Shown piece after piece: positions 1 through 64,000 of a stretch of DNA of 64,000 nt. Origin of the DNA: an uncultured Gammaproteobacteria bacterium (lineage in GTDB: Bacteria > Actinomycetota > Acidimicrobiia > Acidimicrobiales > Aldehydirespiratoraceae); NCBI GenBank assembly GCA_964196195.1, contig CAXMSE010000027.1:20775-84774 (forward strand), given 5' to 3'. The notes below the pieces were generated by a model. The model saw only the letters and a program-made list of their open reading frames with translations, was not told the DNA's origin and ran no database searches. The translations under genes and the position numbers were made by a program. Within the stretch, counting starts at the first letter, position 1. Each line of letters starts with the position of its first letter.

Positions 1-764
1 TCGAACAGATCGAGGGCGGCTTCACTCGGCTCGTGATGATTTTCCATTCCAACACCCCCACTGAACTCGGCCCGATCCGATCGGGACGCACCACCGACAT
101 AGCCCTGCTCGGGTCTCTGAACCAGCCGGTCTTCGTCTGGTCCGGGGCCAATCGTGTGCACGCGTCCCTGCTGCGCCGCCAGAACATCGTCGACCTCGGC
201 GCCGGTACCCGCACCGAGTACACCCGGTCGCCTGATCGCCCCGGCACCTACGACCTCATGACCGACCCTTCGATCCTGTGGGGGATTGCCGAGGAGAACG
301 GCGACGGCGGCGCACCCCTGCCCCATTTCGAATACCGCGACGACACGATCGGGCTGCCCGGATCTGCCGTTGCCGCGGCCGGCGCGTCCATTGCTTACCC
401 CTCCCTCACATCGGACTGGTTCTGGGACACCGTCGCGGAAGGCTGGCGCCGCACCCAGAGCGGCTCCGAACATGTCGACGCCGATGGCGTTTCGGTGCTT
501 GCCGCCAACGTCGTGATTGCCGAGGTCGCCCATGTGCGCACCGGCAGCACCGATACCGCCGGTTCTGCGGTCTATGAAGAACAGTTCCTCGGCTCGGGCC
601 GCGGCTGGGTCCTCACCGATGGCCATCTTGTGGAGGTCACCTGGACCAAGCCGTCGATCAGCTCGGTGGCCACCTGGACCACCGCCGACGGTGTTCCCGT
701 CGCCCTCATGCCCGGCCAGACCTGGATCGAGTTGGCGCCCGAGGGTTCGGTGACCATCCGCTAG
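1..764 (+). CDS. DUF3048 (YerB-like) domain protein, 5' end cut by the window edge
   Basis: The frame is open from the window edge (first full codon at 3). The EGGFTRLVMIFHS..LGPIRSGRTTD block matches the DUF3048 core as I recall it. TAG stop at 762-764. Confidence 0.65.
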   Translation, partial: EQIEGGFTRLVMIFHSNTPTELGPIRSGRTTDIALLGSLNQPVFVWSGANRVHASLLRRQNIVDLGAGTRTEYTRSPDRPGTYDLMTDPSILWGIAEENGDGGAPLPHFEYRDDTIGLPGSAVAAAGASIAYPSLTSDWFWDTVAEGWRRTQSGSEHVDADGVSVLAANVVIAEVAHVRTGSTDTAGSAVYEEQFLGSGRGWVLTDGHLVEVTWTKPSISSVATWTTADGVPVALMPGQTWIELAPEGSVTIR

Positions 765-773
765 CTCACCTGG

Positions 774-1955
774 TCAGAGCTTCTGGAGAAGGGTTCCCGT
801 TCCGAGCCCACCGCCACAGCACATGGTGATGATGGCGTACTCCTTGTCGGCGCGGTGCAATTCGTGCACTGCCTTCGTGGTGAGGACGGCGCCGGTGCCA
901 CCGAGAGGGTGGCCGAGGGCGATCGCTCCGCCGTTTGGGTTGACGGTGCTCATGTCGGCGCCGAGTTCGCTTTCCCAGGCCAACACCACCGACGCGAATG
1001 CCTCGTTGATCTCCACGACATCGATATCGCTCATCTCGAGCCCGTTGTCGGCCAGCAGCTTCTGGGTGGCGCCGATCGGGCCGGTGAGCATCAGCACGGG
1101 GTCGGAGCCGACAAGACATACATCGACGATGCGGGCCATCGGGACCAGGCCGAGTTCGTCGGCTTTCTCGCGGGTCATCATCAACACCGCGCCGGCACCA
1201 TCGGAGATCTGGCTCGACGTGCCCGCAGTGTGAACGCCGTCTTCGCGGTCCACCGGCTTGAGCTGGGACAGGCCCTCGAGGGTGGTGTCGCGCATGCCCC
1301 CGTCGCGAGTGACCGTGAGAGTCTCGCCGGTCTCCTTGCCGTCGTCGTCGAGGATCGGAACGTGGATCGGCACGATCTGGGTGGCGAAGGCACCCTCATC
1401 CCAGGCCTTGGCCGCGAGCTCCTGACTTCTCAGGCCGAAGGCATCGGTCTGCTCGCGGCTGATGCCCCACTGCTCGGCGATCCGCTCGGCCCCCTCGAAC
1501 TGGGAGGTGAACTCGAAGTGTTCCCAATAGCGCTTGTTGACCGGACGGCCGTAATCGCGGTTGCTGGTGGTGGAACCCATGGGCACCCGGCTCATCAGCT
1601 CGACCCCGCACCCAACCGCGGAGTCGACCACGCCCGACTTCACCAGTGAGTAGGCGATGTTGGTGGCCTGCTGCGAGGAGCCACATTGGGCGTCGACGGT
1701 GGTGGCGGCCACCTCCAGAGGGAGGCCCGCAGCCAGCCATGCGTTACGAGCCACGTTCATCGTCTGCATGCCGACCTGGTCGACACATCCACCCACTACC
1801 TGGCCGACTTCGATCGGGTCCATGCCCGTGCGATCGAACAGGGCTTTCTGGACGTCGCCGAGCAGGTTGATCGCGTGGCCGGTGGCCAGTTCACCATTGC
1901 GGCGACCAACCGGGCTTCTCACCGCGTCGATAATGACAACTTCGCGTTCGCTCAT
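774..1955 (-). CDS. acetyl-CoA C-acetyltransferase (thiolase II family)
   Basis: 393 aa from the ATG at 1955 (MSEREVVIIDAVRSPVGRRNG...). Has the active-site region VDAQCGSSQQA and the C-terminal ITMCCGGGLGTG thiolase signature. The 668-aa track ORF is upstream read-through. Confidence 0.92.
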   Translation of the reverse strand: MSEREVVIIDAVRSPVGRRNGELATGHAINLLGDVQKALFDRTGMDPIEVGQVVGGCVDQVGMQTMNVARNAWLAAGLPLEVAATTVDAQCGSSQQATNIAYSLVKSGVVDSAVGCGVELMSRVPMGSTTSNRDYGRPVNKRYWEHFEFTSQFEGAERIAEQWGISREQTDAFGLRSQELAAKAWDEGAFATQIVPIHVPILDDDGKETGETLTVTRDGGMRDTTLEGLSQLKPVDREDGVHTAGTSSQISDGAGAVLMMTREKADELGLVPMARIVDVCLVGSDPVLMLTGPIGATQKLLADNGLEMSDIDVVEINEAFASVVLAWESELGADMSTVNPNGGAIALGHPLGGTGAVLTTKAVHELHRADKEYAIITMCCGGGLGTGTLLQKL

Positions 1956-1967
1956 AGCGGGCACTGT

Positions 1968-2447
1968 ATGTCGCCGACTACGTTTCGGCCTATGCATGAC
2001 ACGTACCTGATCATCCACATCCTCGCGGCCGGCACCTGGTTCGGCACGAACATGGTGCAGGTCGCCGTCAATCCCGGAATCAACAACAAGGCGCCCGTGA
2101 TCGCCGCGGAGTGGCATCGCACACTCGAGAGGTTCGCGATCCGGATCTACATGCCTGCGGCGATAGTGAGCCTGGTCACCGGCCTCCTTCTGGTGCTCGC
2201 GGTCGATGAAACCAGCTTCGAAATGTCTGATCTGTTCGTCTCGGTCGGATTTCTCATGATCATCGTCGGCGCGGCCATGGGGATGGGCTTCTTCATCAAG
2301 AAGAATCGGGCCGCTGCCGCCGCCTACGAGGCCGGCGATATCTCGCGGGCCGCCGACATCGAGAAGAAGATCGCATCCGCCGGCCTGCTCGACACCTTGT
2401 TGATCAGCCTCACAATTGTGGCGATGGTTTCCAAGTGGGGGGTCTGA
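1968..2447 (+). CDS. small integral membrane protein (about 4 TM helices), function unknown
   Basis: Hydrophobic segments IIHILAAGTWFG, AAIVSLVTGLLLVLAV, FVSVGFLMIIVGAAMGMGFF and LLDTLLISLTIVAMV. The start may instead be the ATG at 1992. Its stop lies 4 nt before the next gene. Confidence 0.5.
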   Translation: MSPTTFRPMHDTYLIIHILAAGTWFGTNMVQVAVNPGINNKAPVIAAEWHRTLERFAIRIYMPAAIVSLVTGLLLVLAVDETSFEMSDLFVSVGFLMIIVGAAMGMGFFIKKNRAAAAAYEAGDISRAADIEKKIASAGLLDTLLISLTIVAMVSKWGV

Positions 2448-2451
2448 ACCC

Positions 2452-4707
2452 ATGACCGAAGTCAACGCAGATCGCACGGTCTTTCGCACCTGTCCCCTCT
2501 GTGAGGCCACCTGCGGCCTCGAGATAGAGATCCACGACGGGGCGGTGAAGCGGATCCGAGGCGATCGCGACGATGTCTTCTCCCACGGCTTCATCTGTCC
2601 CAAGGGGTCCACCCTCAAGCAGCTCCACGACGATCCCGACCGTCTCCGCAAGCCGGTCGTGCGCCGCGGCTCGGGCGCTGATGGCACCGCGATCTTCGAG
2701 GAGGTGGAGTGGGACGAAGCATGGCGCGTCGTGGAGGAAAAGCTCTCCGCAGTTCGCGACCCCCACGGCAACGACGCCATCGGCGTTTACCTCGGCAATC
2801 CGAATGTGCACCTGCTCGGATCCTCCACCCACACGAGGCCTTTCCTTCGGTCGCTGGGGAGCCGCACGAGGTTCTCGGCCAGCACTGTCGATCAGATGCC
2901 GCGCCACGTGGCTTCGGGCTACCTCTACGGAAGCGGTATGTCGATGCCGGTGCCCGATGTCGATCGCACCGACCTCCTGGTGCTGATCGGCACCAACCCG
3001 TTCGTGTCCAATGGCAGCATCTGTACCGCTCCGGGTTTCCCCGATCGCATCGACGCGGTGAGAGAGCGTGGTGGACGGGTGGTGGTGATCGATCCCGCGC
3101 GCACCCGCACCGTCGAGTCGGCTGATCTTCACTTGCCGATCCGACCTGGCACCGACGCGGTCCTGCTCGCCGCGATCGCTCATCACCTCATCGCCACCGA
3201 TCGGGTGTCGCTTGGTCGGGTGGAGGCATTTGTCGATGGTCGCGACCAGCTGGCCGAGTCGCTCGAACCGTTCTCACCCGACTATGCCGCCGCCGTCACC
3301 GGAATCCCGGCTGCGGAGATCGTCGCTCTTGCCGAGGAGATCGCCGATGCCGAGTCGGCCGCCGTTCACGGTCGAATCGGCACCACCACGGTGGAGTTCG
3401 GTACCCTCACCACCTGGTTGATCGATGTCATCGCGATCCTCACCGGCAACCTCGACAGGCCGGGTGGCTCGATGTTCCCGATGTCGGCGATCGAGCGGGT
3501 TAGAACCGAACGGGCGGGCCGCGAATATCGGGTGGGGCGATGGGCCAGCCGGGTGAGTGGCCACCCCGAGGTGCAGGGCGAACTGCCCGCGGCCGACATC
3601 GCCGATGAGATCCTCGAACCGGGTGACGGCCAACTCAAGATGATGTTCACCATTGCCGGCAATCCGGTGTTGTCGTGTCCCGATGGCGACCGCATGGACG
3701 AGGCGTTCGCGGCCCTCGACGCGATGGTGAGCGTCGACATCTACATCAACGAGACAACCCGTCATGCCGATGTGATCCTGCCACCGGTGAGCGCTCTGGA
3801 GAAGAGCCACTACGACATCGCGTTCTACGGATTGTCAGTGCGTAATGTGGCGAATTGGTCGGGGCCGGTATTCGGCGCCGATGGTCCGGCGGAGGACGAC
3901 ATCCTCGCCAAGCTCGCCCTCATCTCGCTCGGCTTGGGGCCCGATGCCGATGTCGAGCTGGCTCATGGTCAGGTCATACGGGAGTTGCTCACCTCTGAGG
4001 TCGGCGCCGACGGGTCGCCGGTGGCCGGGCGCGACATCGACGAGCTGGTCGCGATGGTCGGTGGTGATGCCGGGTGTGATCGTGTGCTCGACGTTCTCAT
4101 TCGCACCGGTCCCTATGGCGATGGGTTCGGCGCCGACCCCGAGGGGCTCTCGGTGGACAAGTTGAAGGCTCACCCCCATGGCATCGATCTCGGTGCCCTG
4201 CAGCCCCGCCTGCCCGAGTTGCTCAGGAGCCCCAACGGCCGGATCGACCTGTTCGCGGGTCCGTTCGACGAGGAACTCCAACGCCTTGGTGCGGTGATGA
4301 CCGAGCAGGCCGGTGATGGCCGTCTCCGGCTCGTGGGCCGGCGGCATCTGCGCTCCAACAACTCGTGGATGCACAATGTGGAGGTGCTCGTGAAGGGCAA
4401 GCGACGTTGCACCCTCCAGGTTCATCCCGATGATGCGACGCGCCTCGATCTGGTCGATGGGGCCGAGGCAGTGGTGCGGTCGCGCGTGGGCGAGGTGATT
4501 GCACCGGTGGAGGTCACCGACGTGATCATGTCGGGAGTGGTGAGTCTTCCCCACGGGTGGGGCCACGACCTGCCAGGGGTCCGCCTCGATGTCGCGCGCA
4601 GACACGCCGGCGTAAACAGCAACGTCCTCACCGACCCGGCCGCGATCGACCCCCTTTCGGGCACCGCCGTGCTCAATGGGATCCCCGTCGAGGTCGCTCC
4701 CGCCTGA
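2452..4707 (+). CDS. molybdopterin (bis-MGD) dependent oxidoreductase, FdhF/BisC-like superfamily
   Basis: N-terminal 4Fe-4S Cys motif CPLCEATCGL..ICPKG. Size and layout fit a molybdopterin oxidoreductase with a C-terminal MopB_CT-like barrel. No in-frame stop. Confidence 0.85.
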   Translation: MTEVNADRTVFRTCPLCEATCGLEIEIHDGAVKRIRGDRDDVFSHGFICPKGSTLKQLHDDPDRLRKPVVRRGSGADGTAIFEEVEWDEAWRVVEEKLSAVRDPHGNDAIGVYLGNPNVHLLGSSTHTRPFLRSLGSRTRFSASTVDQMPRHVASGYLYGSGMSMPVPDVDRTDLLVLIGTNPFVSNGSICTAPGFPDRIDAVRERGGRVVVIDPARTRTVESADLHLPIRPGTDAVLLAAIAHHLIATDRVSLGRVEAFVDGRDQLAESLEPFSPDYAAAVTGIPAAEIVALAEEIADAESAAVHGRIGTTTVEFGTLTTWLIDVIAILTGNLDRPGGSMFPMSAIERVRTERAGREYRVGRWASRVSGHPEVQGELPAADIADEILEPGDGQLKMMFTIAGNPVLSCPDGDRMDEAFAALDAMVSVDIYINETTRHADVILPPVSALEKSHYDIAFYGLSVRNVANWSGPVFGADGPAEDDILAKLALISLGLGPDADVELAHGQVIRELLTSEVGADGSPVAGRDIDELVAMVGGDAGCDRVLDVLIRTGPYGDGFGADPEGLSVDKLKAHPHGIDLGALQPRLPELLRSPNGRIDLFAGPFDEELQRLGAVMTEQAGDGRLRLVGRRHLRSNNSWMHNVEVLVKGKRRCTLQVHPDDATRLDLVDGAEAVVRSRVGEVIAPVEVTDVIMSGVVSLPHGWGHDLPGVRLDVARRHAGVNSNVLTDPAAIDPLSGTAVLNGIPVEVAPA

Positions 4708-4710
4708 CCG

Positions 4711-5268
4711 GTGGACCGTCCCCCCGAGACCCTGGTGTCGGCAGAGCTCGCGCTGGTCAGAGTTCGCCGGGCCCACGCCCGAGGGCTTGCCCACGCCGTC
4801 CAACGGAGCCTGCCAGAACTGTTGCTATTCATGGACTGGGCCGCCGATGCACCAGTCGACGGTGTCGGGTACGAAGTCAATCTGGTCGAAGCGGAGGCGA
4901 ACTGGGACGCCGACCGGGCCTACGACTATGTGATGCTCGAACCGACATCGGGCGAGGTGATTGGTCGTTGCGGGCTGATGCGGCGCCAGGGGCCGGGCGT
5001 GATCGAGATCGGCTACTGGGTGCGGTCCGACCGTGCCGGCGCCGGACTAGCCACCGATGCGGCTCGACTCCTCACCGAAGCCGGGCAGGAGCTCGGCGAT
5101 GTGGGCACCACCGTGATCCACCACGATGAGGCCAATCGGGCCAGCGGGCGGGTGGCCGAGAAGCTCGGCTACTCGATTTCTGAGCGCCGCAGCGTCGAGA
5201 TCGATCTACCCGGCGAGACGGGGATCGAGGTGATTTGGGCCCTCACGAGTGGTGAAGCGAGCGCCTGA
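4711..5268 (+). CDS. GNAT family N-acetyltransferase (RimJ/RimL-like)
   Basis: GTG start 3 nt after the upstream stop. IGRCGL..IEIGYWV..AGAGLATDAA..ANRASGRVAEKLGY resembles the acetyl-CoA binding core. Confidence 0.7.
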   Translation: MDRPPETLVSAELALVRVRRAHARGLAHAVQRSLPELLLFMDWAADAPVDGVGYEVNLVEAEANWDADRAYDYVMLEPTSGEVIGRCGLMRRQGPGVIEIGYWVRSDRAGAGLATDAARLLTEAGQELGDVGTTVIHHDEANRASGRVAEKLGYSISERRSVEIDLPGETGIEVIWALTSGEASA

Positions 5269-6151
5269 CCTCGCCGCAGAGTTCGAGGGTCTCCAGAGCA
5301 TCGGCCTGATCGATGGTCATGCAGCGAACGATCAGTTCGTCGACCTCTGCTTCTCGAAATGGAGCGAGCTGTTCGATCACTTCCTGGATGCCGCCGTAGG
5401 CAACCGACTCCTTGCCCAAACCCCGATATCCGCGATCGATGAGATCGTCGCCGAGGCGACGGGCGCGGTTGGCGTCGGCCAACACGATGACGTCCTTGCG
5501 CATGCATATCCTGCCCTCCCGACCCTCAGCATCACAGGCTTCGCGATAGTTGGAGGTCATCTCCAGCATCTGGGCCGGAGTAGCCCACGGGCCCGCGTAC
5601 CAAGCATCGCCCTCACGAGCCGCGCGTCGCAGCGGGCCGGGGCCACCAGCGCCGATCCACCACTCGACGGGTTGGGGCGGGCGGGGGCTCACCGCGGCAT
5701 CGGTGAGGCCGAACCGCTCGCTCGACATGGTCTCGCCTGCGAGGAGTCCCTTGATCAGGCGTATCGATTCGTCGAGATCGGACCCGCGGGTGGAGAGCGA
5801 CGATCCCATTGCCGCGAACTGGCCGGCCCCGTCCCCGATGCCGGTCTGCACCACGAACGGCCCGTCGCAGAGGTTGGCGAGGGTGCCCACCTGTTCGGCG
5901 ACCAGTACGGGATTCCACAGGGGCAGGAGAAACAGGCATCCGATGGGTCGATCCGTGGTCCATTCGGCCATCAGCCGGCCGAGCATCGAGACACCCTGGT
6001 AGTAGGGGACCGGCATCGAGTGGTGATCGCCCAGACTCAGCGAATCGAGATCGGAGTTGAGTGCGACCCTGGTGCGCTCGATCATCCAGCGCGCGCCGAC
6101 TCGGTGGTCGTCGGTGAAATGAGTGGACGAGATCGAAACCCCAACTCGCAT
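5243..6151 (-). CDS. LLM-class (luciferase-like) flavin/F420-dependent oxidoreductase
   Basis: MRVGVSIS..LDSLSLGDHH..LGRLMAEWTT..PLWNPVLVAEQVGTLANL is typical LLM family sequence. Its end converges on and overlaps the GNAT gene by 26 nt. Confidence 0.85.
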   Translation of the reverse strand: MRVGVSISSTHFTDDHRVGARWMIERTRVALNSDLDSLSLGDHHSMPVPYYQGVSMLGRLMAEWTTDRPIGCLFLLPLWNPVLVAEQVGTLANLCDGPFVVQTGIGDGAGQFAAMGSSLSTRGSDLDESIRLIKGLLAGETMSSERFGLTDAAVSPRPPQPVEWWIGAGGPGPLRRAAREGDAWYAGPWATPAQMLEMTSNYREACDAEGREGRICMRKDVIVLADANRARRLGDDLIDRGYRGLGKESVAYGGIQEVIEQLAPFREAEVDELIVRCMTIDQADALETLELCGEVRRSLHHS

Positions 6152-6180
6152 CGCATGATCCTAGACGCCAGGCTGTCGAT

Positions 6181-6556
6181 ATGACGGAGCACGGAACCGA
6201 TCTCACAGGCGACTTCGCGCATCGGGGTGGTGCCGCCCTCGTGGTGGGTGGGACCGGGCGGCTGGAGCGGCGATATGTCGCGAGCTTGCGGTGCGGGGTT
6301 CTGATGTTGCGCTTACGTACCGCACCAATAGGGCCACGGCGGAGTCGTTGGCTGCAGACATCAGCGAGTGGGGGAGAAGAGCCTGGACGATGGGGCTCGA
6401 GCTCGAGGACCAGGCTGGCAGCGTTGCGTCGGTCGAGGCAGCATCGTGGCAATCCGCGATGGCAACGGGGCGGGGATCGCGGTCGAGGCCGTTTGTTTCT
6501 TGGCATCGCGGCGAGCCGGATCCATCACCGGCCAACATCTCCGCATCGAGGATGGG
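6181..6556 (+). pseudogene. short-chain dehydrogenase/reductase remnant (frameshifted, central ~130 codons missing)
   Basis: The N-terminal Rossmann motif ALVVGGTGRL is in frame 1. The sequence continues as AAICRELAVRGSDVALTYRTNRATAESLAADI only after a 1-nt shift near 6262. The SDR C-terminus AVEAVCFLASRRAGSITGQHLRIEDG follows directly in a third frame. The catalytic YxxxK region is absent. Confidence 0.6.
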
Positions 6557-6595
6557 CCTGTGGCACCGGCATCGGATCGGGTCGACGTTGCCGGA

Positions 6596-6796
6596 GTCAC
6601 GCCAGTTGTGGCGTTCCTCTGCGTTCACAACGCGGGACGGTCCCAGATGGCGGCTGGGTTCCTCCGCCATCTCGCGCCAGGCCGTGTCGACGATCCCGCC
6701 GGCCAGGGCATCGAAGCGGTGAGGCCGATCAGAGATGAGATCGCCGCAAAGGTGCTCGATCTGATGAGTCGGTTGGGAGTCGAGCCGAAGGGTTGA
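6596..6796 (+). pseudogene. arsenate reductase / LMW-PTP family (ArsC) remnant with an in-frame internal deletion
   Basis: The N-terminal P-loop VAFLCVHNAGRSQMAAGFL joins after ~30 aa directly to the C-terminal DPAGQGIEAVRPIRDEIAAKV. About 66 codons remain where ~135 are expected. It is in the same frame as the SDR tail, with no stop between them. Confidence 0.6.
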
Positions 6797-6830
6797 ACTA
6801 CCCTCCCGTGGTCTCACCACTGGAGGTCTC

Positions 6831-8381
6831 GTGTATCCCGGAGTTCACGCCGCATCATCTCCCGATCACCCCGCCGTGGTCATGGCGACGTCGGGGAGGG
6901 TCATCACCTATGCGGAGATGGATGACGAGGCCAACCGGTTGAGCAATGTGTTCCACGACATGGGCCTGCGGCCGGGCGACCACATTGCCTTCTGTCTCGA
7001 AAACCATCCCAGCTACCTGTCGATCTGCTGGGGCGCGGTGTACGCGGGACTGATCTACACCGCGATGAGCAGCCGGCTCACCACCGAGGAGATGGCCTAT
7101 GTCATCGACAACTGCGGAGCCAAGGCGTTCATCACCTCGCCCCACAAGGCCGACCAGGCGGCGGAGCTGGGCGACCAGATGCCGGAGGTCGACCTGAGGC
7201 TGATGGTCGACTCGACGATCGACGGCTACGACTCCTACGAAGACGCCATCGCTACGGCGTCGGCCGAGGCGATCCCCAACCGGGTCGCGGGCACCGACAT
7301 GCTCTACAGCTCAGGCACCACGGGTCGCCCCAAGGGTGTGCTCCAGCAGATGGAATTCACACCTCTGGAAGAGTCGCGCACGGGTGTGACCAACCTCGTG
7401 GCTCTCTTGTTTGACGGCGACTCCGATACCCGTTACCTTTCGCCGGCTCCGCTCTACCATGCCGCTCCGCTGAGGTTCTGCCTGGCAGTCAACGCGCTCG
7501 GTGGCACTGTGGTGGTGATGGAGCACTTCGACCCTGAGCAGTTCATAGGGCTGGTCGGTGAGTACAAGATCAGCTTTGCCCAGTGCGTTCCGATGATGTT
7601 CGTCCGGATGCTCAAGCTTCCCGAGGCGACCAGGGCGCGGTACGACATCTCCTCGTTGAACGCTGTGGTTCATGCGGCGGCGCCGTGTCCGGTTGATGTG
7701 AAGCTGAAACTGATCGAGTGGTGGGGGCCGGTGGTTCACGAGTACTACGCCGGCACCGAAAGCAACGGGTTCGTCTACTGCGACAGCGAGCAATGGCTCG
7801 CCCATCCGGGCACGGTGGGAACGGCGCTCGTAGGCGTGATCCACATTGTCGACGATGACGGCAACGAGGTGTCGGTGGGGGATGAGGGCGGCGTCTATTT
7901 CGAAGGTGGCGGTACTTTCGAGTATCACGGCGATGCTGAGAAGACTGCCGGATCACGGCTCGCCAATGGCTGGTCGACTCTGGGTGATGTAGGCCGTCTC
8001 GATGAGGATGGATTCCTTTACCTCACCGATCGCAAGGCCTACATGATCATCACGGGTGGGGTGAACGTTTACCCCCAGGAGACCGAGGACATTCTCACCA
8101 TGCATCCCGAAGTGGTCGACGTCGCCATCATCGGCGTGCCCAACGAGGACTTTGGTGAGGAGGTCAGGGCAGTGGTGCAGGCGGTGACGATGCCGGTCGA
8201 CGATGAGAGCGCTCGCCTGCTCGGCCACCAGCTGATCGCCTACTGCCGCGAGCATCTCGCCGATGTGAAGTGCCCTCGAACGGTTGATTTTCGTGAGGAA
8301 CTCCCCCGTCACCCGACCGGGAAGCTCTACAAGCGCCTGCTTCGCGACGAGTACTGGGCCGGCACCAACCGCAGCATCTGA
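6831..8381 (+). CDS. long-chain/medium-chain acyl-CoA synthetase (AMP-dependent ligase, FadD-like)
   Basis: AMP-binding motif MLYSSGTTGRPKGV, plus YYAGTE, GDVGRLDEDGFLYLTDRK and a C-terminal PTGKLYKR. GGAGG lies 5 nt upstream of the GTG start. Confidence 0.92.
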   Translation: MYPGVHAASSPDHPAVVMATSGRVITYAEMDDEANRLSNVFHDMGLRPGDHIAFCLENHPSYLSICWGAVYAGLIYTAMSSRLTTEEMAYVIDNCGAKAFITSPHKADQAAELGDQMPEVDLRLMVDSTIDGYDSYEDAIATASAEAIPNRVAGTDMLYSSGTTGRPKGVLQQMEFTPLEESRTGVTNLVALLFDGDSDTRYLSPAPLYHAAPLRFCLAVNALGGTVVVMEHFDPEQFIGLVGEYKISFAQCVPMMFVRMLKLPEATRARYDISSLNAVVHAAAPCPVDVKLKLIEWWGPVVHEYYAGTESNGFVYCDSEQWLAHPGTVGTALVGVIHIVDDDGNEVSVGDEGGVYFEGGGTFEYHGDAEKTAGSRLANGWSTLGDVGRLDEDGFLYLTDRKAYMIITGGVNVYPQETEDILTMHPEVVDVAIIGVPNEDFGEEVRAVVQAVTMPVDDESARLLGHQLIAYCREHLADVKCPRTVDFREELPRHPTGKLYKRLLRDEYWAGTNRSI

Positions 8382-8570
8382 TCACATGGACCGTCCGGCC
8401 CACGGGCACGGGTCTTGCGAACCAATGACCTTCGTCATTTCGGGGTGGGCTGTGCGGACGAAGGCACTCAAAAACTCGGCGTCGGGGGTCGATTGTGGTC
8501 GTGGACGAACCCGTGGAGACCGCTGCTATGAGCACCCATACCCAGCCCCCGTATCGTCGAGCGCGCTCAG

Positions 8571-8762
8571 GTGCCGCCGGCCCGCGCGGTGAAGTCGGTC
8601 CCGTCGGCCATCGCTGCCCTCCCCGAAACGGCCTTGGCCTTCACCGGGTTGCGCTATGGGCTCACCTGGTGGGTGGGCGGGGCGATCATGCTGTTGGGCC
8701 TCGGCTTCGGGATGCTGGTGTTCAGCGCTCGCCACCGGCGTGAGGATGAGGTCGCCGCCTGA
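8571..8762 (+). CDS. possible small membrane protein (63 aa)
   Basis: The only coding-like ORF in the 8382-8785 gap. It has one hydrophobic helix (WWVGGAIMLLGLGFGMLVF) followed by a basic tail RHRRED. No clear RBS. Confidence 0.25.
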   Translation: MPPARAVKSVPSAIAALPETALAFTGLRYGLTWWVGGAIMLLGLGFGMLVFSARHRREDEVAA

Positions 8763-8872
8763 GGCGCTCGGAGCCCGGGTCGGCGGTGATGTCCGTGCCG
8801 TTCACCGCTGGCGGCTCGGGTCTGAACCCGGGCCGTAGTCCGTCAAACGGTGGGGCAATAGGGTTGGGCACG

Positions 8873-10696
8873 ATGAACGACCCTTCCCTGGATCTCGCTG
8901 GTTTCCCCGCAGCCTCACGCGAGGCGTGGCGGGCTGCCGTCGAGAAGGTCCTGAGGGGAAGGCCTTTCGACGAAGTCCTTGTGAGCGAGTCACGCAGCGG
9001 TATCGAAATTCAGCCCCTTTACACCGCCGACGATGTGAGCATCGAGGCGTCGGGTGTGCCGCTCGACGGCAACCGGGTCCTCTCCGGCTGGGACGTTCGT
9101 CAGCAGCACCCTGCGACAGATCCGGTCGCCTGCAACCGTCACGTCCTCGAGGATCTCGAGAAGGGCGTCACCTCGGTCGAGCTCGTGGCTCCTGTCGAGG
9201 GCTGGTCGAGTGAATCGCTGCACAGCGCATTGAACGGCGTGTTGTTCGACATGGCGCCGGTCGCTCTGGCCCCCCACGCCAACCGCGCGGCCGCCCGCGC
9301 CTTCGCGGCCTTGATCGCCGAACGAGGCGACAGTGAAACAACCGGCAGCTGGCTCGGTCTCGATCCGATCGGCGAAATCGTACGCAGTGGCGACGAGTCT
9401 TCGCTCCCGGCGGCGGCGAATCTGGCTGCCGATCTCGCCCCTCGGCTCCCTGGGGCCGCCGTGTTCACCGTCGATACCACCCGATACAGCGATGCCGGCG
9501 CCACATGCACCCAGGAGATGGCATGGGCTCTGGCCACCGGGGTCGCCTACCTCAGAGCTCTGGAGGCGGCCGGCCTCACCGTGGCCCAGGCCGCGTCCAC
9601 CATCGGCTTTCGATCAACGGCAGGGGCCGATCAATTCACCACGATCGCCGTGATGCGGGCCTCTCGGCGGCTCTGGGATCGAGTTCTCGACGCGTGCGGG
9701 GTGCCTACCGATCATCGTCACCATCAGATCCAGGCCGTAACGGCGCGTTCAATGTTCAGCCGGCGGGATCCGTGGGTCAACATGCTGAGGTCTACCAGCG
9801 CTGCCCTCGGCGCCGGTCTAGGTGGCGCCGATGCGGTCACCGTTCTCCCGTTCGACACCGCGATCGAACAAGCCGACTCCTTCGCGCGGCGTAATGCCCG
9901 CAACACCCAGTTGCTCCTGATCGAGGAATCACAGCTGGGCCGACTGGTCGACCCTGCGAGTGGCTCATGGTTCGTGGAGTCGCTCACCAACAGGCTCGCC
10001 AACCAAGCCTGGGGGATGTTCCAGGAGGTCGAGGCTCGGGGCGGCATCGAGGTCGGCTTGGTCGATGGCTCCATAAGGTCTGCGATTGATGATGCCTGGA
10101 CGACGCGTCTCGGTCATCTCGCTGATCGCACCGAGCCGATCACCGGCGTGACGGAGTTCCCGGAACTAGACGACGATCAGGTTGCCGCACTCGGCGGCCC
10201 GAACCCCACAGGCCTCTCCGAGGGTGGTCTTCCCCTGCGCCGGTTGGCGGCCCCGTTCGAGGCCCTCAGGGATCGCGCCGATCGTGCCGCGGCCGGGTCG
10301 ACCGGGCGGCCAACGGTGTGCGTCGTCACTCTCGGCGATCTGGCGGTCCATGCCGCCAGATCCACCTGGACAAGCAACCTGCTGGCGGTTGGTGGTGTCG
10401 TGGCGCTTGGTTGCGACGGGGACGGAGCCCACTCTCCCCTTCAGGCCGAGGCTGTATTCACCCAGACCGGCTGCGATGTGGCAGTGATCTGTTCGTCGGA
10501 TGGCGTCTACGCAGAACGCGCGGTGGCAACAGCCACGGCCCTCAAGGAGGCGGGCGCGGCCTTGGTGGCACTCGCCGGGCAGCCCGGTGAGCTGGCCGAG
10601 CAGCTCCGTGCGGCCGGGGTCGACGAGTTTTGGCACACGGGGATGGATGTGCTCGACACATTGCGCCGTCTGCACACCACGCTCGGCATCGACTGA
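8873..10696 (+). CDS. mutA: methylmalonyl-CoA mutase small (beta) subunit
   Basis: About 607 aa from the ATG at 8873 (MNDPSLDLAGFPAASREAWRAAVEKVL). It resembles the mutase barrel but lacks the DxHxxG cobalamin motif. It sits directly upstream of the large subunit. Confidence 0.85.
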   Translation: MNDPSLDLAGFPAASREAWRAAVEKVLRGRPFDEVLVSESRSGIEIQPLYTADDVSIEASGVPLDGNRVLSGWDVRQQHPATDPVACNRHVLEDLEKGVTSVELVAPVEGWSSESLHSALNGVLFDMAPVALAPHANRAAARAFAALIAERGDSETTGSWLGLDPIGEIVRSGDESSLPAAANLAADLAPRLPGAAVFTVDTTRYSDAGATCTQEMAWALATGVAYLRALEAAGLTVAQAASTIGFRSTAGADQFTTIAVMRASRRLWDRVLDACGVPTDHRHHQIQAVTARSMFSRRDPWVNMLRSTSAALGAGLGGADAVTVLPFDTAIEQADSFARRNARNTQLLLIEESQLGRLVDPASGSWFVESLTNRLANQAWGMFQEVEARGGIEVGLVDGSIRSAIDDAWTTRLGHLADRTEPITGVTEFPELDDDQVAALGGPNPTGLSEGGLPLRRLAAPFEALRDRADRAAAGSTGRPTVCVVTLGDLAVHAARSTWTSNLLAVGGVVALGCDGDGAHSPLQAEAVFTQTGCDVAVICSSDGVYAERAVATATALKEAGAALVALAGQPGELAEQLRAAGVDEFWHTGMDVLDTLRRLHTTLGID

Positions 10697-10792
10697 GCCG
10701 ATCAGGCGGGAACAACGAAATGGGATCGCGGTAGGGGAAGATCGCGATCGTCACGGGGGAGTTGGGCCGGATGACGGCGTACCGTGGATGCC

Positions 10793-12940
10793 ATGAGTGC
10801 CATCCCGGACTTCACCACCGTCGATTTCGGCGGCGCCGGATCGGCCATCGCCGACCCCCGGTCGACCGACCTCGACGACCTCGTGTGGCACACGCCGGAG
10901 GGCATCGACATCCCTTCGGTGGTGGGCGCCGACGACATCGCCGATCTCGACTTCCTCGACACCTATCCCGGCATTGCCCCGTTCCTACGCGGGCCCTACC
11001 CCACCATGTACGTCAACCAGCCGTGGACGATCCGCCAATACGCCGGCTTCTCCACCGCCGAGGAATCCAACGCCTTCTACCGGCGCAACCTGGCGGCGGG
11101 CCAGAAGGGCCTGTCGGTCGCCTTCGACCTCGCGACCCACCGGGGTTACGACTCCGACAACCCCCGAGTACACGGCGACGTGGGCATGGCGGGTGTGGCC
11201 ATCGATTCGATCCTCGACATGCGCCAACTTTTCGATGGCATCCCGCTCGATCAGATGAGCGTGAGCATGACGATGAACGGTGCGGTCCTGCCGATTCTCG
11301 CCCTCTACGTGGTGGCCGGTGAAGAGCAGGGGGTGAAGCCGGAGCAGCTCGTGGGAACGATCCAGAACGACATTCTCAAGGAGTTCATGGTCCGCAACAC
11401 CTACATCTACCCCCCGCCCGCGAGCATGCGGATCATCTCCGACATCTTCGCGTTCACATCGGAGCACATGGGAAAGTTCAACTCGATCTCGATCTCGGGC
11501 TACCACATGCAGGAGGCCGGGGCCACCGCCGATCTGGAGCTGGCGTACACCCTGGCCGACGGGGTGGAGTACGTGAGGGCCGGGATCGAGGCGGGCCTCG
11601 ACGTCGACCAGTTCGCCCCCCGCCTCAGCTTCTTCTGGGGCATCGGCATGAACTTCTTCATGGAGATCGCCAAGCTGCGAGCGGCCCGCATGCTTTGGGC
11701 GAAGCTGATGGCCCAGTTCGGCCCCGAGAATCCGAAGTCGTCATCGCTGCGCACCCACTCCCAGACCAGCGGCTGGAGCCTCACCGCCCAAGACGTCTAC
11801 AACAACGTCACCCGCACCTGCGTCGAAGCGATGGCCGCGACCCAGGGCCACACCCAGTCGCTGCACACCAACGCCCTCGACGAGGCTCTCGCCCTCCCCA
11901 CCGATTTCTCAGCTCGGATCGCCCGCAACACCCAACTCTTTCTCCAGCAGGAGAGCGGCACCTCACGCACAGTCGACCCGTGGGGAGGTAGCCACCACGT
12001 CGAATGGATCACCAACGAGCTGGCCCGAAAGGCGTGGGCCCACATCGAAGAGGTTGAAGCGATCGGTGGTATGGCCGCAGCGATCGACGCCGGGATCCCG
12101 AAACTCAGGATCGAGGAGGCAGCCGCTCGCACCCAGGCCCGGATCGATTCCGGCCAGCAGGCTGTCATCGGGCTCAACAAGTACCGCCTCGATGAGGCAG
12201 AAGAGATCGAAGTGCTGAGGATCGACAACGCCCAGGTGCGCGCCGCCCAGCTCGTCAAGCTCGACCAGCTCAGAGCCGAGCGCAACGGCGCCGAGGTCGA
12301 CGAGGTACTCCTCGCCTTGTCGCGTGCCGCCGACACCGGCACCGGCAACCTGCTCGCGCTGGCTATCGACGCCGCCAGGGCGAAGGCCACCGTGGGAGAG
12401 ATCAGCGACGCGCTCGAAAGCGTCTACGGTCGTCATGTCGCCACCATCCGAACCATCGAAGGGGTGTACCGCAGCGAAGTGGGAACCGACTCGAGCTCCA
12501 TCACCGTCGTTCGCGAGAAGGTAGATCAATTCGCGGCTGCCCACGGCCGACGGCCGCGCATACTGATCGCGAAGATGGGTCAGGACGGCCACGATCGTGG
12601 TCAGAAGGTGATCGCCACCGCGTTCGCCGACCTGGGCTTCGATGTCGACATCGGTCCTCTCTTCCAGACTCCTCAGGAAGTGGCCCGCCAAGCTGTGGAG
12701 GCCGACGTGCACGTGGTCGGGGCGTCGTCGTTGGCCGCGGGTCACCTCACCCTCGTACCCCAGCTGCGCGATGAACTCGAGACCCTGGGCCGGCCCGACA
12801 TCAAGATCACAGTCGGCGGGGTGATACCCCCCGCCGATGTTGCCACCCTGCTCGAGATGGGGGCTGTGGCTGTCTACCCGCCGGGAACCGTGATCTCCGA
12901 CGCTGCTCTCGAACTGCTCGGACACCTCGCCGCGGGCTGA
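10793..12940 (+). CDS. mutB: methylmalonyl-CoA mutase large (alpha) subunit
   Basis: [42 protein letters not shown], and a C-terminal B12-binding domain with [23 protein letters not shown] (DxHxxG). Confidence 0.95.
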
Positions 12941-12960
12941 GGGCGCAGAGCGACCGGAGA

Positions 12961-13251
12961 TCAGTCCTCGGTCTGCACCCTCACCAGGGAGACAACGTTG
13001 GGTGCGATGTGTTCTTGGATGATGCGCTGGTGTTCAGGGTGAGCGGAGTACGCCTTGTAGTCGTCGACCGAGTCGAACTCGGCCACCACTGCCACATCTG
13101 CTGTGCCCGGTGCGAGCCCCATGTCGCGCCCCACCTGGTAGGAGCGGATCTCGGCACAGGTGGGTACGAACGCGCGGAGCTCGGCCACGATGGTGTCGGC
13201 TGCATCCTTGGCATCGTCCTTGAGGGTCATGAGAGCATGATGTCGAATCAT
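12961..13251 (-). CDS. Dabb (stress-responsive alpha/beta barrel) domain protein
   Basis: 96 aa starting MIRHHALMTLKDD..EFDSVDDYKAYSAHPEHQ, typical Dabb family. The longer track ORF is upstream read-through. Confidence 0.8.
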   Translation of the reverse strand: MIRHHALMTLKDDAKDAADTIVAELRAFVPTCAEIRSYQVGRDMGLAPGTADVAVVAEFDSVDDYKAYSAHPEHQRIIQEHIAPNVVSLVRVQTED

Positions 13252-13279
13252 GTGGGAGATCCAAGCACGAATTCGCTCG

Positions 13280-14659
13280 CTACAGGGGATCGATGGGCGT
13301 GATTGTCCCGAGCGCGTCCTCCACGATCTGGGCCGCGTCGAGGGCGAGGTCGTCGCGCCAGAGGTCGGCGTAGATCTGAACCCCGGTGGGGAGATCATCA
13401 ACGACTCCGGTGGGCACCGCGGCGGCGGGGACTCCGAGGATGTTGCCCGGCGTTATGAACGGCAGCACCCGCGACATCAGCTCCAACCCGTCGGGCTCGA
13501 GGTCTCTGTCGTGCTCGAACGGGCGAGTAGCCCACGCGGGGGTGATCATCACGCTGTGCTCGGCGAAGAAGCTCGACCACACCCGGCCCAGCCGGTGGCG
13601 TTCGGTGTGGCAGAAAGCCACCGGCATGTCGGAGCAGAATTCGGGAGCGCGGGCGAGCATCCCAGCTACCTCGGGGCTGAGGAACTGCTCGAACATCGGT
13701 AGGGAGGCGGCAATGTCGAATGCCATCATCGAGCTCCAGAGTTCGGTGACCAGGGCAAGCTCCGGCGGAGCTATCTCGGTGATCTCCCAGCCGGCCGCGG
13801 CGAGCACGTTGGCCGCTCGGTGGGCGGCGTCGACACATACAGGATCGACCTCGATGCCTTCGGCCGACACGGCCAGGGCAGCAGTGCGGGGAGTATCGGG
13901 GCCGATCAGGGCGACGTCGACCGACATCGGATCGCCGGGATCGCGACCGTTGAGTATTCCCAACGCGGCGCGCACATCGCCGATGGTGCGTGCCATAGGG
14001 CCTTCACTCGACATGATCTGTCCGTTGAGGCCAGGGTTCTCCGGCATGGTGGTGTAAACGCGGGGGATGCGGCCTCGGGTGGGCTTCAGAGCGGCGACGC
14101 CGTTGCAGTAGGCGGGGTTTCGAACGGACCCTCCGATGTCGTTTCCAAGGCCCAGGGGAGACATGCCGGTGGCCAGCGCGGCCCCCTCGCCGCCGCTCGA
14201 TCCCCCGGCAGTGAGGTGGTGAGCCCATGGGTTGAACGTGCGGCCCCGCAGGGGGCAGGCGGTGTCGATTCGCAGGCCCATTTCTGGCATGTTGGTGCGA
14301 CCGATCGGGATCGCTCCAGCAGCCTTCATCCGGGCGGTCACCGGTGCGTCGGACGTGGGCATCTCGTTGGCCAGAACCTCCACGCCACGGGTGGTGGCCG
14401 ATCCCACCAGGTCGATGTTTTCCTTCACCGTGAAGGGAACACCGTGCATGGGGCCCCGTGAATCACGGTCGGCGGCATCGGCCGAATCTGCGGCCTCTCT
14501 GGCTTCGTCGGCGAAAAGTACGGTGACGGCGTTGACGCGCTCGTTCACGGCGTCGATGCGGTCGAGGTGGGCGTCGACCACCTCGCGACTCGACACCGTG
14601 CCCTCTCGAATCATGGAGGCCAGTTGCCGAGCCGATCGTCGCCACAGTTCGTGACCCAT
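13280..14659 (-). CDS. amidase (amidase-signature family, GatA-like)
   Basis: Has the amidase signature GGSSGGEGAALATGMSPLGLGNDIGGSVRNPA and the catalytic-Lys region GVPFTVKENI. Confidence 0.92.
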   Translation of the reverse strand: MGHELWRRSARQLASMIREGTVSSREVVDAHLDRIDAVNERVNAVTVLFADEAREAADSADAADRDSRGPMHGVPFTVKENIDLVGSATTRGVEVLANEMPTSDAPVTARMKAAGAIPIGRTNMPEMGLRIDTACPLRGRTFNPWAHHLTAGGSSGGEGAALATGMSPLGLGNDIGGSVRNPAYCNGVAALKPTRGRIPRVYTTMPENPGLNGQIMSSEGPMARTIGDVRAALGILNGRDPGDPMSVDVALIGPDTPRTAALAVSAEGIEVDPVCVDAAHRAANVLAAAGWEITEIAPPELALVTELWSSMMAFDIAASLPMFEQFLSPEVAGMLARAPEFCSDMPVAFCHTERHRLGRVWSSFFAEHSVMITPAWATRPFEHDRDLEPDGLELMSRVLPFITPGNILGVPAAAVPTGVVDDLPTGVQIYADLWRDDLALDAAQIVEDALGTITPIDPL

Positions 14660-14733
14660 GCAGCTCTCCTTCAGGTGCGTCTGACGGAGAAGGGTACGGC
14701 GTCGGTCGTGTCGGCGCCCATTAGGGTTCGGCC

Positions 14734-15714
14734 ATGTCCGACATCGACCTCGACTCCCTTGAGGCTGGTGTGCGCGCTGGCGAGCGCACCTCGATCGGGC
14801 AGGCCATCACCCTCGTCGAGTCGACCCGACCCGACCACCGCGTCGGGGCGGCCGCTCTTCTCGAACGCCTGCTGCCCCACACCGGAGGTGCTCAGCGGGT
14901 TGGCATCACCGGGGTGCCCGGCGTGGGCAAATCGACATTCATCGACGCCCTCGGCACCCATCTCACCTCCACCGGAAGTCGGGTGGCCGTGCTGGCGGTC
15001 GACCCGTCGAGCTCTCGAACCGGTGGCTCGATCCTCGGCGACAAGACCCGGATGGGGAATCTCGCCAACGACGAGAGAGCGTTCATCCGCCCCTCGCCGG
15101 CGTCGGGCACCCTGGGCGGAGTCACCCGAGCTACCCGCGAGGCGATGCTCGTGCTCGAGGCCGCCGGCTACGACGTGGTGATAGTCGAGACCGTGGGCGT
15201 GGGGCAGAGCGAGACGGTCGTGCACGGCATGGTCGATTTGTTTCTCGTCCTCATGCTCGCCGGAGCCGGCGACGAGCTCCAGGGCATCAAGAAGGGTGTG
15301 CTGGAGCTCGCCGACATGTTGGCGGTCAACAAGGCCGATGGCGACAACGTCGAGAAGGCCGAAATCGCCGCCGTCGACTACCGCCGCGCCCTCCATCTGC
15401 TCCAGCCTGCTTCACCCAACTGGAGCCCTCCTGTGCTCACTTGCTCGGGTCTTCTCCGCACCGGGTTGGCGGAGCTTTGGGAACGGGTCGAGTCCCATCG
15501 TCTTACCCTCACCGAATCAGGTGAGCGTGAGCAGCGTCGACGCGAGCAGCAACTGTCGTGGATGAGGTCCATGCTCCGCGAACGCCTGCTAGAGCGGTTC
15601 GATGATCACCCCTCGCTCACGACCCTGCGGCGTGAGCTCGAAGCTGCGGTGCACGATGGAGCCACCACCCCGTCGGTTGCGGTCGATCGCCTTCTCGCCG
15701 CGTGGGACGAATGA
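14734..15714 (+). CDS. meaB: methylmalonyl-CoA mutase-associated GTPase MeaB (ArgK family)
   Basis: P-loop GVPGVGKSTFIDALG, ETVGVGQSE, and NKADG (the NKxD motif). About 326 aa. Confidence 0.9.
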   Translation: MSDIDLDSLEAGVRAGERTSIGQAITLVESTRPDHRVGAAALLERLLPHTGGAQRVGITGVPGVGKSTFIDALGTHLTSTGSRVAVLAVDPSSSRTGGSILGDKTRMGNLANDERAFIRPSPASGTLGGVTRATREAMLVLEAAGYDVVIVETVGVGQSETVVHGMVDLFLVLMLAGAGDELQGIKKGVLELADMLAVNKADGDNVEKAEIAAVDYRRALHLLQPASPNWSPPVLTCSGLLRTGLAELWERVESHRLTLTESGEREQRRREQQLSWMRSMLRERLLERFDDHPSLTTLRRELEAAVHDGATTPSVAVDRLLAAWDE

Positions 15715-15907
15715 GCCTGACGGCGGCTCCTCTAACGCCCCACATACCGCCCCAGTGCCCGCTATGTCGGTCCACCGATCTCGGAGATTCCCACCCGGCT
15801 ACTCTCGTGATGTGGAGCGCCCCGGGTGAGCAAACCTCTTTGGACCGGCACCTGTAGCTCGAGGTGGGCTGGCGCTCACATCGGCAATCTGGAGTGCTTC
15901 CGCCCTC

Positions 15908-16225
15908 GTGCTGGCCGCGGCGATCGTGATGCTCTTTCGCACGATCGCCGTCACCATGGACAGGCGAGAACTAGTGGTTCGGTTCTCCGCTCCCTGGTCG
16001 TGGCCGATGCGCATCGCCCGCAAGGACATCGAGTCGGTCACCGCCGAAACGATCGATCCGCTCAAATGGGGTGGCTACGGCTACCGCGGCGGTATGCACC
16101 TGTTCAAGAGGGCCGCGATCGTGTTGCGCAAGGGCGACGCCCTCCGATTGAAGCTAAAGAACGGTCGGACCTTGCTCGTCACCGTCGACGGAGCCAGAGA
16201 AGCGGTTGAAGTTCTCGACGGCTGA
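15908..16225 (+). CDS. hypothetical membrane-associated protein
   Basis: GC3-rich ORF. The frame stays open and hydrophobic upstream to 15830 (GLALTSAIWSASALVLAAAIVMLF), but the first canonical start is the GTG at 15908, so the start is uncertain. Confidence 0.4.
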   Translation: MLAAAIVMLFRTIAVTMDRRELVVRFSAPWSWPMRIARKDIESVTAETIDPLKWGGYGYRGGMHLFKRAAIVLRKGDALRLKLKNGRTLLVTVDGAREAVEVLDG

Positions 16226-16253
16226 GTCGGCACTCACCCGATAGGTTGCGCCG

Positions 16254-16850
16254 ATGCTGACAAGCACGGCGCGCCGACTACCTCAACTGATCATCGGCCT
16301 CGCCGTATTCGGATCTGGCCTCGGACTCGTCGTGCGGGGTAGCAACGGGCAGGGCTCCTGGACCGTCTTTCACGAGGGCCTGTCGATCCGCACGCCCCTG
16401 TCGATCGGCACCGCCACCATCCTCACCGGGGCCGTTCTGCTGGTGGTGGTGATCATGATGCGGGTGAAGATCGGCATCGGGACCATCCTCAACATCCTCA
16501 TCATCGGGCCCTCCACCGACCTCACGCTCTGGCTGGTGGAGGAGCCGGAATCCGCGGTGGTTCGAGGAGCGTTCACGATCGCCTCGCCCCTCGTGGTCGG
16601 CCTGGGATCGAGCCTCTACCTGGGAGTGCAGCTGGGGCCCGGCACTCGAGATGGGGTCATGACCGGTCTCCACGACCGAGGCATGAGTATCCGTGCCGCT
16701 CGCTCCGGTATCGAAGCGGCGGCCTTCGGCTGCGGGTTCCTTCTGGGAGGAACGGTGGGCTGGGGCACCATCTGGTGGCTGGTGGCCATCGGCCCTACAG
16801 TCCAGTGGATGCTGCCATGGTTCGATCGCGGACCTCGCATGGCCGGATGA
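16254..16850 (+). CDS. YczE/DUF6198-like integral membrane protein
   Basis: QLIIGLAVFGSGLGLVVRGSNGQGSWTVFHEGLS resembles the YczE family N-terminus. About 5-6 TM helices. Confidence 0.65.
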   Translation: MLTSTARRLPQLIIGLAVFGSGLGLVVRGSNGQGSWTVFHEGLSIRTPLSIGTATILTGAVLLVVVIMMRVKIGIGTILNILIIGPSTDLTLWLVEEPESAVVRGAFTIASPLVVGLGSSLYLGVQLGPGTRDGVMTGLHDRGMSIRAARSGIEAAAFGCGFLLGGTVGWGTIWWLVAIGPTVQWMLPWFDRGPRMAG

Positions 16851-16903
16851 AAGTGGTGAGCCGGGTGCGCCGATAGTCTCTGCTCGACACTGATGGAGCT
16901 TCG

Positions 16904-18046
16904 TTGCGGCGGATCGGCAATCACAACCGGATCACTCACGCGCCGACCAGCGATGAGTCGAGCGTTTCCTCGTTCCGGGCAGGCGGTGCATGGGCGATCT
17001 CGGCCATCCTCACCCTGATCTGGTTGATCGTGGTGGTGGCAACGGGCCTCGTGGGCAGGGTCCTCGAGCATTGGGAGTCTGCACTCACCATGCTCGCGGG
17101 GAGCTTCCTCGCCGGGTCGTCGCCCGAGGGCGGTGGCGCGGTTGCCTTCCCCGTTTTCACCAAGGTGCTCCACGTCCATGCTCCGGTGGCCCGCTCGTTC
17201 GGCCTCGCCATCCAGGCCGTGGGTATGACGGTCGCCTCTGCTTCCATCCTGATCAACCGACGCCCCTTCCATCGGCGCGGTGCCCTGCTCGGATCGCTGG
17301 CCGCAACCATCGGCTTCCTGCTGGCGGTGATCTTCCTCGGCGATCACGACACCGTTTTCTGGCCGCCGTTGATCGGGTCGGGTTGGGTTAAAGCCACCTT
17401 CAGTATCGTTCTCGCAACTACTTCGATCGCCATGGTGCGTCACCTCCGCCACGGGTCGGCCGACCATGTCGCCCATCGGTGGACCGGCCGTCACGACACC
17501 GGTCTCGTAATTGCGGCCTTGGGCGGAGGGGTTCTGGCCTCCCTCACGGGCACCGGCGCCAACATCGTGGTGTTCCTCTTCCTGGTGGTCCTGGCCGATA
17601 TCAATCCGAAGGAGGCCCTGGCCTCGGCGATCATCGTGATGACGGTGGTGTCGTTGGCGGGATTCGTGTTGCTCGGAATCCTCGACGGCCAGCTTTACGT
17701 CGAGGTCGATGGGGGTCAGGTGGTGATGGTCGGCGATCGTGCCGTGGAGTTGGTGGGAGATCATGCCGATCTTCTCGGACTCTGGCTCGCCGCCATACCG
17801 GTTGTGGTGTGGGGGGCACCGCTCGGTTCTTTCGCGGTATCGCTGGTGAAGGAGTCGGTGCTGGTCCGATTTGTCGCCGTGCTCGCGGCGGTCGAGGTGA
17901 TCACCACCTTCGTGCTGGTGCCCGAACTGCGCCACGACCCGGCTCTGATCGCCTATCTCGCGTTGGGCCTGCTCCTGGTGCCCACCGGCCTGATCTATCT
18001 CCGACGCCATCGCGAGCGAATATTCACGGGCACTGCTTCAGGCTGA
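16904..18046 (+). CDS. TauE/SafE (TSUP) family anion exporter-like membrane protein
   Basis: Polytopic, with LAGSFLAGSSPEGGGAVAFPV and a second LGGGVLASLTGTGAN half-repeat characteristic of TSUP proteins. The TTG start is uncertain. Confidence 0.7.
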   Translation: MRRIGNHNRITHAPTSDESSVSSFRAGGAWAISAILTLIWLIVVVATGLVGRVLEHWESALTMLAGSFLAGSSPEGGGAVAFPVFTKVLHVHAPVARSFGLAIQAVGMTVASASILINRRPFHRRGALLGSLAATIGFLLAVIFLGDHDTVFWPPLIGSGWVKATFSIVLATTSIAMVRHLRHGSADHVAHRWTGRHDTGLVIAALGGGVLASLTGTGANIVVFLFLVVLADINPKEALASAIIVMTVVSLAGFVLLGILDGQLYVEVDGGQVVMVGDRAVELVGDHADLLGLWLAAIPVVVWGAPLGSFAVSLVKESVLVRFVAVLAAVEVITTFVLVPELRHDPALIAYLALGLLLVPTGLIYLRRHRERIFTGTASG

Positions 18047-19279
18047 AGCGGGGCTCGTTTCCGGGGCGGGCCTGAGCGAGCGGAGTCGGACCATGGCCCA
18101 GGTGCCGGCGACAGGACCCGGTGCCAGTAGCAAGAAGGCCCAGCCCCAGCCCCAGCGACCCTCGACCACCGGCACGAGAAAGATCGTGAGGACGGTGAGT
18201 ACGAAACCGGATGCGAGTTGGGTGGTGAGCGCGGTGCCCACCGACTCCTGATCGGCGATCTCCGAGACGATGGTGGAGAACTGGGCCGAGTCGGCGATCA
18301 CCCAAAAGCCCCAGAACACACCGAGGATGAGCACCAGGAGCGGTGGCGCGTCGACGAGAAATCCTATGAACAAGGCAAAGAAGCCGGAGATGGTCATCGC
18401 CGATCCGGCGGCCCATTCTCGCCCCTTCCGGTCGCTGATCCTTCCCCCCAGCCAGCTCCCGAGCGCTCCGGCACCGATCACCACAAACGCGGCAAGCGAC
18501 GCCCAGCGGTCGGCGTCTGCGGTGCCTCGTCGCTCGAGGAGATCGAGATAGAAGACCCCGAACCAAGACCACATGGCGTAGAGCTCCCACATGTGACCGA
18601 AATAGCCGAGCGTGGCCAGGCGTAGCCGTCGGTCAGTGAAGACGACGAAGATACGGCGCCGGTCGAACACGGCTCGGCCGAAGGGATACGGCCCGTCACG
18701 GGCACCCCGGTCGGCGATGAGCCCGCCGATCACCGTGAGAATGGATGTGGCGATGATCGTGGCCTCCCAACCGACTCCGCCCAATGCACTCACGAGGTGA
18801 GGAAGGGCCGACCCGAGCGTGAGGGCGCCCACCATCACTCCGAGCGCAACGCCTCGCCCGGATCGAAACCAGGTCGCGGCGGCTTTCAGGGCGGGAGGGT
18901 AGACCAGAGCGAGCCCGGCACCAGTGAAGCCACGCCCTACCAGGGCAATGGCGGCGTTGGGCGCGATGAGCAGGCTGAGGTTGGCGATCGAAGCGAACAC
19001 AGCCCCGATCAGGACCAGGCGCCGGGGGGCGATGAGGTCGGCGAGGTTGAACACCGACGACACGACCGCACCCAGAACGAAGCCGATCTGCACCGCGATC
19101 GTGAGCCAGGATCCGCCGACTCGCGAAAGGTTGAATTCGGCACGAAGCTCCGACAGCACAGCAGCCGCTGCAAACCAGGTCGTCATCGACAGCACCATGG
19201 CGGTGGCGAGTATCGCGAGCTGGCGGTATGCGACCGGCGGTTCAGTCGTCTTGGATCTCAACGTCACGCCAGAAGCCAA
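18038..19279 (-). CDS. MFS transporter
   Basis: About 12 TM helices; the loop GRISDRKGRE lies between TM8 and TM9. The start is TTG 19279 or GTG 19267. It overlaps the stop of the upstream DUF427 gene. Confidence 0.8.
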   Translation of the reverse strand: MASGVTLRSKTTEPPVAYRQLAILATAMVLSMTTWFAAAAVLSELRAEFNLSRVGGSWLTIAVQIGFVLGAVVSSVFNLADLIAPRRLVLIGAVFASIANLSLLIAPNAAIALVGRGFTGAGLALVYPPALKAAATWFRSGRGVALGVMVGALTLGSALPHLVSALGGVGWEATIIATSILTVIGGLIADRGARDGPYPFGRAVFDRRRIFVVFTDRRLRLATLGYFGHMWELYAMWSWFGVFYLDLLERRGTADADRWASLAAFVVIGAGALGSWLGGRISDRKGREWAAGSAMTISGFFALFIGFLVDAPPLLVLILGVFWGFWVIADSAQFSTIVSEIADQESVGTALTTQLASGFVLTVLTIFLVPVVEGRWGWGWAFLLLAPGPVAGTWAMVRLRSLRPAPETSPASA

Positions 19280-19532
19280 CCCTATTTGTCACCAGGCGTC
19301 GAGCCAGCGGCCAAGGGCGTCGATACTCGAAGGCCGAATCGAGCGCCAGGTCGTCGTCGCCCTGGACATGGAAGTAGGAGGCCTTGCCCTTCCAGAAGCA
19401 TTGGCTCGTGGTTGGACTATCGACCAAGGCACCCTCGGCCACACTGTCGAGCGGGAAGTAGGTGATGCCCTCGACCCGTCGGATGTCGTCGCTCTCGGCC
19501 ACCACCACGCCGTTATAGATCGCTTTTGTCAT
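19242..19532 (-). CDS. DUF427 domain protein
   Basis: 96 aa: MTKAIYNGVVVAESDD..VEGITYFP..CFWKGKASYFHV..FWRDVEI, a typical DUF427 pattern. Confidence 0.8.
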   Translation of the reverse strand: MTKAIYNGVVVAESDDIRRVEGITYFPLDSVAEGALVDSPTTSQCFWKGKASYFHVQGDDDLALDSAFEYRRPWPLARRLVTNRVGFWRDVEIQDD

Positions 19533-19638
19533 GCTGGGGAAACCGCCCCTGTGGTCTCCCAATTCCACGGTTTCCGGGTTGTTATCGCCGGGCGCCGGTG
19601 CGAGGGTTGGGCCGATCGCAGGTTGAACGGAGTCCCTC

Positions 19639-21066
19639 ATGCAGACCCAGATGCTCATCGGTGGAGAATGGCGCGACGGGAGCGACGCAGAACGCATCCC
19701 CGTTCTCAATCCTGCCACCGGCGAGGTGATCGCCGAGGTGGCCGCGGGCACACCTGCCGATGCCGTCGCGGCGGTTGATGCGGCCGAAGAAGCTCAGAAG
19801 AGCTGGGCTGGCACCGCTCCGAGAGTGAGATCAGAGGTGCTGCGGAGCTGCTTTGAGACCCTGATCGACCACACCGACGAACTCGCTCGGCTCATCACCA
19901 CCGAGCATGGCAAGCCTCTCGCCGACTCCAAGGCTGAGGTGACGTACGCAGCGGAGTTCTTCCGTTGGAACTCCGAGGAGGCGGTGCGTATCGAGGGCAC
20001 GATCAAGACCGCTCCCAACGGGCTCCACAAGATGATCGTCCATCACCAACCGGTGGGTGTGGTGGTGATGGTCACTCCCTGGAACTTCCCCGCGGCGATG
20101 ATCACCCGCAAGGTGGCGCCTGCCCTCGCCGCCGGCAACGCCGCGGTCATCAAGCCTCCCAAGCAGACTCCGTTCACCGCGCTTCGGGTCGCCGAACTGC
20201 TCGAGGAGGCGGGAGTGCCGGCTGGACTGGTCAATGTGGTGCCCACCGCCAACTCGGGTGCCTGGTTCGAGGCGGCCACCGATCAACGGGCGGTTCGCAT
20301 GGTTTCGTTCACGGGATCCACCGAGGTGGGTCGGGTCCTGTTGAAGCGCTGCGCCGACCGGGTTCTCAAGGCCGGCATGGAACTCGGCGGCAATGCCCCA
20401 TTTGTCGTGTTCGCCGACGCCAACATGGACGACGCGGTGGAGGGCGCGATGACGGCCAAGATGCGCCATTCCGCTGAGGCGTGCACGGCGGCCAACCGGC
20501 TGTTCGTTGAAGCGTCCATCGCCGATGAGTTCACCGCTCGACTCGCGGTGGCCATGGGCGCCATGAAGGTCGGCAACGGGATGGAGGAGGGCGTGGCCTG
20601 CGGGCCGATGATCAACGCCGGAGCCATCGAGACCATCGATTCGCTCGTGAAGAGCGCCATCGGCGCGGGCGCCTCCACTGCGGTCGGCGGCGCCCCGATC
20701 GATGGTCCCGGGTTCTTCTATCAGCCCACCGTGTTGGGCGGTGTATCGATGGAGTCGCCCATCACTCGAGAGGAGATCTTCGGCCCCGTGGCCCCCGTCA
20801 TCCCCTTCACCGATACCGATCAGATGGTCGACTGGGCCAACGACACGGAGATGGGCTTGGCCGCCTATGTGTTTTCCGGCGATGTTGCTCGGGCCATGGC
20901 GGTGGGGGAGCGCATCCATGCCGGCGTCGTTGGTATCAATCGCGGGGCGATGTCTGATCCGTCGGCTCCGTTCGGCGGCATGAAGCAGAGCGGCCTGGGT
21001 CGAGAGGGCGCCCACGAGGGCATCTTCGAGTTCTGCGAAACCCAATACATCGCCGCCGCGTGGTAG
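19639..21066 (+). CDS. gabD: NAD(P)-dependent succinate-semialdehyde dehydrogenase / aldehyde dehydrogenase
   Basis: ALDH motifs VTPWNFP, FTGSTEVG, MELGGNAP (catalytic Glu) and the catalytic-Cys region AEACTAANR. 475 aa. Confidence 0.88.
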   Translation: MQTQMLIGGEWRDGSDAERIPVLNPATGEVIAEVAAGTPADAVAAVDAAEEAQKSWAGTAPRVRSEVLRSCFETLIDHTDELARLITTEHGKPLADSKAEVTYAAEFFRWNSEEAVRIEGTIKTAPNGLHKMIVHHQPVGVVVMVTPWNFPAAMITRKVAPALAAGNAAVIKPPKQTPFTALRVAELLEEAGVPAGLVNVVPTANSGAWFEAATDQRAVRMVSFTGSTEVGRVLLKRCADRVLKAGMELGGNAPFVVFADANMDDAVEGAMTAKMRHSAEACTAANRLFVEASIADEFTARLAVAMGAMKVGNGMEEGVACGPMINAGAIETIDSLVKSAIGAGASTAVGGAPIDGPGFFYQPTVLGGVSMESPITREEIFGPVAPVIPFTDTDQMVDWANDTEMGLAAYVFSGDVARAMAVGERIHAGVVGINRGAMSDPSAPFGGMKQSGLGREGAHEGIFEFCETQYIAAAW

Positions 21067-21132
21067 AGCGCTGAAGCGGGTCCCACTTCGGCCTGCATCT
21101 ATAGCTACAGTCGGGCCATCAACGACGACCCT

Positions 21133-21987
21133 GTGCTTCTCGAGAACGGACAGGCCTTCGATCCGGCGCACTACCCGGATCGACCGATAGCAGTGGACAC
21201 CGAGTCGGGGATCGTCGCGATCGGTGCGCCACGCAGTCGGCGGCACAAGGCCGTTCACGACCTGAAGGCCCCCGATTTCACCTTGCCCGATCTTCGCGGT
21301 GGCCTCACCGCGCTGTCCGACCACCGTCACAAGAAGCGCCTGCTCATCGCCTTCTCCACATGGTGAGGTTGTGCTTTCGATCTGCCAGGTTGGCAGGCAC
21401 TGCAGGATGAGCTCGGGGCCGAGAATCTCCAGATGATCGCGGTGGCCATCGATGAGGACGTGGAGAAGGTGCGCGGGTTCGCCGCCGACATCACCTATCC
21501 CGTGCTGATCGATGCCGATCACCTCCTCACCGAGCTCTACGCCATCTCCAACGTGCCCACAGTGGTGATGATCGATGAGGACGACACGATCGCCTACCCC
21601 AACTGGAGCGCGTTCGGCACCGACACGTTCAAGGACTTCACCGGCATCGATTCTGAGGCTCAGAAGGACCGCATCCGGGCGTGGGTAAACGACGAGATGA
21701 CCCCGATGACCGATACCGACGCGAGAGCCGCGGTGGGTGATCTCAGTGCCGACGAGGAGGCAGCGCGCCTCCATTTCCGGATTGCTGCTCACCTGCGCAT
21801 CGCCGGAGACGCGGCCGGTGCCGAGCGCAACTTCGATCGCGCCGCCGAGCTCGCTCCTCACGACTGGACGATCCGTCGAGCGATGATTCCCCTGCGAGGT
21901 GGAGACCCATTTGGTGAGGAGTTTCTGGCGCTCTACGCCGAGTTCGACGCGGCGGGTAGGCCCTATCACGGTGTCACCGGCTACTGA
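21133..21987 (+). CDS. TlpA/ResA-like thioredoxin-fold redoxin with a C-terminal TPR-like helical tail; in-frame TGA (21364-21366) at the redox motif, candidate selenocysteine
   Basis: Track ORFs 21133..21366 and 21433..21987 share one frame and are separated only by the TGA. Read through, the sequence is APDFTLPDL..KRLLIAFSTW-[TGA]-GCAFDLPGWQALQDEL..LQMIAVAID..YPVLID..NVPTVVMID, a complete thioredoxin fold. Confidence 0.6.
21371..21400 (+). promoter_or_regulatory. SECIS-like stem-loop downstream of the in-frame UGA
   Basis: GTGC-(TTTCGAT)-CTGCCA-GGT-TGGCAG-GCAC. A 6-bp upper stem and a 4-bp lower stem. The apical GGU loop starts 21 nt after the UGA. Confidence 0.4.
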
Positions 21988-22615
21988 GCCCCGCGCGGAG
22001 GATCCGACGAGGGTTCTGGCCCTCGACGGAACGCCGGCTGCTCGATGGCTGAACGTCGCGGTGAAACTCGCGCTCTTCGGGGCGTTCGCGATAGCGGTGA
22101 CCGTTCCTCTCGACGTGCTGGAGGGCAAGGCGATGGGGTTTCGGGCGCCCCTGTTTTTGGCGTCGGCCATCCTGGTCCCGGTGATTGGCCGCCGACGGGG
22201 TTGGACGCCTCATGCCCACGTGGGAGATGCCCTTCTCGCCGCACCGTTCCTGCTCGACACCCTCGGAAACCTGCTGGGCGTATACGACGAGTACCCCATC
22301 ACCGACGACGTCCTCCATGCCGTCAACTGGGTTCTGCTGGTGGCTGCGTTCCACGCCTTCCGCTTTCGTAGCGTCCACGACCGACGCGACGCCATCATGC
22401 TCGGTTATGGGTTCGGGGCCATCGCGATCGTGTGGTGGGAGGCGATGGAATGGCTTGTCTCCGAGGACGGCATCGGTGGGGCCGGCGGACTGGCGCTCAC
22501 GTATGGCGACACGATCGGCGATCTGGTGTTGTCGTCCACCGGCGGCCTCATCGGGTCGTGGCTGGCGGTGCGTTGGCTGGGTCCGAGGGTTCGAGCGTCG
22601 ATCACCAAGGCCTGA
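21971..22615 (+). CDS. integral membrane protein, unknown function
   Basis: The GTG at 21971 overlaps the redoxin stop by 17 nt. About 5-6 TM helices (NVAVKLALFGAFAIAVTV, LFLASAILVPVIG, VNWVLLVAAFHAF, GFGAIAIVWWEAM, LVLSSTGGLIGSWLAV). Confidence 0.55.
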   Translation: MSPATEPRAEDPTRVLALDGTPAARWLNVAVKLALFGAFAIAVTVPLDVLEGKAMGFRAPLFLASAILVPVIGRRRGWTPHAHVGDALLAAPFLLDTLGNLLGVYDEYPITDDVLHAVNWVLLVAAFHAFRFRSVHDRRDAIMLGYGFGAIAIVWWEAMEWLVSEDGIGGAGGLALTYGDTIGDLVLSSTGGLIGSWLAVRWLGPRVRASITKA

Positions 22616-22661
22616 CCGGCTCGTGGTTGGCGTCGCGGCGACGCCCCGCCAGACTCCTCCG

Positions 22662-23129
22662 ATGCATCGACTCGAGACGAAGATTCCCCCCGTGGTCGTC
22701 GGTGCGCTGGCTGCGGTGCTGGGCTGGGGAGTTGGCCGACTCGATCTCGACGGCGCCCCCCTCAACAACACAGCTGGTCGTTTGGTGGGCGTGCTGCTCG
22801 GCCTCGTCGGCGCCGCGATGGGCGCCACAGGGGTGTTGCAGTTTCAACGAGCGGCGACGACGGTGAACCCCCACTCGATTCACCAGGCGTCGAACGTCGT
22901 CTATTCCGGCATCTACCGATTCACCCGCAATCCGATGTACGCCGGCATGCTCCTGCTCGTCGTGGCCTGGTGTGCAGTGCTCGGCACGATCGTGGGTGCA
23001 TTGGCCGCGACGGCCTTCTTCGTGGCCTCGATCACCCGGTTTCAGATCATTCCCGAAGAACGAATGCTCACCGGCAAGTTCGGCGTCGTCTACACCCAAT
23101 ACTGCGGCCGGACCCGCCGCTGGATCTGA
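22662..23129 (+). CDS. isoprenylcysteine carboxyl methyltransferase (ICMT/PEMT) family membrane methyltransferase
   Basis: 155 aa. Has VVYSGIYRFTRNPMYAGMLL and IIPEERMLTGKFG..Y..YCGRTRRWI, hallmark motifs of the ICMT/PEMT family. Confidence 0.8.
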   Translation: MHRLETKIPPVVVGALAAVLGWGVGRLDLDGAPLNNTAGRLVGVLLGLVGAAMGATGVLQFQRAATTVNPHSIHQASNVVYSGIYRFTRNPMYAGMLLLVVAWCAVLGTIVGALAATAFFVASITRFQIIPEERMLTGKFGVVYTQYCGRTRRWI

Positions 23130-23144
23130 GCTCGGCCGAGCGGG

Positions 23145-24236
23145 TCAGAAGTCTTCGTCGAAGCTGACGTCGCCCTCGACACCGATCTGGTAGGCGGAAA
23201 CCTTGCGCTCGAAGAAGTTGGACAGCTCCTGCACGTCTTGGAGTTCCATGAATGCGAACGGGTTGGTGGTGCCGTAACGCTTGGCGACGCCCAACTGCAT
23301 CAGGCGTTGGTCGGCGACGAACTCCAGATACTTGCGGGTGTCGGCGGTGGACATGCCCGGCACCCCTTCACCGAGGAGGTCCTCGGCGAACTGGAACTCG
23401 GCGTCGACAGCATCCTCGATCATGTTGGTGATGCGCTCGGCGAGGTCGTCGTCGAACAGGTGGGGCTGCTCGGCGCGAACCGTCTCGATGACTTCGAAGG
23501 CGAAGTTCATGTGCATCGATTCATCACGGAACACCCAGTTGGTGCCGGCCGCGAGACCGTTGAGCAAGCCCTTCGACCGAAGGAAGTAGACGTAGGCGAA
23601 AGCACCGAAGAAGAAGAGACCCTCGATGCAGGCCGCGAAGCAGATCAAGTTCATCAAGAAGCGCTTGCGGTCGTCGTCGGTCTGCAGAGGACCACTACCG
23701 ACAGACGACATCCACTTGAAGCAGAACTCGGCCTTCTTGCGGATCGCCGGGATGTTCTCGATCGCCGCGAACGCCTCGGCCCGCTCGTCGTGGTCGGGGA
23801 TGTAGTTGTCGAGGAGGTTTAGGTAGAACTGGACGTGCAGCGCCTCTTCGTAGAGCTGCCTCGACAGATACATCCGTGCCTCGGGGGCGTTGATGTGTTC
23901 GTAGAGGTTGAGCACAAGGTTGTTGGCCACGATCGAATCGCCGGTGGCGAAGAAGGCCACCAGGCGGCTGATCATGTGCTTCTCGGCCGGCATGAGCTTG
24001 CGATCGAGATCGGTGAGGTCATCGGCGAAGTCGATTTCTTCCACCGTCCAGGTGTTCTTGATGGCGTCTTTGTACATCTCGAAGAACTGGGGATAGCGCA
24101 TGGGCCGAAGGGTGAGATCGAACCCGGGATCGAGAATGCTCGGGTTGGCGCTGGTGGGCGAGGCGTGATGCCCGAGCGTGCTCGGGTCGTACGACGGAGT
24201 TAGCTTGAGGTCGTCGGCGAGAGCCATCAGTCGCAT
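23145..24236 (-). CDS. nrdB: class I ribonucleotide reductase small (beta, R2) subunit
   Basis: Di-iron ligand motifs FFATGDSIVANN, EEALHVQFY (ExxH with Tyr at +4) and FFGAFAYVYFL..DESMH. The start is either ATG 24236 or ATG 24227; the latter shares the A of the nrdA stop (TGATG). Confidence 0.9.
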   Translation of the reverse strand: MRLMALADDLKLTPSYDPSTLGHHASPTSANPSILDPGFDLTLRPMRYPQFFEMYKDAIKNTWTVEEIDFADDLTDLDRKLMPAEKHMISRLVAFFATGDSIVANNLVLNLYEHINAPEARMYLSRQLYEEALHVQFYLNLLDNYIPDHDERAEAFAAIENIPAIRKKAEFCFKWMSSVGSGPLQTDDDRKRFLMNLICFAACIEGLFFFGAFAYVYFLRSKGLLNGLAAGTNWVFRDESMHMNFAFEVIETVRAEQPHLFDDDLAERITNMIEDAVDAEFQFAEDLLGEGVPGMSTADTRKYLEFVADQRLMQLGVAKRYGTTNPFAFMELQDVQELSNFFERKVSAYQIGVEGDVSFDEDF

Positions 24237-26689
24237 GCCTCACATGATTCGGGGTTTTCCAGCGAGCAGGCGGCGGCCTCTTCGTCGGTGAACTGCTTCT
24301 TGGGTGCCCCGCCTCCACCGCCGTCAGGCGACGGGCCGGAGGCGCCTGAAGCGGTGGTCTTGTTGATGCGGGTGGCGGGACGACTACGCAGGTAGTAGGT
24401 GGTCTTCAGACCGGCCTTCCAGGCGTACATGTACATCGAGGAGAGCTTGCCGATGGTGGGCGACTCCATGAACAGGTTGAGCGACTGGCTCTGGTCGATG
24501 AACGCGCCGCGATCGGCGGCCATCTCGATCAGGGACTTCATGGGGATCTCCCAAGCCGTTCGGTAGATCGATTTGAGGTCTTCGGGGACCCGATCGACTT
24601 CTTGGATCGAGCCTTCGGACTTTTTCACCGCAGCGATCATCTCGGTGTCCCACAGGCCTCGGCTCTGGAGCTCTTTCACCAGATAGCGATTGATCTGCAT
24701 GAACTCGCCCGAGAGGGTTTCGCGCTTGAACAGGTTGGAGACTTGAGGCTCGATGCATTCGTAGCAGCCCGCGATCGAGGCGATGGTGGCCGTGGGGGCG
24801 ATCGCGATCATGAGGGAGTTGCGCAGACCGTGTTTCTCGATGCGCTCACGCAGGGGTGCCCAGCGCTGTTCGTCGGAGGGCTCCACTCCCCAGAGGTCGA
24901 ACTGGAGGTCGCCCGTTGCAGCGCGGGTTTCCGCGAACGCGGCGTGGGGGCCGCTGGCTTCGGCGAGGTCGGTGGATGCCCACAAGGCGTTGAAGTAGAT
25001 CTCTTCGCTGATGCGACGGCTGACATCGCGGGCCACTGGCGAGTCGAAGGGGACGCCCATCTTGAAGAAGACGTCTTGGAGGCCCATGAGGCCGAGGCCG
25101 ATGGGCCGCCACCGGCTGTTGGACACGCCTGCTTCGATGGTGGGGTAGAAGTTGATGTCGACCACGCGGTCGAGGAAGGGCACCACCTGGCGCACGACCT
25201 CGCCGAGGCGCACGTAGTCCATCGCGACGACGCCTTCGGACTCCACCACGAACTCGCCGAGGTTGACCGAGCCCAGGTTGCACACCGCGGTCTCGTCCTG
25301 GCTGGTGACTTCGAGAATCTCGGTGCACAGGTTGGAGAGGTGCACCACACGTTCGCGGGAGTTGCCTTCGCCACCTGACTCGGGGCCGGTCTGGTTGCAC
25401 TTGAGGTTGGACGGATCCTTGAAGGTCATCCAGCCGTTGCCGGTCTCGGCGAGGGTCTTCATCATGCGTTGGTAGAGCTGGCGGGCCGGGATCTGCCTCT
25501 CGTAGCGACTGTCGGCCTCGGCCTGTTCGTAGATCGATCTGAACTCATCGCCGTAGGTGTCGATCAGTTCAGGCACCTTCTTGGGGTCGAACAGGCTCCA
25601 CTGCCAATCCTTTTCGACCCGCTCCATGAACAGGTCGGGGATCCAGTTGGCGAGATTGATGTTGTGGGTGCGACGGGCATGGTCGCCGGTGTTGTCCCTC
25701 AGCTCCAGGAACTGGTCGATGTCGGCATGCCAGGCCTCGAGGTAGACACACGCAGCCCCCTTGCGCCGGCCTCCCTGGTTTACCGCGGCCACCGATGCGT
25801 CGAGGGTCTTGAGCCAGGGCACGATGCCGTTGGACAGGCCGTTGGTGCCGACGATGAGGCTGTTCTTGGAACGGATGCGGTGCCACGCGACGCCGATACC
25901 GCCGGCGAACTTCGAGAGGCGGGCGATGTCGGTGTAGCGCTTGTAGATGCCCTCGAGGGAGTCTTCGGGCGAGTCGAGGAGATAGCAGCTCGACATCTGG
26001 GGATGGGTGGTGCCGGAGTTGAAAAGGGTGGGGCTGGATGCGAGGTAGGCCAGTGACGACATGAGGTCGTAGAAACGGATGGCTTCATCGGGGTTGGTGG
26101 AGAGGCCGCACGCCACCCTCAGGAAGAAGTGCTGGGGAGTCTCGATGACCTTGCGGGTCTCGGGGTGACGCAGCAGGTAGCGGTCGTAGACGGTGCGTAG
26201 GCCGAAGAACTCGAAGTTCTTGTCGCGCTGGCTGTCGATGGCTGCGTTGAGCTCGGGAGCGTGGGTGCTGACGAACTCGAGCACGTCGTCGCTGATGAGG
26301 CCTACGCGGTGTCCGAGGCTGACCGATTCCGAGAACCAGGGAACGTTCTGATTTCGGACTTCCTTGTCGATGTAGATCGCCAGCATCCGAGCGGCGAGCT
26401 TGGAGTAGTTGGGTTCTTCGATGATGAGGCCTGCCGCGGTTCGGATCGACAACTCGTCGAGCTCCTGGGTGGAGGCTCCATCGGCGAGGGCGGCGATCGT
26501 GCGGGTGGAGACGACCATGGGATCGATCCCGAGGAGTCCTTCGCTGGCGCGGGCCACGGCGTTGACGATCTTGTTGACATCGACCGGTTCGAGATTGCCG
26601 TTGCGCTTTCGCACCCGCATCGTGGTGGCTGTCTCGATGGTGGCGGTGTCTTGCTCGACCGCTGAGAGTCGATCCTCCGTTATTGCCAT
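24227..26689 (-). CDS. nrdA: class I ribonucleotide reductase large (alpha, R1) subunit
   Basis: 820 aa from the ATG at 26689. Has an ATP-cone-like N-terminus (VRKRNGNLEPVDVNKI), active-site regions NLCTEI and SNLC.., and a C-terminal CxxC tail (CSLENPESCEACD). Confidence 0.9.
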   Translation of the reverse strand: MAITEDRLSAVEQDTATIETATTMRVRKRNGNLEPVDVNKIVNAVARASEGLLGIDPMVVSTRTIAALADGASTQELDELSIRTAAGLIIEEPNYSKLAARMLAIYIDKEVRNQNVPWFSESVSLGHRVGLISDDVLEFVSTHAPELNAAIDSQRDKNFEFFGLRTVYDRYLLRHPETRKVIETPQHFFLRVACGLSTNPDEAIRFYDLMSSLAYLASSPTLFNSGTTHPQMSSCYLLDSPEDSLEGIYKRYTDIARLSKFAGGIGVAWHRIRSKNSLIVGTNGLSNGIVPWLKTLDASVAAVNQGGRRKGAACVYLEAWHADIDQFLELRDNTGDHARRTHNINLANWIPDLFMERVEKDWQWSLFDPKKVPELIDTYGDEFRSIYEQAEADSRYERQIPARQLYQRMMKTLAETGNGWMTFKDPSNLKCNQTGPESGGEGNSRERVVHLSNLCTEILEVTSQDETAVCNLGSVNLGEFVVESEGVVAMDYVRLGEVVRQVVPFLDRVVDINFYPTIEAGVSNSRWRPIGLGLMGLQDVFFKMGVPFDSPVARDVSRRISEEIYFNALWASTDLAEASGPHAAFAETRAATGDLQFDLWGVEPSDEQRWAPLRERIEKHGLRNSLMIAIAPTATIASIAGCYECIEPQVSNLFKRETLSGEFMQINRYLVKELQSRGLWDTEMIAAVKKSEGSIQEVDRVPEDLKSIYRTAWEIPMKSLIEMAADRGAFIDQSQSLNLFMESPTIGKLSSMYMYAWKAGLKTTYYLRSRPATRINKTTASGASGPSPDGGGGGAPKKQFTDEEAAACSLENPESCEACD

Positions 26690-26784
26690 GTGGCTGCCCC
26701 TGCTCCCGCGCCCAGAACACCTATCGAGGCTTGGTGGCTCTCGGCTGTACCACCGCCTCGCCCCCACGAGAGTGCGGAGTTGCA

Positions 26785-26814
26785 ATTACAGCCGCGTAAT
26801 TACATCAGCGTCAA
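26785..26814 (-). promoter_or_regulatory. putative sigma-70-type promoter of nrdAB
   Basis: On the minus strand: TTGACG, an 18-nt spacer, then TGTAAT. It lies in a locally AT-rich island about 95 nt upstream of the nrdA ATG. Confidence 0.4.
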
Positions 26815-26960
26815 GAGCTACTTCGAACAATCTTCGGATTGTGCTGAAATAAAGGGTTCCTGAAGGCTCATTCGCGCGGAGCGTGGTTGTGATGTAGCAG
26901 CCACACGTGGTGCCCGGTCGGCTTCGTGGCGCTCCTTGTAAATTGCCTAGGCTGGTGGAC

Positions 26961-27437
26961 ATGGGAACCAAGAGCGCGCGACCGAACCCCAACTGGCTCG
27001 ACGACACCGAGCAGCGGGCATGGCGGGGATGGATCGACTCCTCTCGACGCATCCAGACCGCGATCGATCGTCGGCTCAAGGCCGACACCGGATTCACCCT
27101 CGACGACTACGAAGTGCTGGTGCACTTGAGTGAGGCCGTCGATCACCGCATGCGCATGTCTGATCTGGCCGCGGAGATAACCAACTCCCCGAGTCGTCTC
27201 TCTCAACGCATCGACCGCCTCGTTGCCAAGGGTGTCGTGCAGCGCACACGCAGTGGCGACGACCGAAGGGTCTGGTGGGCCCAACTCACACTCGAAGGGT
27301 TCGCCCGGCTCGAGGCGGCCGCGCCGGGCCACGTCGAGGAGGTCAGGCGGGTGTTCATCGACCGGCTCACCGACGTCGAGACCGACTTCCTCGCCGAGCT
27401 GATGCCACGGCTTTCGGCCCTCGACGAGACGCCCTGA
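26961..27437 (+). CDS. MarR family transcriptional regulator
   Basis: Winged-helix region LDDYEVLVHLSEA..RMRMSDLAAEITNSPSRLSQRIDRLVAKGVVQR. Transcribed divergently from nrdAB. Confidence 0.85.
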   Translation: MGTKSARPNPNWLDDTEQRAWRGWIDSSRRIQTAIDRRLKADTGFTLDDYEVLVHLSEAVDHRMRMSDLAAEITNSPSRLSQRIDRLVAKGVVQRTRSGDDRRVWWAQLTLEGFARLEAAAPGHVEEVRRVFIDRLTDVETDFLAELMPRLSALDETP

Positions 27438-27549
27438 ACTCGTGGGCGCGGCGTCTGCGCATCGCGTGCGAGAGGGTCCGCGAGGCGACGCCACCTAGGC
27501 CCAGCGCCCCGAACACATCGAAATTTGGGTTCGTGGTGGACAATCTTTC

Positions 27550-27563
27550 GGCCCGTGTGGGCC
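27550..27563. terminator. possible bidirectional terminator hairpin between convergent genes
   Basis: GGCCC-GTGT-GGGCC flanked by an outer AAATTTGGG/CCCAAATTT inverted repeat and A/T-rich sequence. The stem is short. Confidence 0.3.
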
Positions 27564-27593
27564 CAAATTTCGTCTTGGTGTCGCGGCGGGGAC

Positions 27594-28826
27594 TCAGCCT
27601 GCTGCCGGCTGCAGAACCTCGCGGTTTGGTTCGAGTCTCATCTCCAGCACCGCAATCACGCCGCCCGTCGCAGGGTCGTCGATGATGCTGATCTCACCCG
27701 GATAACGGTCGAGGACAACTATCTGCTGGGTCCATGTGGTATCGGTGACGGTGGGTTCCATCACTTCGATGAACCCCGGATCGAAGAAGTTCTCCTCGCC
27801 CGGCTGGTAGGTGACTCCATCCAGGCCCGTGGAGTAGATCTCTCGCGCCGCTTCCCCGGATCCGGGGTCGAGGCGGTAGGTGTACTCGAGGTCGATGTAG
27901 CGGAGACCTTCATCGGCAGCGAACGAATCGGCCGGCCGATCGCGGGTGGCAAGGCGCAGCTCGATCAACTGAGCACCGGGGGCCACAGGCAAGGCGGCGG
28001 AGAGCTGATCGAGCATCGGGACGGGAACCAGGTCCGGCTCAGACTCGAGGGTGATCTCGATCTCGTACCCGGGTTGTCGGTCGTCGCCGAAGATCATGTC
28101 CTCTTCGGCCCAGACCCGGGCCACTACCGGTGTGGCATCGACTCCTCCCAAAGGGAAGGTGGCGGCGTTGAGCTGGTAGACGAAATTCACCGACTGGGGG
28201 CCGCCGGCTCCGCTGCTCGGGTCGCTTATCACCTGACCGGTATTGCGCCAGCCGAGCGCCTCCATGATGGGGTCGTAGACGAGGCGGGTGTCGATCGTGC
28301 CCGGGCCACCCTCGGGAAGTTCGGCATCGATGTCGCCGATGGCTTGGGACGAGAGTGCCTCATAGCTCCATTCCCATCGCCAGTTGGGCTCGGTGCTGTC
28401 GGCCCGCAAGATCACCGACAGGGTGTGAGGGGTCGAGCCGGCAGGCACGTCGACACTGATCGGGAAGCCGATGATCCGCTGGGCGAGTTCGAGTGGGTCG
28501 CCGGTGCCCTGGCCCCACTCCACGATCAGGCCGGGGATGTCGCCGACATCGACCGTTGGGGGTGGAGCACTGATCGGTGCTGCACTGGTGGTGGTGACGG
28601 TGGTGGACGTGCTCGTGGTGGAGCTCGTCGACGTGCCCTCGGGGTTGTCGGCACCGGTGTCGGTGGGGGAGTCGGCGGCGGGTGGGTCGGTGGTGGAACT
28701 CGTGGACGTCGACGACGAGGTGGTGCTCGAGCTCTCGGTGTTGTCGCCGCCACCACAGGCCGCGGCCATGAGAGCAAGGGAGGCAGCGAGCGCAGCCATG
28801 GTCGGTCGTGATGTGGGGACAGCCAT
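27594..28826 (-). CDS. predicted lipoprotein with a Ser/Thr/Pro-rich linker, unknown function
   Basis: Signal and lipobox-like MAALAASLALMAAAC-GGG, followed by a ~70-aa S/T-rich low-complexity linker and a ~300-aa globular domain. The 428-aa plus-strand ORF opposite is an artefact. Confidence 0.7.
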   Translation of the reverse strand: MAVPTSRPTMAALAASLALMAAACGGGDNTESSSTTSSSTSTSSTTDPPAADSPTDTGADNPEGTSTSSTTSTSTTVTTTSAAPISAPPPTVDVGDIPGLIVEWGQGTGDPLELAQRIIGFPISVDVPAGSTPHTLSVILRADSTEPNWRWEWSYEALSSQAIGDIDAELPEGGPGTIDTRLVYDPIMEALGWRNTGQVISDPSSGAGGPQSVNFVYQLNAATFPLGGVDATPVVARVWAEEDMIFGDDRQPGYEIEITLESEPDLVPVPMLDQLSAALPVAPGAQLIELRLATRDRPADSFAADEGLRYIDLEYTYRLDPGSGEAAREIYSTGLDGVTYQPGEENFFDPGFIEVMEPTVTDTTWTQQIVVLDRYPGEISIIDDPATGGVIAVLEMRLEPNREVLQPAAG

Positions 28827-28875
28827 TAGGGGAACCTACGTCGATGACGCCTTTTCACCATGTCGGGCGAATGGA

Positions 28876-29319
28876 TCAGCGGGCCTGGTCGCGGGGGAGG
28901 CGTGCGGTGAGCTCGTCGATGTGTTGTAGGAGGCTTGCGATGTGCGCTTGTTGTTGCTCGATGAGACGCTCGGCGGTGTGGTGGTGGGCTGCCATCTCCA
29001 TCTCGTACTTCACGGTGAGAGCCTCCAGCGCCGCCAGCGCCTTTGATCTCTCACCCTCTTCGTCGTCTTCTGCTTCCTTCGGTGCCTCGGGTGTGTCGAG
29101 CTCGAGCTGGTCGGATGCGGTGCTCGGCTCCTCGGGCGTTGCCCCAGCGGGTGGATCAGAAGGGACACGCGGAGGTGGCGGGCCCGACTCGCCGTGCCCG
29201 TACTCGGGTTCTGGCCGGGGGGCCGACTCGATGCGGCGACGAGCCGTACGAACGTGATCGAGCGCGAGTTGGCGGCGACGTTCGCTGGTACTCAGCCTTG
29301 GCTGCTCGTCGTCGGCCAC
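28876..29319 (-). CDS. hypothetical acidic/coiled-coil protein
   Basis: GC3-rich ORF. Proline-rich centre and a C-terminal heptad-like helix (ALAALEALTVKYEMEMAAHHHTAERLIEQQQAHIASLLQHIDELTARL). Confidence 0.45.
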   Translation of the reverse strand: MADDEQPRLSTSERRRQLALDHVRTARRRIESAPRPEPEYGHGESGPPPPRVPSDPPAGATPEEPSTASDQLELDTPEAPKEAEDDEEGERSKALAALEALTVKYEMEMAAHHHTAERLIEQQQAHIASLLQHIDELTARLPRDQAR

Positions 29320-29379
29320 AAACCCAGATTAGGGCCTCTGATCGGTCTCCGTCGAGCGACCCTGGCTACGGTGGGCGAC

Positions 29380-30063
29380 ATGGACATTCAGCTTCGTCAC
29401 AATCCGTCGTTCTCAGTGGCCCGCGCGATCCTGGGACCCAACGAGAGCATCCGAGCCGAGTCGGGCGCGATGATGGCCATGGCGGCCGACATCGCCCTCG
29501 ACGCGAAGATCGAAGGGGGCTTGATGAAGGGCCTCAAGAGAAGTGTTCTCGGCGGCGAATCCCTGTTCATCACCAGTGCCACCGCTCCTGCCCACGGCGG
29601 TTGGATCGACTTCGCCCCATCGCTGCCCGGCGACGTCACCGTTGTCGACATCACCCCCGACCTGCCCCTGATGATCCAGAAGGGGTCCTTCCTCTGCGCC
29701 GAGAATGGCGTGGAGATCGACACCCAATGGGGTGGGATGAAAAACCTCGTGGGCGGCGAAGGCGGTTTCCTCCTGAAGGCTTCGGGCCAGGGCCAGGTCG
29801 TGCTTTCCACCTATGGGGCACTCGACCGTTTCGAGCTCCAAGCCGGCCAGCAGGTAATCGTCGACACAAACCACATGGTTGCCTTCGCCGAGAGCGTCAC
29901 CATGGAACTCAAGAAGGCGTCGGAGTCGGCGTGGAAGTCGATGAAGAGCGGCGAGGGGCTGGTGTTCGTGTTCAGCGGGCCCGGCGAGTTGATGATGCAA
30001 TCGCGTAATCCCGACGACATTGTCCGTTATGTGGCCGCCAACATGCCGGGCCAGCGCAACTGA
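29380..30063 (+). CDS. AIM24 / TIGR00266 (DUF124) family protein
   Basis: LGPNESIRAESGAMMAM..GGESLF..GSFLC..GGEGGFLLKASGQGQVVLSTYGA..VDTNHMVAF..SGEGLVFVFSGPGELMMQS is the typical AIM24 pattern. Confidence 0.85.
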   Translation: MDIQLRHNPSFSVARAILGPNESIRAESGAMMAMAADIALDAKIEGGLMKGLKRSVLGGESLFITSATAPAHGGWIDFAPSLPGDVTVVDITPDLPLMIQKGSFLCAENGVEIDTQWGGMKNLVGGEGGFLLKASGQGQVVLSTYGALDRFELQAGQQVIVDTNHMVAFAESVTMELKKASESAWKSMKSGEGLVFVFSGPGELMMQSRNPDDIVRYVAANMPGQRN

Positions 30064-30120
30064 GCGTTCGTCCGCCGCTTGTCGGCGGAAGCGGAGTCGG
30101 AGTCGAAGGGTTTCCAGCTG

Positions 30121-30786
30121 GTGTTGAGAGCCGCGCCCCTTGTTGTTGTCGTGGGCCTTTTGGCGTCGGCATGCTCGGCCGCATCCACCGAGCCGGCGGC
30201 CGGTCCCGCGGCGACGGCCGCACCGGCGTCGACGGTGTCGACTCCGCTGGAGGCGATCGTTCTTCCCCTCTCGTTGTACGTGGTGCACGACGCTGACGAT
30301 GCCGACGACTCGCCATGGTCGTCGCAGCGCGAAACGGCGAGACTCCTCGAGATCGCGGAGAGTATGGGTGATATCTGGGCTGACGCCGGAATCCGGTTCG
30401 AACCGGTCACCGCGGCCACGATCGAGGCGCCCACCGAGGCCTTGGTGGACCTTGCCAGCCTCGAGGCTCGAACCTTTCTCGGCGGCGCCGGCGTCGAGTT
30501 CGACGTACCCGATCCGGGTGTGCTCAACGGCTTTTATGTCGCCGATCTCGCCGGAGTGAACGGCTTTGCCCCCAACGGCACCAGGACCTTCTACGTGACC
30601 GATCGGCCGAGCGTGCACGACGAGCGGGTGTCGAGTCACGAGGTCGGGCACCTCCTGGGCCTTCACCATGTGCTCGACGACAGCGGCCGGCTCATGTTCG
30701 GCGGCACCAACGGGATGGCGTTGACCGATGATGAGATCACAGTGGCTCGCTACTTTGCCGACGGGATTCTCGATGCGGTTCGTTAG
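30121..30786 (+). CDS. metzincin-type zinc metalloprotease lipoprotein
   Basis: From the GTG at 30121 the signal reads LRAAPLVVVVGLLASAC. HEVGHLLGLHH fits HExxHxxGxxH, followed by a possible Met-turn (GRLMF). Confidence 0.7.
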   Translation: MLRAAPLVVVVGLLASACSAASTEPAAGPAATAAPASTVSTPLEAIVLPLSLYVVHDADDADDSPWSSQRETARLLEIAESMGDIWADAGIRFEPVTAATIEAPTEALVDLASLEARTFLGGAGVEFDVPDPGVLNGFYVADLAGVNGFAPNGTRTFYVTDRPSVHDERVSSHEVGHLLGLHHVLDDSGRLMFGGTNGMALTDDEITVARYFADGILDAVR

Positions 30787-31417
30787 AGCAGGATCGTTCG
30801 CGATCGCTGTCGCTCTGGTTGGTGCGGCGTGCTCATCTGGAGGCGGCGACGGTTCGGATTCGGTCGACGACGGCGTGCCTGTCGTCTCGTCCGACGACTT
30901 GGTGGTGGTCGAGAACCAGGGAGGCTCCCTCGAGGGTCACACGCCTCGTGGTTTCGCCGGGATGGGTACGGGATTGTTCGTCGGTGACAACCTCAACCCG
31001 GGATTCCCGGACGGCGACGGAGTGCAGCTCTTCCTCACGTTCGATCTTCCCGACATGTCGGCCTCCGCCGATCGCGTGATCCTGAGGTCCGATTCGCTCC
31101 AAGTGCAGGGAGATCCTTTTGCCGATCTCGGCGTTCTGAGCGCGACACTTGTCAGTTACACCGAATTCGGGCCCCACCTCTTCGACTTGGAGCCCAATGG
31201 CGAAGCGATCGCGTGTGAGCGGGTGGGTGACTCCTCGATCGAGTGCGATGTCAGCTCGACTCTCTCCTCACTCGCGGGGGCGAATGCGGATAGAGCCCAG
31301 TTTCGTCTCCGGTTCGATCAGGCCGGCGACAGCGACGGCACCGCCGATCTTGCGATGTTCAACCGGGGCGACTCCAACACCAACGAGGCCGGAATCTTCA
31401 GGCTCGAGTTCGGCTGA
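30773..31417 (+). CDS. predicted secreted/lipoprotein, unknown function
   Basis: MRFVRAGSFAIAVALVGAAC-SSGG signal. The start overlaps the upstream protease stop by 14 nt. Confidence 0.6.
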   Translation: MRFVRAGSFAIAVALVGAACSSGGGDGSDSVDDGVPVVSSDDLVVVENQGGSLEGHTPRGFAGMGTGLFVGDNLNPGFPDGDGVQLFLTFDLPDMSASADRVILRSDSLQVQGDPFADLGVLSATLVSYTEFGPHLFDLEPNGEAIACERVGDSSIECDVSSTLSSLAGANADRAQFRLRFDQAGDSDGTADLAMFNRGDSNTNEAGIFRLEFG

Positions 31418-32702
31418 GTTCGGGACGGGCCGGGGGGAGGGTTTCGTACATCCTCAGGATCACCACGAGGCCGGAGAGGGCGGTGAGCGCGGCGACGGCA
31501 TAGATGGCGGCCCGGATCGAGATCAGGTCGGCCATGATTCCGGCGAAGACGGCACCCACCGCGAACCCGAGATCGCGCCAGAGGCGGTAGACGCCCACCG
31601 CTCGGGCCCTCCAGCTCGGGTGGGCGACATCGCCGATGGCCGCGAGCAGGGTGGGATAGACCATAGCGGTTCCGGCGCCAAGGGTTGCTGCTCCCAGGGC
31701 CCAGGGCCAGAACCCCTCCGCGGTGGCCATGATGACGAGAGCACCCGCCTGCACGATCATCCCGCTGCTGATGAGTGGCTTACGGCCGATCCGGTCTGAA
31801 AGGCCCCCGGTGTAGAGCTGGCCGAGTCCCCATATTGCGGGGTAGAGCGCGGCCAGGATACCGATGCGGGCGATGCTGAGGCCCTGGTCGGCGAAGTAGA
31901 TCGGGAAGAGGCCCCAGGCGAGTCCGTCGTTGAGGTTGTTGACGAGGCCGGCCTGCGAGCACGAGGAGAGGGCCCGTTCGCGAAAGCTGGTGATGGCGAA
32001 TACCTCGCCGGTGGTGAGCTCGTCGGGCTGGCTGTTGTGGTCGGTGGCTTCGGCGCGGAGCAGCCTGGTTTCCTCGTGCGCATGGTGATGGGTCTCGCGC
32101 ACGAACAGCACAGAAAGACCGAGCCCGAGGCCGGCGAAGGCGAGGCCGAGGAAGAAGGGCTCTGGCCTGAGCCCCCAGCGGTCGGCGATGAAGCCGGTGG
32201 CGAGTGCGGTGACGGCCACCGCTCCGTAGCCGGCTGCCTCATTGAGCCCCATGGCAAGGCCGCGACGCTGGGGACCGGCGAGGTCGATCTTCATGATCAC
32301 CGTGGTCGACCAGGTGAGTCCCTGGTTGATCCCGAGTACGACGTTGGCGGCGATCACCCAGCCCCATGTGGGTGCCCATATCAACATCAGGGGTACGGGG
32401 ACTCCTATGAGCCATCCGGCTATCAGCACAGGCCTGCGGCCGAAACGATCCGAGAGGGTTCCCGCCACGAAGTTGGTGCCTGCCTTAACGATGCCGAACG
32501 CGGCGATGAAGGTGAGCGTGGCACTGAGGGCGCTGACGCCGAACTCCGCCTCCGCCAGCAAGGGTAGGACGGTGCGTTCCTGGCCGATCATTCCCCCCAC
32601 GAGGGCGTTCACGCCGACGAGAAGTGAGAACTGGGCGAGGTTCTGGTTCAGGCCGAGGCGAGGCCCTTCAACGGGGTCGGTCGACCCCGAGGGTTCAGGC
32701 AT
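31398..32702 (-). CDS. MFS transporter
   Basis: Has the GTLSDRFGRRPVLIAG (MFS motif A) and GGLSDRIGRKP repeats. About 12 TM helices. Confidence 0.88.
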   Translation of the reverse strand: MPEPSGSTDPVEGPRLGLNQNLAQFSLLVGVNALVGGMIGQERTVLPLLAEAEFGVSALSATLTFIAAFGIVKAGTNFVAGTLSDRFGRRPVLIAGWLIGVPVPLMLIWAPTWGWVIAANVVLGINQGLTWSTTVIMKIDLAGPQRRGLAMGLNEAAGYGAVAVTALATGFIADRWGLRPEPFFLGLAFAGLGLGLSVLFVRETHHHAHEETRLLRAEATDHNSQPDELTTGEVFAITSFRERALSSCSQAGLVNNLNDGLAWGLFPIYFADQGLSIARIGILAALYPAIWGLGQLYTGGLSDRIGRKPLISSGMIVQAGALVIMATAEGFWPWALGAATLGAGTAMVYPTLLAAIGDVAHPSWRARAVGVYRLWRDLGFAVGAVFAGIMADLISIRAAIYAVAALTALSGLVVILRMYETLPPARPELSRTRA

Positions 32703-33291
32703 TCGGAAGGATCAGTCGGCACCGGGTGCTGCGATCGGCGCCGAAGAGGAGGACGAACATCATCGAGGGTACGCAGAGTCCGGTGATGGCTACGAACGTG
32801 GCCAGAGATCCGAGGGTGACGAGCAGCACGGTGGCGAGGGTTCCGAGACCGACGCTCCATGCGATGGCGGCGCCGCCGAGGAAGGCCGAGCCAATCGCGC
32901 AGCCCAGCCGCTTTGCGGCCCGGTTGGCCGGCATGGCCTGGCGACCGGATCGGCGGGCGATGGCGTTGTAGAACATTTCGAACGGGTGGTTGCGGGCCAC
33001 GGTACCTATGAGTGCGGTGGAGAGGGTAGCGAGCACGAGGGCCATGGATCCGGTGAGGGCCGCGATGAGGCTGAGGGTGCCACACGCTGCGGGTGCGAGC
33101 TTGTGGGCGAAGGCCGCGGTGCGGGCCGATTCGTCGAGCTTGTCGCCGCGCCAACCCTGGAGCTGCAGCAGGTTTGTGCTGCGGTCGTGAGCCGGGTCGG
33201 TGAGCACATCCTTGAGCGAAGCGAGGTTGTTGCTGGGCGCAGGGTCGGTATCGACCGGGGCGGGATCGGCGGGGTGGGTGTGGGTTGTCAT
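32695..33291 (-). CDS. DUF4395-like membrane protein
   Basis: About 4 TM helices with an ARTAAFAHKLAPAACG..NHPFEMFYN pattern that I recall from DUF4395. It overlaps the MFS start by 8 nt, suggesting an operon. Confidence 0.55.
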   Translation of the reverse strand: MTTHTHPADPAPVDTDPAPSNNLASLKDVLTDPAHDRSTNLLQLQGWRGDKLDESARTAAFAHKLAPAACGTLSLIAALTGSMALVLATLSTALIGTVARNHPFEMFYNAIARRSGRQAMPANRAAKRLGCAIGSAFLGGAAIAWSVGLGTLATVLLVTLGSLATFVAITGLCVPSMMFVLLFGADRSTRCRLILPNA

Positions 33292-33312
33292 CGGTTTTCC
33301 TCAAGTAAATAT

Positions 33313-33359
33313 TTGACAAAGAACGGCTTGATCTTGTTGGAACGATCAAGCCTTGTCAA
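33313..33359. promoter_or_regulatory. nested inverted repeat, candidate ArsR-family operator in a divergent promoter region
   Basis: TTGACAA-agaac-GGCTTGATC-ttgttggaac-GATCAAGCC-TTGTCAA. The 9-bp inner arms and 7-bp outer arms are both perfect, in an AT-rich gap. Confidence 0.45.
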
Positions 33360-33395
33360 GTAGTTCCTTGAATATCTTTGCTAGGGTCGGTTTCC

Positions 33396-34055
33396 ATGGG
33401 AGATCGAGCCGCCAAGAACGCACTGTTTGATGGATTCTCCGAGGTCGCCAAGGCCCTCGGTAACGGGCGTCGGGCGGAGCTGGTGGATGTGTTGGCCCAA
33501 GGAGAGCGCAATGTCGACGATCTCGCCACCGAGATCTCCCAGAGTCTGGCCAACACCTCGTTTCATCTGCGGACCCTCGCCCAGTCGGGGCTGGTGGCCA
33601 CCCGCCGCGAAGGCACCCGGGTGTACTACCGGCTCGCGTCGGCCCGGGTGGGAGAGCTGTGGGCGGCGATGCGCGACGTTGCCGCCTCCCACATCGCTGA
33701 GCTCGACGTGCTCGCGGAGGCCTACCTCGGAGATCGTTCTCAGCTGGAGACGATCGACCAGGATGAGCTCGCCCAACGCATCGACGACGGAAGCGTGGTG
33801 GTCATCGACGTGCGCAACTCCACCGAGTACGCCGCGGGCCACATCAGGGGCGCCCAGTCGATTCCGATCGACGAGTTGGCCGACCGGGTGGATGAATTGC
33901 CCGACGATGTGGAGATCGTGGCCTACTGCCGAGGCCCCTACTGCGTCTTTGCCGACGATGCCGTCCGCCTGCTCGCCGACCATGATCGCGGTGCCCTGCG
34001 CCTGGTTGGCGGATTCCCCGAGTGGCAGGCCGACGAGAGGCCCACCAGCGCCTGA
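33396..34055 (+). CDS. ArsR/SmtB family transcriptional regulator fused to a rhodanese domain
   Basis: The wHTH reads GNGRRAELVDVLAQGERNVDDLATEISQSLANTSFHLRTLAQSGLV. The C-terminal rhodanese reads VIDVRNSTEYAAGHIRGAQSIP with the active-site loop YCRGPYC. Confidence 0.85.
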   Translation: MGDRAAKNALFDGFSEVAKALGNGRRAELVDVLAQGERNVDDLATEISQSLANTSFHLRTLAQSGLVATRREGTRVYYRLASARVGELWAAMRDVAASHIAELDVLAEAYLGDRSQLETIDQDELAQRIDDGSVVVIDVRNSTEYAAGHIRGAQSIPIDELADRVDELPDDVEIVAYCRGPYCVFADDAVRLLADHDRGALRLVGGFPEWQADERPTSA

Positions 34056-34058
34056 GGG

Positions 34059-37000
34059 TCAGCGCACAGCCAGCGAGAAGTTCAGCACCTGATTGTCGAC
34101 TCTTGCTTCGTGCACGCGGCGCTGGTCGGCGCCCGCGCCATCGCCGATCGTGATGCTGGTGGCAAGGACCTGTTCGGCGATGTAGGCCTCATGGTGGGTG
34201 ATCGCTGCAGCGACCTTGTCGGTCGGCGAATCGATCCACACCTTGATGCGATCGGTCACCACGAGGTCCTCGGCCTTACGGGCGTTCTGAATCTCACGCA
34301 CGAGGTCGCGGGCGAGCCCCTCGGCAGCCAGTTCGTCGGTGACATCGGTGTCGAGGGTGACCACGGCATCGTTGGAACGCAGTGCTGCCGCCACCACCCC
34401 TTCGGGCGACTCCAGAGCCAGCTCATATTCGTCGGCGGCGAGCACGTGACCCGCCACGGTGACGGTGCCGTCGTCGTTGGCGGTCCAGTCGCCACTGCGG
34501 GCCGCGCCGAACACGGCCTGTACGTCCTTGCCGAGGCGCGGGCCGAGGGCCTTGCCGTCGGGTCGGAGGATGAAGGTGGCCAGGTCGCCGATGTCCTCGG
34601 TGACCTCCACCGTCTTCACGTTGAGTTCGTCGGCGAGAAGGTCGGCGAAGGGCGCGAGCGTCGACGCGTCGTGTCCGGCCACCGTTACCGAGGCCAGGGG
34701 GAGTCGGACCCTCAGACCCTGGTCTTCGCGGAGGCGCAAGCCCGTGGAAGCGACGTCGCGCAGGCGATCCATCGCCGCGACGAGAACGTCGTCGTCGGGA
34801 TATGAATCGAGTGAGGGCCAGTCGGTGAGGTGAACCGACTCGGGTTGGCCCGCGTCGGGGCTGGTGAGCCCCGCCCAGATCTCCTCGGTGATCATCGGAA
34901 GGAATGGTGCCGCCACCTGGAGGAGGGAGACCAGCACGGTGTAGAGGGTGTCGAGACCCGCCTCGTCGGCATGGCCGCTCTCGGTGCCCCAGAAGCGTCC
35001 GCGGCTGCGGCGGATGTACCAGTTGTTGAGGGCATCGATGAAGCTCTGGATCTCGGCCGCCGCGCCCGGTAGGTCGTAGGAATCCATACGACCCTCGACC
35101 GACGCGATGAGCGCACGCGTCTTCGCCAGGATGTAGCGGTCGAGAAGCTCGGTGGAGTCGGTTCGGAACGTAGCCGTGTGGCCCTCGACGTTGGCGTAGA
35201 GGGTGAAGAACGAATAGGCGTTCCAGATGGGCAGGATCACCTGGCGCACACCGTCGTCGATGCCCTGGTCGGAGATCCGCATATCGCCACCGCGCACGAT
35301 GTTGGCGCTCATGAAATACCAGCGCAGGGCGTCGGATCCCTGGCGGTTGAAGATCAGCTCCGGTTCGGTGTAGTTGCGAAGCTTCTTCGACAGCTTGGTG
35401 CCGTCCTCGGCATTGAGGATCCCGTGAACGATGACGTTTTGGAATGCGGGACGGTCGAACAGGGCGCCGGCCAGTACGTGGAGTGTGTAGAACCAGCCCC
35501 TCGACTGGTTGATGTATTCGACGATGAAGTCGGCTGGGAAATGCTCGTCGAACCAGTCCTTGTTTTCGAACGGGTAGTGCACCTGGGCGAAGGGCATCGA
35601 GCCCGACTCGAACCAGCAGTCGAGTACCTCGGGTACGCGCCTCATCATCGACTGGCCGGTGGGGTCGTCGGGGTTGGGCCGGACCAGTTCGTCGATGAAA
35701 GGCCGATGGAGGTTGGTGGGTCGGTGCCCGAAGGCCTCTTCCAACTCGTCGATTGAGCCGTACACCTCGGTACGTGGGTAGTCGGGGTTGTCGCTGATCC
35801 AGACCGGGATGGGCGAGCCCCAGAAGCGGTTGCGAGAGATCGACCAGTCGCGCGCTCCTTCGAGCCACATGCCGAAACGACCGTCGCGAATGTGCTCGGG
35901 CACCCAGTTGATCTCCTGGTTGGTTTCCAGGAGGCGGTCGCGGAAGTCGGTGACCTTCACGTACCAGGAAGGCATCGCCTTGTAGATGATCGGCGTGTCG
36001 GTGCGCCAACAGTGGGGGTAGTTGTGGGTGATGCTGTCGTGGCGGACGAGCTGACCCGTTTCTCGTAGGTGCTTGATGATGCTGGAGTTGGCCTCGAACA
36101 CGTTCTGGCCGGCCCACTCCACCACATCGTCGGTGAAACGGCCGGAGTCGTCGACCGGAACGACCATGCCGATCCCCGCCTCTTCGCCGAGGCGCTGATC
36201 GTCCTCACCGAAACCAGGGGCCATGTGGACCACGCCAGTGCCTTCGGTGGTGTCGACGAAGTCGGCGCCAAGCACGACGAAAGACCGGTTGATGCCGTGG
36301 TGGGCGTTGTCGGGGTCGACCTCCGCCATGTCGGCGAAGTAGGGGAACAGGGGCTGGTAGGTGCGGCCCACGAGGTCGTGGCCCTTGACGGTGCCGACCC
36401 TCTCGGCATCCTCGAGTTGTTTGGCGTATTTCTCGAGCACTTCCTCGCCGAGGATGTAGCGGGTGCCATCGGCATCGAGCATGACCGCGTAGTCGATATC
36501 GGGGCCCACCGCGAGAGCGAGGTTGGAGGGGAGGGTCCACGGTGTGGTGGTCCAGGCAAGAATCGCGACCTTGCCGTCGTTGCCCTCGTCGGTGGGGATG
36601 CCGGCGCTGCTGTCGAGCTCGAACGCCACCGTGACAGCAGGGTCTTGGCGGGGTCGGGTGGCATCGTCGAGACGGATCTCGTGGTTGGACAAGGGGGTCT
36701 CGGCTCCCCAGCTGTAGGGCAGCACCCGGTTGGCCTGATAGATCAGGCCCTTGTCCCAGAGCTGCTTGAACGCCCACATCACCGACTCCATGTAGTCGAC
36801 GTCTAGGGTCTTGTAATCGTTTTCGAAGTCGACCCAGCGGGCCTGACGGGTAACCGTCTTCTCCCACTCCTTGGTGTATCTGAGAACCGAGGTGCGGCAG
36901 TGGTCGTTGAAGCGCTCGATGCCGTATTCGATGATCGATGCCCGCCCCGACACCGGTAGTTCCTTCTCGGCTTCCATCTCTGCGGGCAGGCCGTGGCAGT

Positions 37001-37286
37001 CCCAGCCGAAGCGCCGTTCGACCCGCTTGCCCTTCATCGTCTGGTAGCGGGGGACGACATCCTTCACGTAGCCGGTGAGGAGGTGGCCGTGGTGGGGAAG
37101 GCCGTTGGCGAACGGGGGGCCGTCGTAGAAGACGTATTCGTCGGACTCGGGGCGCTGCTCGACCGAGGTCTCGAATGTTTTCCGGGCCTCCCAGCCCGCG
37201 AGAATACGCCGTTCGATGGCCGGAAGGTCTGGGCTTTCCACGTGCGGATAGGGCGCGGTGTTCCCGTCGGGGGAGGCGTCACTCAT
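34059..37286 (-). CDS. ileS: isoleucine--tRNA ligase
   Basis: PPFANGLPHHGHLLTGY (HIGH region), KLSKKLRNY (KMSKS region) and the CP1 editing domain. 1075 aa from the ATG at 37286. Confidence 0.95.
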   Translation of the reverse strand: MSDASPDGNTAPYPHVESPDLPAIERRILAGWEARKTFETSVEQRPESDEYVFYDGPPFANGLPHHGHLLTGYVKDVVPRYQTMKGKRVERRFGWDCHGLPAEMEAEKELPVSGRASIIEYGIERFNDHCRTSVLRYTKEWEKTVTRQARWVDFENDYKTLDVDYMESVMWAFKQLWDKGLIYQANRVLPYSWGAETPLSNHEIRLDDATRPRQDPAVTVAFELDSSAGIPTDEGNDGKVAILAWTTTPWTLPSNLALAVGPDIDYAVMLDADGTRYILGEEVLEKYAKQLEDAERVGTVKGHDLVGRTYQPLFPYFADMAEVDPDNAHHGINRSFVVLGADFVDTTEGTGVVHMAPGFGEDDQRLGEEAGIGMVVPVDDSGRFTDDVVEWAGQNVFEANSSIIKHLRETGQLVRHDSITHNYPHCWRTDTPIIYKAMPSWYVKVTDFRDRLLETNQEINWVPEHIRDGRFGMWLEGARDWSISRNRFWGSPIPVWISDNPDYPRTEVYGSIDELEEAFGHRPTNLHRPFIDELVRPNPDDPTGQSMMRRVPEVLDCWFESGSMPFAQVHYPFENKDWFDEHFPADFIVEYINQSRGWFYTLHVLAGALFDRPAFQNVIVHGILNAEDGTKLSKKLRNYTEPELIFNRQGSDALRWYFMSANIVRGGDMRISDQGIDDGVRQVILPIWNAYSFFTLYANVEGHTATFRTDSTELLDRYILAKTRALIASVEGRMDSYDLPGAAAEIQSFIDALNNWYIRRSRGRFWGTESGHADEAGLDTLYTVLVSLLQVAAPFLPMITEEIWAGLTSPDAGQPESVHLTDWPSLDSYPDDDVLVAAMDRLRDVASTGLRLREDQGLRVRLPLASVTVAGHDASTLAPFADLLADELNVKTVEVTEDIGDLATFILRPDGKALGPRLGKDVQAVFGAARSGDWTANDDGTVTVAGHVLAADEYELALESPEGVVAAALRSNDAVVTLDTDVTDELAAEGLARDLVREIQNARKAEDLVVTDRIKVWIDSPTDKVAAAITHHEAYIAEQVLATSITIGDGAGADQRRVHEARVDNQVLNFSLAVR

Positions 37287-37499
37287 GGGCGACAAGGCTA
37301 GCGGTGCAGCGAGAAGGGCCATTGCGGGTTCCCGTCGAGAATGCTGAGGCCACACCGCGGCGGATGGGTCGCAAGACCCATGTTTTGGTCAACCTCGAGC
37401 ATGGTTGGGCCGATGTAGAGACAGGTAGGACCGCAGAGGGTGGTGAAATCGGGCAGTATGGTGACCGCGCGGGCTTTGAGCCGAATCGGGAATTCTGGA

Positions 37500-38141
37500 A
37501 TGGGAATGGCAGGCACGAGCAAGAGAGACGCGCGCGAGCCCGGCCTCAGCCGTTCACCGGCGACTGTGCCCGAATCGGTCATCGACCGAGCCCGCAACGG
37601 GGATCAGGGCGCCTTCGATGTTGTGTTTGCCACCTATCAGCCCTCCCTCACCCGGTATCTGCGCACGGTCGCTCGAGGTGGTGCCGACGATGTGGCTGCC
37701 GCCACCTGGGAGTCGGTGGCCAAGTCGCTTCATCGTTTCAGGGGCGATGGAACAGACTTCCGGCGCTGGCTGTTCACCATCGCTCGTCGTCGACTCGTCG
37801 ACGAGGTGCGGCGCGCTTCGCGCCGGCCACTCCATGTCGCGGGGATCGATGAGGTCGAAGGTCGTGAGGTTGATGCTGTTCCCGGCGCCGACACCTTCCT
37901 CGACGTGCCCGATTGGGCCGCTGGCGTGCTCGCGCTGATACCCACTCGCCAGGCCGAAGTCGTGGCTTTGCGAGTTCTCGGTGGGCTCCCAGTTGCGGAA
38001 GTGGCCGAGCTCCTGGGGATCACCGAAGCCAACGTGAGGGTGCTCAGCCATCGCGGCCTCCAAGCCGTGCAGCAGATCCTGCACGACTCACCCGAGCTAC
38101 TCACCGAGCCCCGAGATCCACAAATCTCGTCGGTCGTGTAA
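37500..38141 (+). CDS. ECF-type RNA polymerase sigma-70 family factor
   Basis: Region 2 (FDVVFATYQPSLTRYL..DDVAAATWESV..FRRWLFTIARRRLVDE) and region 4 (PTRQAEVVALRVLGGLPVAEVAELLGITEANVRVLSHRGL). The start is ATG 37500, ATG 37506 or an earlier GTG. Confidence 0.85.
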   Translation: MGMAGTSKRDAREPGLSRSPATVPESVIDRARNGDQGAFDVVFATYQPSLTRYLRTVARGGADDVAAATWESVAKSLHRFRGDGTDFRRWLFTIARRRLVDEVRRASRRPLHVAGIDEVEGREVDAVPGADTFLDVPDWAAGVLALIPTRQAEVVALRVLGGLPVAEVAELLGITEANVRVLSHRGLQAVQQILHDSPELLTEPRDPQISSVV

Positions 38142-38172
38142 CGCCCATGGCCTCACCAGCGATCTGTAACAC

Positions 38173-38928
38173 ATGAACGAGATCACCCTCGAGGAAGCAG
38201 AGGCGATCATCGACGCCGCAGCGCGCGGTGATGTGGCCGACGTTCATACCCTGGTCGGCGAAACGCTCGCCGACCTCCATGCTCCGGCCACCGAGGTCGT
38301 TGATGGTGCGGCGCCGATCTTGATCAGCGCCGGCGGCGATGGCTTCACAGCTCGAATCGCACGGCGTACGGCCATCGCCGCGTCGGCCGCGGTGTTGGGT
38401 CTGGCCGGGGTGGCGGCGGCCACCACGGTGGGGTTCGAGCTGCTCGACACCGGCGGCGACGATGGTCCCGAGTTGATCGTCGAGGAGATCGCGCCCGATA
38501 TCGACACTGCTGCCATCACCGACTCCTCGGAGGGGTCCGAAGACGGCGCGGTCACACCGGAGGGCGATGATGCGCCGGCTGGTCGCGTCGAATCGATCGA
38601 AGGTGTCGATCCCACCGATGGGCTCGACGACGAAGAACTCGAGATCCTTTGCGACACCGCCACCAACCGCGGCGACATCGCATCGAAGGTGGCGAAGGAC
38701 AAGGTCACAGAGTCCGACGACAGTCCTGGCCGGCGGGTGGGCGAGGCTGCGAAGTCCGATTGTGGTGAAGGCGACGGGCCCGGTTCCCAACCAGCCGAAA
38801 CCGCCCCGGCTAGCGATGCCGACCCCGGGCTTATCGACGAGCCGGGCTCCCCGCGGCGCGGCCACGAAAAGGCCGACCCCCAGCCGAACGGCAGCGGCCG
38901 CGAGACCGCCCCGGGGCAGAACAGGTAG
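38173..38928 (+). CDS. putative anti-sigma factor (single-pass membrane protein)
   Basis: Immediately downstream of the ECF sigma gene. One TM helix (TAIAASAAVLGLAGVAAATTVGF) and an acidic extracytoplasmic region with 2 Cys. The assignment rests on position only. Confidence 0.45.
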   Translation: MNEITLEEAEAIIDAAARGDVADVHTLVGETLADLHAPATEVVDGAAPILISAGGDGFTARIARRTAIAASAAVLGLAGVAAATTVGFELLDTGGDDGPELIVEEIAPDIDTAAITDSSEGSEDGAVTPEGDDAPAGRVESIEGVDPTDGLDDEELEILCDTATNRGDIASKVAKDKVTESDDSPGRRVGEAAKSDCGEGDGPGSQPAETAPASDADPGLIDEPGSPRRGHEKADPQPNGSGRETAPGQNR

Positions 38929-38940
38929 ACGGCCCGGAGC

Positions 38941-40524
38941 TCAGTTCGTCCAGGCTTTCGCCGGGTTGTCGATTTCGGTGACCTCGTTGTCTTCGCTGAA
39001 GGCGACGAAGCGGTCGAAAGTGCGCAGGAACCAGCGGTCGTGGGTGACGCACACGACGGTGCCCTCGAACACTTCCAACCCTGCCTCCAGGGCTTCGGCC
39101 GACGCGACGTCGAGGTTGTCGGTCGGCTCGTCGAGCAGGAGCAGGTTGGCGCCGTCGATCTCGAGCAGCAGGATCTGGAATCGGGCCTGCTGGCCACCCG
39201 ACAGGGTGTCGAACGTTTGCTCCGCGGCACCCTGGAGCTCATAGCGGCGAAGGCGTGACATGGCCGGTCCCCGCATGATGTCGCGCTTGGCGAGGATGTC
39301 GAGCAGCACCTTGCCCTTGAGTTCGGGATGGTCGTGGGTCTGGTTGAAGAGGCCAGGCACCACCCGGGCACCGTGGCGCCATTCGCCCACATGGGCCACA
39401 TCGCCACCACCGAGGAGGCGCAGGAAGTGTGACTTGCCGGTGCCGTTGCGACCCACCACCGCCACCCGCTCGCCGAACCAGATCTCGAGATCGAAGGGGT
39501 AGGTGAGGTTGGTGAGTTCGAGCTGCTCGACGATGACGACGCGCTTACCGGTGCGCCCGCCTTCCAGGCGCATGTCGATGCGCTGCTCCTTGGCGAGTTC
39601 GGGCGGAGGGCCGGCTTCGTCGTAGTGGCGGAGGCGGGTCTCCGCGGCGCGCGCCCGGCTGGCGTTGGCGTCGCTCATCGCGGCTCGACGCTTCTGTTCG
39701 CGCATGTGGGCGACGAGGCGCTTGCGTTCATCAGCCCAGCGTCGTTGTTCGTCGCTGATGAGGGCGATGCGGTGTTCACGGGCCTCCCGCCAGGTGGCGA
39801 ACGACCCGCCATGGGTCCACGCGCTTTTGGCTTCCAGGGCCACGACCTTGGTTGATGTTTCGGCCAGGAGTTCGCGGTCGTGGCTCACGTAGAGAATCGT
39901 TTTGGGTGAGGCCTGAAGGCGCTGCGACAACCATTCCTTACCGGGCACGTCGAGAAAGTTGTCGGGCTCATCGAGCAGGAGCACTTCGTGCTCGGATCGA
40001 AGCAGCAGTTCGAGGGCCATGCGCTTTTGCTCACCGCCGGAGAAGGTCGACATCGATCGGGATTCGATCTCGCGCCAGGGGAGGTCGACCACCCGGTGAG
40101 CGCATTCTTCCCACAGCACCTCATGGTCGTAGCCGCCGGCGCTTTCCCAGTGCTCCAGGGCCGCGGCGTATTTCATGCCGTCGTCGGATCCTTCGGCCAT
40201 GCGGGCCTCGGCTCTGGTGAGTCGATCGGCGGCTTCACGGATGGTGGGGTTGGCGAGAGAGAGGTACAGGTCACGAACCGTGGTGGAGCTGTCGAGCGAG
40301 CCCACCAGCTGGGTCATCACGCCGAGCGAGCCCTGTACCGAGATCGTGCCCGTCTCGGCGGTGGCCGTGCCGGCGAGGAGGCGCATCATGGTGGTCTTGC
40401 CGGCCCCGTTGGCACCGACGAGGGCCACATGGTCGCCCTCTCCCACGCGGAACGACACATCGTCGAGAAGGGTCTGGCCGCCGGGTATCGACCATCCGAG
40501 ATGGCTGACCTGGATGGATCCCAC
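38941..40524 (-). CDS. ABC-F family ATPase (two ABC cassettes, no TM domain)
   Basis: Walker A motifs GANGAGKTT and GRNGTGKSH. Signature motifs FSGGEQKR and LSGGQQAR. An inter-domain linker rich in R/E/A. Confidence 0.9.
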   Translation of the reverse strand: MGSIQVSHLGWSIPGGQTLLDDVSFRVGEGDHVALVGANGAGKTTMMRLLAGTATAETGTISVQGSLGVMTQLVGSLDSSTTVRDLYLSLANPTIREAADRLTRAEARMAEGSDDGMKYAAALEHWESAGGYDHEVLWEECAHRVVDLPWREIESRSMSTFSGGEQKRMALELLLRSEHEVLLLDEPDNFLDVPGKEWLSQRLQASPKTILYVSHDRELLAETSTKVVALEAKSAWTHGGSFATWREAREHRIALISDEQRRWADERKRLVAHMREQKRRAAMSDANASRARAAETRLRHYDEAGPPPELAKEQRIDMRLEGGRTGKRVVIVEQLELTNLTYPFDLEIWFGERVAVVGRNGTGKSHFLRLLGGGDVAHVGEWRHGARVVPGLFNQTHDHPELKGKVLLDILAKRDIMRGPAMSRLRRYELQGAAEQTFDTLSGGQQARFQILLLEIDGANLLLLDEPTDNLDVASAEALEAGLEVFEGTVVCVTHDRWFLRTFDRFVAFSEDNEVTEIDNPAKAWTN

Positions 40525-40550
40525 CCCGCCAAGCTAGTGGCCGGGCCGGA

Positions 40551-43500
40551 TCAACCCTCGATGAATAATGTTGCCGCGGGTCGATCGGTTCCGCCGATAC
40601 TGCAGCCGAGGACGATCACCTCGTGGGGAGGGACGAGGCGTAGCCCGACGAGCCCGGCTTCCTCCGGCCCATAGAACCAAAGGCCGATCGGTAGATCGTC
40701 ATCGACGAGCCAGACGGCGACCTCGACATCGGACTCGCGAACCACGTCGATGAGGACTTTCGAACCGGCGGGAACCCTGGTTGCACCGTCATAGCTGCAG
40801 CCGGCTCCGGCGCCGATCGTGAGAGTCCCGGTGATCGCTGCGTCGTCTTCCAACACCACATCTAGTTCGGTCGCGACCACACGCGTCGCCTCATCACCGT
40901 TACACCAGAGCGTCCACGTGCCGCCGGTGGTGACATTCACCGAGCCCGCGTTGGCACGGCCGGGCCGGGCCGGCACGGCAAGAACGACGTTGCCTTCGCC
41001 CGAGGATCCCGAGGACACCGCCACGACGCCGTCACCATCTGACTGATTCTCGAAATTGATTCGCAGCACGTCGCCCAATCCCACCGCTGGGACCTCGGAT
41101 CCGACCGTGCACGTGGTGCCGTCCCAGCTGACTGCAACCGTCGTGTCGGCGGGAGGGTGGATCGTCGCCGCGGCATCGGGGATGTGGGGCACGACAATGG
41201 AGCCGTCGACTACCTTGGCGCTGAGTTCGTCGAGCCTCTCGATGATGTCATCGGTGAGATTGTCACCGGATGTGGAGTATCCGACGGCCCCGTCGCTCAA
41301 CCCGAGCGAGATCACTCCGGGCTCCAGGTCACCGGACGTGAAACGGTCGATCCCTACCCGCAGGGCGAAGTCGTTGCGCTTGATCATCGAGGTGAGGACG
41401 TGGTCGCGGACGCCTCCTCCCACTGCGAGCCATTGATCGGTGTCCACGCCGATTACCCACCGCGTCGGGCCTCCGGACTCGGTGATCTCGTCGGCGACCG
41501 CGGGGATGAGGTCGCCCGATTCGCCGGCCGCGTGGAACACCACATCGGCGCCCGCGTTGTAGAGAGCCCGGGCACCCTCAGCCCCCTGCTTCGGACGGGT
41601 AAAGACAGAGACGCCCCCGCCGTCGCCGACGAGGAACAACGACACGATCTCGATGTTGGGGTTGACGTGGCGGGCTCCGGCTTCGTAGCCGGCGCGGAAC
41701 GGATCGATTATCTCCTGGCGCCCCCCGAGGAATCCGATGATGTCGGTCTCGGTGGTGAGGGCCGCGGCCGCGCCGGCCAGGAAGGATCCGTCGGCGGCAT
41801 CGATCGTGATCGTCGTGAGGTTGTCGATACCGAAGTCGGCGGGGAAGTTGTGGAAGGCCACGAACCAGGTGTCGGGATGATCGATCGCGATCTCCGGTAT
41901 GGCACCCCCCACGTCTTGACTCGAGACGATCAGATCGGGACCGGTAGCGGCCAGCGCTTCGATCTCCTCCGCCGGATCGCTGACCGGCTCCAGGAGCACG
42001 GCGTCGAAGTCGAGCTCCAGTTGCGCTTGCGCCCAACCCGCTCGCATCTGCACCTCGATGGCAGCGTCGGGGCCGAACGGTGACGCCGCGTAGGCGATTC
42101 GGGGACGCGGGTCTTCACCCCCGAACAGCCAGGCCGCCGCGCCGCCGCCTATCAGCGCGACGACGACCACAACCAGTCCGTAGGTCCGGCGCCGCACCCG
42201 ACCGGCCATCGCCTGTTCTCGTCCGGTGCGCTCGGCTTCGTCGCGGTCGGCATCGTCGCGGGCCGCCGTCGACTCCCGGATGAAGGTCTGTTCGGTGGCG
42301 GAAAGTTCGAGGGTGGCGGTGTCGGCCCAGGTCTCGTAGTCGACTAGGCGCTGGCCGACGAGCAGATAGTCGGGGTTGCGGTCGGCTGTGTTCCACTCGT
42401 TCATGGCGGCAACGAGGGTGGAGTGGCGGACGATGTCGCTGCCGGCCTCGTCGATCCACCCTCGCAGACGGGGCCATTCGGTGAGAAGGGCCTCGTGGGC
42501 CACCTCGACGGTGGGGGAGCCGGTGACCTGATCGCGATCGAAGGCGAGCAGGCGTTGGGTACCGAACACCTCGATCGCCCTTTGGGTGGCGACGAGGTCG
42601 CCCGGCATCGAGGTGAGTTCGGAGGCCAGAACCCGCCGCCGACTCCAGTCGCGTTCACCGCTGATCGTGACGAGGCGTAAGACGAGCTGGCGTGCGGCTA
42701 TCTGTTCGTCGTCGCCCAGCTCGGCCCACAGGTCCTCGGCCCGTTGAGCGAGGGCGCCGCGAATGCCCCCCATCGCGGTGTAGGCGTCGAGGGTCACGAC
42801 GTCGCCCTCTCGGCGGTCGAACAGCATCGTGAGCGTGTACTGGAAGAGGGGTAGGGCGCCGGGCTGGCCGATCACATCGGTGAGCAGGGTGGCAAGAAGA
42901 GTGGGCTCCATCGCCACGCCGGCTCGCCGCATCGGCTCGGCCACGGCTGTCTCGAGTTCATCGGTCGACAGTGTCGAGACATTGACTATTCCGTCGCCGA
43001 GACGCTGGGCCAGGTCGGGGTAGCGCAGAGGTCGCTCATAGAAGTCGGCTCTGAGTGTGAGCATCACCATCACCCGCCCGCGAGGGTCGTCGAGGGCAGG
43101 GCCGAGCAGGTCGATGAACGCCTGTCGTTCGCTCTCGGCCTCCACCAGGGTGAACAGCTCCTCGAACTGGTCGATCACCAGCAAGAGGCGGCCCCGGTCC
43201 GGAATCACTCGGAGCGCTGCTCGCAGCAGGCCGTCGTCGGGCTCCGCGAGTTGCTGCTTGAGCGAGTCGGGGGCATCGAGGGTCGATCGCAGCAGAGCCG
43301 CCTCCAACTCGATGAGAGGATGGGCGCCGGGAGTCATCTGAGCGACGAGCCACAGGTCGGAGTCGGTGATGGCCGCCTTGCGGATGGCAGGCACCACCCC
43401 GGCCCGTACGGCACTCGACTTGCCCGAACCGCTGGCCCCGACGAGGGCAACCAAGCGGTCGCCTCGATCGAGGCGGCGGACCACGTCGGACACGAGGTGG

Positions 43501-44360
43501 TCGCGGCCGAAGAAGTCGTCTGCGTCGTCCTCCCCGAACGAGCGCAAGCCCTTGAACGGGTTGTGGCGGACGGTGTCGCCCAATGTGGCTTCGCGCCGTC
43601 GATCCCCGATCACCGGATCATGGAGGAGGATCTGTTCTTCGAGGCGACGGAGTTCGGGCGACGGCTCGATGCCGAGGTCTTCGCCCATCGTTCGGCGCTG
43701 GCGATCGAAGGCCCGGAGCGCGTCGGCCGCTCGGCCCGACTGGTAGAGAGAGCGCATTAGAAGGGCGACGAAACGCTCCCGGTAGGGGTTCTGGGCCGCC
43801 AGCGTCTCCAGGGTGCCGATCTGTTCGCGGCCCCGGCCCTGGCGTAGCTCGGCATCGGCTCGGATCTCGAGGGCTTCGAGGCGCAGCTCCTCTATGCGGG
43901 GTACTTCGAGGCGGGCGAACTCTTCGTCGTGGAACTCGCCACATGGTTGGCCTCGCCAGTGCGAGAGCATTTCGTCGACGTGGGCGGTGACCGCGCCGGG
44001 GTCGCTCTGGAGCAGCTGTCGTGCCTCTTGGAGATCGGCCTCGAAGCGGTTGAGATCGATCGAGGAAGGATCGAGCTGGAGGAGGTAGCCGTGGTCGCGG
44101 GTGAGGAGCACGCTGCTCTCGCCGTGGCCGTCTCGATCGGGCTCGAGTGCGGATCGCAGGCGGGAAATCACCGTCCAGAGAGCCCGCTCCTTGTCGCCGG
44201 CATCATCGCCCCAGAGTTCCTCCAGGATCCGGTTGGTGGTCACCACCCGATTGGCGTGGAGCAGGAGCAGACACAGCAGTGCCCGCTGCTTTCTGGGGCC
44301 GAGATCGATCGGCTCACCCTCGTCGACCACCTCCAGTGGTCCGAGAAGTCGAAACTCCAT
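40551..44360 (-). CDS. membrane-spanning SARP (OmpR-type wHTH + BTAD) / STAND NTPase / BMP-PnrA-like sensor fusion regulator
   Basis: From the N-terminus: MEFRLLGPLEV.. wHTH plus BTAD (aa ~1-260). Then NPFKGLRSFGEDDADDFFGRD with Walker A GASGSGKS and Walker B LLLVIDQFEE. A basic stretch is followed by the TM helix YGLVVVVVALIGGGAAAWLF. BMP-family motifs follow (DGSFLAGAAAA, FRAGYEAGARHVNPNIEI, GADVVFHAAGESG, VIGVDTDQ, VLTSMIKR), then ~200 aa rich in beta strands. Confidence 0.85.
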   Translation of the reverse strand: MEFRLLGPLEVVDEGEPIDLGPRKQRALLCLLLLHANRVVTTNRILEELWGDDAGDKERALWTVISRLRSALEPDRDGHGESSVLLTRDHGYLLQLDPSSIDLNRFEADLQEARQLLQSDPGAVTAHVDEMLSHWRGQPCGEFHDEEFARLEVPRIEELRLEALEIRADAELRQGRGREQIGTLETLAAQNPYRERFVALLMRSLYQSGRAADALRAFDRQRRTMGEDLGIEPSPELRRLEEQILLHDPVIGDRRREATLGDTVRHNPFKGLRSFGEDDADDFFGRDHLVSDVVRRLDRGDRLVALVGASGSGKSSAVRAGVVPAIRKAAITDSDLWLVAQMTPGAHPLIELEAALLRSTLDAPDSLKQQLAEPDDGLLRAALRVIPDRGRLLLVIDQFEELFTLVEAESERQAFIDLLGPALDDPRGRVMVMLTLRADFYERPLRYPDLAQRLGDGIVNVSTLSTDELETAVAEPMRRAGVAMEPTLLATLLTDVIGQPGALPLFQYTLTMLFDRREGDVVTLDAYTAMGGIRGALAQRAEDLWAELGDDEQIAARQLVLRLVTISGERDWSRRRVLASELTSMPGDLVATQRAIEVFGTQRLLAFDRDQVTGSPTVEVAHEALLTEWPRLRGWIDEAGSDIVRHSTLVAAMNEWNTADRNPDYLLVGQRLVDYETWADTATLELSATEQTFIRESTAARDDADRDEAERTGREQAMAGRVRRRTYGLVVVVVALIGGGAAAWLFGGEDPRPRIAYAASPFGPDAAIEVQMRAGWAQAQLELDFDAVLLEPVSDPAEEIEALAATGPDLIVSSQDVGGAIPEIAIDHPDTWFVAFHNFPADFGIDNLTTITIDAADGSFLAGAAAALTTETDIIGFLGGRQEIIDPFRAGYEAGARHVNPNIEIVSLFLVGDGGGVSVFTRPKQGAEGARALYNAGADVVFHAAGESGDLIPAVADEITESGGPTRWVIGVDTDQWLAVGGGVRDHVLTSMIKRNDFALRVGIDRFTSGDLEPGVISLGLSDGAVGYSTSGDNLTDDIIERLDELSAKVVDGSIVVPHIPDAAATIHPPADTTVAVSWDGTTCTVGSEVPAVGLGDVLRINFENQSDGDGVVAVSSGSSGEGNVVLAVPARPGRANAGSVNVTTGGTWTLWCNGDEATRVVATELDVVLEDDAAITGTLTIGAGAGCSYDGATRVPAGSKVLIDVVRESDVEVAVWLVDDDLPIGLWFYGPEEAGLVGLRLVPPHEVIVLGCSIGGTDRPAATLFIEG

Positions 44361-44431
44361 GCCTTGCGATCCCCTCATTACCTGATTGTAGTTCTCCGGC
44401 CCGGATCCGGCTCTGGTGACCGTGATCAGGC

Positions 44432-44460
44432 GACCTTTCAGCCAACTTGCAGGACCTTTC
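44432..44460. promoter_or_regulatory. direct repeat GACCTTTC x2 (21-nt period) in the divergent promoter region, candidate SARP box
   Basis: GACCTTTC occurs at 44432-44439 and 44453-44460. A 7-bp inverted repeat AACTTGC/GCAAGTT lies at 44444-44450 and 44479-44485. Confidence 0.25.
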
Positions 44461-44527
44461 TTCTTGGAGGACAGAACCGCAAGTTCCCTATAGGCGGGGG
44501 GAAAGGTGAATTTCGGACGGTGTCTGC

Positions 44528-45199
44528 ATGCACCGAATCCTCATCCCAGTCATCGCCGCAGCTTCGATCCTCGTCGGCCTCTATCCCGCACCGCTCCAGG
44601 CCTCTTCGAATCCCCGGCCCGTCACCACCCTTGCCCCGGTGATCACCTTCGGGGGCGGCTCGTCGGCGCAGCAGCAGGCGGTCCTCGTTGCCGTCGACCG
44701 GTTCGCCTCGGTTTCGATGGAACTTCCCGACCTCGACATTCGGATCCACGACGACTTCACCGGTTGTGCCGGCCATCACGGCTTGTACCACCGGGAAGGC
44801 GATGTTGCGGTGATCGATCTCTGCTCAGACCGCGAGATCCTCCTGTTCCACGAGATCGGCCACGCCTGGGAGCAGTTCACGCTCGCTGACGACGATCGAG
44901 ACGCCTTCCTTGAGCGGACTGGAGCCGAGTCGTGGAGCGATCAGGCCATCGCTCACCACTTGAGGGGTGCCGAGATCGCCGCCGACAGCATCGCCTACGC
45001 ACTCATCCAGCGTCCCGGTGTTGCTCTCCAGGCCCGGCCCCTGGATCTGTTCGAAGCTCTCGTCGGCAGCGAGGCGCCGAGGGTCGCAGAGCTCGAGGTA
45101 GAAGCGGCTGAGAGTGCCAACACCGCCGACCACGCCATGGATGAGGATCAGCTCTCGGCCCAGGCTGCCTACGCCGCCTGGCAGGCCGACCAGGGCTAG
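44528..45199 (+). CDS. secreted HExxH-motif protein (putative zinc-dependent peptidase-like)
   Basis: Signal peptide MHRILIPVIAAASILVGLYPAPLQA. LLFHEIGHAWE motif. Confidence 0.6.
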   Translation: MHRILIPVIAAASILVGLYPAPLQASSNPRPVTTLAPVITFGGGSSAQQQAVLVAVDRFASVSMELPDLDIRIHDDFTGCAGHHGLYHREGDVAVIDLCSDREILLFHEIGHAWEQFTLADDDRDAFLERTGAESWSDQAIAHHLRGAEIAADSIAYALIQRPGVALQARPLDLFEALVGSEAPRVAELEVEAAESANTADHAMDEDQLSAQAAYAAWQADQG

Positions 45200-45267
45200 T
45201 CGAGGCGTGACGCCAATTAGGGCCCGCATCCGGTCGCGGTGTCGTCGAACGAGTAGCGTCCTGCGAG

Positions 45268-48200
45268 ATGGTTGATCTCAATATGGGAGACCGGGCGACC
45301 GCGGAGGTCATCGACCGCGTTGTCGCCTATGGCAGCGATGTCGCCGGGCCTGGCTCGAACGTGGACGAAGCATTTCTGCGGTGCTACTTCGCTCACGTGG
45401 GCGGTGCCGACCTGCTCGATCGTCGCATCGAAGATCTGTTCGGGCGGGCAGCCGAACATGCTCGCCTCGGTATGGAATGGGAGTCGGGCTCGCCGACTGT
45501 TGTTCTCCAGAACCCGAAGATCGATGTCGACGGGTGGGAGAGCGATCACACCATCGTGATGCTCGTCACCGACGACCTTCCTTTCCTCGTCGATTCGGTC
45601 ACCATGGAGCTGAGCCGGCTCCAACTCGGGATTCATCTGGCGATCCATCCGATCCTCATCGATCTGCGCTCCGAGGATGGAGCCTTCGCCGACCCCCGCG
45701 ATCATCACGACAGTGAGGCGGGCCAGGCCTCTTTCATCTCGATCGAAGTTGATCGTCAGACCGATCCAGATCAGATCCAGGCAATCGAGGACAACCTGCG
45801 TCGGGTGCTGGGCGATGTGAGGGCCGCGGTCGAGGACTGGTCGGTGATGCGGCAGAAAATGCGCGACATTGCCAACGCGCTGATCGACGAAGCTCTGCCG
45901 ATCCCGGATGCAGAGGTGGAAGAGGCCCACGAGCTGTTGAGCTGGCTGGCTGAGAACAACTTTGTATTCCTCGGCTACCGCGAATACAGCCTTGCCGACG
46001 ACCACCTCATCGCCTATCCCTCATCCGGACTCGGGATCTTGAGGTCGAAGAATGGAGAAGAAGCGCGCGGTCGCCCGCTCAGCGAGATGGCACCGGCGGT
46101 ACAGGCCCGCGCCACCGCGGCGGTGCTGCTCAACATCACCAAGGCCACCTCCAAGTCCACCATCCACCGAGCCGTTCATCTCGACTATGTCGGCGTGAAG
46201 ACTTTCAATGCGGCCGGTGAGGTCAACGGCGAGCGCCGTTTCCTCGGTCTCTACACGATCGAGGCCTACTCCCAGTCGGTCACACGTGTGCCCCGCCTGC
46301 GGCGCTTGGCGAGTGAGGTGCTCGAGCGAGCCGGCTACCCACCCGGTGGCCACGACGAGAAGGCGCTTCGAGCCATTCTGGAGGCCTACCCGCGCGACGA
46401 GTTGTTCCAGATCGAAACCGACGAATTGTTCGAAATAGCGATGGGGATCGCGGCCTTGCAGGAGCGGCGTCGGGTTCGAGTCTTCGCTCGATCAGAGCTC
46501 TTCGGCCGGTTCGTGACGGTGATGGTCTACATGCCGCGCGATCGCTACAACACGGTGGCCCGCACGGGAATTCAGGATCTGCTGCTCGAGGCCTACGGAG
46601 GATCGAGTGCCGATTGGACTACAGACATATCGCAGAGCGTGCTGTCGAGGACCCTCTTTCATCTCCGGGTCGACAGTGGCCACGTTGCCGTGGTCGACGT
46701 GCCCGCCCTCGAGGCACGAATCGAGGCCTTGCTGCGCGACTGGCTCGACGACTTCGTGGCGGAGTTGGTGCATGAGGAAGGCGAGCACATCGGTGTCGGA
46801 CTCGGTCGCACTTACGCAAAGGCCTTCTCCCAGGATTATCAGGGCGCGTTCTCGCCGCGTATCGCTATCGCCGACGTCCAGCAGATGGAGGGTCTGGGCG
46901 ACAACGGCCAGTTGAGTCTCAACGTCTATCGCGAGCCGGGCCAGCCCAGGAATGCCTTCAAACTGAAGCTCTACCGGCGCGGCGAGCGGGTATCGCTCAC
47001 CGCGGTCATGCCCACTCTCTCCAACCTCGGCGTGGAGGTCGTGGACGAGCGGCCCTACGAGGTGCACCCCGAGGGGCAGGAGTCGATCTGGATCTACGAC
47101 TTCTGGCTCGAGTATCCCGATCTCCAGCTCGACTTCGGCGAGGTAGCGGAGCTGATCGAACAGACTTTCGACGCGGTCTGGTGCGGCGATGTCTCCAACG
47201 ATGGTCTCAACCGGCTTGTGCTTAGCGCGGGGATGGGCCCACGAGAAGTGGGGATCCTGCGGGCCTACGCCCGGTATCTGCATCAGGCCCGGCTGGGTTA
47301 CACGCGCCACTTCGTCGAGAACACCTTTGTCGACCACGCCGATGCGGCACGACTCCTGGTGGAGCTCTTCGGCGCCCGATTCGATCCCGACCGAGACGAC
47401 CGCGAGATTGCCGCGGCCGCGATCACCGAAGAGTTCTTCGCCCAGGTGGAAAACGTCACAAGTCTTGATCAGGATCGCCTGCTGCGTCGATTCCACAATC
47501 TGATCGCCGGCACCCTTCGCACCAACTGCTTCCAACTCCACGACCGCGACAACGGTGAGACACCTCCCTACCTGGCGTTCAAGCTCGACCCGAAGTCCAT
47601 CGACGATCTGCCTGAGCCCCGACCCCAGTATGAGATCTACGTCTATTCGCCGAGATTCGAAGGCGTGCACCTGAGGTCTGGCGCCGTGGCGCGCGGTGGG
47701 CTGCGTTGGTCGGACCGGCTGGAGGATTACCGCACCGAAGTCCTTGGTCTGGCGAAAGCCCAGATGGTGAAGAACGCGGTGATCGTGCCCTCCGGCGCCA
47801 AGGGCGGCTTCGTGCTGAAACGTCCGCCCACCGACGGCGATCCCGCCTCACTGCGCGAAGAGGTGGTGGTGTGTTACCAGTTGTTCGTGTCAGCCCTGCT
47901 CGACATCACCGACAATCTGGTCGGCACCGAAGTCGTTGCCCCGGCCCGCACCGTTCGCTACGACGGCGACGACACCTATCTGGTGGTTGCCGCCGACAAG
48001 GGCACCGCCACCTTCTCCGACATCGCCAACGAGCTGGCCATGAGCCGTTCGATGTGGCTCGGCGATGCGTTCGCGTCGGGAGGGTCGCACGGCTACGACC
48101 ACAAGGCGATGGGCATCACCGCCCGCGGTGGCTGGGAGTCGGTGAAGAGGCATTTCCGCGAGCTCGGCCGCAATATCCAGACCGATCCATTCACCGCGGT

Positions 48201-50091
48201 CGGCATCGGCGACATGTCGGGCGACGTGTTCGGCAACGCGATGCTGCTGTCCGAACACACTCACCTGATCGCGGCATTTGATCATCGCAATGTGTTCATC
48301 GACCCAGATCCCGACGCCGTGGCCACCCACGCGGAGAGGGCTCGACTGTTTGCTCTGCCGAGATCGAGTTGGGAAGATTTTGATGCCGATCTGATCTCTG
48401 AGGGTGGGGGCATCTACTCTCGCTCGGCGAAATCGATCGAGCTCAGCGAGCAGGCCAGGAATGCCCTGGGCATCGACGCCGGGAGTGTCACCCCCGACGA
48501 GCTGATCGCCGGTGTTCTGAGAGCGCCGGTCGAGCTCTTGTGGAACGGCGGCATCGGCACCTACGTGAAGGCATCGGATGAAACCCACGCCGAGGTGGGC
48601 GACAAGGCCAACGACACCATCAGGGTCGATGGTTGCGATCTGAGGGTCCAGGTGGTCGGTGAAGGCGGCAACCTCGGAGTGACCCAGCGGGGGCGGGTCG
48701 AGTTCGCAGCGGCGAACGGACGTATCTATACCGATGCGATCGACAACGCCGGTGGCGTGGACTGCTCGGATCACGAGGTCAACATCAAGATCCTTCTCGA
48801 TCAGGTCACTGCGGCCGGCGATCTCACCGTGAAGCAGCGCAACGGGCTGCTTGCCGAGATGACCGACGAGGTCGGTGCCTTGGTGTTGGCCAACAACTAC
48901 AACCAGACCCAGGCGCTCAGCACCGCCAGGAGTGAAGCGGCGAGCATGGTGGAGGTGCACGCCCGCTACATGTCGAGCCTGGAGGGGCGGGGCCTCCTTG
49001 ATCGGTCACTCGAGCGCCTACCCGACGTAGAAGAAATGGCGGATCGTAGTCATGCTGGCAGGGGATTGACGGCGCCGGAGCTGGCTGTCCTGCTCGCTTA
49101 CACCAAGATCACGCTCGACAGTGAGCTGCTTGCGTCGAAGGTTCCCGATGACGACGTGTTTGTGTCATTGTTGATGGACTATTTCCCCACCGCGTTGCAG
49201 GAGCGCTATCCGGATCAGATCCGCAACCATCGCCTACGGCGGGAGATCATCTCTAACCGAATCTCCAATGTGGTGGTCGACCGGGGCGGCACTTCTCTGA
49301 TCTACCGGCTCACCCAGGAGACGTCCGCTCCGAGCCCCGATGTGGCCGCCGCGCACATGGCGGTGTGGGAGATCTTCCAGCTCGATGATCTGAGCCGCGC
49401 GGTGAACGACTGCGAAGCGGTGCTGCCCGCTGAGCGTCAGATGGCGATCCATCTGTCGGGGCGCCAGCTCGCGGAGCGAGCCACCCGTCTGCTGATCCGC
49501 AGCCGTTCTTTCCCGTTCAGCGCCGCCTCGGCGGTGGACGACCTGGCTGCTCCTGTCCAGGAGACGGTTGCCCACCTGTCGGAATATCTGGCCGGTTCGG
49601 ATCGCCTCGCCTTCGAGTTGGCGAAACGCGAGATGGCCGACGAGGGCTTGCCCGATGAGCTCGGCGCGAGGGTTGCCGCGTTGGCACCGTCTCTCGCTGC
49701 TCTCGACATCGCCGACGTGGCCCGTGCCAGCGGGGTTGTCTTGCCCACCGTGGCGGCGGTCCATTTCATGATCGCCGACCAGCTCGAGCTCAACTGGTTG
49801 CGCGATCGGATCCTCGATCTTCCCCGCGACAACCAGTGGTCGTCGCTGGCGCGGCTCACCTTGCGCGGCGATCTATACGCCGAGCATCGGGCCCTGACCA
49901 CCCAACTCATCGCCGACTGTGCCGATGATGCGTCAGATGATCTGGTGGCTCGGTGGATACGGCGACATGAGCTGCCGGTGGCTTACTACCGCGACACGAT
50001 CGCCGCGATACGAGCAGCGGGAGCGGCTGATCTCACCACCTTGCTGGTGGCGGCCCGAGAGGTCCGAAAGCTGATCGCCCACACTGCTTGA
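45268..50091 (+). CDS. NAD-specific glutamate dehydrogenase, large (~180 kDa) class
   Basis: 1607 aa, matching the very large bacterial NAD-GDH family in size and layout. The catalytic core region reads VPSGAKGGFV..VVAADKGTATFSD..GGSHGYDHKAMGITARG..GDMSGDVFGN. Confidence 0.9.
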   Translation: MVDLNMGDRATAEVIDRVVAYGSDVAGPGSNVDEAFLRCYFAHVGGADLLDRRIEDLFGRAAEHARLGMEWESGSPTVVLQNPKIDVDGWESDHTIVMLVTDDLPFLVDSVTMELSRLQLGIHLAIHPILIDLRSEDGAFADPRDHHDSEAGQASFISIEVDRQTDPDQIQAIEDNLRRVLGDVRAAVEDWSVMRQKMRDIANALIDEALPIPDAEVEEAHELLSWLAENNFVFLGYREYSLADDHLIAYPSSGLGILRSKNGEEARGRPLSEMAPAVQARATAAVLLNITKATSKSTIHRAVHLDYVGVKTFNAAGEVNGERRFLGLYTIEAYSQSVTRVPRLRRLASEVLERAGYPPGGHDEKALRAILEAYPRDELFQIETDELFEIAMGIAALQERRRVRVFARSELFGRFVTVMVYMPRDRYNTVARTGIQDLLLEAYGGSSADWTTDISQSVLSRTLFHLRVDSGHVAVVDVPALEARIEALLRDWLDDFVAELVHEEGEHIGVGLGRTYAKAFSQDYQGAFSPRIAIADVQQMEGLGDNGQLSLNVYREPGQPRNAFKLKLYRRGERVSLTAVMPTLSNLGVEVVDERPYEVHPEGQESIWIYDFWLEYPDLQLDFGEVAELIEQTFDAVWCGDVSNDGLNRLVLSAGMGPREVGILRAYARYLHQARLGYTRHFVENTFVDHADAARLLVELFGARFDPDRDDREIAAAAITEEFFAQVENVTSLDQDRLLRRFHNLIAGTLRTNCFQLHDRDNGETPPYLAFKLDPKSIDDLPEPRPQYEIYVYSPRFEGVHLRSGAVARGGLRWSDRLEDYRTEVLGLAKAQMVKNAVIVPSGAKGGFVLKRPPTDGDPASLREEVVVCYQLFVSALLDITDNLVGTEVVAPARTVRYDGDDTYLVVAADKGTATFSDIANELAMSRSMWLGDAFASGGSHGYDHKAMGITARGGWESVKRHFRELGRNIQTDPFTAVGIGDMSGDVFGNAMLLSEHTHLIAAFDHRNVFIDPDPDAVATHAERARLFALPRSSWEDFDADLISEGGGIYSRSAKSIELSEQARNALGIDAGSVTPDELIAGVLRAPVELLWNGGIGTYVKASDETHAEVGDKANDTIRVDGCDLRVQVVGEGGNLGVTQRGRVEFAAANGRIYTDAIDNAGGVDCSDHEVNIKILLDQVTAAGDLTVKQRNGLLAEMTDEVGALVLANNYNQTQALSTARSEAASMVEVHARYMSSLEGRGLLDRSLERLPDVEEMADRSHAGRGLTAPELAVLLAYTKITLDSELLASKVPDDDVFVSLLMDYFPTALQERYPDQIRNHRLRREIISNRISNVVVDRGGTSLIYRLTQETSAPSPDVAAAHMAVWEIFQLDDLSRAVNDCEAVLPAERQMAIHLSGRQLAERATRLLIRSRSFPFSAASAVDDLAAPVQETVAHLSEYLAGSDRLAFELAKREMADEGLPDELGARVAALAPSLAALDIADVARASGVVLPTVAAVHFMIADQLELNWLRDRILDLPRDNQWSSLARLTLRGDLYAEHRALTTQLIADCADDASDDLVARWIRRHELPVAYYRDTIAAIRAAGAADLTTLLVAAREVRKLIAHTA

Positions 50092-50116
50092 GTGCGGCGA
50101 CCGGATGCTTGTGGGA

Positions 50117-50299
50117 TCAGGCGCTGAGCGCGAGTTCGGAGACAGCGGGCATCAGGGTGCCTGCGGTGGGGCTGAGCTGATCACAGGCTCGACAGCGCCA
50201 CCAGGTGACGGTCTGGAAACTTCCTTCGTCAACCGTCACGATCTGGTTGGTATGGACGTGCTGGCTCTTGCGGCAGCTGGTACAGGCGAGGGTTTCCAT
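50117..50299 (-). CDS. small zinc-ribbon protein (60 aa)
   Basis: CTSC..(29 aa)..CRAC cysteine pairs. GC3 about 80 percent. GGAAGGA lies 6 nt upstream of the ATG. Confidence 0.55.
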   Translation of the reverse strand: METLACTSCRKSQHVHTNQIVTVDEGSFQTVTWWRCRACDQLSPTAGTLMPAVSELALSA

Positions 50300-50401
50300 G
50301 TCAGATCCTTCCGATGTGCGCTCCTGTGATTATCGCTCACGTCAGACCGCAATGGGCACTGTATAGTTGGCGAATCGTGCCTAATCGTGTGAGTAAATCT
50401 G

Positions 50402-50836
50402 GTGTTTGACTCTATCGACCGCACTATTCTCCGTGCGCTTCAGAGAGACGGTCGGCAGTCGAATCGCGACCTTGCCGAACGTGTGGGGTTGAGTCCCAAT
50501 GCAACCGGGGTGAGGCTCAAGCGACTGTTCGAATCCGGCGTCATCACCGGCATACACGCCCAGCTCGATCAGCCTGCGCTCGGCCGGCCGATAGAAACGA
50601 TCGTGGAAATGAGGGTTCGCGACGGCGTCGAACGTGACGAGCTGCGCAGCTTCTTCCGTGAGGACCGGCGCGTCGTGGAGGCCTGGCTCATCACCGGTCG
50701 AACCGACTACATCTTGCGCGTTGCCGCCGAGTCCACCACCGACCTCCACGATCTACTCCAGGAGCTCGGCCATGGGCGGGGGTTCGCCGACGAGATCGTC
50801 ACCAGCCTCATCCTCGAACGGATCTGGGCCCAGTGA
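50402..50836 (+). CDS. Lrp/AsnC family transcriptional regulator
   Basis: DSIDRTILRALQRDGRQSNRDLAERVGLSPNATGVRLKRL HTH plus a C-terminal RAM-like domain. GTG start. Confidence 0.85.
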   Translation: MFDSIDRTILRALQRDGRQSNRDLAERVGLSPNATGVRLKRLFESGVITGIHAQLDQPALGRPIETIVEMRVRDGVERDELRSFFREDRRVVEAWLITGRTDYILRVAAESTTDLHDLLQELGHGRGFADEIVTSLILERIWAQ

Positions 50837-50870
50837 GTGTGGCCCCCGACGTCAGCAGTTCCCGTCGAGC

Positions 50871-51911
50871 TCAGCTCTCTGTGAACTCGTCATCCCAGGT
50901 TCGCAGGAACCGATGGAAGCGCTGGTGGGCGTAAGGAAGGAAGCGGATCTTCTGGATGGGCTCGAGCGCCAACGGAAGCGCGGCCATGGCGTACATGTAG
51001 TCCGAGAGCATGATCGCCCGGCGCGTCTCCGTGACGAGTTCGGTGTGCTCCGCTGCTCTGCGCCCAGGATCGTCGAACTGCGCGTTGTCGAGATAGAAGC
51101 CGATGAGAGAGCCGAGATCAGCGTCGGTGAAACGGGGCTCGCCGATCCGAAAGTGGGGTGGGTCGACGAAGCCGTGCTCCATGATCGTCTCCGCGAAGAG
51201 GTTGGCGAAGTCGAACGCGATGTGATTGTGACACGAGAACTCGAAGTCGAGCAGCTTGATGGTGCCGTCGGTGAGCTGCATCACATTGCCGTGGTAGGTG
51301 TCGTTGTGGCAGAAGACCGGAGCACGGTCGGGGAGGCACCGGCGAACCTTCTCGATGGTCGACTCGGCATGGATGGCCGAAAGTTCCTCGCACAGATGCT
51401 GCTCCTCGGGGGGAAACTCGTGGCGGTGATCGGTGAGCACGGCTCGAGCCATGGCTCCCCACTTGGAGTAGAGAAGATCGAAGAAGGTGTCAGCGGGGAG
51501 ACCCTCCGGCTTGAGATGGTGGAGGCGCCAGAGCTCATCGGCGATGCCCTTCTGGACGGCAGGATCGAAGACGTCGTCGGCGGTGAGGGTGCGACCTACG
51601 AAGAACTCCTCGACGCGGCATATGTCGTCCATCAGGTGGGTCCGGGCCGCGATCTTGTGGTGGCCAAGCAGGGCGAACACGGCCTGCTCGGTGGAGAAGT
51701 CGAGGATCGCGTTCTCCTTGCCCTCGAGGTGACGGTAGAGAACGGCCGGTGGATCGATCGCGTCCTCGGAGGGCCGGCGAGCACGGATCCCCATTGTGAA
51801 AGAAGAGAAGCCCTTGGGCGGGTCGAACTCGAAATCCTCGACTGTGTGACCCTCCCAAGACGCCAGCACTGACTGGCACTTCTCGAGTGCCATCTGCTCC
51901 ACCGAAGTCAT
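50871..51911 (-). CDS. choline/ethanolamine kinase-like phosphotransferase (APH/ChoK family)
   Basis: Brenner motif FCHNDTYHGNVM and the metal-binding LLDFEF. The start is ATG 51911 or ATG 51971. Confidence 0.75.
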   Translation of the reverse strand: MTSVEQMALEKCQSVLASWEGHTVEDFEFDPPKGFSSFTMGIRARRPSEDAIDPPAVLYRHLEGKENAILDFSTEQAVFALLGHHKIAARTHLMDDICRVEEFFVGRTLTADDVFDPAVQKGIADELWRLHHLKPEGLPADTFFDLLYSKWGAMARAVLTDHRHEFPPEEQHLCEELSAIHAESTIEKVRRCLPDRAPVFCHNDTYHGNVMQLTDGTIKLLDFEFSCHNHIAFDFANLFAETIMEHGFVDPPHFRIGEPRFTDADLGSLIGFYLDNAQFDDPGRRAAEHTELVTETRRAIMLSDYMYAMAALPLALEPIQKIRFLPYAHQRFHRFLRTWDDEFTES

Positions 51912-52050
51912 TTCCACTGGTCCTCCGTCTGTCGACCGGGAACCAATGGTGGACCGGCGGCGTTTCGACATATGGCGATGATGAAGCCGGGCACGGCCGT
52001 CCTTGGAAAGCCAGCCGTGCCCGACACGCCACCTCAACCACTAGGAGAAG

Positions 52051-53409
52051 ATGACGATGAAACGATTCTACAGACGGCCGGTATGGGCTGTCGTCACATT
52101 GAGCCTCATAGCCGCCCTGGCTCTCACCCCGGCTGCATCCGCATCGGGTGGAGGAGGCGATTCCGGGGAACGGAGCTATCTCGTGACGATCGAGAACCTC
52201 ACGGCCGGCCAACCGTTCACCCCTCCAGTGGCGGTCACCCACCACCCTCGCACCGGGATTTTCTCTCCCGGCGACGCGGCATCGCCCGAGCTGCAGGGCC
52301 TGGCCGAGAACGGCAACGTTCCCGGGCTCGCGGCCGCTCTTCAGGCCGACCCGAGGGTCGATGAGATCGTCGTGGCCGACTCCACCGGGCCGGTGCTGCC
52401 GGGTGCCTCGGTGACCTTCGAGATCACTTCGGCACCGTCACGTCGCCAGCTGTCGATCGCCGCGATGCTGATCTGCACCAACGACGGATTCGCAGGGCTC
52501 GACTCTCTACGGTTGCCACGCGAACACGGCGAACCGACCGTGGTCTACGCGGACGGCTATGACGCAGGCACCGAGGTCAATACCGAGGACTTCGACGATC
52601 TCGTGCCCCCGTGTGGACCCCTCACCGGTGTCGATTCGATGGGTGCCGGTAGCGGCATGTCCGATCCGGCCCTGGCCGAAGGTGAAGACATCGAGGATCA
52701 TGACGGCATCGACGGTGTCGCCGATCTCGACCCTGCGGTCCACGACTTCGACGGGCCGGTCGCCAAGATCACGATCACCCGCACCGATGGTCTCAGGGTC
52801 TACGAGGTTGCCGTCAGGAACCTCACCGACGGTCAGCCGTTCACCCCGCCGGTAATCATCACCCATGGCCACGACTTCGACCTGTTCGACGTGGGCGACG
52901 AGGCCGGCGATGCGGTGCAGGGCCTCGCCGAGAACGGCAACGTTCCCGGTGTCGTGGCGGCTGTCGAAGGCCGGGAGGACGTGAGCCACGTGTTTGCGGC
53001 CGGCGCTCCGGTGCTACCCGGTGGCGATGCCGTTTTCACCGTGAACGCCTATCCGGGCGCTCGTCGCATCACTGTGGCGTCGATGCTCATCTGTACCAAC
53101 GACGGATTCACCGGTCTTGACAGTGCCCGTCTCCCGCGTTGGCTTGGTGAGACGGCCACCTACACGGCCCGCGGCTACGACGCCGGCACCGAGGTCAACA
53201 CCGAGGACTTCGATGATCTGGTTCCGCCTTGCGGACCCCTCACCGGCGTCGATTCGATGGGCGCGGGCACTGGCATGACCGATCCGACTCTCGCTGAGGA
53301 TGGTGAGATCAGGCGCCATCGCGGAGTGGCCGGCAGCGGCGATCTCGTGCCTTCGATCCACGACTGGAATGGAGCATCCATCGAGGTGAGCATCACTCGA
53401 GTCGGCTGA
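52051..53409 (+). CDS. secreted protein with two tandem spondin_N-like domains
   Basis: AGGAG RBS and a signal peptide ending ALTPAASA. Two ~205-aa repeats each carry NLTxGQPFTPPV, GLAENGNVPG, MLICTNDGF and YDAGTEVNTEDFDDLVPPCGPLTGVDSMGAG. Confidence 0.75.
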   Translation: MTMKRFYRRPVWAVVTLSLIAALALTPAASASGGGGDSGERSYLVTIENLTAGQPFTPPVAVTHHPRTGIFSPGDAASPELQGLAENGNVPGLAAALQADPRVDEIVVADSTGPVLPGASVTFEITSAPSRRQLSIAAMLICTNDGFAGLDSLRLPREHGEPTVVYADGYDAGTEVNTEDFDDLVPPCGPLTGVDSMGAGSGMSDPALAEGEDIEDHDGIDGVADLDPAVHDFDGPVAKITITRTDGLRVYEVAVRNLTDGQPFTPPVIITHGHDFDLFDVGDEAGDAVQGLAENGNVPGVVAAVEGREDVSHVFAAGAPVLPGGDAVFTVNAYPGARRITVASMLICTNDGFTGLDSARLPRWLGETATYTARGYDAGTEVNTEDFDDLVPPCGPLTGVDSMGAGTGMTDPTLAEDGEIRRHRGVAGSGDLVPSIHDWNGASIEVSITRVG

Positions 53410-53420
53410 CATTTTCCGGC

Positions 53421-53450
53421 GGGGTGGGCCCCGATAGTAAGGCCCACCCC
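53421..53450 (+). terminator. stem-loop downstream of the spondin-like gene (putative intrinsic terminator without a U-tract)
   Basis: GGGGTGGGCC-ccgatagtaa-GGCCCACCCC, a perfect 10-bp stem 12 nt after the stop codon. Confidence 0.45.
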
Positions 53451-53525
53451 GACGGATCGTGTGACTGTGTAGGAGGATGGGCTTCTACGATGAACCTCCC
53501 CCAGCGGTGAACACAGGAGTCCTCT

Positions 53526-54572
53526 GTGAGTGTTATCAAGGGCCGCGATAGCCAGAACGATCGACGACTCGACCCCCGCGTGCGTGACCTGCTGGCCTTC
53601 GTTCTGGCTCCTCCGGTGCCCGACGTGAGTAGCCGTGAGGAGCTAGTGGCCCTGTCCAACACTCCGGAGTTGGCGCGGGATCGGGTTGCTATGGCCCCGG
53701 TGCTCGAGATGTGCGACACCGAGGAGTTCGCCCCTTCGGAGGGGCTGGTCTCGCGAACGTTGGAGCTCGAGTCGGCGCCCGACGCCAACACTGTGAAGAT
53801 CAACTTCATCCGGCCTGAAGGCCATCAATCGGTGCCGTGCGTCTACTACATCCACGGCGGCGGAATGGCCACACTGTCGGCCTTCGATGGGAACTATCGG
53901 GCCTGGGGGAAGATCATCGCGGCCAACAATGTGGCGGTGGCGATGGTGGATTTCCGCAACTGTGCGGTTGCGTCGTCTGCGCCAGAGGTGGAGCCGTATC
54001 CGTCGGGCCTGAACGACTGTGTCTCGGGCCTGCGGTGGCTGGCGGCCAACCATGCAGATCTCGGCATCGACGCCAACCGAATCGTGGTGGCCGGAGACAG
54101 TGGCGGCGGCAATCTCACGCTGGCGACGGGGCTTCGGCTCAAAAACGACGGGGATCTCGACCTGATCAGGGGCCTCTACGCCTGTTGTCCCTTCATTGCG
54201 GGTAAGTGGCCTCAGGAGCGCTATCCGTCGTCGGTCGAAAACAACGGCATCTTCATCAATGTGACGAACAACTGGGGTCGCGTCGGATATGGGATCGAAG
54301 CTTGGGAGGCGAAGGACCCGATGGCGTGGCCCGGTCTGGCCACGGTCGACGATGTCGCCGGCATGGTGCCCACCGTGATCAGTGTCAACGAATGCGACCC
54401 TCTGCGCGACGAGGGCATCGACTTCTATCGACTGTTACTGGAAGCGGGGGTGGATGCGCGCTGTCGTCAGGTGATGGGCACCATGCACGCCACCGAGATG
54501 TTTCCGATGCTGTGTCCCGAGATCTCGCGAGATACGGCGCGTGATATCGCGGCATTCTCCCGAGGGCTCTGA
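53526..54572 (+). CDS. alpha/beta hydrolase, hormone-sensitive-lipase-like esterase (Abhydrolase_3)
   Basis: Oxyanion motif YIHGGGM, nucleophile elbow GDSGGGN, and a C-terminal DPLRDEG..MH triad region. Confidence 0.88.
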   Translation: MSVIKGRDSQNDRRLDPRVRDLLAFVLAPPVPDVSSREELVALSNTPELARDRVAMAPVLEMCDTEEFAPSEGLVSRTLELESAPDANTVKINFIRPEGHQSVPCVYYIHGGGMATLSAFDGNYRAWGKIIAANNVAVAMVDFRNCAVASSAPEVEPYPSGLNDCVSGLRWLAANHADLGIDANRIVVAGDSGGGNLTLATGLRLKNDGDLDLIRGLYACCPFIAGKWPQERYPSSVENNGIFINVTNNWGRVGYGIEAWEAKDPMAWPGLATVDDVAGMVPTVISVNECDPLRDEGIDFYRLLLEAGVDARCRQVMGTMHATEMFPMLCPEISRDTARDIAAFSRGL

Positions 54573-54747
54573 ATCCGGTCTTCTCGGGTCATGGTGCCGG
54601 GGTGAACGCCACCTCGACCCCGATCGTCGCGGATTCCGGGTTGAAGTTCGTCAGCACGAGCCTCAGTTCGATGGCGCTATCGGCAACCAATGTTGCGTCG
54701 AACGCTGTGCTCCATTCCCGGACGGACCCGCCCACTGCGCTGTGGGG

Positions 54748-55152
54748 TCAAGTGGGCGAGTAGTCGTCAGGTTGGGCGGCAAGGCCGTCTTGTTCCGAAA
54801 GGAAGTAGTTGGTCGATCCGTCGTTCGAAGCGACGGTGAGTCGGTTGTCGAAGACGCCGCCGGGGGGCACACCGAGCCGGCCCTCGAAGTCTGACCAATC
54901 GACCGTCACACACCCCGAGAGGGGGTGTTCGCGGTTGCATTCCTGGGAGGGACGACTCGTATCTCGAAGTCGTACGGCCAACCGGCCGGCGCCGTTCGAG
55001 ACACCCTCGGGGAGCGTGCCGGTGAGAATGACCGGTTCGTGGAACCCGGGCTGGCCGAACTCCTGCGCTCCGGCCACATCGACCGAATCGGCCAGCAGGA
55101 TCAGATCGTCGCTCTGAGCAGCTGCCGGGGCGGGGGTCGGGGTCGTAGGCAC
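54748..55152 (-). CDS. hypothetical beta-rich protein starting with a Pro/Thr linker; stop TGA at 54748-54750 but coding signal continues in frame to 54589
   Basis: The GTG at 55152 is the only start after the upstream stop. GC3-rich. After the TGA, 52 more sense codons (PHSAVGGSVREWSTAFDATLVADSAIELRLVLTNFNPESATIGVEVAFTPAP) run with GC3 near 80 percent. Confidence 0.4.
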   Translation of the reverse strand: MPTTPTPAPAAAQSDDLILLADSVDVAGAQEFGQPGFHEPVILTGTLPEGVSNGAGRLAVRLRDTSRPSQECNREHPLSGCVTVDWSDFEGRLGVPPGGVFDNRLTVASNDGSTNYFLSEQDGLAAQPDDYSPT

Positions 55153-55181
55153 GGCCCGTTCGGGACGCGAATGTTTCCGCC

Positions 55182-56465
55182 TCAGCCGGTGGTGGCGTAG
55201 ACGACTTCGCCGGTGAGAGGACCGTTGGCGATCACCTCGAAGTAGCTGAGGTGCGGCACGCCGCCGTCGTCGACTGCGAGGGTGACCAGCTGCCCGAGGG
55301 GCAGGTCGCCGGCGGTGACAACCTGTTCGATGGCCCATGATCCATCGGTGGACAGGCGGGCGAGCCAGACGCCGGTGGTATCGGAGTAGGCGATGACGAC
55401 TTCGCCGTCTGGGCCGAGGTCGAGTGAGGTGATGCGGCGGGCCCCCTCGAAGCCGGGTTGTACCGAATCGAGTACCGCGATCGTGGATGTTTCCCATGTG
55501 CCGGTGCTGTTGCCGGCGTAGATGACTTCGCCGGTGTCGGCGTTCCAGTAACTGATGTGGGCGGCTCCGTCGTCATCGAACGCGAACGACGAGAATCGGC
55601 CCACGTCGCCGTCGGAGACCACCGTCTCGAGTGTCCACGTGCCCCCAGGTGCCCGGCTGGCGAAGATCAAGTCGCTGGTGCTGTTCGCGAAGTAGGTCAT
55701 GGCGACGGTGCCGTCGGTTGCCACCTGCAGATCGACGTTCCATTCGTATTCGGTCGGCCCGCTGCCGATCTCCTCCACGATCCACTCTCCGTCGACCAGT
55801 TCGTAATACTCGACTCCGGGGTCGCGGTCGAACTGGGAAGGGTCGACTCCGGCTGCTCGCACGACGCCGTCGGCACCGATGACGATCGTGCTGTCCCACC
55901 CGTCGTGGCCCTCGCTCGCGGCCGCCCCGACCTGCCATTCGGTGCCGTCGCGAACCGCATGGGTGAGGTCGCCCAGTTGCTGGTTGAAGCTCGAGGCCTG
56001 ATGGTCGTGGAAGGCGATGTTGGGTCGGTTGTCGAGGTCGAAGGCAAGCCCGATCGGGCCGTAGAAATAGCCTTCGGTGAGGGCGTCGACCGTCCAGTCG
56101 TCGGCCGCGCTGGCGTAGGCGACGAAGCCCTCGGGGACGTCTTCGAACAGGAAGGCGATCGCTGGATCGCCGTTGGCGTCGAGCTCCAGCGAAGGCTTGG
56201 TGCCGGCACCGATCGACACCGCGGTCCAGCCGTCGGCCACCGTCGAGGTAAGTGCCGACTCACCGGCGGCAGGGGGCGGGTCCGCGGTGGTTGAGTCGTC
56301 GGCGTCGGAGGCCTCGTCTGGAACGGCTGACTCATCATCGGCTGACTCGTCATCGTCGGCCGGTTCCGCGGTGGACGACGTCGATCCACTGTCGTCGTTG
56401 TTGTCGCTTCCGCACGCGGCTACCAACAGCACCACGGCGATTCCCAGGATCATGAATCTGCGCAT
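55182..56465 (-). CDS. predicted lipoprotein with an acidic linker and repeated beta-propeller-like units
   Basis: MRRFMILGIAVVLLVAAC-GSD lipobox. D/E/S-rich linker. Recurring DG..a..A/S..y units (e.g. DANGDPAIAF, DLDNRPNIAF, DDDGAAHISY, GPDGEVVIAY, DDGGVPHLSY). Confidence 0.7.
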   Translation of the reverse strand: MRRFMILGIAVVLLVAACGSDNNDDSGSTSSTAEPADDDESADDESAVPDEASDADDSTTADPPPAAGESALTSTVADGWTAVSIGAGTKPSLELDANGDPAIAFLFEDVPEGFVAYASAADDWTVDALTEGYFYGPIGLAFDLDNRPNIAFHDHQASSFNQQLGDLTHAVRDGTEWQVGAAASEGHDGWDSTIVIGADGVVRAAGVDPSQFDRDPGVEYYELVDGEWIVEEIGSGPTEYEWNVDLQVATDGTVAMTYFANSTSDLIFASRAPGGTWTLETVVSDGDVGRFSSFAFDDDGAAHISYWNADTGEVIYAGNSTGTWETSTIAVLDSVQPGFEGARRITSLDLGPDGEVVIAYSDTTGVWLARLSTDGSWAIEQVVTAGDLPLGQLVTLAVDDGGVPHLSYFEVIANGPLTGEVVYATTG

Positions 56466-56554
56466 CCCCACGGCAACCCGCCAGAACGAAGCCGGATTCC
56501 AAACCGTCCCCGCGATGGTCGGTGACCGTTCGATTCGAGCCCTTCTCGGGTTTT

Positions 56555-56680
56555 TCTGAGCGCGTACGCGCGCATAGCGCGCGCCGGCGGTCAGAGATCG
56601 GGGTGGGTTGGCACCCCATCAGGTTCTCTGAGCGCGTACGCGCGCATAGCGCGCGCCGGCGGTCAGAGATCGGGGTGGGT
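56555..56680. repeat. perfect 54-bp direct repeat, two copies (56555-56608 and 56627-56680), 72-bp period
   Basis: TCTGAGCGCGTACGCGCGCATAGCGCGCGCCGGCGGTCAGAGATCGGGGTGGGT is read identically twice. It contains the self-complementary GCGCGTACGCGC and the hairpin CGCGCGC-ATA-GCGCGCG. Confidence 0.9.
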
Positions 56681-56820
56681 CGGTGAAGAGGGCTCCTGGG
56701 GTGCTGGCCTGGGCGTGGAAGAAGGTGGCCAATGGCCTTAGTGACGTTGCGAACTGGCGGAGAGTATGTTGGCTAGGTCGAGGTTTTTTGAAGAGGACAC
56801 GTGCGACTGAAGGAGCAGTG

Positions 56821-59800
56821 TTGACCGTCAAGCCCCCATTTCCGGGTACCCGTATCACCACCAACGGGAACCAGCTGGTTTCGTATCACACCGAGGCGAG
56901 GATCACTCAGGGCGGCGTGTTCTACCCGATCACGCCATCCACCGAAATGGGGGAGAACTACCAGTTGGCATTCGCCGAGGGCTCACTCGACGTGTACGGC
57001 AACAAGAAGGTGGCCATCGAGACCGAGGGTGAGCATTCAGCGCAGGGTGGCGCAATAGCGCTCTCGATGACGGGCCGACGAGTGGTGAACTTCACGTCGG
57101 GTCAGGGCCTTGTCTACGGCCTCGAGCAGTACTACCACGCTCCCGGCAAGCTCTCGACGCTGGTGGTGGAGGTGGCCGCCCGTGCTCTCACCAAGCATGC
57201 ACTCAACGTGCATTGCGGCCACGACGACATCTACGCGGCCCTCGACACGGGCTGGATGATGCTGTTTGCCAAGGATGCCCAGCAGGCAGCCGATCAGTCC
57301 TTGATCGCTCGGCGGGTCACAGAGCTGTCCCTGAACCCGGCGATCAACATCCAAGACGGATTCCTGACCTCCCACTTGGAACGCACCTTCTATCGCCACG
57401 AGTCCGAGCTGATGCGCCAGTTCTTGGGGGCGCACGACGACACTATCGATTGCCCCACTCCCGCCCAGCGTGAACTTTTCGGCCCCACTCGTCGCCGAGT
57501 GCCGCGAATGATCGACCTGAAGAATCCGATGCTGCTGGGTCCTGTGCAAAACCAAGAGCACTACATGAACGGCGTGATCGCCCGTCGCAACAACTTCGCC
57601 GATTATGTGGCGGGCTTCCTCGACGAGGCCTACGAGGAGTTCGCCCGGCTCACCGGCCGGCGCTACGGAATGATCACCGAGTACTGCTGCGACGATGCCG
57701 ACACCGTGTTCGTATCGCTTGGTTCAGCCGCCGAGAATGTGGAAGCCGCGGTCGACTATCTGCGTGAGAACGACGATGCCAAGGTCGGGTCGATTCATGT
57801 CAACGTGCTGAGGCCGTTCCCGGAGGCAGCCTTGGTGGAGGCGCTGCGGGGAAAGAAACGGGTGATCGTGCTCGAGCGCACCGATGATCCGCTGTCGGGA
57901 GACAATCCGCTCGGGCGAGAGATCAGGGCGTCGATCAACAAGGGAGTCGAGGTCGGACGCGAACACCCCGACGGTGACGTTCCCGTTCTCGAACCGTCAG
58001 AAGTGCCGATCCAGTTCGCCGGCACCTACGGGCTGGGTTCGCGCGACTTCCGTCCTGAGCACTCGATTGGTGCCTACGAGTTCGCTGTCGGCCAGACCAA
58101 GCGTCTCGACGGGCGCGGTCCCCACGACGGTGTCCGCAACTTCGTTCTGGGCATCGATCATCCCCATGCCGTGGTCTCCGAGCGCACGCCGTCGCTTCTT
58201 CCCGAAGGGGCGATTGCGGTGAGGTTCCACTCGATCGGCGGCTGGGGGATGATCACCACCGGCAAGAACCTGAGCGAGATCATCGGCGAGATCGGCGAGG
58301 ATGTCTCCCGTCGCCGCGAGGACTACGACGAGTTCGGCCGCCCCACTGAGGTCGTGCATGTGTCGGCCAACCCGAAGTACGGGTCTGAGAAGAAGGGTGC
58401 GCCCACCCAGTACTTCCTGGTGGCGGCTCCCGAGCGGATCCGGGTCAACTGTGATCTGCGCCATGTCGACGTGGTGTTGTGCTGTGATCCCAAGGCGTTC
58501 ACCCACTCCAACCCGCTCGAAGGCATCAGCGAGGGCGGCACGTTCATCATCGAATCCGATGAGGATCCCGAGACGGTGTGGCAGCGCATCCCGGTGTACG
58601 CCCGCCATCAGATAATCGACAATGACATCAAGGTGTACGCGCTGGCGGGGTTCGATATCGCGAAAGCCGCCACATCGCGCGAAGACCTCCAGCTGCGCAT
58701 GCAGGGCAACGCCTTCCTCGGCGCGTTCTTCGCGGTCTCAGGGCTACTCGAGGAGTACGGGGTCAGCACCGAGCAGTTCCACAAGTTGGTGCGGGCCCAG
58801 TACGTCAAGAAGTTCGGCCGTTTCGGTGACGGGGTCGTCGAATCCAACATGGTGGTGATGACCGAGGGTCTCGACCGGGTGCGCGAGATCCCCCACGGTC
58901 CGATCGATGCCGCCGACCGGTCCACCATGCGCCATCCCTCGCTGGAGGCGTGTGATGTGTGCGGGCCGCTTCCCTCCGATGTGGTTTCGGTGGAGCAGCC
59001 GGTACGTATGCCGCTCGCCCGCACCGCCACCTTCGACGCGGAATTCCGAGCCGGCTTGGGATACGACCAGCCTGCCTCGGCCTTGTCGTCGGTGGGCATG
59101 ATGCCGGCCGCCACCGGCGCCACCGCGAGCAAGTACGGGTCGCGTCGCCAAACACCGGTGTGGATCGAGGAGAACTGCACCCAGTGCCTCGACTGCATCA
59201 CCGCGTGTCCCGACACCGCGTTGCCCAACACGGCTCAAGACATCGACACCATCCTCAAGACGGCCGCCAACGCCTACATCACCGATCTCGACGACCGACG
59301 CGCGGTGATCGCCGCGGTTCCGGCCCTCGAGACCACCGTGAGAGCCCAAATGAACGGTGCGATCGCCGACAAGGAGCTCACGCCGTTCATCGACCTGCTC
59401 ACCCAGGCTGTTGCCGATACGCCTGAGATCGGTGAGCGGGCGCGGGATCAGTTCCTGGCCTTGTTCAAGCGGGTGCCGTTCGCCTACTTCAAGACGGCGC
59501 CGATATTCCGTTCCATGGAACGCAAGGAGTCGGGCAGCGGCGGCCTGTTCTCGATCATGGTGTCCGACCTCTGCAAGGGGTGCGGTGAGTGTGTGGTGGA
59601 GTGTGGTGAGCATGAGGCGCTCTACATGGCCGACGAGACATCTGATCTCAACGCCGATCACCTGAGTGGCACCAACTTCTTGAAGATGCTGGCCGACACG
59701 CCCACGAAGTACCTCGGGCGATTCGATCCCAAGCATCCCGAAGAATCACACGTCGCCCAGCTCAAGAACCACCTGATGCTGCGAAGCCAGTACGAGGCGC

Positions 59801-61482
59801 TGGTCAGCGGCGACGGCGCTTGTGCCGGGTGTGGAGAGAAGACAGTTCTGCATGCGCTTGCCTCTCTGACCGAGTCGTACATGCGGCCCATGTTCCACTC
59901 CAAAGCAGATCGGTTGGCGGCCAAGGCCGAGACCCTGATGGCCGAGGGCGAGGCCCGCTTGGCTGCCCTGGCCGAGAAGAGTCCCGAGGAGCACGACCTT
60001 TTCTGTCGCGCGGTGGCCCACATGTTGATGGGTCTCGGTGGTGACGATGCTGAGGACACCGATGCCCGGCTCGCGGCTCACGGCAAGATCACCGACGCCG
60101 AGATCGTCGATGCCATCGGCCAGGTGATGCGCCGTGACGCGTTCAACCACCGCGACCTTCAATCCGTCGACGGTATGACTGCCAATGGCATGTCGGTCAT
60201 GGCCATGGGTGCCCACACCGGCTGCAACACCGTCTACGGTTCGACACCGGTCAACAACCCACATCCCTACCCATGGATGAACTCCCTGTTCCAGGACGGG
60301 GCGACGATCTCGTGGCTCCTCGGGGAGGGATTCATCCTGACTCACGCTCGTCGTTCGGTGATTCCCGAGCGCCTGTGTAATCACCTTCTCGACGGTAAGA
60401 CGGCGATGGATCCCGCCGAATACGACAATCTGGTGCACTTGACCGACTCCGAGATGACAGCCCAGGAGATCCGTGAGCTGCCCAAGGTGTGGGCGATCGG
60501 TGGGGATGGCGGGATGGGCGATATCGGTTACCAGAATGTGTCGAAGGTGGTGCTCCAGAACCGCCCCAACGTCAATATGTTGATGCTCGATACCCAGGTG
60601 TACTCCAACACCGGTGGTCAGAACTCCGACTCCACACCGATGCCTGGTGGTGGCGACATGAACCAGTTCGGTCATTCGTCGCAGGGCAAGCTCACCGAGA
60701 AGAAGGGAGTGGCCGAGACCTTCGTCGGTGGTCATGGCTCGCCGTTCGTCGCCCAGGTGTCGGCGGCCAACACCGCCCAGTTCTACAAGGCGATCCTCAA
60801 TGGTCTCGAATATCGCGGCACCTCCTTTTTCCAGTGCTTCACGACCTGCCAACCCGAACACGGGGTCGCCGACGACATGTCTACCCAGCAGGCTGTGCGC
60901 ATCCGGGATTCACGCGGGATGCCCCAGTTCGTCTTTGCGCCGGCGAAGGGCGAGTCATACGAGGACTCCCTCGATCTGGCGGGCAACCCGAGCGTCACCC
61001 GCGATTGGTACCAGAAGACGTCGAAGGCCAGCGGCCGGCACTTCCAGTACCTGCCGTCGCACTGGGCGGTCACCGAGGCGCGGTTCCGTCGCCACTGGAA
61101 GCCGATCGAGTCGGCCGACGGCTTGATCGATCTCCACGACATGCTCACCGTGGTCACCCAGAACGACGTGGTCGAGCGATGCGTGTTCGACACGAGCCAC
61201 CGTTCGTTCATCCCGGACTGGGGCGTTTTCACCGAGATCGAGAACGAATCCGGTCAGGTCAGCACGATCGCGTTATCGCGCCAGATGGTGTTGTTCTGTG
61301 TCGAGCGGCGCCGTGCCTGGCGCATGCTCCAGAGTCGGGCCGGTGTCACCAACATCGACTATGTGGCCCAGAAGGCAGTGTTGGCGGCGTTCGCCGCCGG
61401 CGAACAGGGTGATGAAGATCGTTTCGCTTTCGCGGCGGCGATGCGCGACCGCGAGCTCGAAACGCTCCTGGCCGACGCCTAG
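56821..61482 (+). CDS. pyruvate:ferredoxin(flavodoxin) oxidoreductase-like fused 2-oxoacid:acceptor oxidoreductase, unusually long (~1553 aa)
   Basis: GAAGGAG lies 5 nt before the TTG at 56821 (GTG 56818 is an alternative). N-terminal TTNGNQLVSYH..FYPITPST. Two CxxCxxCxxxC motifs (59176, 59572). GDGACAGCGE, and the TPP motif GGDGGMGDIGYQN..DTQVYSNTGGQ. Confidence 0.88.
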   Translation: MTVKPPFPGTRITTNGNQLVSYHTEARITQGGVFYPITPSTEMGENYQLAFAEGSLDVYGNKKVAIETEGEHSAQGGAIALSMTGRRVVNFTSGQGLVYGLEQYYHAPGKLSTLVVEVAARALTKHALNVHCGHDDIYAALDTGWMMLFAKDAQQAADQSLIARRVTELSLNPAINIQDGFLTSHLERTFYRHESELMRQFLGAHDDTIDCPTPAQRELFGPTRRRVPRMIDLKNPMLLGPVQNQEHYMNGVIARRNNFADYVAGFLDEAYEEFARLTGRRYGMITEYCCDDADTVFVSLGSAAENVEAAVDYLRENDDAKVGSIHVNVLRPFPEAALVEALRGKKRVIVLERTDDPLSGDNPLGREIRASINKGVEVGREHPDGDVPVLEPSEVPIQFAGTYGLGSRDFRPEHSIGAYEFAVGQTKRLDGRGPHDGVRNFVLGIDHPHAVVSERTPSLLPEGAIAVRFHSIGGWGMITTGKNLSEIIGEIGEDVSRRREDYDEFGRPTEVVHVSANPKYGSEKKGAPTQYFLVAAPERIRVNCDLRHVDVVLCCDPKAFTHSNPLEGISEGGTFIIESDEDPETVWQRIPVYARHQIIDNDIKVYALAGFDIAKAATSREDLQLRMQGNAFLGAFFAVSGLLEEYGVSTEQFHKLVRAQYVKKFGRFGDGVVESNMVVMTEGLDRVREIPHGPIDAADRSTMRHPSLEACDVCGPLPSDVVSVEQPVRMPLARTATFDAEFRAGLGYDQPASALSSVGMMPAATGATASKYGSRRQTPVWIEENCTQCLDCITACPDTALPNTAQDIDTILKTAANAYITDLDDRRAVIAAVPALETTVRAQMNGAIADKELTPFIDLLTQAVADTPEIGERARDQFLALFKRVPFAYFKTAPIFRSMERKESGSGGLFSIMVSDLCKGCGECVVECGEHEALYMADETSDLNADHLSGTNFLKMLADTPTKYLGRFDPKHPEESHVAQLKNHLMLRSQYEALVSGDGACAGCGEKTVLHALASLTESYMRPMFHSKADRLAAKAETLMAEGEARLAALAEKSPEEHDLFCRAVAHMLMGLGGDDAEDTDARLAAHGKITDAEIVDAIGQVMRRDAFNHRDLQSVDGMTANGMSVMAMGAHTGCNTVYGSTPVNNPHPYPWMNSLFQDGATISWLLGEGFILTHARRSVIPERLCNHLLDGKTAMDPAEYDNLVHLTDSEMTAQEIRELPKVWAIGGDGGMGDIGYQNVSKVVLQNRPNVNMLMLDTQVYSNTGGQNSDSTPMPGGGDMNQFGHSSQGKLTEKKGVAETFVGGHGSPFVAQVSAANTAQFYKAILNGLEYRGTSFFQCFTTCQPEHGVADDMSTQQAVRIRDSRGMPQFVFAPAKGESYEDSLDLAGNPSVTRDWYQKTSKASGRHFQYLPSHWAVTEARFRRHWKPIESADGLIDLHDMLTVVTQNDVVERCVFDTSHRSFIPDWGVFTEIENESGQVSTIALSRQMVLFCVERRRAWRMLQSRAGVTNIDYVAQKAVLAAFAAGEQGDEDRFAFAAAMRDRELETLLADA

Positions 61483-62672
61483 GTAACAGATTCCGAGACA
61501 GGCTCGGAACCGGTGATGTGGTGAGGCTGCTGGCGTCGTATGAATGGGGCCGCGAGAGCGAAGCCGAGCGCGACCAACAGCAGCATTCCTCCCGCCGCCG
61601 CGGCGTAGGCCGCGGCGCGTCCGAATTCCTCGTAGACAGCGCCGACCACGATGGCGGTGATGCCGGCTGACAGGGCTTGGGCGGCTCCCATCATTCCCTG
61701 GGCGCCGGCTTGGCGATCTTCGGGAACCGACATCGCGACGGCTACTCCGGACGCGGCCACGGTGAGGCCATCGGTGACCGCGTGGATCAGCGAAACCGCG
61801 AAGATCCAGCTGCCCGTGGGTACCTGTCCGTAGGTGAACATGAAGATGGCGGCGACGAACAGGCCCACTCCGCCTACGCGGAAGGGCCCGATTCGTTGGG
61901 CGAGCCGTCCACCGGTCGGGCCGAGGATCACCAGGGGGATGGCGAAGAATGTGATGCCCAGGTTGGCCATCAGGGTGGGGGTCTCGAGGTCTTCGTGGAC
62001 AATGTCCCACAGGGCGTCGAACGCGCCGATCATTAAGAAGACCGCGGCACCGAGCACCACGGCGCCGGCCACCACCCTGGATCGCAGGAGATCGAGGGCG
62101 AGGCGTTGGCCGGTGGAGGAGGAGGTTTCGGTGACTGTTATCGCGTAGGTCAGTGGCACACACGCGGCGGTCGCGGCCGCGACAACTATGAACGGGGCGG
62201 CGAGACCGAAGGGTCCGACCAGCGCGGCGGAGATGGCGGGGCCGAGGGCGAAGCCGAATACGTCGGCGGAGAGAAGGCGTCCGAGGTTCTGGCCGAGGTT
62301 GGCGGGGTCAGCGAGGATCACGATGCGGCGGATCGCGGGGATGGCAGTGCCGATCCCGATTCCGGATACGACCCGGCCGACGAGTATCGGGGTGAGTGCC
62401 TCACCGAACGCCATCATGAGGAGGCCGGCCACGTTGGCCAGAACCCCGATCACGATGAGGCTTCGGGCGTGGCCGCGGTCGGCGAGGGGAGCGATGAATA
62501 TCTGGGCGACGAAGGCGGACAGGAATCCGGCGCCGATCACGACTCCGATTGCTGTCTCGCTGATGCCGTAGGCATCTCGATAGTCGCCCACGACCGTGAA
62601 CAGCACCCCGTATCCGGCTGCGAGTGCGGCCGACAGCGAGCCGAACACCCAGGTGGGGGAGATGCGAGACAT
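61479..62672 (-). CDS. MFS transporter
   Basis: About 12 TM helices with an APLADRGHARS motif-A-like loop. Its stop overlaps the PFOR stop by 4 nt (convergent). Confidence 0.85.
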   Translation of the reverse strand: MSRISPTWVFGSLSAALAAGYGVLFTVVGDYRDAYGISETAIGVVIGAGFLSAFVAQIFIAPLADRGHARSLIVIGVLANVAGLLMMAFGEALTPILVGRVVSGIGIGTAIPAIRRIVILADPANLGQNLGRLLSADVFGFALGPAISAALVGPFGLAAPFIVVAAATAACVPLTYAITVTETSSSTGQRLALDLLRSRVVAGAVVLGAAVFLMIGAFDALWDIVHEDLETPTLMANLGITFFAIPLVILGPTGGRLAQRIGPFRVGGVGLFVAAIFMFTYGQVPTGSWIFAVSLIHAVTDGLTVAASGVAVAMSVPEDRQAGAQGMMGAAQALSAGITAIVVGAVYEEFGRAAAYAAAAGGMLLLVALGFALAAPFIRRQQPHHITGSEPVSESVT

Positions 62673-62731
62673 CAGGGGAGCGTATGCAGCGCGGCCCGGG
62701 ACTCATCAGCGATGGCTGGGTCGCGGGCGTG

Positions 62732-63163
62732 TCAGGCGAGAACGGTGACCATGACGCCTCCAACTCCGACGAACAAGAGCATGGCGGTGAACACGATCAC
62801 CCTGATTGGCTCGGTGAGGCGGAGCGCCAGGCGGCCTTCGAGTCCGACCATCTCGTGATGGAGTCCCTCGCTGAGTACGCGGAACTGATCGTTGGAGATG
62901 GCGAACTGGTCATCGATCTTTTCGAACTGGCGCCCAAACCCCCCGAGCCGTTGGTCGATCAGGTCGAACCGTTGGTCCATCTTGTCGAGTCGCTCATCGA
63001 CCCTGTCGAAGCGACCGTCGAGTCGGGCGATGTCGTTCTTGGTGGCGAGGTCGGTCCACGGCACGGGTGGCATGGACTCCATGATGGCATCCGCGAGGTC
63101 TTCGTCCATCAATTCGGTGAAGCGTTGTCGGAGTCGGAGGCGGGTGTTCTCGTCGACGGGCAT
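62732..63163 (-). CDS. tail-anchored coiled-coil protein with eight consecutive heptads
   Basis: 143 aa from the ATG at 63163. Heptads: RLDGRFD RVDERLD KMDQRFD LIDQRLG GFGRQFE KIDDQFA ISNDQFR VLSEGLH. C-terminal TM helix VIVFTAMLLFVGVGGVMVTVL. The longer track ORF is read-through. Confidence 0.6.
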   Translation of the reverse strand: MPVDENTRLRLRQRFTELMDEDLADAIMESMPPVPWTDLATKNDIARLDGRFDRVDERLDKMDQRFDLIDQRLGGFGRQFEKIDDQFAISNDQFRVLSEGLHHEMVGLEGRLALRLTEPIRVIVFTAMLLFVGVGGVMVTVLA

Positions 63164-63250
63164 GGTTCCCTTCCAGGGTTGGGTGCTGCAAGGGGAAGTG
63201 CATGAAGGACTGTAGGGCGGGGCTGTGACACGGCGCGATACCTTCCTGTC

Positions 63251-63748
63251 ATGGCTCTCGATGACGAACTCACCAACCGTGTGTGCTGGAAGATCCCGAA
63301 TGCCTTGGCCCTTGTCGGGTCGAAGGCGGGGGACGAACGTAACGCGATGACCACGAGCTGGATCACCCAGCTCTCGATGGAGCCCGTCCTGATCGGGGTC
63401 GGGGTCGACAAGTCGGCGGTCACGCACCGTCTCATCTCCGATGGCGGCTGTTTTACCGTCAACCTCTGGGACAGCGACGACACTCGAGTGTTCGTGAAGT
63501 TCTCGAAACCGGCCACTGACGAGGGCGGGATGCTCAACGGCCGCGCCGTGCGAGGCGCCACCACCGGTGCTCCGGTGTTCGATGAGGCGATCGCCTGGCT
63601 CGATTGTGAGGTGCGTCAGGCAGTGGATCTCGGAGCTCACACCCTCTTCGTCGGCGAGCTGGTGGATGCGGCGATCAACGATGACGAGAAACGGTCGGCT
63701 TCGATGAGCGACACCCGCATGAAGTACGGAGGGGTGAAGCGTCACTGA
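63251..63748 (+). CDS. flavin reductase-like domain protein
   Basis: NAMTTSWITQLSMEPVLIGVGV..HRLI..GCFTVNL..G.HTLFVGELV is the typical Flavin_Reduct (FMN-binding split barrel) pattern. Confidence 0.85.
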   Translation: MALDDELTNRVCWKIPNALALVGSKAGDERNAMTTSWITQLSMEPVLIGVGVDKSAVTHRLISDGGCFTVNLWDSDDTRVFVKFSKPATDEGGMLNGRAVRGATTGAPVFDEAIAWLDCEVRQAVDLGAHTLFVGELVDAAINDDEKRSASMSDTRMKYGGVKRH

Positions 63749-63796
63749 GTCGTCGCCGGGGGCGTCGCCGTAGCCGCTGGCTCTCAACGCTCAGGC

Positions 63797-64000
63797 TCAG
63801 GGGCCGACACCTCCGGACCGGAACTCGGTCTCTGCTTCGACCCAATCTTGTACTGAGTCATCGAAGGTGAGTCCGTGTGATGTCACGCCGGCGGCGTCCA
63901 AGAATCCGATGTCGGTCGGCATCATGACCGATGATCCTGGCGCAACGGGCTGGAAGGGTCCGGGCGTCTGGCCGAGGTATGGGCCAGGGGCGCCGCCAGA
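63797..64000 (-). CDS. 3' end of an unidentified CDS entering from the window edge
   Basis: 68 sense codons are open to the window end in one minus frame (..MMPTDIGFLDAAGVTSHGLTFDDSVQDWVEAETEFRSGGVGP, stop at 63797-63799). GC3-rich. No function recognised. Confidence 0.3.
   Translation of the reverse strand, partial: SGGAPGPYLGQTPGPFQPVAPGSSVMMPTDIGFLDAAGVTSHGLTFDDSVQDWVEAETEFRSGGVGP

Follow-up and report, generated by a model that had tools for sequence, protein, structure and literature searches.

Does an in-frame UGA at the redox motif of a thioredoxin-fold protein encode selenocysteine (Sec), or does it simply end a gene? The question is raised by positions 21133-21987 of the window, the 64,000-nucleotide stretch of contig CAXMSE010000027.1 that was analysed as a whole. 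We conclude that the region is very likely to encode one protein, a soluble thioredoxin-fold oxidoreductase with Sec as its active-site nucleophile. It is very probably a real and so far unannotated Sec-encoding gene, which gene callers have cut in two at the UGA.

One reading frame with a single interruption

ORFs 21133-21366 and 21433-21987 lie in a common frame whose sole break is the TGA at 21364-21366. Around it the sequence reads TTC TCC ACA TGG TGA GGT TGT GCT TTC GAT CTG CCA GGT TGG CAG, in which codons 21361-21372 (+), TGG TGA GGT TGT, would give W-U-G-C. The UGA (21364..21366, +) is the predicted Sec codon and stands where the thioredoxin-fold motif has its N-terminal nucleophilic Cys. 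The TGT codon at 21370..21372 (+) supplies the partner (resolving) Cys of U-G-C, at CxC rather than CxxC spacing, and this Cys is invariant across homologs.

The read-through CDS of the predicted selenoprotein (21133..21987, +) comprises 284 codons including the UGA and ends at its own stop, TGA 21985-21987. From the proposed start, GTG 21133 (the closest species, locus L005, has TTG there), the computed mass of the product is 31.3 kDa. TGA ends 21 of the 25 long high-GC3 ORFs in the window; it is thus the usual stop here, the genetic code is the standard one and any recoding must be site-specific. The initial annotation had described the locus in these terms, as a frame split by one TGA in a region where TGA otherwise terminates normally, with a product of ~31 kDa, and all three points held. 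Other in-frame TGA sites resemble ordinary gene ends, whether in the window (4705+, 39256+, 39430+ and 34059-) or in flanking sequence from the genome loci.

In assembly GCA_964195555.1, to whose contig CAXMQR010000100.1 the window was matched, just the downstream ORF of 184 residues (P0001) is called, and it carries no annotation. In essentially all of the public Acidimicrobiia genomes examined the gene is likewise split or truncated, and appears as fragments of 184-203 aa labelled 'hypothetical' or 'redoxin domain'.

The UGA alternates with cysteine

A protein search returned more than 1,000 homologs. The full-length ones come from Acidimicrobiia, measure ~345-370 residues and are named 'peroxiredoxin' or 'TlpA disulfide reductase family protein'; every full-length annotated homolog carries the site motif F-[AS]-[ST]-W-C-G-C, with Cys at the column of the TGA. 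The closest relatives (70-77% identity) are all N-terminally truncated calls of ~190-200 residues that start directly after the motif, and the same in-frame TGA was found upstream of two such calls, one in a JGI metagenome and one in an Ilumatobacter MAG.

When one genome per GTDB species was searched, 330 relatives were found, and among the best 80 of these 330 the column is TGA in 77 and TGC in 3. Carriers of the TGA extend down to 55% identity. Among them are closed genomes (Ilumatobacter NZ_OZ244049.1, OZ242339.1, NZ_OZ241965.1 and OX638344.1) and a cultured member of the Acidimicrobiales, Salinilacustrithrix flava EGI L10123 (NZ_CP133888.1). Combining this species-representative scan with a metagenome scan seeded with Cys forms gave 97 unique Sec forms, all with TGA, and 55 unique Cys forms, with TGC or TGT; no other state occurs. 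The UGA therefore falls, as had been proposed, where homologs place their first redox Cys. The Gly and Cys of U-G-C are invariant among aligned homologs, and on a neighbour-joining tree the Sec/Cys state switches about twice.

A hairpin constrained only in Sec forms

Downstream of the UGA the Sec forms share an RNAalifold consensus, a 6-bp stem N-CUGCC / GGCAG-N closed by a 5-nt loop 20 nt after the UGA. In the window this SECIS-like hairpin occupies 21381..21397 (+), with a 5' arm at 21381-21386 (UCUGCC), a 3' arm at 21392-21397 (GGCAGG) and an apical loop at 21387-21391 (AGGUU); we base it on the consensus fold, on pair counts with controls, on the contrast between Sec and Cys codons and on energetics. 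Bacterial SECIS (bSECIS) elements are recognized by a loop of 3-9 nt, a stem of 4-16 bp, a distance of 16-37 nt from the UGA, a G in the first two loop positions and an MFE of -7.5 kcal/mol or lower (PMC13188914). The window hairpin lies within all of these bounds (5-nt loop, 6-bp stem, loop beginning 20 nt past the UGA, G at loop position 2, MFE -8.6 kcal/mol), and an MFE of -7.5 kcal/mol or better is reached by 94% of Sec forms versus 47% of Cys forms.

The initial annotation had drawn a longer structure, and only its inner part survives comparison. The CTGCCA-GGT-TGGCAG core is where it was proposed to be, with the GGT beginning 21 nt past the UGA. The outer stem, GTGC/GCAC (21371-21374 / 21397-21400), is peculiar to the window and not conserved, its inner pairs forming in just 30-37% of Sec-form orthologs.

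Folding the window sequence by itself does not single out the hairpin, which is no better than chance (z -1.55 to +1.0); for 21364-21405 the minimum-energy structure is another fold, with a GCC loop, that orthologs do not conserve. Thus, the significance of the hairpin comes only from comparison across genomes and not from single-sequence energy. This alternative, GUGCUUUCGAUCU / AGGUUGG-AGGCAC (-11.2 to -14 kcal/mol), is confined to the window; it competes there with the SECIS stem that the Sec forms share. At gathering thresholds Rfam matched nothing in the window, and it has no SECIS model that fits; bacterial SECIS elements are poorly represented in Rfam, as is also noted elsewhere (bioRxiv 10.64898/2026.04.03.716425).

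The decisive test is whether synonymous constraint over the hairpin is specific to Sec forms, and it is. The stem encodes L-P-G-W-Q, and because this peptide is invariant in the Cys forms as well, they serve as a natural control for RNA constraint. The conserved LPGWQ partly fixes the stem bases, which leaves just three or four positions informative about RNA structure. At these the two groups differ sharply. The Leu codon is CTG in 96 of 97 Sec forms (TTG in the other), whereas Cys forms use CTG (30), CTC (17), CTT (6), CTA (1) and TTG (1), and the Pro codon CCG, present in 29 of 55 Cys forms, occurs in 0 of 97 Sec forms. At the Pro and Gly codons, the third bases combine only as A/T, C/G or A/C in Sec forms but in ten of the 16 possible ways in Cys forms, and all six stem pairs form in 90/97 and 27/55 sequences, respectively. 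On the tree, the third position of Leu changed 0 times among Sec forms (length 9.6) and 16 times among Cys forms (length 5.0), while a control synonymous site changed 33 and 17 times.

Covariation points in the same direction, with compensatory changes found alongside the synonymous-site constraint that is confined to Sec forms. The closing pair of the stem varies among C-G, U-G, U-A and A-U. Within the loop, positions 1 and 4 (window 21387 and 21390; columns 24 and 27 of alignment A5) correspond to the third codon positions of Pro and Gly. They hold complementary bases (Watson-Crick, A..U or C..G) in 95 of 97 Sec forms, switch jointly ~6-7 times on the tree and have the highest MI in the region, 0.98 bit. 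In a formal pair count 98.7% of cells were paired, versus 90.7% in shuffles and 30-77% with slid partners, and 0 of 500 shuffles reached the observed covariation score.

This coupling suggests a cross-loop pair around GG, similar to the N1-N2 pair of the published bSECIS pattern but offset from it. Bacterial SECIS elements such as that of E. coli fdhF are likewise stem-loops inside the CDS shortly past the UGA; shared features are a short apical loop with GG/GU, a loop start 20 nt from the UGA and an MFE under -7.5 kcal/mol. Unlike the bSECIS consensus N1-G-[G|U]-N-N2, which pairs positions 1 and 5 (Zhang & Gladyshev 2005, as summarised in PMC13188914), the window clade appears to pair loop positions 1 and 4 (A..U/C..G around GG), and it has no conserved lower stem.

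Architecture of the predicted protein

With U written as C, the product matched AhpC-TSA (PF00578, E 1.6e-13) and Redoxin (PF08534, E 4.5e-12) above the Pfam cutoff. Together with PDB sequence matches and Foldseek, these matches define a thioredoxin-fold (Redoxin/AhpC-TSA, ResA/TlpA-like) domain at residues 45-157 (21265..21603, +). The Pfam match crosses the TGA at residue 78, in agreement with the earlier observation that neither half alone makes a complete thioredoxin fold. A family-specific C-terminal helical domain of ~120 residues follows (21626..21984, +), marked by the conserved motifs APxDxTxRRA and PLxGxDPFG...G.P.HG and by weak TPR-like Pfam matches (TPR_2, E 0.012, below cutoff).

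As modelled with confidence by AlphaFold (pLDDT 94.7, pTM 0.91), a full-length Cys homolog contains an N-terminal beta-rich domain, the thioredoxin fold and the C-terminal helical domain (helices 224-330 in P0008), and its Cys/Sec residue sits directly before helix 135-153. Foldseek matched the central domain alone, with ResA (1su9/1st9) at E 1.4e-9, a target TM of 0.76-0.78 and an rmsd of 1.3-1.7 A over 114 columns. PDB sequence matches were to 3kcm, ResA and TlpA, in alignments that put a one-residue gap against WCPPC.

The central domain thus has the same fold as ResA, TlpA and CcmG (DsbE). Unlike those proteins, the family has CxC/UxC instead of CxxC, no signal peptide or membrane anchor by hydropathy, and extra N- and C-terminal domains for which there was no PDB match among the top matches. 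A scan of hydropathy alone found no hydrophobic segment in five proteins (maximum 19-residue KD19 value 0.9-1.35); the protein is therefore probably cytoplasmic, unlike ResA/TlpA. For these reasons, the missing hydrophobic segment and the CxC motif, we rejected a reading as a secreted ResA/TlpA protein. A peroxiredoxin reading was also rejected. The PxxxTxxC/U motif is absent, as KKRLLIAFSTW precedes the U, with no Pro at -7 and with Thr at -2 instead of -3.

The window gene and L005 are without the first ~55 residues, an N-terminal domain that all other orthologs carry and that includes an LGWxLKPEGLCxDDxCV element with two invariant Cys. Upstream of the window gene (21067-21132) a remnant, ACIYSYSRAINDD, still resembles the CVLVPDRSAIERD of orthologs. 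An aldehyde dehydrogenase gene precedes it at 19639-21066; the stop of that gene, TAG 21064-21066, shares the frame and lies 99 codons ahead of the Sec codon.

Relation to described selenoprotein families

The gene belongs to a known, biochemically uncharacterised type of selenoprotein, and a curated family is its sister. The GOS selenoproteome survey (2008) described 'Prx-like (UGC-containing)' proteins on pfam00578 with the motif UGC, comprising 46 Sec sequences and 855 Cys homologs; a 2026 review lists a 'UGC-containing TlpA family', and the Sargasso Sea paper has one UXC Prx-like read. With these types the window gene shares a thioredoxin fold on pfam00578 (/cd02966), Sec in U-G-C, many Cys homologs and a basis in bioinformatic prediction only. 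We infer identity with the UGC-containing TlpA type, whose published representative is MDE0950781.1, from the motif, Pfam and NCBI's name for the Cys forms. The spread through Acidimicrobiia, the three-domain architecture and the SECIS of the window clade go unmentioned in the surveys compared.

The best NCBIfam match is NF041054, 'ResA-like WAxxUGC motif-containing protein' (WAxxUGC_long, an equivalog of 354 positions). The initial annotation had mentioned a ResA-like WAxxUGC family; it exists and is the nearest curated one, but every score fell below its cutoff of 300 bits (window 143.5, five full-length Sec orthologs 190-215, Cys homolog 209.7). Common to both are U-G-C, a length of ~350 residues and an N-terminal domain joined to a thioredoxin fold, as seen in the orthologs, the window gene being without the first ~55 residues. 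Orthologs align from position 7 or 8 of NF041054 to ~205, and one to 316, with the C-terminal domain mostly unaligned. Instead of W-A-x-x-U-G-C the window has F-S-T-W-U-G-C and its orthologs F-[SA]-[ST]-W-U-G-C, so that U-G-C alone is shared. The sub-cutoff score probably explains the truncated public annotations. A literature search for 'WAxxUGC' found nothing.

A more ambitious proposal is that the Acidimicrobiia clade constitutes a distinct three-domain cytoplasmic U-G-C redox enzyme of undescribed function. It would be decoded by a lineage-specific SelB rule, in which the pair between loop positions 1 and 4 presents two Gs and an invariant U5 stays outside the pair, and its N-terminal CxxxxC domain would be dispensable, as in the window gene and L005. 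We regard this combination as possible but rather doubtful.

Proposed decoding of the UGA and alternative readings

By analogy with the bacterial Sec pathway, a ribosome reaching the UGA at 21364-21366 would meet the hairpin 15 nt downstream, which may recruit SelB-GTP-Sec-tRNA(Sec). Sec would be inserted at the UGA and translation would run on to TGA 21985-21987. As in other thioredoxin-fold enzymes, Sec at the N-terminus of helix alpha-1 may then attack a disulfide or oxidised substrate, and the Cys two residues on in U-G-C would resolve the intermediate as a selenenylsulfide.

Genes for this pathway did not appear in the sequence at hand. ARAGORN identified no tRNA-Sec, neither in the window nor among 80 loci; E. 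coli SelA, SelB and SelD as tblastn queries matched nothing in the window and all loci (1.7 Mb); and no Sec genes are among the Pfam labels of the rest of the ~90-kb contig, viewed through a near-identical sister assembly. Two over-long ARAGORN calls, a 90-nt 'tRNA-Asn' (L046 1818-1907, -) and a 92-nt 'tRNA-Gly' (L068 765-856, +), had no Rfam tRNA or tRNA-Sec match and are probably false positives. Elsewhere in the class, selA, selB, selC and selD are reported in 84 of 84 complete genomes of Actinomarina, from the sister order Actinomarinales (bioRxiv 10.64898/2026.04.03.716425). This machinery makes Sec decoding plausible for Acidimicrobiia as a class, and is not evidence for the window genome. 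That preprint and irrelevant mentions were all that a literature search on Ilumatobacter/Acidimicrobiales and selenocysteine returned.

As no Sec machinery turned up in the loci searched, and as conserved downstream hairpins also mark some read-through signals, the UGA might instead be decoded by a near-cognate tRNA (Trp, Cys or Gly) while the hairpin slows termination, a programmed read-through with no Sec involved. We consider this unlikely. It does not account for a UGA that lies exactly in the catalytic Cys column and alternates with Cys alone, and Trp or Gly as nucleophile would inactivate a thioredoxin-fold site. Additionally, the hairpin agrees with the bacterial SECIS model in loop size, loop G, spacing and stability, and the selenoprotein type has already entered selenoproteome surveys.

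Very unlikely is that the UGA is a true stop separating two polypeptides, a 77-residue N-terminal piece and 184 residues from ATG 21433, even though TGA is a common stop here and gene callers annotate the downstream ORF alone (P0001, 184 aa). From the TGA to ATG 21433 lie 22 codons whose translation is conserved in both Sec and Cys forms, and orthologs do not have two separate genes. The Met of ATG 21433 is itself Val or Ile in orthologs, and the start chosen by gene callers differs from genome to genome. Two polypeptides would moreover divide a thioredoxin fold that spans the TGA, and would leave the Sec-specific synonymous constraint over the hairpin with no role.

Compared with L005, the nearest species (88% identity), the window gene has a dN/dS of 0.13 past the UGA and 0.25 ahead of it, and thus both halves are translated and under purifying selection. 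In a metagenome-assembled genome whose gene has lost its N-terminal domain one might suspect a pseudogene, or a TGC/TGT turned into TGA by faulty sequencing or assembly, but this is effectively excluded by the frame that is otherwise intact, by the dN/dS on both sides and by recurrence of the TGA in 77 of the best 80 species-representative relatives and in 97 unique sequences from independent assemblies, including closed chromosomes and S. flava.

Implications for annotation

Sec insertion into a single redox protein remains our preferred reading, and since the selenoprotein type has been listed since 2008 our results are a confirmation and extension, not a discovery. A clade-specific model would repair hundreds of annotations. 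A TGA at the U-G-C site could also flag Sec use, which within the class has so far been reported only for Actinomarinales. Additionally, as the same peptide is encoded over the hairpin in Cys and Sec forms, RNA and protein constraint can be separated unusually cleanly, and the comparison points to a cross-loop pair.

Gene neighbourhood and other observations

Gene neighbourhoods of the orthologs are not conserved. In the window, a 763-residue molybdopterin oxidoreductase with an N-terminal CxxCxxxC Fe4S4 motif is encoded at 2416-4707 (+) and ends at TGA 4705; its labels in the sister assembly are Molybdop_Fe4S4, Molybdopterin and Molydop_binding. Past this TGA, 186 in-frame sense codons of high GC3 look like a neighbouring gene and not a Sec site. 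At 56683-61482 (+) lies a very large single-chain pyruvate:ferredoxin-oxidoreductase-like gene (ORF of 1,599 codons, called product of 1,553 residues) with the domains POR_N, PFOR_II, POR and TPP_enzyme_C.

A second assembly, GCA_964196515.1, contains a contig (CAXMUE010000004.1, 94,353 bp; L168 and L169) on which two proteins from the window edges are identical and in the same gene order. Thus, the same or a near-identical organism has been assembled independently. Upstream of the Ilumatobacter ortholog (L004 1241-8241) we observed a corrinoid methyltransferase cluster that encodes a B12-binding protein, a DUF1638 protein, a pterin-binding protein, a RACo-type activase and an MttB-family methyltransferase.
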